NCBI RefSeq assembly: GCF_001194135.2
Contig: NC_068982.1
Location: 29,225,853 to 29,289,852 of the forward strand
DNA length: 64,000 bases
Reading direction: 5' to 3'
Origin: Octopus bimaculoides
Lineage: Eukaryota
Every line of letters starts with the position of its first letter. Position 1 is the first letter of the stretch. Positions 1-64,000 of this stretch are shown in pieces. The notes under the pieces are model-generated. The model ran no database searches. It saw only the letters and a list, made by a program, of their open reading frames with translations, and had not been told where the DNA came from. Made by a program: the position numbers and the translations under genes.

Positions 1-3000
1 ATCACATAATATGAATAGAATAGAAAAAAAAAATATTTTTGTCACAAAATGCTATTCATGTAAATATATTTCATGAACCATTTAATTTAAAGTGGGAAAT
101 AAAATATATCAATTCAAAATCAAGACAACTGAAGTATCATTTTCTTTTTTCATTTGATAGCTTCACTGTCATCATTGCAATCATGGATGTGCTGATTGAA
201 ATTTCCACATGACTACTTTGTAAAGTATACAACCTTCTGTTAGTAGACTTCACACAAATTTGGGTGCATAAACAGTAATAATAAGAAAAAGAAGTAACTG
301 AGAAACAATAGTTATTATATTAGGCATAGGCAACTTTTTTGGAGAAGCAGGCAGCATGAGAAGCATGAGACATGGCTCATCATCATGTAGGCTTCAAAGT
401 AAATTTTTATCAGGAATGCTATTCAGGAAGTTCCAAAGGTTGCAGGTTGTCTATGACAATATTAAATATTGGTTTCAAATTTTGGCACAAGGCCAGTAAC
501 TTCAGTGGAGGGGGCAAGTCAATTACATCGAACCCAGTGTACTTATATTGACCCCAGTGTACTGGTACTTATTATTTTTACCTTAAAAGGATGAAAGGCA
601 AGATTGACCTCAGTGAAATTTGATCCCAGAATGTAAAGTCAGATGAAATGTTGTCAGCATTTTGTCTGGCTTGCTAACGATTCTGCCAGGTCACTGCCTT
701 TGACTATATTAAACATTAAAAGACCCCAATAGTCATGAAGAAATGCCATATTTTAGCACAGATCTTTCTTTTAGTCCTTTCCATTTTCTATTCTCTTTCT
801 CTTTTCCCTTGACACATCAGTTCTCTCTCATTTCACCTTAACTGATATCAAAAGGAAGTAAATTACATTAGAAAACAATATGATTCTCTTAATTTTTCTT
901 TTCCTTATTTACTTTCTTTCCTTCAATCAAGATATCATTCTGAGACTTGTTTCTATTGAAACACAACATTATATAATAATTTCCCTCAAAGAACCATACG
1001 TATGAAAAGACACAGTTATTTTATTTTAATTTAGGCAGATTGTTAGCAGAATAAAGAAAGTGAGTAAATGTATACCCCCATGTTGCACAAGCATTGCACT
1101 CCTGAAAATTTTGCCAAACTGTGGAGTTCTGTATTGTGAAGTCTATTTTTGACTTCCATGTTACATGGAAATCAAAGACAGAAAATGTGTTTCACATTAT
1201 GGAATTCTACATTAACGCAAGATTTTCATGAGCATAATGCTTTGGTAACACAGAGGATGCCTGTATTAATGTAAAATGTGAAACTTGAAAAGAATGATGC
1301 TTGAGATAAATGTGTGTGTGCATGTGTGTGTGTGTATGCATGTGTGTGCGTGCATGCACGCATGTGTGTGCGCATGTGCGTTCATATCTTAAAATGTTTA
1401 TAGGCATTAATGTCTATGCAGATATATAAGCAAACTTTACAAACTGTATGTGAGGTTTATAATTAATAAATCTGGAATCATTAATTACTTATTAATGTAG
1501 ACATATAAGAGTGTTCACTACATGATTGAATTAAGTATATGTAGAATCTAGAAATATGTTTATGATAACTGGAAATTATAATCTATTCCTTTTACATTTC
1601 TGATGATCAAAGACCCCCACCCCAGCAAAAGACATTTGTGTGAAGCCTATTTATTGGCTAAAATTTCTTTTTACTACGCAACACACACAGACACACACAT
1701 ACACATGCGGATATATATAAGTTAGTGCATAACATTAGTAAGGCTGGTTGATGAAATGATTTAAATACTATATAAAATTATTTGAATTTAAATTTTGATT
1801 AAAGAGTGTATAATAGAAGCAATAATAAATATGCATTATGTATAATGTAAAGAAATATCATATTGCATCCATATGACCACATGCATACAACCATTTAAGT
1901 ATGCATATGACATTCAGTACACATATGTTTAAGAAGAAAAAAATCTGGCAGAAAATAAGTTTTTAGAAAATATTTTAAAAGCAAAGTTTTCTCTTATGTA
2001 GAATACTGTTTCAAAGCCACAGCCTAATGACTGAAATCAGTTAATGAATAAAGAAAACTGTAGAGCAGGTGTCAGCCCTATATATTCATAAATAAATCAT
2101 GCAAAATACATTCTTGTAGATGTTATTCAAAATACTATTCTACACAAAGTTACAACAAAAACTTGATTATGCTATAAATTTATAATTTCGAGAGAAGGTG
2201 CCAAATTTTTAAAAATGCCAATATTGTTTTAGTGATTAAAGTTGGAAAAAAAAAAAAATAAGATAAATATATCTCCAGTAAAACCTTCTCACGTTTTCAA
2301 TTCAATGCTTTTGCTAATCCCTAAATATTTGTGCATTTGGCTTTATTTATTTATTTATTTCTTTTTCTTTGTCTCAGTAAATACTGGATCACTTCAGTCA
2401 TCTATACTCCACTCCTACAGAACAGGGGATTGTGCCTATTCAAAACAAACCATTATTCCTCTTGGTTTATTAATGATAAAATGACCATAGACTGATATAT
2501 ATTTTGCAATAATTTAAATCAACAAATTTATAACCATGAAAATATTTAGTTATCAATATATTACAAATTAACATGACCCCTTGAGCGTCTAAAGATGACA
2601 AAAGTTAACAGGAATCACTAATATGAATCATTAAGTAAATTATTTTAGTACATATTAATCTTTGTTTATAATACCTATATCAAGATACATTTCTTAAATA
2701 TTGATAACTTCAGTGATTAAGAAAGCTATACTGCTATAGCTGTAGAATGGGTGAGATGAGTTCTATTCAGAAGTATGTGTTCACTTCAACCTTATGCTTC
2801 TCCTACCCACCTCATAAATCTAATAATATATTCCAGTATAATAGTGAAATACTTTTTAACAAACACAAAAGGAGGAAGGCTGATTCCTTACTGACAATAC
2901 TTCAGGCCAGAACCATGAAGTATCACCTCATAAAGCAACTATTTTCTTGACAATTGGATCTTTGTAAAAAATCTTTGAAATAAATAGACACCTATTCTGG

Positions 3001-3275
3001 TAGCAAATAATTCTGAACAGATCAATGATTTGGACTTCTAAGAAAGAATTGATACATGTAATTAAATAAATTTATTTCTATTATACTAACAATAAGACAA
3101 AGGAAAAATTAATCATATCATAGATTTTTTTTTAGTTTTATATTTTAATTTTTAAATTTCATCAAAATTTATCTATTTATCTTTAGATGAACTTGTTTCC
3201 TTTTTTTTAAAATTTTTATATAGTTGAAGAGAGTTAAAATAATTTAATTTCAAATTATTGCAATGTTTAGTGTAC

Positions 3276-3358
3276 CTAACTGACTGTGGCATAGTCACTG
3301 ATGAAGATTCCCACATGGAGCTGTTCAGAAGGTCGCTGTAGTGAAGATTTTCAATGCA
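3276..3358 (-). CDS. RasGRF: RasGRF internal exon, PH2-REM linker: CIENLHYSDLLNSSMWESSSVTMPQSV(R)
   Basis: Acceptor ttctgtttgcag, donor AG/gtacac; 83 bp, phase 0 to 2. Matches [34 protein letters not shown]. Confidence 0.93.
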
Positions 3359-4439
3359 CTGCAAACAGAACAACAAATAAAATATTTCATTGACAATCAT
3401 ACAAAATATTTATTGGGCGTCTTAAATCATATAAAAAATACATATCTTCTATCTTTTACTTGCTTCAGCCATTGGACTACAACTATTCTGGGGCACCACC
3501 TTGAAGGGTTCAGTCAAGCACATTCACCCCAGTACATTTTTTTTAAAGCCTGGTACTTATTCAATCATTCTTCTTTTGCTAAACTGAAAGTTACAGGGAT
3601 GCAAACAAACCAGCGCTAGTTGTCAAGTGGTAGTGAGGAATATTTTTAGTATTTCTCTGAACACACACACATATATTCATTCAAAATATGTATGATATAA
3701 GGATTGCTGAATGAATATAATGCTTAATGGCAATGATGAGGTCAGTAAATGCAAATCTTCAGTGATTAAATAGGTATGCATTGAACATGATCCATTTAAT
3801 GGGCTATAATTCACATGAGAGATAGCTATACATGTATGGAATGAATATAATATAAGCAAAAAAGAAGGTTATACTGGTATGGACAGAATGGTATGTAATA
3901 TATACAGGAGACATAGCTACATGGAACGAATGATGTATAATGAGGTGAAAAATTATTCTGTGTTTATAGAGGGAAGTATTTTGCTGTAAAGCTAGAGCAA
4001 AGAAGAGCTGAAAAGGATTAGACCTGAAAATATGGAATCTAAGAAATGAGAAAATGAATTGAGATGGACAAGGATGATAGCGATGAGAAAGGTTGCAATG
4101 ACTAGGTACTCTTTGATCCCTAGATAATCAAGTGTTTTTGATTCATTTACTCCAGTACTTAAATAAGTGAAAATTGCCATGATAGCACAATGAAATTCAG
4201 ACCAACATCAATATTTTTTTTTTATTCTTAAGAAAATGAAGATTAAAAATGAAAAAGTTCTAAGTAAAAAAAAACAGTCAGATTTCTACTTGCATTGAGA
4301 AATTATTATCTCAGTTTATATCCTCATCACCATTCAGCATTATAGAAAAAGATATTGTAAAATTTCTAATGTGTAGATTGTGTTTCCCAGCTGGTGTTGC
4401 CCAAAATGCTAGGGCTCGAAAAGGCTGCTTGAATTTCTG

Positions 4440-4940
4440 AGAATGATAGTGATACACAGATGATTTTGCAAGAGAGAAGACTGCATTGGTATGGTCATGT
4501 GATGCATATTGATAAGGACAGCTGCATAAAGAAGTGTCACTCTCTAACTGTGGAGGGAACATGGGAAAGAGGTAGACCCAGGAAGATATGGGACAAGGTG
4601 GTGAAGCATGATCTTCAGACATTGAATCTTATGGAGATGATGACAATTAATTGAGAGCGTTGGTGATTCGCTGTGCTTGAGAAGACATGTCAAACCAAGT
4701 GAAATCTTAGTTGCGGCCAATGGCAGTGACACAGAAAAGGCACCCGTACCAGTGACATGTAAAAGGTACTTGTGCAGCTGACATGTAAAAGCACCCACTA
4801 CATTCTTGGAATGGTTGGCATTAGGAAGAACATCCATTCATAGAAACCAAGCCAAATTAGACAGGAGCCTGGTACCAGTCCCAGTAAAGCCATCTAACCC
4901 ATGCCAGCATGGAAAATGGACATGAAATGATGATGATGAT
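4440..4940 (+). mobile_element. 5'-truncated RTE LINE: ORF2 C-terminus plus 3' UTR
   Basis: ERRLHWYGHVMHID...GRPRKIW motif, followed by the tail tggttggcattagg...ccatgccagcatgg...(gat)n. Confidence 0.85.
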
Positions 4941-5513
4941 ATACAGACTAATAATTGGAAGCAAATGAATTTTTTAGTTTCTTTTGTTTATTCTAAGTTC
5001 ATAGTTTTATTAGACATGTTGTGCATGTGTAATAAATCTTGCCACTTGCAGGAAGTAGTGAAATCCTATGGGTAAAACTGGTTTCTTAATGGTGAATTCT
5101 AATTTGATATTAAGCAATTTCTCAAATTTTTAAACTTTCCTTTGTAATATCTGATGAATTTAGTGCAGCGAAACCTTTTAAAGACAATTTTAAGATTTGT
5201 TTAATCATGAAAGAAAACTTTTACTAAAAATAGTAATTTTTTTGTAGGTTTTCTTTCGAATGTGAATGTATTTCAAGGGTTTTCAAAAGACTATTATGAT
5301 TGGAAAATGCTTGCTTAACCTAAACATATTTGAATTCTATCTAAAAAATGCTGATTATGTCTTTTTCTTTTTCCATTTGTAAATTGAAGATTTATCATGA
5401 CAGATTAAAAATATAATCACAATAAGACCTCGTCTAATTAATTATTTCAAAAAGCATTATGAATATAGAATTTTTTTTTTTTTTAAGTATAGCAACAAAA
5501 ATGTAGTTCTTAC

Positions 5514-5710
5514 CTGACTAATCTCACTACACCAAGCAGCTTTTTCTTGTGGGGTTGCTGCCACTAGGGACAGTGTTAATGGTGGTCCACTTTTTGAATC
5601 TATAATAAGACGGAATTCAAGACCATGATGATCTGGTCTATCTTTTCCATCAGTTTGGTTTCCCAATGCATTTGGACCAAGTGACTGACTGCCAAAACTG
5701 CCAACCGAGT
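5514..5710 (-). CDS. RasGRF: RasGRF internal exon, end of PH2: (N)SVGSFGSQSLGPNALGNQTDGKDRPDHHGLEFRLIIDSKSGPPLTLSLVAATPQEKAAWCSEISQ
   Basis: Acceptor ttattctttag, donor CAG/gtaaga; 197 bp, phase 1 to 0. Matches RASGRF HLDFKI...PPFTVILVASSRQEKAAWTSDISQ. Confidence 0.96.
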
Positions 5711-5900
5711 CTAAAGAATAAGCTAAACAAACAAAAGAAACAAAATATTATGTTTACAATGCCTTAATAACAGCAGAGGTTTAAACAAAAATGCCAGCCA
5801 TAAAAAAATATTCAAATTAATATAAATATAGAAATAATACATTTCTAAATCTCTCAGAGAGATTTATGCAGTAGTGATACGATGAAGTAGTTGTATGCTG

Positions 5901-6269
5901 TCAACTTAATGTGACAGTCCCCTGAAGGGAATAATACAACTGTTGGTTAGACCTAGGAAATTGCACTGCTTCCTGTCGGCCTTGACATTTCCTGTGTCCT
6001 TATTTTCACAAAGGGGAGACAAGCACCTCCACCCAGCTAAGCCTGCATCCAGAGACATGTTTCTGAGTCTTTGCTACTCCAGACTGATGACAATCAAAGA
6101 CTCAGAAACATGTCTCTGGATGTAGGCTTAGCTGAGTGGAGGTGCTTGTCTCCCTCTTGTAAACATAAGGACACAGGAAATGTGTCAAGGCCGACAGGAA
6201 GTGGTGCAGCTTCCTAGGTCTAACCAACAGTAGTGTTATTCCCTTCAGGTGACTGTCACATTAAGTTGA
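5901..6269. repeat. Long foldback (inverted repeat, ~173-bp arms, 21-nt loop), MITE-like
   Basis: 5901-6073 is the reverse complement of 6095-6269 at roughly 90% identity by eye. Confidence 0.9.
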
Positions 6270-7297
6270 TAATATAAATATTCTTCAAATCCTGCAGGTA
6301 AACATTATTACCATATTTGTAGATAATGTTTCAGTCTTCTTAATCAATTGATTCTTTATTATTTGTTGAAACATTTCAAAACCAATTTCATGCCATATCT
6401 CATGTTTTATGCTTATGTTTTGATTTCTCATTACTGCTTTGTTTTAAACTTCTTGAAAATCATTGACTGCATTAAAAGTGATTTAAAAGAAAACATTCAC
6501 TCATACACTTATTACAAACATTCACACACATGTAGATGTACACATCTTCCTAAACACCTCCTCTCCACTGTGTTCACCACTCTCCCTGCATTTACCTCTC
6601 CTCTGTCTCCCACTCACTCACCCTGTTCAAGCCTCTGTTTCACTTCACTTCTAGTCACCTCCCTGTCACTTGAGGATATGTCCCAACATATCTTCTTCAC
6701 TAGTTTCTATCACTCTCCGCTCTGTCTCTTTCATTCCTTCTTTCTCTCTCCCTCTCTATTTTTCCAACTGGAGTAGTCATGTATCTCTTCTACAGCAAGG
6801 CACTAATTTTTGTCCTTCTATCATACTCTAACCTCTGATCACCTGGCACAAGACCACTTCCCTCAATACTACTCTCTCCTCAGTTGTGGGTCATGTCTTG
6901 CAAGTTACTTGGTGGCTTTGCCAGTGCCCTGTAAAACCCCCCCAATAAACTCTGTAAAGTGGTTGGCATTAGGAAACCATGCCAATGCAGTCTGATGAGT
7001 ATGATGCAATCTTCCAGTTCATCAGCTCCTGTCAAAACAACCCAACCCATGCCTGCATGGAAAACAAACATCAAATGGTGATTATGTTGATAATGATATA
7101 TATATATATATTCTTTTCTACTCGAGACACAAGGCATGAAATTTTGGGGGAGGGTCCAGTTAATTAGATTGAGCCAAGTATGCAACTGGTACTTAATTTA
7201 TTGACCCTGAAAGGATGAAAGGCAAAGTCGACCTTGGTGGAATAAATATATATATATATAAAGAATAGTATAAATAACTACACATACACAACATGTC

Positions 7298-7345
<48 letters not shown>

Positions 7346-7717
7346 CATACATATATATAAGAATAAATATATACATATCTACACACAAAATACACACACA
7401 TATATACACAGAAATACACATATATACATTTGCATATATAAATATATACGTAAATATATATATATACATTTACATATATAATTATTACATAAACTATTAT
7501 TATTATAAATTATATATATATTATAATATATAAATTATATATTATATATATAAGTTATATAAATTAAATTATATAATATAAATTATTATTATTATAAATT
7601 ATATTACATATATAATTATCTTAATTATTAATTTTTCTATATGTGACAGTGGATTTTCATCGATGAGTTCATGAACCTAGGTTCTTTTCCCTAAAACTAT
7701 ATATATATATATATATC

Positions 7718-8000
7718 AGCACCCAGTCCACACTGTAAAGTGGCTGGCGTTTGGAAGGGCATCCAGCTGTAAAAACCTTGCCAAAACTGACCTCACCTGT
7801 GCTTGTGCCATATAATAAAGCACAAAGTCCACTTTGCTGAGTGGTTGGTGTTAGGAAGGGCATCCAGCTGTAAAAATCCTGCCAAAACAGTTACAGAAGT
7901 CTGGTGCAGGCTTCTACCTGGACGACTCTTGTCAAACTGTCCCACCCACGCCAGCATGGAAGGCAGACATCAAACACAATGATGTTGGTGATGATGATAT
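7718..8000 (+). mobile_element. RTE 3' UTR-only copy. Related copies at about 6930-7085(+), 16225-16410(-), 27560-27760(+), 40150-40330(-), 40405-40578(+), 54270-54360(-)
   Basis: Same ggaagggcatccagctgta...ccatgccagcatgg...gatgatgat tail that follows RTE ORF2 at 4440 and 39280. Confidence 0.7.
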
Positions 8001-9335
8001 TATGTGAAGGCACTTGACCTAGCAGTTAGGGTGTTGCACTTATGATTACTAGATTGTGGGTTTGATTCCTGCATGGGGTGACACATTATGTCATTGAGCA
8101 AAACACTTCATTTCACATTGCTCTGCAATCATTTCGACATCAGATGTGTGACACACTTGTGCACCTGCACAGATAATGTTGATTTGATAGAGGGAGGGAG
8201 CCAATGTACAGCATATACATTTGATCACTATAAACAAATCCTTTGCACAACAAATCATGTACCCTAAAACTGCACAATTATACATCATCTTCAATGGAAG
8301 GTTCCATCGTACATATATATTGCCTCCTGTCTAAGGAAGTATAAGGACTTTCCATGCAGATATACACAATGGTCTTTAGTTTCCATCTACCAAATTCACT
8401 CACAAGATTTTGGTCTGCCAGAGGCTATAGCAGAAGACACTTACCCAAGATGTGTAGCAGGACTGAACCTGAAACCACATAGTTCGGAAGCAAACTCCTT
8501 ACCCATGTAGCCATGGCTGCACCAATATATGTGTGTGTGCGAGTGTTCGTGTGTGTGCATAGGAGAGAGAATGTGTATGTGCATATGTAGACACAAACAC
8601 ACAGTAGTTTCTGTCTACTAATTGCAGGTGCGTAACTCAGTGGTTAGAGTGTCAGGCTCACAATCATGAGGAAGTGAGTTTGATTCCTGGACCAGGCTGT
8701 GTGTTGTGTTCTTGAGCAAGGCACTTTATTTCATGTTTCTTCAGTTCACTCAGCGGTAGAAATGAGTTGCGACGTCACTGGTGCCAAGCTGTATTGGCCT
8801 TTACCTTGGATACATCAGTGGCATGACGAGAGGTGGCTGGTATGCATGGATGACTGCTGATCTTCCATAAACAACCTTGACTGTACTTGTGCCTCAGTGG
8901 GGAATTTTCTAGGTGCAATTCCATGGTCGTTCATGACTGAAGGGGGTCTTTATCCTTTACAAATTGTACACTAATTCCATTCATAAAACATTGATCAAGC
9001 TGAAGTTACAGTGGAAGTGACTTGCCCAGGGTGCTATGTGATAGAACATAAGACTGCATGGTTACAAAATAAACTTTGTGCACAACTCAGAAAACAGAAT
9101 AAAGTTGATGTGTTGTGCTATCATACACTAATCAAATTAGACAAACTTACATTGATTTAGCTTTCTGTAACCTAAAATAAATTCTCACCAAGTCAAGAAA
9201 AGATCCTTTCCACAATCACTGAAGATGCTAGAAATAACAAACAAATTTCCCTCATGAAATGAGGAAAGACAGACATGAAAGCAATCTTACCAATTTCTCC
9301 ATCTATTTTCCATTTTATTTTAAAGTTAAACTTAC

Positions 9336-9414
9336 TGTCTTCATCAACGAGGAAAACTTCAGAACTGGGATCTTCAATAAGTGTGCAGTCTATCAGAGGA
9401 ATTTTCCCTTGTTG
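9336..9414 (-). CDS. RasGRF: RasGRF internal exon: QQGKIPLIDCTLIEDPSSEVFLVDED
   Basis: Acceptor ttctttccag, donor A/gtaag; 79 bp, phase 0 to 1. Continues the frame of the 30700 exon and matches RASGRF NGVISLIDCTLLEEP. Confidence 0.95.
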
Positions 9415-9800
9415 CTGGAAAGAATCCATAGAAAGTAATTTTATAGCAAAAATTATAATTTTTTTTTTTTTTTATAATCATAACAAAATAACGAAGGTTT
9501 TAATGATAACTACAATAGCTTTATAGATTACCCTGGTAGAGAAAAATGAATATATAAAAACAAAAGCAATTCAGTGGAAATGTGTTTTCNNNNNNNNNNN
9601 NNNNNNNNNNNNNNNNNNNNNNNNNNNNNNNNNNNNNNNNNNNNNNNNNNNNNNNNNNNNNNNNNNNNNNNNNNNNNNNNNNNNNNNNNNNNNNNNNNNN
9701 NNNNNNNNNNNNNNNNNNNNNNNNNNNNNNNNNNNNNNNNNNNNNNNNNNNNNNNNNNNNNNNNNNNNNNNNNNNNNNNNNNNNNNNNNNNNNNNNNNNN

Positions 9801-9832
<32 letters not shown>

Positions 9833-12800
9833 TAGATATTGCTTTCATATTTGTTTTGCAAGATTGTTGATGAGAAATTGTGACTTGAAATGGAAGTTGT
9901 ACTTTGGGTGGGTCAGTTCTTCAATTATACTGGGTTGCATTTCACTTCTTTTTTTTATTTGTTGACTAGCTACATTGTTAACCGATCGATTTTTGATCAT
10001 TCATTCAGTCAGTTCATTAGATTCCCTTCCTTACAGCTTCTGCCCTCATCCTCACATTGATATGCACTTCCAGTTAGTGTGAAGCTAACAGGAGGTGCTC
10101 AGTGATATGAGGAGCAGATAAGGGCACATCTTCAATGATGTCACAGGCTGTGGTGAAAGGACTGAGGTGACCAATGCGATCAATTGATCACATGACTAAC
10201 TAAGCAATTGATGAGTTAATTAGTGAGCCAACAATAATTAAAAGAAATGAAATACAAACTGTATGTATGTATTTTGGTTGGTTAATGACCCTCTAAAGTA
10301 CTATATATATATATATAAAATACTTAAATATATATAAAATACTTAAATATGTATAAAATCATCATTATCATCATCATCCTCAACATTGTCATTTTACATC
10401 CATTTTCATAGCTGGCATTTGTTAGACAGGTCCGAGTCAGCTCCTATTCAAAGTTACTGCATCTTGCGTTTACAATATGAGTATGAATGTGATGGACTAA
10501 ATAGAGAAAATACAATGGAAGGAGAGACATGAAAGAGAGACAATGGCAAGTGGGCTCATTAAAGGGAAACAATAGAAATGGCAGAGAATGGTGCAAGCCA
10601 ACAATGTGTAGATTGATATGGGATGGTTAATGTGAGAGCAAAGAGGAATAAGCAATAAAGATGTGTGATAACGAGAATGATATGAAGGTGAGACAATGAT
10701 AGCTAGCCATCTCCTCTTCCACAGATGTCATGGTGACAGAGTGATACAAAGTGATGGTGGAGGGGATTGAAGAAAAAGTCCAGTGCACTACAGAGAATAG
10801 GAGAGAGGGAGTGAGAAATAGATGAGAAAATAATGAAGGCAGTAGATGAAGAGTTGACAGGGATATAACATAATGGAGAAGTCTGAAAGTAGATATGTTA
10901 CACGTTCCAAACTTTATTGCCATCACTTTTTTAATGACCATTTTTTTCACACTTGCAATAATGGGTTCATCTTTTTATGCACCATTTGCTGCAAGTCATC
11001 ACAATTCTAAATATATAAATTTATTTTGAGTATGCTTGCAATTCTAATAACTGTTGTGATACATTTTAAATTAAGCTATATTCATATAACATTTATATAG
11101 GAAATACACCTCTAAACAGAGTGCATCAATTTGTCATGTACTTATTATTGATGGCTAAAAGGTGCATTTCAACTCAATCAATTTTATTATTTGACACATT
11201 CAGTTTTCACTTTTCTTTAGAAAAGTTTTGAGGGAGGAAAAAAAAATTAAACAAAATATTCATCTCCAACCTTAAAACAAGAGAACTGATGCTTCAAAAC
11301 TTCTTGAGAACAATTCATTTTGATTCCATTACAAGACATGTCACAAGAAAAAAAAAGTACATTTCTCTAACTACAGTGCATGGTGATTAACAAACATACA
11401 ATGTGCATTAATGATTCACTGGTTATAATGATTCAATACATCAACACAGCACAAGCTCACAATACTTATTTACTCTTTACTGACAATACTACTCCAGTAG
11501 TAATTCTTTGGTGATATGAAGTGTCTTATAAACATTATCAAAAACACTTACATTTTTTTGACTGACCTTAATCTTACCAATACACTATCTGCCAATGATT
11601 AAATCTTTATCAAAATATCAAAAGTAACTATTGCAACTGAAAAAAATTTCTACTACATCCAAAATATATAACACATTGGCTTCATGAATGGTTTTGTTTC
11701 CATAAAGTCAGCTTTGTTTAAGCGATTCCATTACAGCTTCACACTGAATTACTTTTTCATTAACTATTCTATTGGATCAGTTTATTTTTAGATCTTGCAG
11801 TAATTGGAAGACAGATAGCTGTTGTTGTTGCAGTAGACTCAGTTGACTTTGATTAAAGAGACTTATACATGAAAGTAACCAATTATACAACTAGGTATGA
11901 TCTTGCTGTAACATGTACCATGTTTGGTGGCATGTAAGATGCACTTTCTTCTCAAAATATTGTCATGAAAAAAGAAAAAGGAAATCTTCTTGGGTTCTTT
12001 ATGTGAGATTCATTTAAGTGTTACATTTTTTAATGCGCTAAAAGCATTTTTTCCTGAAAATTCACTGTTGAAATTAGGATAAATCTAATATACCCATGTC
12101 ATTTATGCCATCAAATATATTAGTAGTAATTGTTATTGTAGTTTAGTTGATGTCTGGATAGAGCAGACTTAAGTTTAGCACTGACCAGTCAAATGATGAA
12201 GTGTTTGAGAACCATAGTGAATTCTCTGAAAAAGCATTGGTTTATTAAATGAAGCACAGGGCAGCAGTCTAGACATTTCTGACACTATTCAGTCAGTTAT
12301 TGCATACTTTGTTGTGTAGCGAGCATGAAATTTATCTTTATTGAAAGGGAAAACAATGACTTAATTTAGATATGTTTTTTAAGCATTTATCAGTTAAACA
12401 AATGTGTAATCATTAAGTGCTTAGAAAGTTTAACCTTAAAAAGGGATTAGGAATAGAGGGTGTTTCATGTTAATGTAAGAAAATATATTTTAATGAAGCT
12501 ACTTCATCTCAGCTGTTTAGGCTTCATATCAGTTTCCTATATTTTCTATTTTTTATTGTTTAATTACACTATAATAGGTGTGTGTGTGTGTACTTTCCTA
12601 TGATATCATTCCACACACTCAAATAAGACATCACGTTTATCTCATCCATGTAGATGTATAAATGGGAAATATGGTAATACAGTAAAAATATATAAATATA
12701 CATGATTATATTCATATGTGTAAATATTCTCATAAACTAGTAGCAATAGACAGAGTTTCATTTGCAGGGCTGATTTCTAATATAACCACTCTACCCATCA

Positions 12801-12876
12801 CCTGTATTGAGTATTCACTTCAACTCTGGTCTTCCTGCTTCCATGCCAGTAATACTATGTATATATAGATTACATA

Positions 12877-12947
<71 letters not shown>

Positions 12948-13058
12948 NNNNNNNNNNACATACATACTACATACCTACAAATATATATATACACAATGTA
13001 TGTGTAAATACAAATATACATAGCTGTACATTCATATATGCATATGTATGCACATATT

Positions 13059-13099
<41 letters not shown>

Positions 13100-13539
13100 T
13101 TAGATTCAAGGTGAATATGGTACTTAAGTTTAGGCACATATATGGGCATCTTTCTGTTTCTTTCTACCAAATCCACCAACAAGGCTTTGGATGGCCTGAT
13201 GCTGTAGTAGAAGACAGTTGTCCAAGGTGCCATGCAGTGGCACTGAACCCAGAATCATGTGGTTTGGAAGCAAACTTCTTATCACACAGCCACTTCAGTA
13301 TCTACATACACATACTTACATACATATGTATGTGCATGTTTGTGTGTGCGCGTGTGTGTACTTTTGGTTGTACAAATCAAAGAAAAATACTCAAATAACT
13401 GAGAGAGGTTATTTATTAGATTGGAATTGATAATTCAGTGTTAGCACTCTGGGTATCTTGGTTTTAAATATTTCACTCAAGGGACAAAGTTGAGACAACA
13501 ACTAGTTGGGATTCAGATCCAGTTACTGTGTTATTGTGA

Positions 13540-13580
<41 letters not shown>

Positions 13581-14006
13581 NNNNNNNNNNNNNNNNNNNN
13601 NNNNNNNNNNNNNNNNNNNNNNNNNNNNNNNNNNNNNNNNNNNNNNNNNNNNNNNNNNNNNNNNNNNNNNNNNNNNNNNNNNNNNNNNNNNNNNNNNNNN
13701 NNNNNNNNNNNNNNNNNNNNNNNNNNNNNNNNNNNNNNNNNNNNNNNNNNNNNNNNNNNNNNNNNNNNNNNNNNNNNNNNNNNNNNNNNNNNNNNNNNNN
13801 NNNNNNNNNNNNNNNNNNNNNNNNNNNNNNNNNNNNNNNNNNNNNNNNNNNNNNNNNNNNNNNNNNNNNNNNNNNNNNNNNNNNNNNNNNNNNNNNNNNN
13901 NNNNNNNNNNNNNNNNNNNNNNNNNNNNNNNNNNNNNNNNNNNNNNNNNNNNNNNNNNNNNNNNNNNNNNNNNNNNNNNNNNNNNNNNNNNNNNNNNNNN
14001 NNNNNN

Positions 14007-14039
<33 letters not shown>

Positions 14040-15085
14040 CACACACATGTATGTATATATATGTGTGTATGTGTGTAATATCAATGTATATGTCTACACA
14101 CATACACATACATAAAATATAAATGTTAATGTTTTAGGGTTCCACACTACACAGAACACATGCCATCCAACAATATTTGTATTTATATATGTAACATCAT
14201 CATCATTTCATATGATACAGAAATATGTTCAGTTATTATAATTTTGCATTACTGTCTCTTATGCTAAGGAACTGCAATCCATTGTTTAAATATGTAATCC
14301 ATTATGTACTGTTATCAAACATAACATATGTTTCAATAGTATAAATGATGAATATTCACCAAAACTGTTGTCGCATAGGAGTGTGGGTGGTGTGTCTGTT
14401 AGAAATTTTATCATTATAGACCAAATTTTCTATTCCTCTATTGAAGTTATACAATAAGTAAACAATATAAAATATGTAGCCTTTTCATCATATTTTAAAC
14501 CTATTTTAGTGTATTGATTCCTTACAGCATATTGATATTCTTTAATTCTACTAACACTCTGAATTATAATTTATTTCCCAAATCCATTTGTTATTTCCAA
14601 AAACAAAAATATAAAAACAATATGAGTTTAAATCCTGCTTATTTATTTATTGCCTTTTTTGTTCTCTGTTTCAATTTTGGAAATAAATGATAACGATGAA
14701 TATAAACTACTTATAAGTAAATCCTACTCATGCATTTAGATTTGCAACAAAATAGTGTTCAGATATAGTGAAAGAATGCCTTCGTATGTCATAATTGTAT
14801 AAGGTTTAAGCCTAAGGTGTGGAATTGGCAGAATCATACGACTCAGCATGGGCAATCATTTTCAACTGCATGAGACATGACTCATCATCAGGCAGGTTGC
14901 ACTACTAAAAACGGGCATTATTTTACCTTGTGAAATGAAGTGTACCATTGAGAAAGTCTCACAGGCCAGCCACCTCACAATTAAGAAACGTTATTTTTCT
15001 TTTTGAAAGTAAGTGTGCCATTCAGAAAGTCCCACAGGCCATAGTATTCTTCGATGTTGTTATTATTATCATTATTATTATTATT

Positions 15086-15168
15086 GTTCAGGTCACTGCT
15101 TGGAATTGAACTCGAATCTAGGGGTTAGTAGCCCGTGCTCTTAACCACTACACCATATGCCCGTGGGC
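15086..15168 (-). mobile_element. Very short tRNA-like SINE or tRNA pseudogene with (AAT)n tail
   Basis: Minus strand gggcatatggtgtagtggttaagagcacgggctactaacccctagattcgagttcaattccaagcagtgacctgaacaataat: A box, B box, anticodon-like loop CT-ACT-AA. No clear acceptor stem. Confidence 0.65.
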
Positions 15169-15344
15169 AGAAAACTAGTATAAATATAAAACAGTTTAAA
15201 CCTTCATTACTATACAAAAACTACCTTTGTTTCAATTAATTTTAAAAGTAATGAAAAATTTAGTAAAATAACTGTCATTTTTAAGCTAGTGTTAGGAAAA
15301 TATATTAACATGAAATTCTGAAAGAAGGTTCAGTTCAAATTGCT

Positions 15345-15572
15345 TTAAACTTTTAGCATTTAAAGTGGCTATATCTGGCCAATATTCTACCAGCTTTATG
15401 CTCAAAACCATCCAGATCTGGCCGCTCACACTAACCCTACAATGTCATTCTAAAAAATAAACAATCACAGCATCAAAATCTCAAAACTACATGACAATGT
15501 ATGATTAATTCAAAACAATGTGAATAAATAAGTATTACATTTGACAGAGTAATCTGAGTGCTAAAGGGTTAA
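15345..15572 (-). mobile_element. piggyBac-like MITE, same family
   Basis: Reverse-orientation copy ending gctaaagggttaa; internal sequence matches the 19664 copy. Confidence 0.8.
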
Positions 15573-16629
15573 AGCAGGAAGCTTGTATCTAGGATTAAGG
15601 GTAATCTCAGGCAGGTTGATATCAATAGGTGTAAGCAGATGTATGTTAGCAAGTAATTTGTATTTCTTGTAGTTTTTCCATCTTTTGGAATTGATGGACT
15701 GATTTTAAATTCTGGAATTAGTGAAAAAAAAAAAGCAGTTGAAATGAAGAGAAACAAAATGTAGGTGTTATGAAGTCATATGCAAAAATTTGAAATTTTA
15801 AGAATTTTTAAACTTTCAAACTTTCACATTAATATATTTCTATGAAAAAGTAAATTGTTAATCTGCAATACTCGATGTATAAACATGTATGCTAAAAAAA
15901 AAAATCGAACTTATAAACATTCACTATGATATGGTTTTTAAGTTACTAAATATTAGTTATTCCACAGACAAAATCTTCATATTGATTAATTGATGTTTCG
16001 AGTCAAACAACATAATTTCTATAGTTATTGTGTTAATATAAACTCCATTTATAAAAATGCCGGATAATTTTAGCTTTCTACAAACATTTTTTTTTTTTTT
16101 TTTTCATGAATTAACTCTAACTAGAAACATTTGATGAACTTTCTTTTATCAAATTTAATAAAGAGAAATCACATCTCACTAGGGACATGCTCACACACAA
16201 ACACATGTACTACTATCATTTTACATTTACTTTCCATGCTGGCATGGGTTGGGTAAGTAATTGCTGTTCCTCAAGGTGGACCAGAGAAAATCATCTTGCG
16301 TATAAGTTTTATTTTTGTTTGTTTTCTATGGCTGGATGCTTTTCCTAAAATCAAGCACTTTACAAAGTGCACTGGGTGCATTTTCTTCATAGCACCAGTA
16401 CTAGAGAAGATGGGAGTGAATGCAAAATGGATAGCAAGAGGTGGTTAAATGGTGAGGCTAAATGGGGGACATCAATGCAAAATAGTCAGATGGGAAGTGT
16501 AGGTAGAGTGCATGGGGTATAGACATATCAGACTCCAATGAGGCTGATGTTGTATTCCCTTTATTGATTTTACTACTATATATATATATATAATATATAT
16601 ATAGTATACATTATATGTAGAAAGGGTAA

Positions 16630-16965
16630 AGGTGAATGGCTCAGTGGTTAGAGCATTGAGCTTACAATCATGAGGTAGTAAGTTTGATTCTCGGATCAGG
16701 TTGTGTGTTGTGTTCTTGGGCAAGATACTTTACTTCACGTTGCTCCAGTTCACTCAGCTGTAGAAATGATTTGCTACGTCACTGGTGCCAAGCTGTATCG
16801 ACCTTTACCTTTCCCGTGGACAACATCAGTGGTGTGGAGAGGGGAGGCTGGCATGCATGGGCAGGTGCTAGTCTTCTACAAACAACCCAGCCGAGACTTG
16901 TGCCTCGGAGGGTAACTTTCTATGTGTAATCCCATGGTCATTCATGAATGAAGGGGATCTTTATG
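16630..16965 (+). mobile_element. SINE family 2. Other copies at about 8022-8275(+), 8628-8960(+), 24010-24330(-), 27028-27350(+), 34067-34268(+), 37490-37815(-), 53061-53340(+), 53765-53929(-)
   Basis: Shared agtggttag...ttgattcc...gttgtgttcttgagcaag...gctccagttcactcagctg body. Confidence 0.8.
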
Positions 16966-18419
16966 TGTTGTGTATGTGTGTAGATTGTTAGAATAGGTGT
17001 ACAGATTTTATATATTAAGAAAAAGGAGGTAGCCAGGATTGGGAGAGAAATTATTTGTTTAGCATTTTTGATTCTTTCAAGGATTCATCATGAATGATGA
17101 ACACCTCAAGGGGACAAAAGTGGTAAATATAGTTTTTGTCCAAATCCTGGCTACTTTCTTTTTCTTATGATTGATTGACTGACAGACAGACAAACAGAGA
17201 CATATGCTTTTCTAAAACTAACATAAAAATACAATTGCAGGCTTACTACAAGCATATTATATTACTTAATCCAGAGAAAAGCTACAGACCTCAGCTTCTC
17301 TTGCATCAAAATTTCAAACTATTTAGACTAAAATGACCCATATCCTTATTCCTTTCATGGGGAGCTACAAAAATAGTATTTTCTCCAGATTTTGGTACAT
17401 TTCACCTTAAAGGAAAAAATAAATGTTAGTATTCTTTGCTAATTGTTCTTATTATTATTTTTGTGAGAATTACAACTTCATTCCAGCTGCCTTTTCTTTT
17501 TTGTACTCCTGTATGCACTTTATAAAGTATTTTGTTTCCTTATTTAAACTATAAATCAATCTTATTTTTAAAACTTTTCATCGTTTTTTTCATATGCTTG
17601 CTTTTATACATTTCAGGGAAAGAAAAAAAGAGAAACAGGCTTCATTTATAATTTATAAGTTCAGGAAGGATCAGGGATATTTTAAAAAATATAATCATAA
17701 TAATAATAAAATTGCTGTATACATAATTTTCATGAAAAAAAAAACATTAAAAATCTTATTTACCAAGATTATTTTCTGACCATAACTTATTCATTATCTT
17801 AAAGGGTAATAATAAAACATAATTTGATTTAAAAAATTGATACTTACAATTAATTTTCAAAACAAATATATTTTTTATATTTGACACTGGTATTAAATTT
17901 AAGTCTTTTAATTGCGTATGAAATAGTCTCAGGGAATTCTACTTGTTACAGTATACTCAGTCAATTATTTAATTGTTGCCTCAATCTTTATTTAAGAAAG
18001 AGAAATACTTTCAAGACTAACATTTTGCAGTGCTAACATTATTATACTGTTAATATAAAGAAAAAAAATTCATGTTCAGTTAAGTTTCTCTGAACATATC
18101 AAATGCACTGAATCATGGCTCCTTCTTCTTCATCAGATTTAGAAATGCACAAATTTAGAAAAATATTGCTTGTATGTGTGTATATATATATAAATGTATC
18201 TTGTGTCTTGGGAGGGATATTACGGCAATAATAACACACGCAAAAACGAAGTATATATATATATATATAAATATATATATACATACTGTAAATAAGTAAT
18301 TCAAAATGTATAAAATACATGTAAAATTATGTGCAGATATAAGCATATATATGTATATTATGTATGCATATGAACTAAACTATGTTAGGAACAAATATGA
18401 AGTTGGAAGGTAACATAAA

Positions 18420-19110
18420 TGAGGGGAAAATTCAAACAAAAGTAAGAGTGTGTTGAGTATCTACCAAAACTATGTAAGTAAACACCATGGATGAAAATAA
18501 CTGTTGGCATGACATTGAGACATTTAAAGCAATCTACAAATAACTCAGACTAAACGACGTGTGTAGATTACTGATGGTTAAAAGAACAATTCTGACTACT
18601 CACAAAAGTTGTTATACTCACATAGAAATACTGACACTATAACTTACTCTCAGTAAGAAAACATACTCACTCTATATTTGTCTAAGAATTGTCCTTTCAA
18701 ATGCTTACTTGAGTTCTACAAGAAATTCAAAAGAAAGCTGAGTCTGACAAAATATTAGTTTTTTGGGGTTTTTTTTTTTTTTTCAATTCATTTTGATTTT
18801 CTGCAAGTTTGAGAAATGACACTGTCTTTTCAAGATTATTTGATACCTTCTTCTTGAAACTGGAGTTAAAGATTTGCAATCTTTTCACAAAGAGTTGTCT
18901 TATATTAGCTACAATATTCTTTGATATAGAAACACAGGAAACCTTGGACATATTGAAAAAAAAGCTCAGCTTTGAAATATTGAAGAATCTCATTAAAGAA
19001 TATGATATGGGGGAAAGAAAAATTTTGGCTTAAATATTTTTTCAGATTCAGTGAAACAACACAGTGAACACAGAGTAGAAAACACTCCCACAAATGGCAA
19101 TTATGAAATT
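18420..19110 (+). mobile_element. Highly degenerate RTE-like ORF2 fragment
   Basis: Broken frames loosely resemble the RTE pre-RT region (...G.RKILA.IF...LP); many stops. Confidence 0.35.
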
Positions 19111-19663
19111 AAAAATTGGTTTAGCATTGCATATCTTCATTCTTGCATTCAATTTCTGCTGATGGAAGAAATCAATTAAATATATTTATTTTAGATTTCA
19201 TACATCTTTTAAAAAAACAGAAAAACATAACATAGAAACACAATGTTATATTCACTATTATTTTCATCATAGCCATTATCATTATCATCACCACCATTGT
19301 AATCATCATATTCGTTATTCTTTCATTTTTTTTTTTTCATACTGGTATGTTTTGGATGAATCTGTAATATCACACTCCTCAATTCATTTGAATCCTGTAT
19401 TATCATTTTAAGCTTAATTCAAAATCCACAAGCCTTTCTTTATCTACCTTCACCATTCTCTATTAGTAACTCAAAATGCTTTTATTAATTATTAAGAGAC
19501 TACTAGTTACTAGTCAAATCTTGCCAGCTTAGTTTTAAGACATTGGTCTATTATCTTAATTAGTTTATTTATCATGCTGCTGTATTTGAATTTACCAAAT
19601 AGACAAGGTGCAAACCTATTCTATCTTTTGAATTACTTTGCTACTGCTAAGCATGATTGGTAT

Positions 19664-19896
19664 TTAACCCTTTAGCATTCAGACCACACAGTCAAATGTA
19701 AAGCTTATTTATTCAAATTAGTTTGAATTAATCATGCATTATCCTGTAGCTTTTAGATTTCAGTAAAGTTTATTGTTAATTTCTTTTTGAGAATGAGAGT
19801 GTAGAATTGGTGTGAGAGCTGGATCTGGCTAGTTTGAACATAAAACAGGTAGAATAGTTAGGCCTGATATGGCCGGGTTAAATGCTAAAGAGTTAT
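19664..19896 (+). mobile_element. piggyBac-like MITE (~230 bp)
   Basis: TTAACCCTTTAGCATT...AATGCTAAAG(A)GTTA terminal inverted repeats with TTAA-type ends. Confidence 0.8.
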
Positions 19897-19899
19897 TCA

Positions 19900-20225
19900 A
19901 CAGCAGATCTTCCAGCTTTTAACTCACCAGCATACTACCTTCTCTCTCTCTCTTTTCTTTCTAATGTTACTATTATGGTCTCTGTTATTCAGAGCTAGAT
20001 TGTCTCCTCATACCTTCTCTACTCAAGCAGCCCCAACTTTTTCATCTCTCCAACTCTCGTTGCTTTTGCTGCAATCAATAGCATCCCAAACCAAACCTGC
20101 ACTAACCATTATTCCCAGTCTTTGATCCCAGGAACTGCCTCCCACTGGAAACTTCTCCTTTGTGTCCTTCTTGCAGGTTCTGACCTGTAACAGTTTAAAG
20201 AGAACATAACATCTTCAAGCTCATT
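19900..20225 (+). mobile_element. CR1-clade LINE ORF2 3' end, degenerate
   Basis: Frames give YYGLCYSEL... and ...SQSLIPGTASHWKLL, resembling the CR1-type C-terminus (YYHG.CS.EL...SF.PRT..LWN.LP). Confidence 0.55.
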
Positions 20226-20574
20226 CAGTCTTTGATGGCCTACAAAAAGTCATGGGCACTGACCCCATCCTCCAGACTCAGCAAGTGAAAAAGTAAAGGA
20301 GCACTGAATCATGTAATAAAGCTTTACTAACTCAGCAACTGTTGAGACATCACACTAGTTTATTAGTTGTCATCTGAAATACAAATAGACATCAAGCTTC
20401 CTTAAAAAGATAAAGTCATGGATAAAAATGAAATGCAACAGTGTAATTTTCAAAATCTATTTACCAATAAAATTGTACAAGAGTAGCCTGGTTTTTTTAA
20501 GGTTATGTGAGCAATCATTGCTTTTTAATTTAGGTCTTCACTAACTGCCAACTACTTATCTTTTATCTTTTACT

Positions 20575-20942
20575 AGTTTTAGTCATTGGACTGCAGCCAT
20601 GCTGGGGCACTGTCTTGAAGAATTCTTACTTGAATGAATCAACTCTAGTACTTTTTTTTAAGCTTGGTACTCATTCTATTGGTGTCTTTTGCTGAACTGC
20701 TAAGTTATGAGGACGTAAACACACCATTGGTTGTCAAGCGGTGGTGGGAGACAAACAAAGAAAACAAACACACACACATACAATAGGCTTCTTTCAATTT
20801 CTATCTACCAAATCCACCAACAAAGCTTCGATCAGCCCAAGGCTATAGTAGAAGACACTTGCCAAAAGTGTTATGCAGTGGGACTGAACCTGGAACCATG
20901 TTGCTGAAAAGCAAACTTCTTACCATATAGCCATGCCTGCAC
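20575..20942 (-). mobile_element. SINE family 1. Further copies or fragments at about 3452-3640(-), 8370-8522(-), 13150-13295(-), 22577-22850(+), 29520-29670(-), 33690-33820(-), 38552-38922(+), 40950-41566(+), 43085-43218(-), 44455-44545(+)
   Basis: Shared head and tail motifs (actatagcc...gtggatttggtag; cagcatggccgcagtc...gactgaaacaagtaaaag). Confidence 0.8.
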
Positions 20943-21889
20943 CTTATGTGTATTTGATGCATCTAAAGTTCTTATTTTCTGTCAGATAGCCAAATATTGT
21001 ATTATATTTTTGATCAATTATTTACAGACTGTATAGTACTGAGTTCAAACCAATTTACTTCTATCAGTGAGAAAGTTAGGTGCACATGAACAACAACCCA
21101 GGTTTAAGACTCTAATTAAATTTGGGAATAATGAAAGCAAAGTAAGTATTTTCAACAAATACAATGAAAAAAACCATAAAGCAGTTGTTTACAAGTGCTC
21201 TATCTTCAGAACCTTTTACATTCTTTAAAGTTCTTGAGACAGACAATATAACAAGAAGCCTGATAACTTGATCATTTCTGTAGAATTATCTGTTGGAGAA
21301 TGGCAGATAAAGTTCAAAATGTAAGAGAATGTCCTAACAATGAAAATGACAAAAACAGTAAATATAATCCTATGAAATCATTAATTTCAACAGGACTGTT
21401 ATCTTTACAAAAAAATCTAATCACCTTCTGGTAATTTTAGAAAGTTCAGCAGTTATTTTCTGGTGAAATGATAATTCTTCCTGTTATAATACATCTTTGA
21501 GTAAGTTTACATTAAGAAGTGCAATGTACAATTTCCTGTAAGTCAGACAAAATGGAAAAGGCATTGCCCTGGAAGATGGTAAGGGAGATGCACTGGATCA
21601 GCCAGTCTGACTTACAGGATTTGCAAATAGCCATCTCTGCTCCAACAGTGGTGAACAGGGATATGGTATCATGAATCAAGAGAAAATCCCAAAGCGTGAA
21701 CCTATATAGAAAGTCACCTCTCAGAGTACTTTACAAGGAAATGAAAGGGAGAATATACTGAAGCTAAAGTAATGTCTACATAAAGACCTATAGATTGTAG
21801 ATGGGTTTAGAGTTCAGTTTCTTTTTTTTTTTGTTTACTCTGTTGAGCTGTATCATGGCCTGTAAAGGCCCTTTCACCTGACATTAGTA

Positions 21890-22470
21890 AATCCAATGCA
21901 GTTGCTATCCAGCTTGAACTTCTGTAGATTGAGAACTGCAAGGGAAAACATGGACTGGATGTGGGCATCAGAGGAATATTCATATCCATGTAGGAAGTAC
22001 AAGAGATGAGAAAAAGTAAGTGGCAGCAAGGCAGAAACATTGGTGGACTAATGCAGAAGTTGATACACTAGTTCACAGAAATGGAGGCAGTAACATAGAT
22101 AATATAAGAGGCAGAAAGAAGATGTATAAAGCAGCAGTTAATATGTACTGGTGACTTAATTTTTACTAATCTTTCCCATATGGCCTTTTTAATAAATATA
22201 ATTCATGATGCTTGGACAAGATACAGCAATACCATCCCATATATGCATGCAGTACTTATGCCATTGGACTTTTGCTTTCTCAGGATCCAAAAACTAACCA
22301 GGACTATGGTATTTTCTATCACTGGAAGAAAGTATAAAATATGGGGTGCAGTTTGGGCCAAATTACTGATGTGTGATCATCAGAGATTGTGGGGTTTAAT
22401 TTTTCTAGAAATTCTAAGTGCCATAACTGAGTAGAAAGTGTAATATTACAGGATTTTTTTCCTTGATATC
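21890..22470 (-). mobile_element. CR1-clade LINE ORF2 3' end, degenerate
   Basis: Minus strand gives KAKVQWHKYCMHIWDG.AVS, matching the CR1-type YKA.VRP.MEYCSHIW.G motif. Confidence 0.6.
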
Positions 22471-23561
22471 TACAGTAATTCTAATTAATCCAAAAGTGTT
22501 CAAGAACTAAACAGCATCTCAGATATTTATCTCCCATTTAGAGGACATATCTATCACTTTGAAAATAAAAAATACTCTGCGTGGTAGAAATTTGCTTCCC
22601 AATCACATGGTTTCAAGTTCAGTCTCACTATATGACACCTTTGGCAAGTGTCTTCTGCCCTAGTTCAGAGTTGGTGTTGATTTGTTCACATCCTTGTAAC
22701 TTAGCAGTTCAGCAAATGAGTCTGATATGATGAGTAGCAGATTTTTTTTTTAAAATAAGCACAAAGGTAGATTTGTTCAACTGAAACCCTTCAAGGTGGT
22801 GCCCCAGCATGGCCACAGTCCAGTGACTAAAACAAGTAAAACAAAAGATAAAAGGTATTTAGAAACAGAAATATTTTTCTATTGCACAAAAATCACGGCC
22901 TCATTCTCAAAGAGACTATGCTACACACAAATATTAACTCCAATTGCTTTATTATACCACTGACCAAGTCATAGCACTCATACAACATGTAAATATATCC
23001 TACAATTTCATTATAAACTGATAGGCTCTTGATAGCTTTTTTATAGCAAAACCTTTCCCATTACTTACAAGACATCCTTAACCTATCACAAATAGAGATG
23101 AAAAGGAAAGACACACAGACAATACATTCTAGGTATAGAGATAGATGGGATGGCCTCACTGCTGGAATGACATATGATCATTAGTCTGCATAATCAGGGC
23201 TAACAAAGAGTGAAACAACAATAACAAAAATCTTTACGAAACTGAGAAAAGAAATTTTGGGGACTTTGATTGTAAACCAAGACGATGGAGAATGGCAATT
23301 TCAGTAAAAACTAGTACTAGAATATGACTATTTCACTAAAAGATAATAATATGCTATAGGTATTTCAGTAAAAGTAATACAGTAAAAGATAATGGAATAT
23401 GACTATTTCAGTAAAAGATAATACTATAGTTACTGGGGGGTAGATTAAAATCCATAGAGACCTTATGCATTTAAAAAATTTTTGTGCTGCCATATATGTG
23501 TAATTCAAAATATAAACAATAATAAACCATATGGTATTTTTAAGTCTCAAATTTCATCAAA

Positions 23562-23615
23562 TTTACTGAGGTACCCTTGTATACCATATATGGTATACAA
23601 GGGTACCTCAGTAAA
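23562..23615. repeat. Perfect 54-bp palindrome with no spacer
   Basis: tttactgaggtacccttgtataccata followed directly by tatggtatacaagggtacctcagtaaa. Confidence 0.95.
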
Positions 23616-25042
23616 AGATAATCCAGTAAAGTTACTTTAGCAAAGCATCATTGTAAATGACTACTTCTCTGTAGTAACCCCCAAGTTCCAGCACAAATTT
23701 ATGAAAAAATTGAAATTAATGTCTAATAAATGTCTATATCTATTTCCATTTTTATCTCCTCCAGCTTTCCATCCACCATATTTCATAGGCCAGGGTTAGG
23801 GCACTGAAATATTTAATAATAAATCTTTAGACTCCTTAATAATATTATTTAGTTCCCTATAGGATGATTGGCATAGCTGTAACAATTACAATTATAGGCT
23901 AATCAGGCAACTTAAAAATAAAATGTTATAGTAACTAGAATTTACTCCTTTATAATCAAATCCCTCCAGAGAAGATATGGAAAAATGTTCTTGAAAACAT
24001 AAAAGAAATTCTTGCATACTTTTGTATATTGTATACTGGCAGTCCATTGGTTATGACGATGAGAGCTCTAGTTGATCTGATCAATGGAATAACCTGCTTG
24101 TAAACATGTGTACCCTTAATGTAGTTCTCTGGGAGATTCAACATGATACAGAGTGTGACAAGGCTAGCCCTTTACAATACAGCTACTAATCATTTTTGTC
24201 AACTGAGTGGACTGAAACAACATGAAATAAAGTGCCTTGCTCAAGGACACAATGTGTCACCAGGAATTGAACTCACAACCTTACAATCATAAGCTAAATA
24301 CCCTAACCACTAAGCCATGTACCTTCACATATTGTATATTATGGGCTAAGTATTAACGAGAATCTTCCACAAGGTCCAGTCCTAGTTGCAGTATGGTGAC
24401 TAGTGTGCCTTAGAGCTGTGCTAGCAAAGTGCAGCCTCCTGGTGGGGGCCTCTTATGTTGGACAAGTCAAAGGATAGAAGCCATCTCTTCCCACAGGTAA
24501 AAATGGGTTTGCGTAGGGCCAAAACCCCAACATAGGAAAGAGCAAAGTAACAGAAACATCAATGACAATTCAAAACCAACAAGACTTGAGAGAGGGAAAA
24601 CACAGCCAAGATTCAAGATCAGTTGAGAAACGTCATCAATTGTCTATGTTCTATAGGGAGGGAAGGGCTTAAGTGTTCCTGAAAATAGCTTCAAAAGCAA
24701 GACAGAGGGAACTTGTGGTACCTAGTTAGGCAGACACAAAAACTTGAATGTTAAGTGATTTTATTGTAAGTGGCAGAAGATCAAGAAGGTTATAAAGCAG
24801 TAAGGGGAAAAGATAAAATTTCAAAATGTTGGAGATTTAAGATCAACATTGAGAATTTCATGTCAGAAATTTGGAAACAGGGCAATTTAGTTGTGACAAG
24901 TAATTTAGATAATATATCTAAGATCTGAGGGTTGATGTTTTTGATGTAGCAATGAAGTGTAGAATAGCAAAGTTTATTAGAAAAGGAATCACAATTTAGA
25001 CAAAGTATGACTATAGGATATTGAGAAAACTGTTGTATAAGT

Positions 25043-25331
25043 TGTGGTATGACGTCAGTGTCTGGGGAGGCTGACCGGAAGGGCGAGTTGACCGGAAGAG
25101 GAAAAAGGGCAGAGGGAGCTTCGATCGGGATTCGTGCCCTTTTCGAACGGGGTCGCGGACAGGACAAGACGTGTCTAGTGACGGTCTAGGTTTGGGAGAA
25201 GCAGCTGCTATTCCTGGTGTTCTTTGGGGTCGGGGCAAGCTTCAAGGATTGGATACCGTAAGACAGACTCACAGTCGACGAAAGGAAAACCGAGGTAAGG
25301 CGATTACATCTACTCATACGCACACACCACA
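25043..25331. mobile_element. Probable solo LTR (289 bp)
   Basis: Ends TGTGGT...ACCACA (6-bp terminal inverted repeat, TG..CA), flanked by taagt/aaagt (4/5 match, TSD-like). Strongly GC/CpG-rich relative to its surroundings. Confidence 0.55.
25050..25300 (+). promoter_or_regulatory. CRE (TGACGTCA 25050-25057), two TGACCGGAAG ETS-type motifs and a GAG/GTAAGG splice donor at 25294/25295
   Basis: Motifs read directly from the sequence; function not shown. Confidence 0.35.
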
Positions 25332-27776
25332 AAAGTAAGATATAATACATCCCTGTGCTTACTTACAAATCATTTCATCTCTCTCTCCTCACCCTTTTTA
25401 TACTTTGAAAATATAGCAAGGAACCTGTTGAGTTTCAAACCATAGCTCACAGATTTCCCAGTCCAAAACCATAACCTAACATGTGTGTGTGTGTATGTGT
25501 GTCTGTGTATTCGTGTGTGTTTGAGTATGTAGTCTCTATAACCTTTAGATTTGGGTTTACTGTAATATTATAGAAGATGGGCATTAAAAACGACAATCGC
25601 TATGACTATGATGATGAGGATGACAGCTATGAAGGTGATTATAATCATGTGCATATCGAAGCTTGAATTATTTTTAGTTCACTTTTGTGTGTAAGTTTAT
25701 AAATGTTGTAACAAACATCCAGAAAAATGTCTAGATATTAACCTTTAGGAGATGACAGGGCTGATCTATTGGCCGAAAAGTCAAATGATGACGAAGACTA
25801 TTAGTTCATTGAATATATATAGTTTTATGTAAAGTAATTACATTATCTTCTATAATTTTGTTTGGAAAATGGGTGCATGCCCTCTGTAGGGGTTGTGAAA
25901 AGGGCTCCGTCTTCTTTGCACTGAAACTCCAAATCAGGATTAATAAAACATTATTGAGAGAAACAGTGGCCCCTACTTCCTAATTACAGGAATTCTCCAA
26001 GTCATGGAAGTATTGCGCTCCTGAAAATTTTGCTGTAATGTGGGGTTGTGTAAACAGAAATCCTATTTTTTATTGACTTCTATGTTATATGGAAGTCAAT
26101 AAACATGAAAGAGAATGTGAAAATATGTTCTGTGTAATGAAACTCAATGTTGCAGCAAGACTTTCACAAATGCAAAGCTTCCATAATGCAGGGGATGCTT
26201 GTTCAGTATGTGAGTCTTTCTTCCATTAGTTTGCAAGTTATCTTCATTAAGTATGTGTGTGTAAGAGGGAGAGGGGAGAAGAGAGAGAGAGAGAGTAAGT
26301 GTGTGTGAAGGAGGAGTGCATGAACAGTTAAGGGTTATAACAGTATTTTCTAAACCTGACAAAAGATGCCCAAGCCTAGGGAAGTAACTTAAGTTTTCTA
26401 GCTGACCTGTGTCAGATGTGCTTCTATTTACGTGAACATGTGCATGTATATATNNNNNNNNNNTATATACACAACACTAAATTATGCTCATAATTACACA
26501 CACACATAGACAAAGAAACTGCTCTTAAGTTTGTACTTATTTTGTCAAATGTGATTTTAAAATTTGTTTCTCTTTAACAGAGACTCATAAAAAGAAAATT
26601 CCCTCTCTAGTGGCAGTGCATTGATTAAATGCATCCAGTACACTTGTTAGGTTTTTTCTTTTTATACATAAAATGCCCTCTAAACTGTATGAAAACTTGC
26701 CTTTTAAATGTTGATGATATATGCCTATATATCTATTTTTGAACCAGAAGTAATCCTTTCTATCATAGGCACAAGGCCTGAAATTTTGTTTGGTGTATGT
26801 TTGTGGGGGGAATATTCGATTACATAGACCCCAGTACTCAGCTGGTACTTAATTTATTGACCCCGAAAGGATGAAAGGTAAAGTCGACCTCGGTGGAATT
26901 TGAAGAACCAGAAGTAATGACATCAATGCACATCACAGATCCGTACCATCATAACTGTCACATCTTCATACATAATCTAATGTCTTTAATGCTCAGCCAT
27001 TTTTTTCAGGTCTGCTTATAGTGCTAGTGAAGGGACATGGCTAAGTGGTTAGGGTATTCAACTTACAATCAAAAGGTCGTGAGTTCAATTCCTGGCGATG
27101 CGTTGTGTCCTTGAGCAAGACACTTAATTTCATGTTGCTCCAGTCCAGTCAGCTGGCAAAAATGAGCAGTACCTGTATTTCAAAGGACCAGCCTTGTCAC
27201 ACACTGTGTTACACTGAATTTCCTTGAGAACTACATTAAGGGTATGTATGCTTGTAGAGTACTCAGCCACTAATATATTAATTTCACAAACAGGATGTTC
27301 CATTGATTGGATCAACTAGAACCCTCATCGCCGTAACTGACAGAGTGCTTATTGTGTTAATTAATGCTATCTCTTCAGAAAATCACTCTTAGCTCACTTC
27401 TCCCCAATCTCTGCAGATCTTCTCTATTCAATGCCCATATCTTATTATTATGCAGCATCACATTTATTATATGCCTCCCACCACCACCACTCTAACCCCT
27501 CATTCCCTAGCATAAAACTGTCACCACTTCTTCTCTGAGGGATTGTAGTTTTTTAAGTTGCATGGCAACCTCAAAAGTGCTGGTAGCACAGACAAAGCAT
27601 CTGGGACACACTGTAAAGTGGTTGACATTAGGAAAGACATCCAATTGCAGAAACCATTCCAAAGCCAACACTGGAGCATGAAGCAACCCTTGGACTCATT
27701 GTGTCCTCAAACTGTCCACCTCATGCCAGCACGGAGCACAGATACTAAATGATGATGATGGCCTCTTACAACCTGT

Positions 27777-27778
<2 letters not shown>

Positions 27779-27848
<70 letters not shown>

Positions 27849-27882
27849 NNNNNNNNNNNNNNNNNNNNNNNNNNNNNNNNNN

Positions 27883-27930
<48 letters not shown>
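27779..27930. repeat. (GA)n microsatellite containing an N gap
   Basis: Read directly from the sequence. Confidence 0.95.
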
Positions 27931-27933
<3 letters not shown>

Positions 27934-30699
27934 AACAACTACATAGACAGACAGACTAAAAGAGACAGAAATGTTTTGTTGCCAACAGCAGTTACAATTC
28001 AGCAATCTCATTACTGTCTTTTCTTACTCCATTTACTTTAATCCTACAACAATTATCTTCAGTATTAATACCATCTATACAATACTGGTAACATTACATA
28101 CTACTCTTCTGTGAATCATCTAAACAAACCATAAATTCAATTCCTACATATCTGATGTGATGTACTCAAAGCCCCATTTCCCTGTCAGTCTACTCAGATT
28201 TCATTGTATGTTATGCACACCTATTGCTTGCATTGTGAATTTGGCATGCAGTTTCTATCTCTCCCATTCCTGCATGGTGCTACAATTTTGTATAAGTAGC
28301 CTGAATGATATTCAATGAATATTCCTTAAGATTTTTTTTGTGGGTTGTGGGTATTTAGATCTCATGTGTATCTTGGATTTTTAAATAGGGTCACTGTATG
28401 CTTGTGTGTCATAAGAAGCAGCTACAAGGGTTGGAATTGAGAAGGGCATAAAATACTATCTCTCAGAAACTCCCATCCAACCTATACCAGCATGGTAAGA
28501 GAAATGAGTAAGAGAAATGAGTAAATATGATTTAATAACTTTATTCTTATACTTAATAATATTACTGATGTTAATTAACTTCATGTATGAAATGTTTAGT
28601 TAATCAACAGAGTTTAGATGCAGATCCCTCAATTAATAATATTATAATTTCTCATTGTCAGCTTAATGATCTTAATTATTAAAGAAACATAAATTACTTA
28701 GATTATAAATCTAAGGAAGCTTCGTTCCATTTCCATCCCTTAGGCATTTCTTATCTCCTGAAACAACATTAGAGGTTTGACTTTCTCTCCACATAGGTAA
28801 ATATACATCATATTTCTATATATTCTATAATCAAAAAGTGAAAATGGGTGAGTTAGTAAGTTACTAGAGAAAATAAAAGCAACTAATAGACTGGTGGTTA
28901 ATAGCCTAACATTAGTATTGCATTGTCTCTTGTTCAAGACATTTAATTTTAAATGGCTGAGTTCACATAGCTCCAACTAGGCACCATGAGTTGTATAAGT
29001 TGCCACCATAGACAGGAGCTGTGCTATAAAATTGATGATTATTTTATTGGCTTGCAGTATCAAGTGTATTTCTTAAGATGAAGTAAAACAAAAAGCTATC
29101 AGTAACAGATTGGTGTTCTGTCAAGGAAACAATTTACCTCTGTGCATTCAACAGAGATAAGCACCAGCTTTATGTATCTTTGGGATTCAGAAAGAATAAG
29201 CACACACATTTGTGCATACGCAAGTACTTATCACATTTAGACACTAATGAATTACGTCAGTAATTAACAACTTTGAGAGATAGGCAGTCATAATAACAAT
29301 GCTAACACTTGAACTAATTTATGTTCTGTCGTATAATATTCACTATAAAAATGAGTTACCATTGGTTTTGATGATGAGGATTCAGTTGTTTAATCAACTA
29401 AATTTCCTACTCATTGAATTAGCTTTGATTAGTTGAACATTCTACAGACAGCTGTGCTTTTAATGTAATCCTCAGGTAAAATCAGCAGGTACCTTTGAAT
29501 TACAGACACAATCCACCCAACAAGCTTTCCCACAGGTTCTGTCTACCCAATTTCACTCACAAAGGGTTGACTTGAGGCATAATTAAAAAAACATTTGCCC
29601 AAGATGCCAAATAGTGAGGTTGAACCCAAGACCTCATGGTTGTGAAACAAACTTCTTAATCACTCAGCCATATATTCATCTACATTATGGGAACATTAGA
29701 CATTATGAGCCTTAATTTGATACAATGAAAGAACAACAGGCTCATTTATGCTTTTAATGTTTGACACCTTTTATATCATATCAAAATCTTAAGCATTAAT
29801 TTATAACAAAATATCAGGTTTTATTTTTAAGTAGATTAGCTCCAAATTTGTTGGAGGACCTTAATCCAGTAAAATTTACATATATTTTGACATATGACCA
29901 AAATGCATATCTTGATGGATTGCATGCAAATTGAAGAAAGAGACACAGCAATAAAGAATAAAGCCAGTGGGATGTGTCACTCAAAGGCAAAGGAATTCAG
30001 CTTAGATAAATAAGAAACAATAAAATATTTTATAAAATAGTTTAGACTATAATAATACTTTCTTATACTGGTACAAGGTGACAAGGTTTAATGGAAAGGA
30101 TATAGTTAATTGAATTAACTCCTATGTATAAATGGTATTTCTTTAATAAGCAATAGAAGAATGAAAGGCAAATTTGACCTTTGTGGGATCTGAGCTCAGA
30201 ATTTTGAAGAAGAACACTATATACTGTTGGGCACTTAGTATAGTTGCCAACCATTTTTGCCATACGATTATCTATGCTTTATTAGGATATAATAATTGTT
30301 TACGAAATAGGCACTAGGCCACCAATGTGTTGTCTATCATACCAAACCCAGTAATCTATTCATTCTTATTTATAAAAGCCAGAAGAGCAAAAGAATAAAT
30401 AGTCAAACTGGACAAGATTTGAAATCAGAAGATAATGAACAGTAACTTATAACCAAAAAACAAATGTCTAATGCTCTATTGATTCTATCATACACCCTCA
30501 ACCGTTCATTAATTCCTTTGCTGGAAATCATACTCAGGCTGCCTGGATGAATCCCAAGAATAATAGCATATAAGAACATAATAACAAAAAGTCTTCAATT
30601 TGGTAAAGAGCAATAGATATGTTACATTAGTCTTACTATCATTTTAGATAGCAATCATTGATGTTATCGTTATGCTGTTACTGTAATTGTCTTACTTAC

Positions 30700-30845
30700 C
30701 TTGGCAAGGTGCAGTCTTCCATTGGATGCCCGGCTTGTAAGCAACATATGATTAGAGAAAAGAAAGACTTGTCGCACAACTTCTCGTTTAGAAGAAAGAC
30801 CGAGCAGATTCTTTGGTTTATCTGGCAACAACTGAAGTAGAAGTC
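30700..30845 (-). CDS. RasGRF: RasGRF-family GEF, internal exon, start of second PH domain: (G)LLLQLLPDKPKNLLGLSSKREVVRQVFLFSNHMLLTSRASNGRLHLAK
   Basis: Acceptor tttgtcatccag, donor AAG/gtaagt; 146 bp (2 nt + 48 codons). The peptide aligns by eye to vertebrate RASGRF1 ...[26 protein letters not shown] (from memory). Confidence 0.95.
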
Positions 30846-32048
30846 CTGGATGACAAAACATAGAAATAATTAGTTTAAAAAAAATTAATATAATCATGTA
30901 TGAATATACAAGTAATATAAAATAATGATTATAAAATATCCAATAGATCTCTCTATTAGACAGCTGCATTTTTACCCTTATATAAAAACAACAGTTAAAA
31001 TATGAGTTATTACAACATAGTTATAATTCCCTTTGTACTTGTCTAGCAAGGGATTAGATCCAAGTCTGTAAGTTAAGACTGAAGCAATTACATTGTAGAA
31101 GAGCTATTTTAGTCAACTGGAAAACTTAAAAAGTTGCTGTGGAACTGTGTCAGTGACCTGATGTGTGATGAAAAGTTGGACATTTCAAGAAATAAATGAA
31201 AAATTAATTTAATGTTTTTGTGTCTTTAGATGGTGGCAATAGTTGTCATCTAAAGATTATTATTTAATATGCATAAGATAATTGTCAAGGTATAAATATA
31301 TATGTGAGAATGTGTGTGTGTGTATATCTGTGTGTATCATCATCCTCATTTACTGTCCTACTTCCATGCTGGTGTGGGCCAGACAGTTTGACAAGAGCTG
31401 GTAAGTTAGAAGACTGCATTAAGTAGAGCTTGACATACACACATATATACATGTAAATACGCATTATCACCATATCAGTGAAGATGATTATTATTATCTA
31501 ACATAAAATAAACAATTACTTTTACAAGAGTTTTTAAAACTCCTTGATTTATGCCAGCCAACTAAAAAAAAGTTCTGTTAATGAAGCATTGTAGTGTGTT
31601 CGTTCAATACACTGTAATGATGCAGTGTATTCATATTGTATATTGATACTGAAATAAAAGTATGAATTATTGGACTTTGAAAGGGAAAGGAACAGAAAAG
31701 AAGGAGTCACACACATTTATATTTGTCCAGAGTAATTTAAACCTTATATTGTGCGACAAATAACCTGTATTTAGAATTTGCCTTATGTAACTCATAATCA
31801 CTTTGTATTAATGAAACACATGTAAGATGATGTAACTAAAAATCATAAACGATCTCTCTTGTTTTGTTTTGTGTGTGTGTGTGCACATACAATTCATCAA
31901 ACTCATGGTAGCATGGAAATAAAAGTGAATGAAAAAAAGTAAGTGTGAATCGGAAGGGTTAGTGTGAATCGGAAGGGTTCTTTAGTAGGTATAAAAGGAA
32001 AACAACAAAAATAAACTGAGTCTTTTAATTTGAGGTAGCATGAGAAGT

Positions 32049-32269
32049 TTAACCCCTTAGCATTTAAACAAGCTACATCCAACTCAAATATTCTGCCTGG
32101 TTTATGTTCAAACTGGCCAGATCCAGCATGCCACACCTACCCTACAAGATCATTCTAAAAATACACACTTGCATCATTAAAATCTTGAAGCTATGAGACA
32201 AAAGAAACAAATCAATGTGAATAAATATGCATTACATTTGACAGAGTAATCTGAATTGTAAAAGGTTAA
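32049..32269 (-). mobile_element. piggyBac-like MITE, same family
   Basis: ttaaccccttagcattt...aaaaggttaa; internal homology to the other copies. Confidence 0.8.
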
Positions 32270-33016
32270 AGCTCATTTCGTTATAATTTTAGAAAAGCAG
32301 GAATTTTATACTAAAGTTATTGTTACAATTTAACACAATGCAAAGCAGAGAGAGAGAGAGAGAGAGATAGAAATAGGGGTCAGTCACGTACCATCACTGA
32401 AGTTAAAGTGCTGTCTCACCATTATTGATTTACTTAATCTATAGACCATTCCTAACCATAACTAGTGTCTACTTATTTCTTGATACTACTGCAAAAAGCT
32501 ATTGATCTATGATTCATTAATCAAAAATCATAAACACAAGGAAGCTTCTGATGATCAGAAGCAAGCGTTTCTGATGACCAGACTGGAAAATTGTTTGTTT
32601 TTCCCTTTTGCATGGTTTGGTGAAGAGACATTGTCAAACCAGGAGTAACTTCATCGCAAGGTGATGGAAACCTACTGTTGGTAACCATGTAATCCAGTAC
32701 TACCTGCTCATGGTAGAGTAGTTGGCTACTAAACTAATCCCCTAATGGGTTTATCTATGAGGAGAGTGTATGAGCGCCTAGCAGGATTAAAAAACAAAAA
32801 CTGCAAAAAGTAGATGAGTGCCTTAAGAGCTGGTGATAACGATAACTTGAGGAAGAGATGAGAAGCACCAGCATTACCAATCTCAATGGAACACTTGTAT
32901 GGAAAGTACACCGATATCTAATTCTCTGTCAGACCAGTCAGGACTTGGGAAGGTCAAGACCAATGAGGTGAGGAAACGACTGCTTAAAAGAAAGAAAAAA
33001 AAATATTAGGTATATA

Positions 33017-33430
33017 GGCGTAGGAGTGGTTGTGTGGTAAGTAGCTTGCATACGAACCACATGGTTCCGGGTTCAGTCCCATTGCGTGGCACCTTGGACA
33101 AGTATCTTCTACTATAGCCTCGGGCCGACAAAAGCCTTGTGAGTGGATTTGGTAGATGGAAACTGAAAGAAGCCTGTCGTATATATATGTATATGTATAT
33201 ATATATATGTGTGTGGGTGTTTGTATGTCTGTGTTTGTCCCCCCCCAACATCGCTTGACAACTGATGCTGGTGTGTTTACGTCCCCATAACTTAGCGGTT
33301 CGGCAAAAGAGACCGATAGAAAAAGTACTAGGCTTCCAAAGAATAAGTCCTGGGGTCGATTTGCTCGACTAAAGGCGGTGCTCCAGCATGGCTGCAGTCA
33401 AATGACTGAAACAATTAAAAGAGTAAAGAG
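33017..33430 (+). mobile_element. tRNA-derived SINE family 1 (ggcgcaggagtggctgtgtggtaag... head, internal TA/TG microsatellite), full length
   Basis: A-box/B-box-like head (gtggtaag...ggttcagtccc); near-identical copies elsewhere in the window. Confidence 0.9.
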
Positions 33431-34269
33431 AGAGAGAGAGAGAGTATCCCAATGGCAGAAATGCTACTGTATTTCACTTGACTTAGTGAGGAGGAAAGCC
33501 TGTGCTCACAATGTTTTTATAAGATCTCCAAGACTGATGTGAAAAGAGAACTTGATATCCTCAGGTATTCAAATGCTTACAACATATGGATTCCTTTAAA
33601 AACAGTGATGTTAAACTGGGCTACAGATTAGATCTACTGCTTAATAACAGCTATAGTGCATCTGTCTGGATTTTGTATAGTTTCTGTCTATCCAATATTA
33701 CTCACAAGGTTTGGGTCTATCAAAGACTATGAAAGAAGAAACTTGACCAAAGTTACTTACAGTAGGATTGAACCCAGTATTACAAGATTATGTACTAAAC
33801 TTGTTAACCACATGGCCATGCCTGAATCCATATATATATTTAAATTTGCTCAGTCTTTCATTTTGCAATCATTTCTACCAGAATAATCACCTAAAAATTA
33901 ATCTATAAACATTTAAAGCGGTTATTTAATTTTAAGAATTCACAACCGTAGGTGGTCATTATTATGATGAGAAAATTTGTAAACAAATCCAATCAGGAAA
34001 ATGACTTTTAATTGTATATGAAAAATTATTTCATAACATAGATTTAAAAGTATCTGTATATGGGTTTGTGGAGGCGCGTGGTTTAGTGGTTAAGGTGTCA
34101 GCATCATGATCGCAAGATTGTGGTTTCAATTCCTGGACCAGGCGATGCGTTGTGTTCTTGAGCAAAACACTTCATTTCATGTTGCTCCAGTCCACTCAGC
34201 TGGCAAAAATGAGTAACACTGTGATGGACTGGCGTCCCATCCAGTTGGGGAACACATATGCCATTGAAG

Positions 34270-34470
34270 TTGAAGAAGTGATTTTAAATTCTCAAACGCA
34301 GGATAATGCTAATAATATAACCTGAACAGGATAAGCTACCCCTATTTTGCAGAAAAAAGTGGTTGCGGCTGACTATGAGACTTTTATCTGCAAAATAGGG
34401 GTAGCTTATCCTGTTCATGCTATATTATTAGCATTATCCTGCGTTTGAGAATTTAAAATCACTTCTTTAA
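34270..34470. repeat. Hairpin with ~91-bp arms and 19-nt loop
   Basis: 34270-34360 versus the reverse complement of 34380-34470 shows about 4 mismatches. Confidence 0.92.
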
Positions 34471-35700
34471 TTTTCTAAGATATCTCAACACTTCTAAAGC
34501 AAACTTTGTTTGTTTGCAGTCATCGTAATTTGAATTTAATCTTAAATAAGTTTGCAATTACACAGGAAAGTAATCATTGTTCAGATACAAACTAAAAATT
34601 AGTGAAAGTTCAAGGTGGAGCAATGTCATATCATTAGAAAATATATCTTAGCTTTTACAAAATATACAATTAAACATTTGCCATGTGAGTTATTGTATTT
34701 TCTGTGGATGCTGAGTAGCTAAGATGTTTACGATGCAATTTATAAGGCTCTGAGTTCAACACCACTGTGTAACATTTTGGGCAAATGTATTAATATTGGC
34801 CTTGGGTCAACCCAAGTTTTATGAGTGAACTTGGGTCAACATAAACTGCATAAAAAATTATCAAATGGAATGTACCTGTAATTCAGAGTTCACAGGAACA
34901 CTGGTGTCATGCTTATTTTACCTGAGAATTATGTAAAGAATATCTCAGGAATACTCAGCCACTTCGCAAGTTAATTCAATGAGTAGATTGTCCATTTGAT
35001 CAAACGACTGGGTACTCAAGTGTCAAAATCAACATGAGAGTCCAGCAACGGTAACTGATTAGTATCCAGTATAAGTAGGCAAAAAAGATACTATACTTCT
35101 TAATTACAGTACTGATTAGAACGTCTACTATGAGGGGCATTAACTACATAATAAACAGTCTGTAAACAGCAAATGTAAAACTGCAATATTAAGTACTTGT
35201 TCTAATATCCTAAGATATTCACTGGGATATTAATTCTTTATCATAGTGAGAGATTTATGGTGTCAGCTAATCTCAACCATTCCTCTCTTTTGATACTAAT
35301 CTTCTTAATTATTCCTGACTAGTTCATTAATTACCATTTTTTTTTTTTACATATAATATTTATCCTCTATTCTTATCACATGTATGTATTGGTGTTCTGT
35401 TTTGTATTTGTCTTCAGATGTAATTAAGAATATACGCTGATGTTAAATATCATGTTTACTTAAACAAACATATGAATATTAGTAGATCATTTGAGAAATA
35501 GCTTCTATAAATTTTTAATGTGTATCAACAGTACACGATGAGTGCTATGTTATTTCCAAAGTAAATACATTTCAGTTTCTCCTTCATATTGTCATTGTAA
35601 TCACCACCACCACCACTACCACCTTCACCATCACCATCATCATCATGACCAATAATTTTCTATTTTTTCGAATTTTTGTGAATAACATAGGTTAATACAG

Positions 35701-36100
35701 ATGCAAGAGTGGCTGTGTGGTAAGTAGCTTGCTTACCAACCACATGGTTCTGCGTTCAGTCCTACTGCATGGCACCTTGGACAAGTGTCTTCTACTATAG
35801 CCTCGGGCCGACCAAAGCCTTGTAAGTAGATTTGGTAGACGGAAATTGAAAGAAGCCCATCATGTATACATGTATGTGTATGTGTGTGTGTGTATTTGTA
35901 TGTCTGTGGTGGTCCCCCAACATCACTTGACAACAGATGCTGGAATGTTTACATTCCTGTAACTTAGCGGTTCAGCAAAAGAGACCGATAGAAAGAGTAC
36001 TAGGCTTTCAAAGAATAAGTCCTGGGGTTGGTTTGTTTGACTAAAGGCAGTGCTCTACCATGGCCACAGTCGAATGACTGAAACAAGTAAAAGAATAAAA
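35701..36100 (+). mobile_element. SINE family 1, full length
   Basis: Homologous to the 33017 copy. Confidence 0.9.
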
Positions 36101-36256
36101 GAATAATATAAATTAGTACAATGGTTCTTAACCTCTGTTGGGGATATTCTGAGCTCAGAAGGGAGTAGTAAATGACAAAATGCCAAAGGGGAGCAATGGA
36201 CAGTGTGGGGTAGGGTTAAAGAATTTGTGTTTTGATTTTTGTTTGAAAGTAAAATA

Positions 36257-36697
36257 GGCGCAGGAGTGGCTGTGTGCTAAGTAGCTTGCTTACCAACCAC
36301 ATGGTTCCGGGTTCAGTCCCACTGCATGGCATCTTCGGCAAGTGTCTTCTACTATAGCCTCGGGCCGACCAAAGCCTTGTGAGTGGATTTGGTAGGCAGA
36401 AACTGAAAGAAGCCCGTCGTNNNNNNNNNNNNNNNNNNNNNNNNNNNNNNNNNNNNNNNNNNNATATATGTCTGTGTGTGTGTGTATGTTTGTGTGTCTG
36501 TGTTTGTCCCCCCAATATCGCTTGACAACCGATGCTGGTGTGTTTATGTCCCCGTCACTTAGCAGTTGAGCAAAAGAAACCAATAGAATAAGTACCAGGC
36601 TTACGAAGAATAAGTCCTGGGGTCGATTTGCTCGACTAAAGGCGGTGCTCCAGCATGGCCGCAGTCAAATGACTGAAACAAGTAAAAGAGTAAAGAG
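36257..36697 (+). mobile_element. SINE family 1, full length (contains an N gap)
   Basis: Homologous to the 33017 copy. Confidence 0.9.
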
Positions 36698-36860
36698 TAT
36701 ATAAAACCCAAGTACAACATATTTTCAAGTAAACCTTTTGTCAGGATTAGAGATACATTGTGTTGTCTGTGGGTCGGACATTGTGCTGTCAGTGAGCAGA
36801 AACATGACTGATGGTATACCAACATCCAATATAATTCCAATATATAAGCACTAACCTTCT

Positions 36861-37077
36861 TTAACTCTTTAGCATTCAGATTACTCTGTCAAATGAAATG
36901 CTTATTTATTCACATCATTTTGAATTAATCATATATTATCTCATAGCTTTGAGACTACGATGATGTGACTGTTTATTTTTAGAATGACATTTAGGGTAGG
37001 TGTGAAAGGTTAGTTTAAACATAAAACAAGCGGATTATATGAGCTGGATATGGCCAGTTTAGGTGCTAAAGTGTTAA
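36861..37077 (+). mobile_element. piggyBac-like MITE, same family
   Basis: ttaactctttagcattcagattactctgtc...gctaaagtgttaa. Confidence 0.8.
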
Positions 37078-37959
37078 TAATTTTGATTTGAATTTAACAT
37101 TGGCACATACTGGATAGGATAACATAAGAACGCAAGGATATTACAACACAACACAAAATTAACCTCTGTTTAATTAAAAGAATCTGCTCGGATATTTTTT
37201 AGAGCTGTTTTACAGAACATAGAGAGAAGGCATTTGTAAAACACTGTTCAGTGAAAGAAGAACTGTATTACAAAAGGTTGAAAAACACTGGATATATGTT
37301 AGCTTTATCAACCATAGAGAGATGTAATAACATTACTTTTGCAAGGAGATATTTATCTAGAGACTCAAAGTATTAAAAGAAAACTTTTTATGTGTCACTC
37401 AATCATTTTGAAGTGTTAACTGACAGAATCATTATGAGCAACCTGTGGCCTGCAAGACTTTCTTAATGGCAGGCTTAATAAGACATTAAACTGGAACTCC
37501 GTTGGTTACGACAAAGAGGTTTCCAGTTGATCCGATCATTGGAACAACCTGTCTTGAAATTAATGTGCAAATGGCTGAGCACTCCACAGGCATGCGTGCC
37601 CTTAATATAGTTCTCAGGGAGATTCAGCATGACACAGAATGTGATAAGGCTGGCCCTTTGAATTACAAGTATTACTCATTTTTGCCAGCTGAGTGGACTG
37701 GTGCAATGTGAAATAAAGTGTCTTGCTCAAGTTCACAACACATCACCAGGAATCGAACTCGCAATGTTATGATCGTGAGCTGAATACCCTAGCCACTAAG
37801 CCGCGTGCCTTCACCAATGAAATATTATCCTGAATATTTTTAGTAGTGCAACCCACCTGATGATGAGCCATGTCTCATGCTGGCTCTCTTCTCAAGAGAA
37901 GCTGCCCATGTCTGCATTATTGGAAAGAATACCTCACAATATTTATTCTGAGTTTATAT

Positions 37960-38260
37960 GCTCTGAGTTCAAATGTAGTGACAATCACTTAAAGGTGGAG
38001 GGAAGTTATGGAAAAGGAAGACCCAGGAAGAAATGGGACAAAATACTGAAAGCTGTTCTCAAAACGCTGAGCCTTACAAAAGAGATGACAGAGGACTGAG
38101 ATATGTGGCACATTGCTGTACTCAGGAAGACCTGCCCACCACAATAAAATTGAGACCCTAAAACCAAGGTGCCACGTAAAAATATTTGATGTGGGTGCTG
38201 GTGCCATTTAAAAAGCATCCAGTACACTTTACTTTTCATATATTTGGGTAGGGTTGATAA
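37960..38260 (+). mobile_element. RTE LINE 3' fragment
   Basis: KVEGSYGKGRPRKKWDKILK...LTKEMTED, homologous to the copies at 4440 and 39280. Confidence 0.75.
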
Positions 38261-39279
38261 AAATAGCACCAATCAAAGGCGGTGAATTGGTGGAAGTGTG
38301 AGAGTAGGATGCCTTGTGAACATCATCCTCGTTCTTTGTGTTCTGAGTTTAAATCCTGCCATGGCTTTTGTGGGTGATAGACTTAATCCATCACCAGGAT
38401 TAACACCATCATTCAGCCCCCTGGATGTCTTTAGTGAACTCCATTCTGTTGGATGCATTTAGGTCAGGTCTCCAGTTTCAGAATAACTCTCTTTCCCTCC
38501 CTCCTATCAATCTCAGAGGCCCTATAAAGGATCGGGAACACTGTTTAGGTACAGGCATGGCTGTGCACCAAGAAGCTTGCTTCCCAAGCCCATGGTTTTG
38601 GGCCCAGTCCTACGGTGTGGCACATTGGGCAAGTTTTTCTATAATAACCTCAAGCTGACCAAAGTTTTGTGAGTGGATTTGGAAAGAAGAAACAGAGGAT
38701 AGAAGCCTGTTGTGTGGGTGTATGTGTGTGTATACACACATATATATGATTGTGTTTGTACTCCACTTGAGAATGTTGGTTTGTTTATTTAGCAATTTGG
38801 CGAAAGAGACCGAAAGACAAAGTACTAGACTTAGAAAGACTTGGGGTCAATTACTTTGACTAAATCCAACAAGGCAGTACCTCAGAATGGCCAGAGTACA
38901 ATGACTGAAATGAGTGAAAGATAAATATAAGTTTCCTTTAAGACAATATGTGCACATGATGATAAGTTCGATAGACAGGGTGATCAATAAAAGGAGTTTA
39001 GGAAAGGCTTTGTTTTATGTGTTCAGTATTCTCACTAAATACATTTAAATCTTCTTATTCCAACCCATATTTTGCTATTTGTTGTTTCTTTTAATTATTT
39101 TGTGGGCTTTTTTTTTTTTCATTAAGAAGACAAACAGGATAATCTATTGCCTAAACAATCTTCGTAACAACACCTAGTCTCAACATATGCTGAATAGCTG
39201 CGTTATAGCATTATTATCCGATAATGCTGAGATTATTATTATTATTATTTTTATTATATATATATAGTTGCATAAAGAA

Positions 39280-39640
39280 GTGCCAATCACTTAAATGGAG
39301 GGAGGTTGTGGAAGAGGAACACCCAGGAAGATGTGGGATGGAGTACTGAAGGCTGATCTCAAAATGCTGAGCCTTACAAAGGAGATGACAGAGGACCAAG
39401 GTATGTAGTGCATTGCTGCACTCAAGAAGATTCATCCACCACAACAGAATTGAGATCCTAAAACCAATCATTGGATTGGGTGTTGGTGCCACATAAAAAG
39501 CACTCAGTACAGTCTGTGGAGTGGTTGGCATTAGGAATGGCATCCAACCATAGAAAACAAACCAAGACAGACTATAGAACTTGGTGTGGTCCGTGGCCTT
39601 GCTAACATGGAAAACAAACAGTAAATGATGAAGATGATGT
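39280..39640 (+). mobile_element. RTE LINE 3' fragment with 3' UTR
   Basis: GR.PRK.WD-type motif and LTKEMTED, followed by the shared (gat)n-ending tail. Confidence 0.75.
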
Positions 39641-40368
39641 TGATATACATACGCTGTATATGCTAGTGTTTAAGATGCACTTTTTCTTTTTATCCATAAA
39701 TGTTATAAACAATTGCTTAAGGACCTAGTGTGAGCATTTTATGAATGGGATACTAAGTACTGAATGTATGACGAAAGGTATTAGATTTGCTGTTTTCCAT
39801 AAAAAAATTAGTAATGTGTCTTATGCATGGGTATGTTTTACACACTGGCATATATAGTGTACACACACACACACACACTCAAATATGTATGATAATGATT
39901 GTGTTTCTTGTTTAAAAAAATTAGTATGAGTTACCTTCTGTGAAGTGATTTCAGAATAGTTTAAAATAGTTATAAACCTTTAATGTTTTAAAAGAAAGTA
40001 AGTATTACATGTTTGGTTGCTGAATCGGTAAAAATATTTAGAATCTGATATATGGGGGTTAACTTACTTCTGTTTACCTCAATTATTTAATCATTTTTAT
40101 ACTGTAAATGAAAACTGCCTATACATGAGTATATATATGTATATCATCCTTATCATCATTATTTAACCTCTGTCTTCCATTCTGACTTGGGGTGGCCAGT
40201 TTGACCAGATCTGGTATGGCCAGGTGCGCACCAGGTTTTATTGTCTGTTTTGGCATGGTTTCTATGATTGGATGCTCTTCCTAACATCAATCACTCCACA
40301 GAGTATGGTTTGACAAGATCTGATGAACCACAGAGCTGTACCATGAACCATGTCAGTATATGTGTGTG

Positions 40369-40399
<31 letters not shown>

Positions 40400-41071
40400 T
40401 CTCTCAGATTGGTTGGTGTTAGGAAGGGCATCCAGCTGTAGAAACTCTGCTAAATCAGATTGGAGCCTGGTGTAGTCACCTGGTTCACAAGTCCTCAGTC
40501 AAATCGTCCAACCCATGCTAGCATGGAAAGCGGATGTTAAACGACGACGATGATGATGATGATGATGATGATGATGATNNNNNNNNNNNNNNNNNNNNNN
40601 NNNNNNNNNNNNNNNNNNNNNNNNNNNNNNNNNNNNNNNNNNNNNNNNNNNNNNNNNNNNNNNNNNNNNNNNNNNNNNNNNNNNNNNNNNNNNNNNNNNN
40701 NNNNNNNNNNNNNNNNNNTATATATATATATATACACATACACTAATATAAGTGAAATTGTACTTCAGTAATACATTACAAAAACTAATTTTCTTTAAGA
40801 TGTTGTAGTCACCTAAGGATCTGCAAGAAATAACCAAAAAGTGCTATGACTTTGATAGATGTATATCCATTAGGAAGCACATGTATGAGATCTCTAAACA
40901 GAGAAACCAAGCTTTTAAGTATATTTGAACAAAAAAAAAAAAATGTCACTCTCAACCATGTGGTCCTGGGTTCATTCCCTCTGTGCAGCACCTTGCGCAA
41001 GGATTTTCTACTATAGTTCAGACCAACCAAAGCTTTGTGAGTGGATTTGGTAGACAGAAACAGAAACTATA

Positions 41072-41294
41072 GGGGGGTGAGCTGGCAGAAACCTTAGCAC
41101 GCCGGGTGAAATGCTTAGTGGTATTTTGTCTGCCGCTGCGTTCTGAGTTCAAAGGTCGACTTTGCCTTTTATCCTTTCAGGGTCGATTAAGTAAGTACCA
41201 GTTACACACTGGGGTCAATATAATCAACTTAATCCGTTTGACTGTCCTTGTTTGTCCCTTCTGAGTGTAGCCACTTGTGGGCAGTAAAGAAATA
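41072..41294 (+). mobile_element. tRNA-derived SINE family 3 (gagctggcagaa.cgttagcacgccggg... head) inserted in a family-1 SINE
   Basis: 16-bp TSD with one mismatch: agaaacagaaactata (41056-41071) / agaaactgaaactata (41295-41310). Confidence 0.85.
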
Positions 41295-41997
41295 AGAAAC
41301 TGAAACTATAAGCTCATCTTATATGTATATATGCATGTATACATCTATGTTTGTGTGTTTGTGATTGTCCCTTACCATCAAATAACAACCAGTGTTGGTT
41401 TGCTTATACCCCACCCCCCATGATTAAGCAGTTTGGCAAAAGAGACTGACAGAATAAGCATCAGACTTATAAAAGGATAAAGTACTGGAGTCAATTTGTT
41501 CAGCTAAACATTTCAAGGCATTGCCCCCAGCATAATCACAGCCCAGTGACTGAAACAAGTAAAAGATATATTTGGCATCCAGTCCTGATTCTATCCAGCA
41601 GCAAAGGAAAATAGAATGTTTCAAAATAAAATTAAATGCTACCACATATTAACATACATAGCTTTGGGGGGAAAACTATCATTGAAGCTGGCGAAACCAC
41701 TGACTTAATATGTATTTAACATTCTTTTTGTGAAACAGAGTGGAAAATAATAGTAGCTATAAGAACTGAAGGAACGGACAAGACACGTTGGGAAATGATA
41801 ACAGTACTGAGAAGATCAATGAGAGTGAAACTAGCAAATACATTAAGACAAGTAGTGACAGGTAGATCTTAAATAATCGTTTAATTAATTATCTCAATCT
41901 AAAATTGAACAAACATTAATGTAGTGCAAAATCTTTATAAGAGTTTTAAGTGGTTTTCACTGGATTTTAGGCTCATATAAAGTCATACAGAGACATA

Positions 41998-42390
41998 AAT
42001 GTTGTTGTTGTTGGCACTCCGTCGCTTACGACGTCGAGGGTTCCAGTTGATCTGATCAACGGAACAGCCTGCTCGTGAAATTAACGTGCAAGTGGCTGAG
42101 CACTCCACAGACACGTGTACCCTTAACGTAGTTTCTCGGAGATATTCAGCGTGACACAGTGTGACAAGGCTGACCCTTTGAATTACAGGCACAACAGAAA
42201 CAGGAAGTAAGAGTGAGAGAAAGTTGTGGTGAAAGAGTACAGCAGGGTTCGCCACCATCCCCTGCCGGAGCCTCATGGAGCTTTAGGTGTTTTCGCTCAA
42301 TAAGCACTCACAACGCCCTGTCTGGGAATCGAAACCGCGATCCTATGACCGCGAGTCTACTGCCCTAACCACTGGGCCATTGCGCCTCCA
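41998..42390 (-). mobile_element. tRNA-derived SINE family 2 (ggaggcgc.tggc..agtggttagg head), young CpG-rich copy
   Basis: tRNA-like head with a ggtttcgattccc B box; tail ...cctcgacgtcgtaagcgacggagtg(caa)n. Confidence 0.85.
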
Positions 42391-42547
42391 TGGCAGAAAC
42401 ATAAATACATTAATATCAAAATAAACAAACACATGGGATACCTACAGTAAACACAAAAGTAAATATGTACACACACACACATTTACATGTGAAGGAGCAT
42501 GGCCTAGTGGTTAGGGCATTGCACTCACAATGGCAAGGTCACAGGTA

Positions 42548-42995
42548 CATACTTACAAACTTCTTTTGCGAACAACGAAACAAATGGAAAACAAGACAAG
42601 TAACATAAAGAACGACCCTTCATCAGTTGTCGGCTGTTTATCTACTCCACATTTCGAGCAATAACGACAAGATGTGTCTTCGAGAAAACAGTTGCTCCCG
42701 CAAAGCAAAATAAAATTTGGGATTTGCAGAGGGTCAAAGTTGGTAACAAAAACAGGACAGTGAAAACTGAGCCATAACGAGGTGAGGTGGCGAGTGCTGG
42801 AGGAACAAGCTTTGACAGGAGAAAAGATAGAAGAGGAGACAGACAAGAATGCGTGTAATCCGTGTGGCAGACCAAAAGGAAAGAAAGAAGCACAAGTTGG
42901 GAAAAGAAAGATGGCCAATGGTCACGTGTGAGCGAGAGAGTAAAGGAGGAAGAGTGAGATAGAGAGAGAGAGAGAGACACACACACACACACACA
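42548..42995 (-). mobile_element. CpG-rich repeat carrying the hammerhead motif; possibly a Penelope-like element terminal fragment
   Basis: CpG-rich island in a CpG-poor intron, bounded by a truncated SINE head (about 42490-42545) and a (GA)n(CA)n microsatellite. Hammerheads are typical of Penelope-like terminal repeats; the family assignment is inferred. Confidence 0.45.
42615..42676 (-). ncRNA. Hammerhead ribozyme-like motif with non-circularly permuted strand order
   Basis: Minus strand reads CACAUC-UUGUCG-UUAUU-GCUC-GAAA-UGUG-(15 nt)-CGACAA-CUGAUGA-A-GGGU. Both conserved core motifs are present, with a 6-bp stem I, 5-bp stem III, 4-bp stem II (2 G-U) and an AUC cleavage triplet. Confidence 0.65.
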
Positions 42996-43479
42996 CTAAG
43001 AAGCTGTTTGGGTATTACAAGTATTGAAATTGGTATCAAAATTACTGATGTGTTTGCTTATCAGTAATTATTTGATTATTTATAATCATCTTTTATCTTT
43101 AATTTGTTTCAGTCATTAAACTGCGGCCATGCTGGGGCACTGCCTTGAAGAATCTTAATCGAATGAAACCACGTGGCTGTAAAGTAAGTTTCTTAACCAT
43201 ACAGCAGCCATGCCTGCAGTTACACACATACGCATACACACCACACAAACACACAAGTATGTGTAATAACAGATGTATGGATATAAATTATGAGCTTAGC
43301 TCAACTAAAAACTGAAAGCTAGGGTAAATTCCAAGGAATGGAACAATGGCATATATTTTCCGCCATGTGTAGTTGTTATATTTTTTGCCAAAATTTTAAG
43401 TTACTGTGTCAAACTAAAGACGCATGTCTTTAGCAAAAGCAAAATAAAACTGTTCTGATCCACAAAAGGTGTTTCTATA

Positions 43480-43518
<39 letters not shown>

Positions 43519-44162
43519 GAGAGAGGAAGAGAGGGAGAACAAACTATGTTGCATAGACTTTTGAATATTTCTGTACACTCTATATTTCAGTGAATAATCT
43601 GAGGAAGTAGATGTTTGAATAGAAACACTTAAAAATTTAAATTAGTCTTTAAACATTAAGACACAAATGGATGAGATAGCAGTATAGTATAAAAGAATAT
43701 TAAAAGAAATTATATATCTGAGCAGGCATTTCCACATATGTTGGAATCATTTTCTAATCCAAATTTTTTATTAGCTGCCACAGATATGGTGGACCATTTC
43801 GCAAATAAATAAATAAATAAATAAATTAGTATTTAGGCATTAAAATACCAAATATATATATTTCTATAATTATGAATTAAATCTGTGTGAGATAGAGTGA
43901 GATAGGGAAACTATGAGATTCAACTTGTTTCTGTTATGAAAACAGTGCAAATAGAGCAGTTTCTATTATGATGACTGACATGAACATTGACAGGCACCAT
44001 AGAAACATAGTAACCTATCACACATGTTTGCTTAATTCGTCATCATCTCATCGGCAGCATCTACGGGGAGGAGAGGAAGGGTTGTAAGAGAAGATAGGCA
44101 AAATAAGAATGGCATTCGTGTGAGGTGGCAGGGGGAGGGAGGAGGTGGAAGTGTGATATGGA

Positions 44163-44193
<31 letters not shown>

Positions 44194-44213
44194 TAAGAGA
44201 GAGAGAGAGAGTA

Positions 44214-44244
<31 letters not shown>

Positions 44245-45499
44245 ATGTAAAGATGGCCAACACCAAGGAAACATATGGCAACACAGTCGTTAAATTAAGG
44301 ATCGCTTAAAGAAATAAAGTTTTGAAGGATATCAAGAAATTTGGTTTCGGAAAAATTATATTACACACATACATATATATGTGTGTGTGCGTGTGTATAT
44401 AGATATTGATACGTATATATATATATGTGTGTGTGTGTATATATATACTAGGCATCCAAAGAATAAGTCCTAGGGTCGATTTGCTCGACTAAAGGTGGTG
44501 CTCCAGCATGGCTGCAGTCAAATGATTGAAACAAGTAAAAGAGTATATGTGTATATATGTATATATATATATATTACATTACATGTGTGTATATATATGT
44601 ATATATATATATATATATATATACATATTATATTATGTGTGTGTATATACATATACATGTTTATACGTGTGGGTGGGGGGTGTTAATACTTTAAGTTCAT
44701 TTGTTCATGCATTTCTTTATCAATTACAATGATGATGATGATGATGACAATGTTGATGATAAATGTGATACATGCACAAACACATGGGCACATTTCTTCG
44801 AATACAATTAAAAGATTAAAAGGGTGTGTGTGTGTGTAGGGGTGGGTGAGGAAGTAAATAAATTAATAACTACATAAATACACACATGCACACACATGAA
44901 TACAAACACACACACACACACACATCTGTCAACAGAGATATTGGATAAAAATGACATCGATTAAGATACTTGTACCTAGAATTTCGTAGAAATTCAAAGG
45001 TGGTGGTGGTGGTAGTAGTAGTAAGAAAAGAAATCTATGAATATTGGAAAAACATTACCATAATACTGCCCACACACCTAATAAATTCATCTATAACCCA
45101 CCTTCTTAGCATGCTAAGAGTAGCAGTCGAATATCCTTTAAATCATACACACACACCCTAGGAAAGACGGCTTGGATACTGCGATTCGGTATACGAACGC
45201 AATGCAATGCCGGAATAAAAGACAAATGGAATGCCTTTGATCACAGATCTGCTGGATCAGAGCTGACCCCAGAAAAAGAGAAGGCTAAACAACACGAAGC
45301 AATAAAGAATAGCTGAAAAATTTGCCTCGGATTTGGAAGTGGTGGTGGTGGCGGTGGGGAGGGGACAGTATTTCTTATATTGGTGACGATGATGATGATG
45401 ATGATGATGATGAAGGGTCTGTATCACCATGAACATGGAATGAGGAAATACAAGAGAACATTCAGACAAACATAGATAGAATAATTTATATGTTGTTTA

Positions 45500-45743
45500 C
45501 CGTATTTTCTGGCATACAAGTCCAGGCTTTAAAGACCAAAATTTGCAGGCCCAAAATAATAATAATAATAATGATAATAATAAATGTAGAAAGGTAGGTC
45601 AACTTATACACCAAGACGACCCTGCAGGACTGAGAATTCCATGTGAAATGCAGCAAGATTTGGAAAGACAGTGACGCTGTTTGAATGTTTACACGAAATG
45701 TTTACACTACATATTGCATCGACTTTTATGCCGGAAAATACGG
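45500..45743. mobile_element. Tc1/mariner (Tc2/pogo-like) MITE
   Basis: TIRs ccgtattttctggcatacaagtc / gacttttatgccggaaaatacgg; TA on the left, TG on the right; internal gtcaacttatac motif. Confidence 0.7.
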
Positions 45744-45813
45744 TGTATTTAAGACCTGTGTTATCTTTCAATAGATTCCATGCCTTATAAACAATAGCAA
45801 TGACTCCACACAT

Positions 45814-45857
<44 letters not shown>

Positions 45858-46079
45858 TATTGTGCCGGATGACCAGATAACCGAGGGCTGGAGGAGTGGT
45901 GATGGTGGTACTGGTGGATTTTACGTTTTGTGAGTAATGAAATCAGTAGTAACAGTAGTGACGATTATGATGATGATGATGATGATGATGTCGATACTAG
46001 TGATATGGATAACAGTAAAATATAAATTACACGACAAAATATTTAATTTACATAATTGATCAGACAGGTAGCTTTCAGG

Positions 46080-46184
46080 GATTTATCTATCTAGCTATCT
46101 ATCTGTCTATCTATCTATCCATCTACCTATCCATCCATCTATCTATCTATCCATTCATCTATCTATCTATCTATCTATCCATTC

Positions 46185-46219
<35 letters not shown>

Positions 46220-46228
46220 CATCCATTC

Positions 46229-46264
<36 letters not shown>

Positions 46265-46340
46265 GTCTAGTCTATCCACCCACCCGTTCACCCACCGGTC
46301 CATCCACCCACCTACTCAACCATCCATCCATCCACCCACC
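46080..46340. repeat. (CTAT)n/(CCAT)n compound tetranucleotide tract
   Basis: Read directly from the sequence. Confidence 0.95.
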
Positions 46341-46529
46341 TATCTATCTACCTCTATATATTTTGTTTAAAATTTTTTTTTTTTTTGTAAATGTTTTTCT
46401 TTTCCTTTTTCTTTTCCTTCTTTTTTGTTTCCCCCTTGTCAATGAGTAATCAATCAAGCAGCCTGATAAAATATCGGATTGTCCAGCCTTTGTGGTCATC
46501 ACAGACATAAGAGACTGGATCACCGAAAG

Positions 46530-46920
46530 CAACCAGTGATGGCTGTGACAACAGCAGCAATGATGCTGCTGTGTGCTGCTGTGCTGGTGGTGGTGGTGGT
46601 GGCGGTAGCGGTGGAGCTGGCGGCACCAGAGGCGGTGACATCACTAGTATCATCATCATCATCAGCAGCAGCAGCACCGACAACAACAGTAGCATCATCA
46701 ACATCAACCGGGTGTGGCAATGCATGGCTGGCACTTATCATACGGCTTGTTAATGTTTGCGGTAGCAGCAGCGGTGGTGGTGGTGGTGGTGGTGGTAGTA
46801 GTAATAGTAGTAGTAACAGCAGCAGCAGTTGTAGCAGCGTTTACAGCAGCACTACCACATCAACAACAGCAATAACAACAACAACAATGATAATAATAAT
46901 AATAATAATAATCTTGCTTG
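46530..46920. repeat. Mosaic trinucleotide tract (GGT, CAT, CAG, CAA, TAG, AAT)
   Basis: Read directly; explains the low-complexity ORFs here. Confidence 0.85.
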
Positions 46921-47009
46921 TTTGATGTGGAGATCCTAAAGCGCTTCTTTAATTGTAGTGATTGTTGAAATAGCGACTGTTGAGGTTTTTACAAGTTATA
47001 TTCTGAACA

Positions 47010-47055
<46 letters not shown>

Positions 47056-47510
47056 ATCATCATCAACGTTACGGTAATTTTAGTGTTGATATGAATTAAA
47101 GACTCATCACTTCTCATAGAACACGAATTACACAGAATCTAGTGACCAAAGATTGTAAAAAAAAAAAAATTAAAAAAATTAGGTAGAGAATACAGTGTCT
47201 TAAGAACAATATAAGTTCTTATTGTATTAATGGTAGTATTTGTGGGAATATTAACTCATCGAAAATGGATATAAATCAACCTTCCATATATTTACACAGA
47301 CACGCATAATATAAATCTACATACATACATACATATAGCGGTATACAAATAGGGTATTACATAGGAAGAGAATAGTAAGTGCTCGAAGTAAGATGTTTTT
47401 TGCATGTATATATACATGTGTGTGTACATATTTATGTATAACAGTAAATTAAACGGGAGAAAAAGAGTCAATGTTTGTAGTAGGGTGCGTGTGCATGCAT
47501 GCATATTTAG

Positions 47511-47542
<32 letters not shown>

Positions 47543-49169
47543 TTATTTTGACAACATCCTAAGATTATCTACATTATGTATGGAAGGCTCTGATATATTA
47601 AAACCAAACATATTAACAAATAATATATATAAATAATCATATATATATATTTACTTGTTTAATAGATAGAAATGTGAAGAAGATGCAAGCTAGCAAAAAT
47701 GTTGTTTTGTGGTGTGAAAGAGTGTATGATCATCAATATATGTCATTAATATGGGTAATTAATCAAGTCTACACCCCTTACTTACCAAATATTTTCCAGA
47801 ACTTTACATTACTACATTAAACTACAGCTGCTTTACACAGCCACCACAGCAGACATGTTGTAAACAAATGCAGAGAGTCTATACTATCTTATGCTCTGTG
47901 GTGTTATTGATCCGAAAGGGGAAAACCAAATGAAAAACTAAAATTAAAATCGTATGAGGTAAATATGAGTAACATAGGGGGATCTCCCTTAAAAAGAGAA
48001 AACAATAAAGGAATAAAACAAAGGAAAATGGTAAATCTAAAAATAAATGTTGGAGACAGAGTTGTTAGTTAAGAGAGAATATTGTAAATAGGAGAGAAGA
48101 TAGAACAAAAAAAAAAAACAAAAAAAACAAAGTTTCCACTGTGATTCTCATTTAAGGAGAGAAGCATGAAATCTTGAAGAAAAATATTTGGGAGATGAGT
48201 GAAGAAAGGGAATGCCAAGGAGAGGAGAAGAATAATGCATGTGTGTGTGTGTGTGTGTGTGTGTTTTGTATTCAAATGATTGTAAAGTGACATATGACAA
48301 AGGAAATCACATCGAAATCTTTTGATGTTATTTATTGTCTTTTGGTGCTTCAGAACCAAACCAAACAAACAGATAAAATAAAATGAAAATAAATAGAATA
48401 ACCAAAAAAATAAATAGATAAAACAAAGAAAAATAGGGAAACCGCAAGATTTTCTTCTATCGGCCAGCAGTATCCCTATCTCAAAACAGAATCTATCCAT
48501 TTAGCACCCTCACTCTCCCTCAGTTCTATATTTTTGCTGTTTATTATATAGATCTAAATTACAAATCATTATTCGGAATAAAGAAATTTTTATGAATATA
48601 CTGTCAAAAAGTAAAAAAAAAGCTGTGTAGAAAGGAAAGAGAAAGTGAAAGTACACAAGGAAGAGTTATGTGTGTGAGTGTGCTTGTTTGCATGTGTGCA
48701 TACATATTCGTGTGTGTGTGTGTGTGTTGAAAGCAAGACTATATCAAGTAAACACACGAAGAAATGAGAGAGAGAGAGAGAAGGAGAAAGGAAGGGAGGG
48801 AGAAATCACAAAGGGTGAAAGAGAAAACCAAGCAAAGAAGTGTAGATGGAAGTATGGTTTCCTGTGTCAGATCTGTTGTCTATTCAATGTGAGTACAAAT
48901 GAAGAACATAAGACAATGGACTTATTACACTTTCTGTACATCTTGAGCATGATGAACTAAGTGAATGCAGAGATGTGCATTAAAGCCTGTAGAATGGCAG
49001 ACAGCATGTTCTTGCGAAATATCACAAGTAGTAGTATAAGACAAGACATTTCTCATGCGTAATTTGGGTTTCCATTATATTATTGTTTATTTTTGTCGTT
49101 TTACGTTTTATATATTTTCTGTCTAACTAAAGCCATGGAAGATGGTTAAAGGAAAAAAAAAAATTTATA

Positions 49170-49740
<571 letters not shown>

Positions 49741-49993
49741 AGAAGAGAAAGAATTAGGAATATAATAGGACATACACTGGCAAAAAATCTTTACAGTTTG
49801 CAATTAACGGTCACAACCAATGTGGCCATTAAAAAGATGAGAAGAAAGACAAAGTAGTAGTAGTAGTAGTAGTAGTGATGGTGGTGGCGGTGTTGATTTT
49901 TGTGAATTGTAGTGATTGTTGATGATGTTTTGTACTTGTGTAAAAAAAACTCAACAATAACACATACACACACATGTATGTATGTATATTATA

Positions 49994-50056
<63 letters not shown>

Positions 50057-50188
50057 CCACATTGGTTCTGCAGGAATATAAATAAAACATAAAAAACAGA
50101 CAGTGTTGGAACTCTTTTAAACAAAATAATATATTCCTCTATACACAATCATACAAAAAACCCCACCTTTTTTGTATTTATTTTTACT

Positions 50189-50226
<38 letters not shown>

Positions 50227-50739
50227 TGTGTGTATGTGAGTATTTACATTCGGGAAATAAAAACAACATAACACTCAGTAATATATAAGTGTGTTTATAT
50301 TATTCTTCCAACATACCCAAACTGACTTACTGCACACTGTATCTGTACCCAGCAGTTTTGGGTGAACTCTGTTTTTACCCCCCAAGAACAGGAAAATATG
50401 CATCGAAGTCATGCTTTTAAGCAAAAGACACCGAAACACAAAAGGCAAGTCAAGTTATTGAAACTCATGTGGGTGGTAGTGATCGAGATAGCAATGGTTT
50501 CTATGTGAAATAATATTATCCATAGGCAGTGTTAGACATGGAATTATTCTGCTAAGCTATCTTTAACAATATTAAATAAAGAAAAATTACAAGAATTCAG
50601 GATTAAAAAAACCCAAAAAACAAAGAAACTTTGAAACCAAGAGCAGAAGTTACTTCTGCTTACTGTCAAGTTTTCATTCTACTAAATTTTAAATTGCTTT
50701 TTAATGAAAAATTTAATAATAATAATAATAATAATAATA

Positions 50740-52150
50740 ATCCTTTTTGCTGCAGGCACAAGGCCCGATATTTGGGCGAGGGGAGCCTAGTTGATTACAT
50801 CAACCCTAGTATTCCACTGATTCTTATTTCAATGACCCCAAAGGGATAAAAAAGCAAAGTTGACCTTGTTGGCGGAATTTGAACTCAGAACATAAGAACA
50901 GACAAAATGCTAATGATCCTGCTAGCTTGTCACCTTATTAATAATAACAATAATAATGATGATATCAAATTTTGGTACAGGGCCAGCAGGTTTAAGGGAG
51001 TGGGGTAAGTCTATCTCGGTGTTCAACTGGTACTTTCTTCATTGATCCCAAAAGGATGAAAGGGAAAGTTGACCGCAACGGAATTTGAACTCAGAATTTA
51101 AAGACAGACAAAATGCAGCTAAACATTTTGCCAGGCATGCTAACCATTCAGTCAGCTTGCCACCTTAATAATAATAATAATAATAATAATCCTTTCTACT
51201 ATAGGCACAAGACCTGAAATTTGTGGGGAAGAGATTAATCAATTACATCAACCCAAGTGTTACACATTCTATTCATTTCCCAGCAAAAAGAGGTGAGCCC
51301 CGTACTATGCTCAGGTCATGGCATAGAATGCAGCCCCCAATATCAGCAGTGGGACCCAACAGTATATGTTGGTTTACCCCCGCCTCGTCATGCTGGTTCT
51401 GTACCCCCTTGAGTAACATCAAATTCACTCATCTGTCCACAAGCACTCTCCAAGCTTTCCTAATAAAAATTATATTAAGTATAATTCATTCTACTGTACG
51501 CACAAGGCCTGAAATTTGGGGATAGGGACAAGTTGATAACATTGATCCCCAGTATTTAGCTGGTATTTTTATTTTGTCAACTCTAAAAGGATGAACGGCA
51601 AAGTCAACCTTGGTGGAATTTGAACTGAGAACATAAAGCTAGAAGAAACGCTGCTAAGTATTTTGTCTGGTGCAGTAATGATTCTGAGAGCTGCCTTCAT
51701 AATAATACTGATAATAATGATAATAATAATAATGGTTTCTGATTTAGATATAAAACCAAAGATCCTGCAGGGAAGGTGTTAGCCAATTACATTGACCTCC
51801 AGATGATGAAAGACTAAGTTGACCATGGTGGAATTTGAGTTCATAATGGGACGAATCAGAAGAAATGCTGCTAAGAATATTGTCTGACACAGTAACAATT
51901 CTGCCAGCCCGCTACCTTAATAATAATAATATTATTATTATATTTCTTTCTACAATATGCACAAGACCTGAAATGTTATGGGAAGGGGAACTAGTTGATT
52001 ACATTGAACCCAGGGCTCAACTGGTACTTATTTTATTGATCCTGAATGGATGAAAAGCAAAGTTGTTCCTGGCAGGATTTGAACTCGAAACAAAAAGAGC
52101 TGGAAGAAATATGATGAAGCATTTTGTCCAATGCTCTAACAATCCTGAAT
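50740..52150 (-). mobile_element. Head-to-tail array of about six family-3 SINE copies separated by (AAT)n
   Basis: Recurrent cacaagg...gattacat...aaggatgaa..gcaaagttgacc...gaatttgaactcagaa units about every 220-270 bp. Confidence 0.85.
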
Positions 52151-52276
52151 AATGATAATATAAAGATTAAAACAAAACAAAAAAAGAGCATAGAAAAAGA
52201 ACTGTTCTTTAGAATGTTTAAGTGCTAACAACAATTCTGGGTGTACTCAAAGTAACTAGAACTATTCGTTATCCCC

Positions 52277-52630
52277 ATTTAAAATTACTGATTCTTTGGT
52301 CACTAATATATGTTTGTTGACCATACTAATTCTTGCTCCGATTTCCCTCTCACTTCTCCCATCCTCTGTTAGTAAGCTTCCAATGTATTGTCGAATCTGC
52401 TCTGGTTGATTCCCATTGATGTTGATTTGCAGATTCTCTGCTCTGTTCTTTCCAATTTTCATTACTTTGGTCTTTCTTCTTCTGGTTCATTCTCATCTTG
52501 TATTCCTCACCTACTTCAATCAGACTTGTCATGATGGCCTAGCAAGCCATCTGCTGGCATTGCCTGGTTGTCTGAAAATCTTACTGTTTCTATCAGATGT
52601 CCATCAACCTGGACATCTTCTGTCACCTGG
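52277..52630 (-). mobile_element. RTE-clade LINE ORF2 fragment (late RT region), inverted 5' part of an insertion
   Basis: Translates with frameshifts to GHLIETVRFSDNQAM...EYKMRMN..KTKVMKIG...YIGSLLTEDGRSEREIGARISM, i.e. the FADD/YLGS region of an RTE reverse transcriptase. Confidence 0.85.
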
Positions 52631-52639
52631 AACATCACC

Positions 52640-53047
52640 TGACAAAAAAGCTGGTGAAAACCCTAGTACGGAGTGTGCTCTTCTGTAACTCAGAAACATG
52701 GACCATCGAGAAGCCTGATGCTAGGAGACTGGAAAGTTGTGAGATGTGGTTCTGAGTTGAATGGAGGAGATCTAATGGAGGGACTAGATGAGCAACAAAG
52801 AGGATGGATATCATCTGAGAAAGAAAGCATGATGGATAGGACATTTTATGAGGTCAGAGACACTTCTGTGCACAGTGATAGAGGCAAGAAAACAGGGGAA
52901 GAAACTGAGAGGGAGAAAGCAAACAATGATGATGGATATTAGGCAGAGAAAGTTATATAAGTCAATGAAGAGGACAGCACAGATTAGAGGGTGCTGGAGA
53001 AGTTTCACAAGCACAGGACTTAGCCAAGGGCAGACTAATTGAGAGAG
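52640..53047 (+). mobile_element. RTE-clade LINE ORF2 3' end, non-inverted part of the same insertion
   Basis: KKLVKTLVRSVLFCNSETWT...RRLESCEMW...GHFMRSETLLCTVIEARKQGKKLRGRK, then a short (GA)n tail. Confidence 0.85.
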
Positions 53048-54394
53048 AATATGATATAAGGTGAAAGTGCATAGCTTGGTGGCAAGGGTATTGCCCTTAC
53101 AATTGAAAGATCATGGTTCTGATTCTCAGACCAGTGGGGTACATTGTGTTCTTTAGCAGAACACATCATTACGCATTGCTCCAGTTCACTCAGCTGTAAA
53201 TGACTTCCAGAAAAAGCTGGGAAGCCAACTCTGTGAAGGACTAGTGTCACATTCAGTGCTGTTGAGGTTGTAATCTCAGTGACTCATAAGCCATGGAAAT
53301 TGGGTCAAGCTACATCCTTATGAGTTCAAGGGCTCATAAAGACCCAAGTTATTGTAATATGATATTAAATACTCTTTAAGTTGTGAGCTGGCAGATTCGT
53401 TAGCACGCCGGGCAAAATGCTTAGTGGCATTTCATTCATCTTTATGTTCTCTGTTCAAATTCCATTGAGGTCGACTTGGCTTTCCATCCTTTTGGGGTCA
53501 ATAAAATAAGTACCAGTCGAACACTGGGGTTGATGTAATTGACTTACCCAGTTCCTCGAAATTGCTGGTCTCGTGCCAAAATCTAAAACCAATATTATTT
53601 ACCTACGCACAGCACAGAGCAGGCAGAATTGTCAGCATGCCAGGCAAAATACTTAGTAGCATCTCACCTATCTCTACATTCACAGTTCAAATTCTGCCAA
53701 GGTTGACTTTGCCTTTCAGGGTTGATAAATGGATGTAATCGACTTAACCCCCACCTCTGAAATTGCTTCCCAGCTTTTTCTATAAGTCATTTACAGCTAA
53801 ATGAACTGGAGCAATGTGTAATGGTGTGTTCTGCTAAAGAACACAATGTAACCCACTGGTCTGGGAATCAGAACCATGATCCTTCAGTTGTAAGAGCAAT
53901 ACCCTAACCACTAAGATATGCACTTTCACAATATATCATATAATTAGTATCATAGTGTTAGCATTATATAGCTAATGTTAAAGTTGTTTGTACTATGTTC
54001 TTAACAATGTTATTCTAAGAACAATAACAAAAGTTATTGTTGCTTAGATCATCACTTCATTAATTATGAAATTATTTATGAAGCTGATTTCTTACAAAAC
54101 TGAAAGTCAAGAAATTGAATTCCAAGCTACACCACATGAAGAGAATCCTGTTCATAGATGTTACATGTTGCCTTTATGAATGAAGCCAATAATACGTGAG
54201 TGTGTATGTTTTGTGTGTACGTAGTGTATATATATGTGTGTACACACACATATATATATAAGCTGTTGTTAGAGCTCAATGTAGCTCTGTGGCTCACCAG
54301 ATCCTGTCAAACCATTCAAGCCATGCTGCCATGGAAAACAGACACTGAAAGATGATGATATATGTATATATATATATATATGATGATGATGATG

Positions 54395-54444
<50 letters not shown>

Positions 54445-55404
54445 ATATATATATATATATATTATATATATGTGTGTGTGTGTGTATACAGATATACACA
54501 AATATATGAATGTATACACCTACACATACACATTAACAATACCCAATCTTCTGTGGTATTTGCTCTGAGTGTTTTATTTCCTCCTGATTTATTATGCCAA
54601 TCAGCAGTTTTATAGCCAACCTATTATTTGTATATGCATTTCGCAATGATAACTTATGACAACATAATCATCATCATCATCGTCATCACAACAATAACTA
54701 CCACTGCATTACTCACTATTGCTTATAGGTTCAGCAACAGGCATTAAGTCCAGCCTCCTTTTGACATTATCATCAACCTACACAAATCCCACTCAATTCC
54801 AGATGGTGATATTTTGATTTAAAATGTTTAAACTATTGCATTATATTTATAGAATCAATAACATATTTTCAACCCCTGTCAACGAAATTTTAGGAAAATT
54901 TTCCCGGATTTAATATAAACATACGTATGTATACACACTTTTACCCTCACACATAACAACTCACACACGCAGAATGTAAACAATAACATGGACCGAAGTT
55001 AACTTGTAGTAGATGATTAATTATTAAATATAAAAAGTTTTTTTTTTCTGTGAATGAAAATGACGGCAATCAATTTCTGTTATCTTATCTATACCATACA
55101 AATGATAACTTTCAAACTATGATATTGTAAATGACAAATATTAGTCAGTCTTTATAGGGATTTCTTTATGTAATAAAAAAGATATTTTCCGTGATAATGG
55201 TGGGAGCTGGGGTGGTGGTGCAGTTAATTACTTATTCTCTCATCAATTGAAATAGCAGTATTAATAGTTATATACACTAGTCCTTACCATATTACTTGAA
55301 GAAAGAAATAAGGTTAAGAAATTAGAAATATAAAGAATTGGTTAATATTTAAAAGTAACAAGTTTGGTCCAAAACAAGAACATAATAATAACAATAATTA
55401 TTAT

Positions 55405-55875
55405 AATGGTTTCAAATTTTGCCACAAGGACAGCAATTTTGGGGAAGGTGCTGAGTTGATTAAATCGATCCCAGTGCTTAACTGGTACTTCTTTTATTGA
55501 CACCGAAAGAATGAAAGGTAAAGCCGACCTCAGCGGAGTTTGAACTCAGAATGTAGCAACGGGCGGAATACCGCTAAACATTTCGTCTGGTTCGCTAACG
55601 ATTCTGCCAACTCGCTACCTTAATAATAATAATAGTAATAATAACAATGATGATGATAATAATTCTCTCTACTATAAGCACAAGACTTGAAATTTTGGGA
55701 TGGTGTAGTACTTGATTACATTAACCCACATCAATCAACTAATACTTATTTTACTGACCCCGAAAGAAGGAAAAACAAAGATGACCTCAGTGGAATTTGA
55801 ACTCAGAACATAAAGCCGAAAGAAATGCCGCTAGCATTTTGTCCAGTGTGCTAACAATTCTGCCAGCTCACCACC

Positions 55876-55916
<41 letters not shown>

Positions 55917-56257
55917 AATCCTTTCTACTATCGGCACAAGACCTGAAACTTTGCAGGGAGGGGACTAGTCAATTATATCAACCCCAACGATTCACTGGTA
56001 CTTAATTTATCGACCCCCGAAAGGATAAAAAGCAAAGTCAATCTCGGTGGAATTTGAACTCAGACCATAAAGACAGAAGAAATAACACTAAGCATTTCAC
56101 CCGGCGTGCTAACGATTCTGCCAGCCTCACTATTTTAATAATAATAATAATATTTGGGGGAGGGGGCAAGTCGATTAGATCGACCTCAGTACGCAACTGG
56201 TACTTAATTTATCGACTCCGAAAGGATGAAATGCGAAGTCGACCGTCGACCTCGGCG

Positions 56258-56260
<3 letters not shown>
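55405..56260 (-). mobile_element. Second head-to-tail array of four family-3 SINE copies. Single copies at about 468-700(-), 7122-7245(-), 26755-26905(-), 30062-30270(-), 53390-53600(+), 53620-53765(+)
   Basis: Same unit, separated by (AAT)n or (GAT)n. Confidence 0.85.
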
Positions 56261-56296
<36 letters not shown>

Positions 56297-56298
56297 TG

Positions 56299-56356
<58 letters not shown>
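56259..56356. repeat. (AAT)n microsatellite
   Basis: Read directly from the sequence. Confidence 0.95.
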
Positions 56357-56358
<2 letters not shown>

Positions 56359-57365
56359 CACTATTACTAACTAAACAAATTCTTATAAATGATAAAAATC
56401 GTTAATTTTCTAGCTTATTAAGTTTTTAATATTAAAAAGTAACTTGCTGGCCTTGTGCCAAAATTTGAAAGAATTGTCCAAAAGTAACTTTTAGAAAATA
56501 CAATCTGTTAAACATTACCAAGTTAAAAGATTGGTAACTAATTGTAAAGAAGCAATTTAGTTGGTTTATAATAACTCAAATCCAATCACTTGCATTATTT
56601 ATATATCCTAAAATTTCACCACAGCTAATTTTGTAATTTCTGTCTTATCTGAACCTTTTTCCTAAATTTAATACGTTCCAAAAATGCTTACTTCATACTC
56701 TTTACGTTTTCTATACAACTTCTCATAAATAAATATCAGGAAATCTGCCATTTCTCTACAATTGGTTATCTTTTGCTATCACTAAGAGAAAAAAGATCCA
56801 AAAATACGTCATAGTCCGTGTTTAATGTAACAATAATTAGTTTCGTTATCAATATGTCATCAATAAATATAACAAAGCTATCTTAAATATTCATCGTTGT
56901 AATTACACTCAGTGTAATTCTTACTAACTGATTGCCAAAAATATCATCATAACACATATTTTGACATATCTACTGACTTATACCTTCTAGCATAATATCA
57001 ACATTTTCTTTAAGAAGTTTACATTCTCTAACAACAAAAACAACAACCTGTCCATTTATCTTTCTCGCACTTACCATCTTTTCCATAATACTGCTTAGAT
57101 ATAAATCTACATATTGTAAATTCAAGGTATCAACTTCAAGAAGCTTTCATAAAAATACACTTCCAAATTCTAAATGAAAGAATGTTGGTTCCATGTTGAA
57201 GTGATGAGCAAACAAGCTTGGAGTATTGAAGAGAATTTAGTTTGGTTGCTTCTTAGCAAGACTTGACCTTTCATAGCACCAGAGTCAATGAATCATAAAA
57301 ATATCATATCTGGATATTTGTAGCAGCTAGGACATAACTGATACGTTATTAGGTTTGTAGTTAAT

Positions 57366-57396
<31 letters not shown>

Positions 57397-60300
57397 TCAT
57401 TCACTTTCCCTCCCTCTCCCTTTTTGCTTTCTTTGACAGAATTGATTAAAATAATGGGGCAAACAAAAGAAATTAATAGTTGTACCAAACAAAAAACAAC
57501 AACACTAGTTTGTGGTAGTTATAATACAAGACGTCATCACTAAACACATTGGTAATTAGATGCTTTGGGTCGAATTATTTTCGAAGATATCACAGACTTC
57601 AATCACTGGCTGGAAGTTCAAGTCAAAAGAATGTAGATTCAAACGAGCATATGTTAAATATTCTGATTCTATTATTGTTGTTAGACCGTATATACATACA
57701 AGAAAAATAATACGGAAAATAGTCATACCATTGCTTTCCTTTACCATTTATACAGAGGTTAGGTAATATTTATAAATAATGTTTAGACCCAAAGGCATTA
57801 TGTATGCGTATGGTCGAAGTGGTGGCGGTGAAAGGGAGAAAGAGAAAGAGAGAACGATAGAGAAAAAGAGAGAGAGAGAGAGAAAGTGATGGATAAATAG
57901 AAAAAGAGAATCCCAAGTTAATACAGAAGAAACATACACCGTATAATTTATTTTCGCTTATTAATTACTTGTGACTTTTGAGCTTTACTTGGTGGAATAT
58001 TAAGGGAAGTGTAACCACAGTTTGAGCAATAAAAAATTTAATCTTGGTGTTATCGAAATTTGTCTTCGCAATTCGATTACTCTATAAGTCTCAAATTCAC
58101 CTCTCTCTCTCTCTATCTATCTATCTATATAAAGACTGAGAGAAATAGAAAAATTTCTTTCTTTTCTTTCAGTGAATTGAGGCAAACACATGCAGGTATA
58201 TCTATCGAAGGCTTATATTTATATTCGCACAAACCTCCAGTATTATTACTAAGAGAAAGAATATCAAAAATCAATGCGTACGCAAATATGTGCATGTGCA
58301 CGCACACACGCACGTTCGTACGACAGTGGCAGCGGTGTGTTTGTTTCTGCGAAAGTAGGGAGGCATTGAAAACAGAGAGGCTGACTGCCAATGATGACAA
58401 ATGTATCAATCAACGAAGGGGTAACCAAGTTACATGTGTGTGTATGTATATATATATATATATATATATATAGCCACGGTATTGAATATAGGGCAGCTTT
58501 GTTGATAACAGCAATATTTCCCTTACTGCTGAAGCAACAAAGCACACAGCACATCGGGTCGTAAAGTGAAGAAAGAGAAGAAGAAAAAAGTAATTAAAAT
58601 AGAAAATTTGTAATGCCAAGAAGAAGGAGAGCAAAAGCAAAAAGAGAAAGGATCCGAGACTTGTCGATGAAAGTTGGAGAGAGATTGCACAAACATCCGT
58701 GTGTGTGTTTAACTGTTCATTGTATGTGTATATATGTGTATGTATGTATGTAGTTTGTGAGAAACCGAAATATGGGTAGATAAACCAAAAATAAAAGAAA
58801 GAAATGAAGTAAAAGACATATTACAGAGATCGATCGAAAAGGTAGGAGTAAAGAGAGACGTAAACAGTGAGGGCGTTTTGTACATACTTTTCTTTTTTTC
58901 TCCTTTCTTTCTTTTAAGGAACAAACTGACCTGCAAAATTTTAGATTCCCAAGAATTTCATGCAGAATCAGTATTTCCCTTTGCTCCTTTGTACATTGTT
59001 AACGGAGGAACTATCTTGCTTCCTTACATCCTGGTTCCCATCCATATTACAATTTCATTCTTAAAATGACATATTTTCCGACACCATTATGTTTGATAGT
59101 GATGGTGGTGGTGGTGGTAGTGGTGGAAATGAAGGTGGTGGTGGTGGTGGTGGTGGTAGTAACGGTGGATGTCAGCAGTGCCGGGATATGGTGCTTGTGC
59201 TGCTGGTGACGACGATGCTTAGTGGTGCCGGGACATGACTGTGGTTTGTGATAATCATTCGAAGGTGTGAGTGAGCTAGAGTGTCAATATTTCGCAAGGT
59301 TTATTATTATTATTCCATTGTAACCGAAATCTTGTATTAAGATATCTTTTGGCACAAGAAAATGGAGAGTGTTAGAATATCTGAGAAATACCATCTGCTT
59401 TCCCATCTTTGTACGTCATTGTGGTCGTCTTCTTTCATCTTATCGTCGTCACCCAACAACTTAATTAGAACCATATTTTTAATTAACAGAATTAAAATTT
59501 ATTTAAGTAATCGATGAAGAAAAGAAGAAACAGAAATATCTTAAGACACCTGACTGGTAACGATAAAAATCTAAAACAAAATAATTAAGAAAAGAGTCGA
59601 GCAAAGATGGAGAGTAAGAAATAAAGCGGAAGGGGTTACCAAGATAACTGAAGTTTGAATTACATGAACTAATAACAGAATTTTCCACTTATTTCTGCCA
59701 ATTAAAAATATTAAGAAAAAAGAAATAAGGTGAGAAAATAAAGAAGGCAAAACACTACAAAAAAGAAATCAGTTAATAAGCCAACGACAAACATTAAATA
59801 AATGGTAGCGAAATATTTTTAATAGAAGAATGTCCCTTAGAGACCATCATCGTCTTTCTCTCTGTCTGTCTCTCTCTCGAAGAAATCAAGCCATTATTGA
59901 TCCTCTTACTTCTCTTCACCCTTTCTCTATTTCTTTTACTTTCTCTCTATTTCTTTATCTCTTCCGTCCCTCTCGCTCTGACACTTTTTTCCCTCTTTCC
60001 GTGTCAAGTCATCTTCGGAAAGAGAAGAAATGAAAAAAAACAACAACAACTAAAAAACAGTCAAACTAAAACTGCCTGTGCTGTTTCCAGTAGCACATTG
60101 ATCTAAGAATGGTGGTTTATTTTTAGCTACAGACCACACAGCTGCAGACTTCTGCTTCCTAGGTTTATTTATAGCCAAACACTGGCTGTGAGATAATCGT
60201 TTAGTTCACACACACACACACAAACAAACAAAGCCTGCCTCTTTCTTAATTTAAACATTTAGGTGAAGGTGGAGAGAGAAAGTACGCGGAAGTATCGGTC

Positions 60301-60599
60301 GTAAACAATGTATTTTGAATATAGTTGAATTGATATAAACAATGTTTCTCAGCAACAAAACAAACGGAACGAAGAAAAAAAGACACGTTAATTATTAGAA
60401 CGAGTACTAGTAGCTTTGTTTGTTTCCTTTATCTTTTTCCTTTTTTTTTTCTTACACCTACATCAAAATTAGAAACACATGGACAGCGGAAAAAAATGGT
60501 GTTACTCATTCATTCATAAAAATTATATATTCAAGCGCACCAAGTGGGTTTATGTTCAATTTTGTTTACATTCATTTATATATATATATATATATATAT

Positions 60600-60976
60600 N
60601 NNNNNNNNNNNNNNNNNNNNNNNNNNNNNNNNNNNNNNNNNNNNNNNNNNNNNNNNNNNNNNNNNNNNNNNNNNNNNNNNNNNNNNNNNNNNNNNNNNNN
60701 NNNNNNNNNNNNNNNNNNNNNNNNNNNNNNNNNNNNNNNNNNNNNNNNNNNNNNNNNNNNNNNNNNNNNNNNNNNNNNNNNNNNNNNNNNNNNNNNNNNN
60801 NNNNNNNNNNNNNNNNNNNNNNNNNNNNNNNNNNNNNNNNNNNNNNNNNNNNNNNNNNNNNNNNNNNNNNNNNNNNNNNNNNNNNNNNNNNNNNNNNNNN
60901 NNNNNNNNNNNNNNNNNNNNNNNNNNNNNNNNNNNNNNNNNNNNNNNNNNNNNNNNNNNNNNNNNNNNNNNNNNNN
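60600..60976. other. Assembly gap. Other gaps at 9590-9800, 12948-12957, 13581-14006, 26454-26463, 27849-27882, 36421-36463, 40579-40718
   Basis: N runs, mostly flanked by (TA)n; they generate the spurious X-rich ORFs. Confidence 0.99.
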
Positions 60977-61559
60977 ATATATATATATATATATACGTGC
61001 AACCATCAGAAATGATAAAATAATTTTGAACTTCCGAAAAAGAAACAAAAAAAAATTTAAGCCACACAAAAATACACAACTTTAAAGATTTTAGCAAAAT
61101 ACCTTATAATGTTTATAAACAAAACTAATGTTTTTCAAAAATAAATGACTACCGTAGAGACATCCAGTTTATAATTAGTGAAGATGAGAAGAAATTAGAT
61201 AAAAATTAAAACCTATAAGGTATATTTTCATGTCTTCACAGTAAACTTAATTACAGACTGGATAAATATTAAAAAATATTTTTTCAGCTTTGGCTATAAT
61301 ATGCATAGTATATTCACATATGTACCATACGCAACATAAATATAGATTTTAACTTTAGAGTGATGTCCATATGGAAAAGATCGAAGTTTTATAATAAGAC
61401 AATGCTGAGTCAAAAATAGATTTGTTGTATTCCACAGTTTATATCTTTATTTAGATTTGCTGTATTTTGGTTGTAGCTCATTTTTTTTCTTTTTTCGTAA
61501 TTAAACCTTCTATGCAATATAAAGAAGTTCTTGATGCGAACATCCACACACAAACTCTC

Positions 61560-62310
61560 TTTCTCTCTCACGCACACACATATGTATATATATAGATAGA
61601 TACATACATACATATAAATATATATTCATATCTATTTATATCTTTATATGCATGTATATCTATATTTATATGTATAGATAAATATATATTTATCTCTGTC
61701 TCTCTCACGCACACACACATATGTATATATATAGATACATACATACATACATATAAATATATATTTATATCTTTATATGCACGTATATCTATATTTATAT
61801 ATATAGATAAATATATATTTATCTCCGTCTCTCTCTCCACAAACATATGTATATATATATAGATATATATTCATCTCCGTCTCTCTCACGCACACACACA
61901 TATATATATATATAGATACATACATACATATAAATATATATTCATATCTATTTATATCTTTATATGCACGTATATCTATATTTATATATATAGATAAATA
62001 TATATTTATCTCTGTCTCTCTCACGCACACACACACACATGTATATATATAAATACATACATACATATAAATATATATTCATATCTATTTATATCTTTAT
62101 ATGCATGGATATCTATATTTATATATATAGATAAATATATATTTATCTCCGTCTCTCTCACGCACACAGCATATCTATATATAGAGATACATACATACAT
62201 ATAAATATATATTCATATCTATTTATATCTTTATATGCATGTATATCTATATTTATATATATATAGATAAATATATATTTATCTCCCTCTCTCTCTCCAC
62301 ACACACATAC
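61560..62310. repeat. Minisatellite of ~135-bp units built from microsatellite pieces (about six copies)
   Basis: tctctctcacgcacacac...atatctttatatgca.gtatatctatatttatat..atagataaatatatatttatctc recurs near 61563, 61700, 61880, 62017, 62152, 62290. Confidence 0.9.
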
Positions 62311-62404
62311 ATATATGTCTAGTCATGGAAATCCTTGTGTGGTTATATTTAAAGAGCAATATCTAATATTAAGTCGAAATGAAAATATCTATTATTAGCG
62401 TTCA

Positions 62405-62443
<39 letters not shown>

Positions 62444-63445
62444 TATTATTATTATCATTATTATTATAAAAACATAAAGAGATAAACAGAGAAAGAGGAG
62501 AACTTGGATGTAGGACGAACCCCTACCTTAGATTAGGCTGGAAAATATAAAATGATAGCCGCATTGTAAGACAAGAAAAAAAAAGCACAAGGCCTGAATC
62601 CTTTGGATATATATACATACGCACACATACACGTATATTTATATATAAATGTGTATGCGTGTGTATGATTGTGTGCGCGCGCGCGTGTGTGAGTGTTACA
62701 TGACAAACTGAAGTGATTTGTTTATAATTTGAGTTTGTCGACATTCAGTGGGCGAAAAATGATGACCAGATGGACTGATAAATATAAAATACGACCATCT
62801 CCACAACAAAAACAACAGCAGATGCTGAGTAAGAAGGCAGAAACGTTTGTGAAAATGTAGAGAGAAATGTAGGATGTATGGTAAAAACAAAACAAAAAAT
62901 CTTCAGTTCAGTGCCAGTACGAAACTGCTTTGGACAGAAACAGACATTATACACTGCTGGTATAAATAACTCTAACACGTGCAGAGGTTTATATTTAGAA
63001 AGTGAAAATGAAAGAAGTTAAATCGCTTAACTAGCCTAGCCGAATCTAACCTAATCTAGTCTAGTCAGCCTAGCATAGCCATTTTGTGCTTGCGAATTAA
63101 ACTATGGGTGGAAAAGATTGATTAACTGATAAATGGTAAACAAACAGAGGAGGCCTGTTTTTTTATTTATTTTTATTATGTGGATGTTGATAAAACGGCT
63201 TGATGGCCACAAAGACAAATAATAATAATGATGAAAATAGATAATTTGAGCTATGAGTAGGCTATACAGGGAAAAGGAATCAGAGCCAATATATAAATGC
63301 ATACGATAAGATCTATCTAATTGGGTAATATGTATAGAGTAAATTGTATGTGTATATATGTACGTGTGTATAAATATATATATTTATATATTTACAAGTT
63401 TAGTGATGCATACAGGAAAAATAGTGCTCAAAAACATGAATGTGT

Positions 63446-63492
<47 letters not shown>

Positions 63493-63504
63493 CCTTTTAT
63501 TTTT

Positions 63505-63961
63505 TTTTTACTTGTTTCAGTCATTTGAGTGCGGCCATGCTAGAGCACCTCCTTTACTCGAACAAATCGACCCCAGGACTTATTGTTTGTAAGCCTAGTA
63601 CTTATTCTATCGGCCTCTTTTGCCGAACCTCTGGGGTTACGGGCAAGTAATCACACTGACTTTGAGGAGATAAATACATACATACATGCATACATACATA
63701 CATACATGCATACATACATGCATTCATACATACATACATACATACATACATACATACATACATACATACATACGTACATATACATACATACATATATATA
63801 CGACGAGCTTCTTTCAGTTTCCCTCTACCAAATCCACTCACAAGGCTTTGGTTGGTCCAAGGCTATAGTAGAAGACACGTGCATAAGGTGCCATGCAGTG
63901 GGACTGAACCCTGAACCATGTGGTTGGTAATCAAGCCTCTTACCACGCAGTCACTCCAGCG

Positions 63962-63963
<2 letters not shown>
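63505..63963 (-). mobile_element. SINE family 1, full length, with (CATA)n expansion
   Basis: Reverse complement of the 33017 copy. Confidence 0.9.

Positions 63964-64000
<37 letters not shown>

What the first reader, a model, noticed from the sequence alone, without database searches (positions are those of the whole stretch)
42615..42676. Hammerhead ribozyme core with non-circularly permuted strand order, on the RasGRF pre-mRNA strand
Seen: the minus strand reads 5'-CACAUC|UUGUCG-UUAUU-GCUC-GAAA-UGUG-GAGUAGAUAAACAGC-CGACAA-CUGAUGA-A-GGGU. CUGAUGA (42626-42620) and GAAA (42655-42652) are intact. Stem I UUGUCG/CGACAA is 6 perfect bp starting right after H17 and right before C3. Stem III CACAU/AUGUG is 5 bp with an AUC triplet (predicted cut between 42671 and 42670). 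Stem II GGGU/GCUC is 4 bp with 2 G-U. Established: hammerhead types I-III are circular permutations of the order CUGAUGA-strand, GAAA-strand, NUH-strand; an extra A between A9 and G10.1 is known from the CChMVd viroid hammerhead. Here the order is reversed (NUH, GAAA, CUGAUGA), which needs a pseudoknotted topology. Inference: the 5-nt linker joins the distal ends of stems I and II, which lie close together in the hammerhead fold, so it looks sterically plausible. Non-circular hammerhead permutations have been reported from comparative searches; I cannot check whether this family is among them. If active, it would cut the RasGRF intron co-transcriptionally.
Basis: partly seen in the sequence, partly recalled or inferred. 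Interest (0 to 1): 0.9.

Follow-up and report, generated by a model that had tools for sequence, protein, structure and literature searches.

The report
Hammerhead-like motif, probably a chance match
A 62-base stretch inside an intron of an animal signalling gene carries every core letter of a hammerhead self-cutting RNA in a rearranged order already known from soil RNA replicons, but nothing beyond the letters shows that it works, so it is most likely a coincidence that one cheap bench test could settle.

Summary
On the minus strand, 42676-42615 reads CACAUC|UUGUCG-UUAUU-GCUC-GAA-AUGUG-(15 nt)-CGACAA-CUGAUGA-A-GGGU.

The block order (cleavage site, GAAA, CUGAUGA) is not new. It is the "type SGC" hammerhead of Eckert et al. 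2023. Their 583 sequences all come from metatranscriptome RNA with hairpin ribozymes on the opposite strand.

The candidate meets the minimal definition:
- all core nucleotides are present, including G10.1-C11.1 and A15.1-U16.1;
- stems I, II and III have 6, 4 and 5 bp;
- a short linker joins stems I and II;
- there is one extra base after A9, as in validated SGC-1 and SGC-3.

It is weak elsewhere:
- stem II has 2 G-U pairs in 4;
- the required fourth helix is only an imperfect A-U/G-U pairing, no better than 18% of controls;
- a nested hairpin of -14.2 kcal/mol competes with stems II and III.

It is single-copy in the window, has no Rfam hit, and no orthologue could be fetched.

A match this good is expected about 3e-5 times per window. 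That is roughly one per genome of a few gigabases.

Verdict: probably a chance match (about 0.8). Real self-cleavage is not excluded (about 0.15-0.2), and a biological role is unlikely (about 0.05).

The parts
42672..42676 (-). Proposed stem III, 3' strand (16.5-16.1), CACAU
   Evidence: It gives 5 Watson-Crick pairs with AUGUG at 42652-42648, including A15.1-U16.1. Duplex energy is -2.9 kcal/mol.
42671..42671 (-). C17, predicted cleavage site (cut between 42671 and 42670), triplet AUC
   Evidence: AUC is catalytically good but 'essentially absent' from natural hammerheads (PMC1636495). Validated SGC-3 nevertheless cuts after AUC.
42665..42670 (-). Proposed stem I, 5' strand (1.1-1.6), UUGUCG
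   Evidence: It gives 6 Watson-Crick pairs with CGACAA at 42632-42627. Duplex energy is -5.5 kcal/mol. This is the only proposed stem that the nested ensemble also predicts (P 0.71-1.0).
42660..42664 (-). Linker UUAUU between stem I and stem II strands
   Evidence: It is 5 nt long, against 'typically three' in type SGC and 3 and 2 nt in SGC-1 and SGC-3. In the nested MFE it pairs with AUAA of the 15-nt linker.
42656..42659 (-). Proposed stem II, 3' strand (11.4-11.1), GCUC
   Evidence: It gives 4 pairs with GGGU at 42618-42615, two of them G-U; G10.1-C11.1 is kept. Duplex energy is only -1.5 kcal/mol, against -7.1 and -4.8 in SGC-1 and SGC-3. In the MFE it pairs with GAGU of the 15-nt linker instead.
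42648..42655 (-). G12 A13 A14 (42655-42653) and stem III 5' strand AUGUG (42652-42648)
42633..42647 (-). 15-nt linker GAGUAGAUAAACAGC between stem III and stem I strands; possible strand of a fourth helix, and also the 3' arm of the competing hairpin
   Evidence: it can pair with 42613-42598 at -6.8 kcal/mol, in the register of the SGC-1/-3 pseudoknot, but 18% of same-geometry controls do as well; in the nested MFE it pairs with UUAUUGCUC.
42627..42632 (-). Proposed stem I, 3' strand (2.6-2.1), CGACAA
42620..42626 (-). Core C3-A9, CUGAUGA
   Evidence: It is one of 29 CTGANGA sites in the window. In the MFE, G5-G8 pair with CAUC at 42674-42671.
42619..42619 (-). Extra A between A9 and G10.1
   Evidence: stem II exists only with this 1-nt insertion. 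Precedents are A10 of CChMVd (+) and the extra U in SGC-1 and SGC-3.
42615..42618 (-). Proposed stem II, 5' strand (10.1-10.4), GGGU
42598..42613 (-). Possible partner of the 15-nt linker (fourth helix), GUUCUUUAUGUUACUU
   Evidence: The pairing is AGC/GUU, a C-C mismatch, AUAAA/UUUAU, a bulged G, then GAGUAG/UUACUU. It is not significant (P about 0.18), with only 3 contiguous pairs from the junction against 6 in validated ribozymes.

Best explanation
This is a chance occurrence of the minimal type-SGC hammerhead consensus in unique, non-coding sequence. The sequence lies in a long intron of a DH-PH (RasGRF-like) exchange-factor gene, between SINE fragments. The transcript most likely folds into an ordinary imperfect hairpin. 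That hairpin keeps the 'stem I' pairing and uses the stem II strand, the linkers, the cleavage-site triplet and G5-G8 of the core for other pairs, so the RNA does not cut itself at a meaningful rate and has no ribozyme function.

Shown: the motif, its expected frequency, the competing fold, the weak stems and the absence of copies in the window.

Inferred: that it is inactive.
For: - A match of this quality is expected about 3.4e-5 times per window, which is about one per genome of a few gigabases. Relaxed matches are expected about 6e-4 times per window. Other CTGANGA sites in the window reach 11-12 of the candidate's 15 bp.
- Duplex energies are -1.5 kcal/mol for stem II and -2.9 for stem III. 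The validated ribozymes have -7.1 and -7.1 (SGC-1) and -4.8 and -4.5 (SGC-3).
- The nested MFE of the 62-mer is -14.2 kcal/mol and excludes stems II and III. The 91-mer folds no better than shuffled sequence (z = +0.46).
- The fourth helix is required for SGC-3 cleavage. Here it is an interrupted A-U/G-U pairing matched by 18% of controls.
- Rfam gives no hit at gathering score in the window, and no ribozyme family up to E = 10 locally.
- There is no second copy in the window. No relative was found in protein-indexed assemblies or in metagenomes.
- All 583 known type-SGC ribozymes come from metatranscriptome RNA with a hairpin ribozyme on the opposite strand. The authors also searched all of RefSeq and warn of false positives unless covariation is shown.
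- A 20-22-base partial SGC pattern gave 34 and more than 118 plainly fortuitous matches in metagenome and viral contigs.
Against: - For this single window the match is improbable (3e-5 to 6e-4).
- Every invariant core position is intact, including G10.1-C11.1, A15.1-U16.1 and H17 = C.
- The block order, the short stem I to stem II linker and the extra base after A9 all mirror validated SGC-1 and SGC-3.
- A fourth helix of nominally equal energy (-6.8 kcal/mol) can be drawn in exactly the right register.
- My rough sum of stacking energies against pseudoknot penalties does not exclude the hammerhead fold. That sum is inference.
- The motif is on the transcribed strand.
- No comparative or biochemical test could be run, so inactivity is not shown.
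Confidence: 0.8

Rival explanations
1. The sequence is an accidental but catalytically competent type-SGC hammerhead. It cleaves slowly at C42671 in vitro at high Mg2+, but it arose by chance, is not conserved and has no role in the gene.
For: - The core is complete and all three stems are present.
- A possible fourth helix lies in the right register.
- Hammerheads arise easily in selection experiments, as Eckert et al. discuss.
- The single type-GCS example they tested cleaved despite having no covariation support.
Against: - Stem II is very weak and there is a competing hairpin.
- Disrupting any one of the four helices abolished cleavage of SGC-3.
- In the MFE the AUC triplet pairs with GAUG of the core. 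This is the kind of inactive metastable fold proposed to explain why AUC is avoided in nature.
Confidence: 0.12
2. The sequence is a genuine, selected type-SGC hammerhead encoded in an animal genome. It cuts the nascent intron of the exchange-factor pre-mRNA co-transcriptionally, for example to modulate transcript output or to release an intronic RNA. This would parallel the conserved intronic hammerheads of amniotes.
For: - The motif is on the sense strand, 11.8 kb upstream of the next mapped exon.
- The per-window chance probability is low.
- The architecture is parallel to validated type SGC.
Against: - There is no evidence of conservation, copies or expression.
- The helices are marginal.
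- Every known type-SGC ribozyme sits in an RNA replicon.
- Known animal hammerheads are type I in retrozymes and Penelope-like elements (PMC7229834) or type III in introns, and Rfam finds none here.
Confidence: 0.05
3. The motif belongs to the body of a mobile element, antisense to a SINE whose tRNA-like head starts at 42489 on the plus strand and whose tail is the (GA)n(CA)n run at 42960-42997. Under this reading it has many copies elsewhere in the genome, as schistosome or retrozyme hammerheads do.
For: - A 52-nt SINE-head fragment at 42489-42540 matches heads at 27027, 24330, 53930 and 16626.
- A microsatellite lies where a tail would be.
Against: - 42541-42960 matches nothing else in a window that holds several copies of that SINE family, even with sensitive settings.
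- The head fragment lacks the B-box part seen in the full copy at 42003-42385.
- The motif would be on the antisense strand of such an element.
Confidence: 0.03

Closest known systems
Type-SGC hammerhead ribozymes (HRIMA-1 motif and type-SGC variants; Eckert, Friedrich, Weinberg & Weinberg, NAR 2023, PMC10085705)
   Same: - The 5'-to-3' block order is identical: cleavage-site block, GAAA block, CUGAnGA block.
- All core nucleotides are present.
- Stem I has 5-6 bp.
- Stem I is joined directly to stem II by a short linker.
- There is one extra nucleotide between A9 and stem II.
- SGC-3 also cuts after AUC.
   Different: - Known members come only from RNA (soil, spruce, sludge and freshwater metatranscriptomes), with a hairpin ribozyme on the other strand. 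This one is in nuclear DNA of an animal, inside an intron.
- Known stem II has 5 Watson-Crick pairs and stem III 6-7 bp. Here stem II has 4 bp with 2 G-U and stem III has 5 bp.
- The known linker between stem III and stem I is a 6-nt strand of a clean 6-bp fourth helix. Here it is 15 nt with only an interrupted A-U/G-U pairing.
- The stem I to stem II linker is 5 nt rather than 2-3 nt.
- There is no covariation evidence.
Intronic hammerheads of amniotes (HH9, HH10; type III)
   Same: This comparison rests on my own knowledge of de la Pena and Garcia-Robles 2010.
   Different: Those are canonical type III and are ultraconserved across species. They are represented in Rfam, which finds nothing here. 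No conservation could be shown for this motif.
Type I hammerheads of metazoan retrozymes and Penelope-like elements (PMC7229834; bioRxiv 10.64898/2026.07.22.740005)
   Same: They are hammerhead motifs encoded in invertebrate genomes, including molluscs.
   Different: Those are type I, occur in tandem or dispersed repeats and give rise to circular RNAs. This motif is single-copy in the window, is not tandem and has a different topology.
CChMVd (+) hammerhead with extra A10
   Same: An extra A lies between A9 and G10.1 (PMC1636495).
   Different: It is a type III viroid ribozyme. There the A10 moderately lowers the cleavage rate and is kept for a role in the viroid's global fold.

Membership tests
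Type-SGC hammerhead (Eckert et al. 2023) | Block order S (site), G (GAAA), C (CUGAnGA), with no interruption inside a block beyond 1-2 nt | tested here: met
   The only insertion is one A after A9. SGC-1 and SGC-3 have one U there.
Type-SGC hammerhead (Eckert et al. 2023) | All conserved core nucleotides: C3 U4 G5 A6 N7 G8 A9, G12 A13 A14, A15.1-U16.1, H17 | tested here: met
   G10.1-C11.1 is also present.
Type-SGC hammerhead (Eckert et al. 2023) | Stems I, II and III all able to form | tested here: inconclusive
   The stems have 6, 4 (2 G-U) and 5 bp. Stems II and III have duplex energies of only -1.5 and -2.9 kcal/mol, against -4.5 to -7.1 in validated ribozymes, and a nested hairpin of -14.2 kcal/mol competes with them.
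Type-SGC hammerhead (Eckert et al. 2023) | Short linker (typically 3 nt) from stem I to stem II | tested here: met
   The linker is 5 nt, longer than the typical 3 nt but still short.
Type-SGC hammerhead (Eckert et al. 2023) | Fourth helix joining the other sides of stems I and II, required for cleavage of SGC-3 | tested here: inconclusive
   An interrupted 14-pair A-U/G-U duplex (42647-42633 with 42613-42598) lies in the right register at -6.8 kcal/mol. However, 18% of same-geometry controls do as well, and only 3 pairs are contiguous from the junction against 6 in SGC-1 and SGC-3.
Type-SGC hammerhead (Eckert et al. 2023) | Covariation in the stems among homologues | not testable with these tools
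   No homologue could be retrieved. The collections that can be searched by DNA hold no eukaryotic genomes.
Type-SGC hammerhead (Eckert et al. 2023) | Site-specific self-cleavage abolished by a G5 mutation | not testable with these tools
   This is a bench experiment.
Type-SGC hammerhead (Eckert et al. 2023) | Context: RNA-only sequences with a hairpin ribozyme on the opposite strand | tested here: not met
   The motif is in genomic DNA, in an intron. No hairpin or other ribozyme family was found in the window. The known context is given.
Canonical hammerheads (types I, II, III, HH9, HH10 in Rfam) | Match to an Rfam hammerhead covariance model | tested here: not met
   There are no matches at gathering score in the window. 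No hammerhead family appears up to E = 10 in 42300-43100. This is expected for a permuted order.
Metazoan retrozyme / Penelope-like-element hammerheads | Type I motif in tandem or dispersed repeats | tested here: not met
   The motif is single-copy in the window and not tandem, and its topology is SGC.

The most novel reading that the evidence does not exclude
This is a working type-SGC (non-circularly permuted, doubly pseudoknotted) hammerhead encoded in the nuclear genome of an animal. It sits on the sense strand of an intron of a RasGRF-like gene and cleaves the nascent pre-mRNA after C42671. It would be the first DNA-encoded and first eukaryotic member of a class known only from environmental RNA replicons.
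Probability: 0.05. Interest if true: 0.85.

Novelty: not a real feature. Interest (0 to 1): 0.25.

Why it matters
If the motif were active and conserved, it would move non-circularly permuted hammerheads from viroid-like RNAs of soil metatranscriptomes into animal genes. It would also add a second, independent kind of intronic hammerhead, and it would show that such topologies can arise in cellular genomes.

As things stand, the finding mainly shows how a complete minimal hammerhead consensus in one particular block order turns up by chance about once per large genome. It also shows why the discoverers of the class accepted only candidates with covariation.

The decisive tests are cheap: one BLASTN against related genomes and one transcription assay.

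Tried and rejected
1. Rfam, at gathering score over the whole window and at E <= 10 over 42300-43100: no ribozyme. ARAGORN: no tRNA.

2. Paralogues in the window, by blastn with words of 9 and 7 bases and by nhmmer: none for 42541-42960. Only the flanking SINE pieces repeat.

3. Orthologues via reading frames. I queried the 121-aa ORF that covers the motif, then a six-frame concatenation of 42541-42935 at E <= 10. Neither found anything.
   - The same route did find contigs of a related species for a PH-domain exon (L001 and L002 from runs SRR11869394 and SRR11869391). These are 94% identical to the window in the exon and 80% in the intron.
   - A suitable relative therefore exists, but its copy of this intron cannot be reached with these tools.

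4. An exact-pattern scan of metagenome contigs for the G and C blocks of the candidate: 0 matches.

5. An attempt to collect real HRIMA-1/type-SGC members to build a covariance model. Pattern scans of metagenome contigs (34 matches) and viral contigs (more than 118 matches) returned only fortuitous matches on long DNA contigs. No model was built.

6. A PDB sequence search with the spliced PH peptide: uninformative.

7. A canonical hammerhead around the same CUGAUGA: rejected on reading the sequence, because no GAAA follows downstream within about 60 nt.

8. An inflated helix frequency in real sequence as a source of the match: rejected. High-complexity real sequence gives fewer three-helix arrangements than the Markov model.

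9. I first noted the fourth helix as absent. After a geometry-matched control I corrected this to inconclusive.

Full report
**What is there**

Read on the minus strand, window 42676-42615 is CACAUC|UUGUCG-UUAUU-GCUC-GAA-AUGUG-GAGUAGAUAAACAGC-CGACAA-CUGAUGA-A-GGGU. A descriptor I wrote for this block order finds this locus and no other on either strand.

- Stem I (UUGUCG/CGACAA) has 6 Watson-Crick pairs.
- Stem III (CACAU/AUGUG) has 5, including A15.1-U16.1.
- Stem II (GGGU/GCUC) has 4, two of them G-U, and keeps G10.1-C11.1. It exists only if one A is left unpaired after A9.

**What the arrangement is called**

The order cleavage-site block, GAAA block, CUGAnGA block is not unprecedented. Eckert, Friedrich, Weinberg and Weinberg (NAR 2023, PMC10085705) divided the hammerhead into blocks S, G and C and showed that the non-circular order SGC occurs in nature.

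- They report 407 HRIMA-1 sequences and 176 variants.
- There is covariation in all stems, and cleavage occurs at the predicted site.
- Cleavage is lost on a G5 mutation and on disruption of any of four helices, and is rescued by compensatory changes.
- In that class stem I is joined to stem II by a linker of typically 3 nt. A fourth helix ties together the other sides of stems I and II.

I rebuilt SGC-1 and SGC-3 from the published oligonucleotides:

- SGC-1: ...CUACUGUC|AUGUU-UCA-GGACC-GAAA-CAGUGG-AGAGAG-AACAU-CUGAUGA-U-GGUCC-G-CUCUCU...
- SGC-3: ...AGCAAUC|UGUGAU-UA-GUGUC-GAAA-UUGCU-UACGUG-AUCAUA-CUGAUGA-U-GACAC-AA-CACGUA...

Both carry one extra base after CUGAUGA, as the candidate does. 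That paper also notes that the triplet AUC is essentially absent from natural hammerheads, although SGC-3 uses it.

All known type-SGC sequences come from RNA, namely metatranscriptomes of soil, spruce litter, sludge and fresh water, with a hairpin ribozyme on the opposite strand. No other paper in the library uses the term.

**How the candidate compares**

It meets the minimal definition: block order, core, three stems and a short linker. It is weaker in the following respects.

- Duplex energies are -5.5, -1.5 and -2.9 kcal/mol for stems I, II and III. For stems II and III, SGC-1 has -7.1 and -7.1 and SGC-3 has -4.8 and -4.5.
- In the validated ribozymes, the segment between stem III and stem I is just the 6-nt strand of a clean 6-bp fourth helix. 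Here it is 15 nt.
- That 15-nt segment can pair with the 16 nt that follow stem II (42613-42598). The register is right and the nominal energy is the same (-6.8 kcal/mol).
- The pairing is A-U/G-U rich and is interrupted by a mismatch and a bulge. In same-geometry samples from the window, 18% do as well. Only 3 pairs are contiguous from the junction, against 6 in SGC-1 and SGC-3. I rate this feature inconclusive.

**Competing fold**

Without pseudoknots, the 62-mer folds at -14.2 kcal/mol into one imperfect hairpin.

- It keeps stem I.
- It pairs UUAUUGCUC with GAGUAGAUAA.
- It pairs CAUC (the cleavage-site triplet) with GAUG (G5-G8 of the core).
- Stems II and III have zero probability in this ensemble.

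The 91-mer is no more stable than shuffled sequence (z = +0.46). A rough sum of stacking energies against pseudoknot penalties puts the hammerhead fold at or below the stability of this hairpin. That sum is inference and does not exclude the hammerhead fold.

**Chance**

I used 8 million simulated CTGANGA contexts under a first-order Markov model of the window.

- The relaxed descriptor matches with P = 2.25e-5. With 27.5 expected sites per window (29 observed), that is about 6e-4 per window.
- Matches with at least 15 bp and at most 2 G-U have P = 1.25e-6, about 3.4e-5 per window.
- For a 2.7-Gb genome (an assumed size) this means about 26 relaxed and about 1.4 equal-quality chance matches for this one block order.
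- Allowing all six orders and free linkers would multiply these figures by roughly 15. That factor is extrapolated from the number of placements and was not simulated.

High-complexity real sequence shows fewer three-helix arrangements than the model, so the null is not too lenient. Within the window the candidate heads a continuous distribution of 15 bp, then 12, 11, 11 and 11. Partial SGC patterns of 20-22 specified bases gave 34 and more than 118 obviously fortuitous matches in metagenome and viral contigs. The discoverers of the class state that pattern matches are expected to include false positives and accepted only candidates with covariation.

**Context**

The window is AT-rich (about 33% G+C) and full of microsatellites, SINE copies and assembly gaps.

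- The motif lies in 42541-42960, which has no other copy in the window even with sensitive settings.
- That segment is flanked by a SINE on the minus strand (about 42003-42385), a 52-nt SINE-head fragment (42489-42540, plus strand) and a (GA)n(CA)n run (42960-42997).
- Three minus-strand exons (30852-30694, 9408-9340, 5618-5511) together encode a PH domain. Pfam PH scores 31.1 bits and SOS1_NGEF_PH scores 29.6 bits, both above their cut-offs.
- A relative has a RhoGEF domain immediately before this PH domain (P0003).
- The peptide resembles the second PH domain of RasGRF as I recall it. That is memory, not a test.
- No upstream exon was found between 31 kb and the end of the window. The motif is therefore 11.8 kb upstream of the next exon on the sense strand, presumably inside an intron longer than 33 kb. 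That the region is transcribed is inferred.

**Comparative evidence**

This would be decisive and could not be obtained. The collections searchable by DNA hold no eukaryotic genomes. The protein-indexed route found contigs of a related species for one exon, with 94% identity in the exon and 80% in the intron. It found nothing for the motif region in any reading frame. An exact-pattern scan of metagenomes also found nothing.

**Verdict**

It corresponds to a published, validated class. Evidence that this copy is a ribozyme is lacking:

- stems II and III are marginal;
- the fourth helix is not significant;
- an ordinary hairpin competes with the hammerhead fold;
- the context is foreign to the class;
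- no copies or orthologues were found;
- the chance expectation is about one per large genome.

My estimates are:

- about 0.8 that it is a fortuitous, inactive match;
- about 0.12 that it cleaves detectably in vitro without biological meaning;
- about 0.05 that it is a genuine intronic type-SGC hammerhead;
- about 0.03 that it belongs to a repeat family.

The last-but-one reading would be remarkable. It can be tested with one BLASTN against related genomes and one transcription assay.

Noticed in passing
window 5830-6319: About 490 bp present in the window is absent from the orthologous contig of a related species: L001 aligns to 6967-6320 and then to 5829-5472. The extra segment coincides with nested inverted repeats (5883-5987/6183-6287 and 5985-6073/6095-6183, 87-93% complementary). 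It looks like a recent insertion of a foldback (MITE-like) element next to a PH-domain exon.
   Followed up: partly
window 34267-34473: A near-perfect hairpin: 94-nt arms, 95% complementary, 19 nt between them. Its nature is unknown.
   Followed up: no
window 30852-30694, 9408-9340, 5618-5511 (minus strand): Three exons that together encode a SOS1/NGEF-like PH domain of a DH-PH exchange factor (RasGRF-like). The introns between them are 21 kb and 3.7 kb long.
   Followed up: yes
window 42003-42385 (minus); also 27027-27348, 37492-37814, 24037-24330: Copies of a SINE of about 330-380 bp with a tRNA-like head (TGGCCCAGTGGTTAGGGC...) and a (TGT)n/(ACA)n tail. They are 78-83% identical to one another. 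ARAGORN calls none of them a tRNA.
   Followed up: partly
window 50717-52109 and 55383-56125: Clusters of a second repeat family of about 250 bp (ACTGGTACTT...GGAATTTGAACTCAGAAC). Each unit is preceded by (AAT)n or (GAT)n runs. The units are spaced about 257 bp apart at 55.4-56.1 kb, so they are locally tandem (families D19 and D20).
   Followed up: no
window 43037-43076 (plus strand): A short perfect hairpin (TTACTGATGTG...TTATCAGTAATT) scores 22.4 bits against mir-7927 (E = 0.069), far below the gathering score of 75. It is probably chance.
   Followed up: no
window 46450-46925: Long overlapping open reading frames on both strands in a low-complexity stretch: proline-rich on the minus strand and Ser/Thr/Gly-rich on the plus strand. 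The minus-strand frame has no Pfam match. Whether this is an exon of the same gene is unknown.
   Followed up: partly
window, e.g. about 9.6-9.8 kb, 13.6-14.0 kb, 27.85-27.88 kb, 40.6-40.7 kb, 60.6-61.0 kb: 1251 N bases in assembly gaps, each flanked by microsatellites. The window comes from a draft short-read assembly, so sequence and copy number around repeats are uncertain.
   Followed up: no
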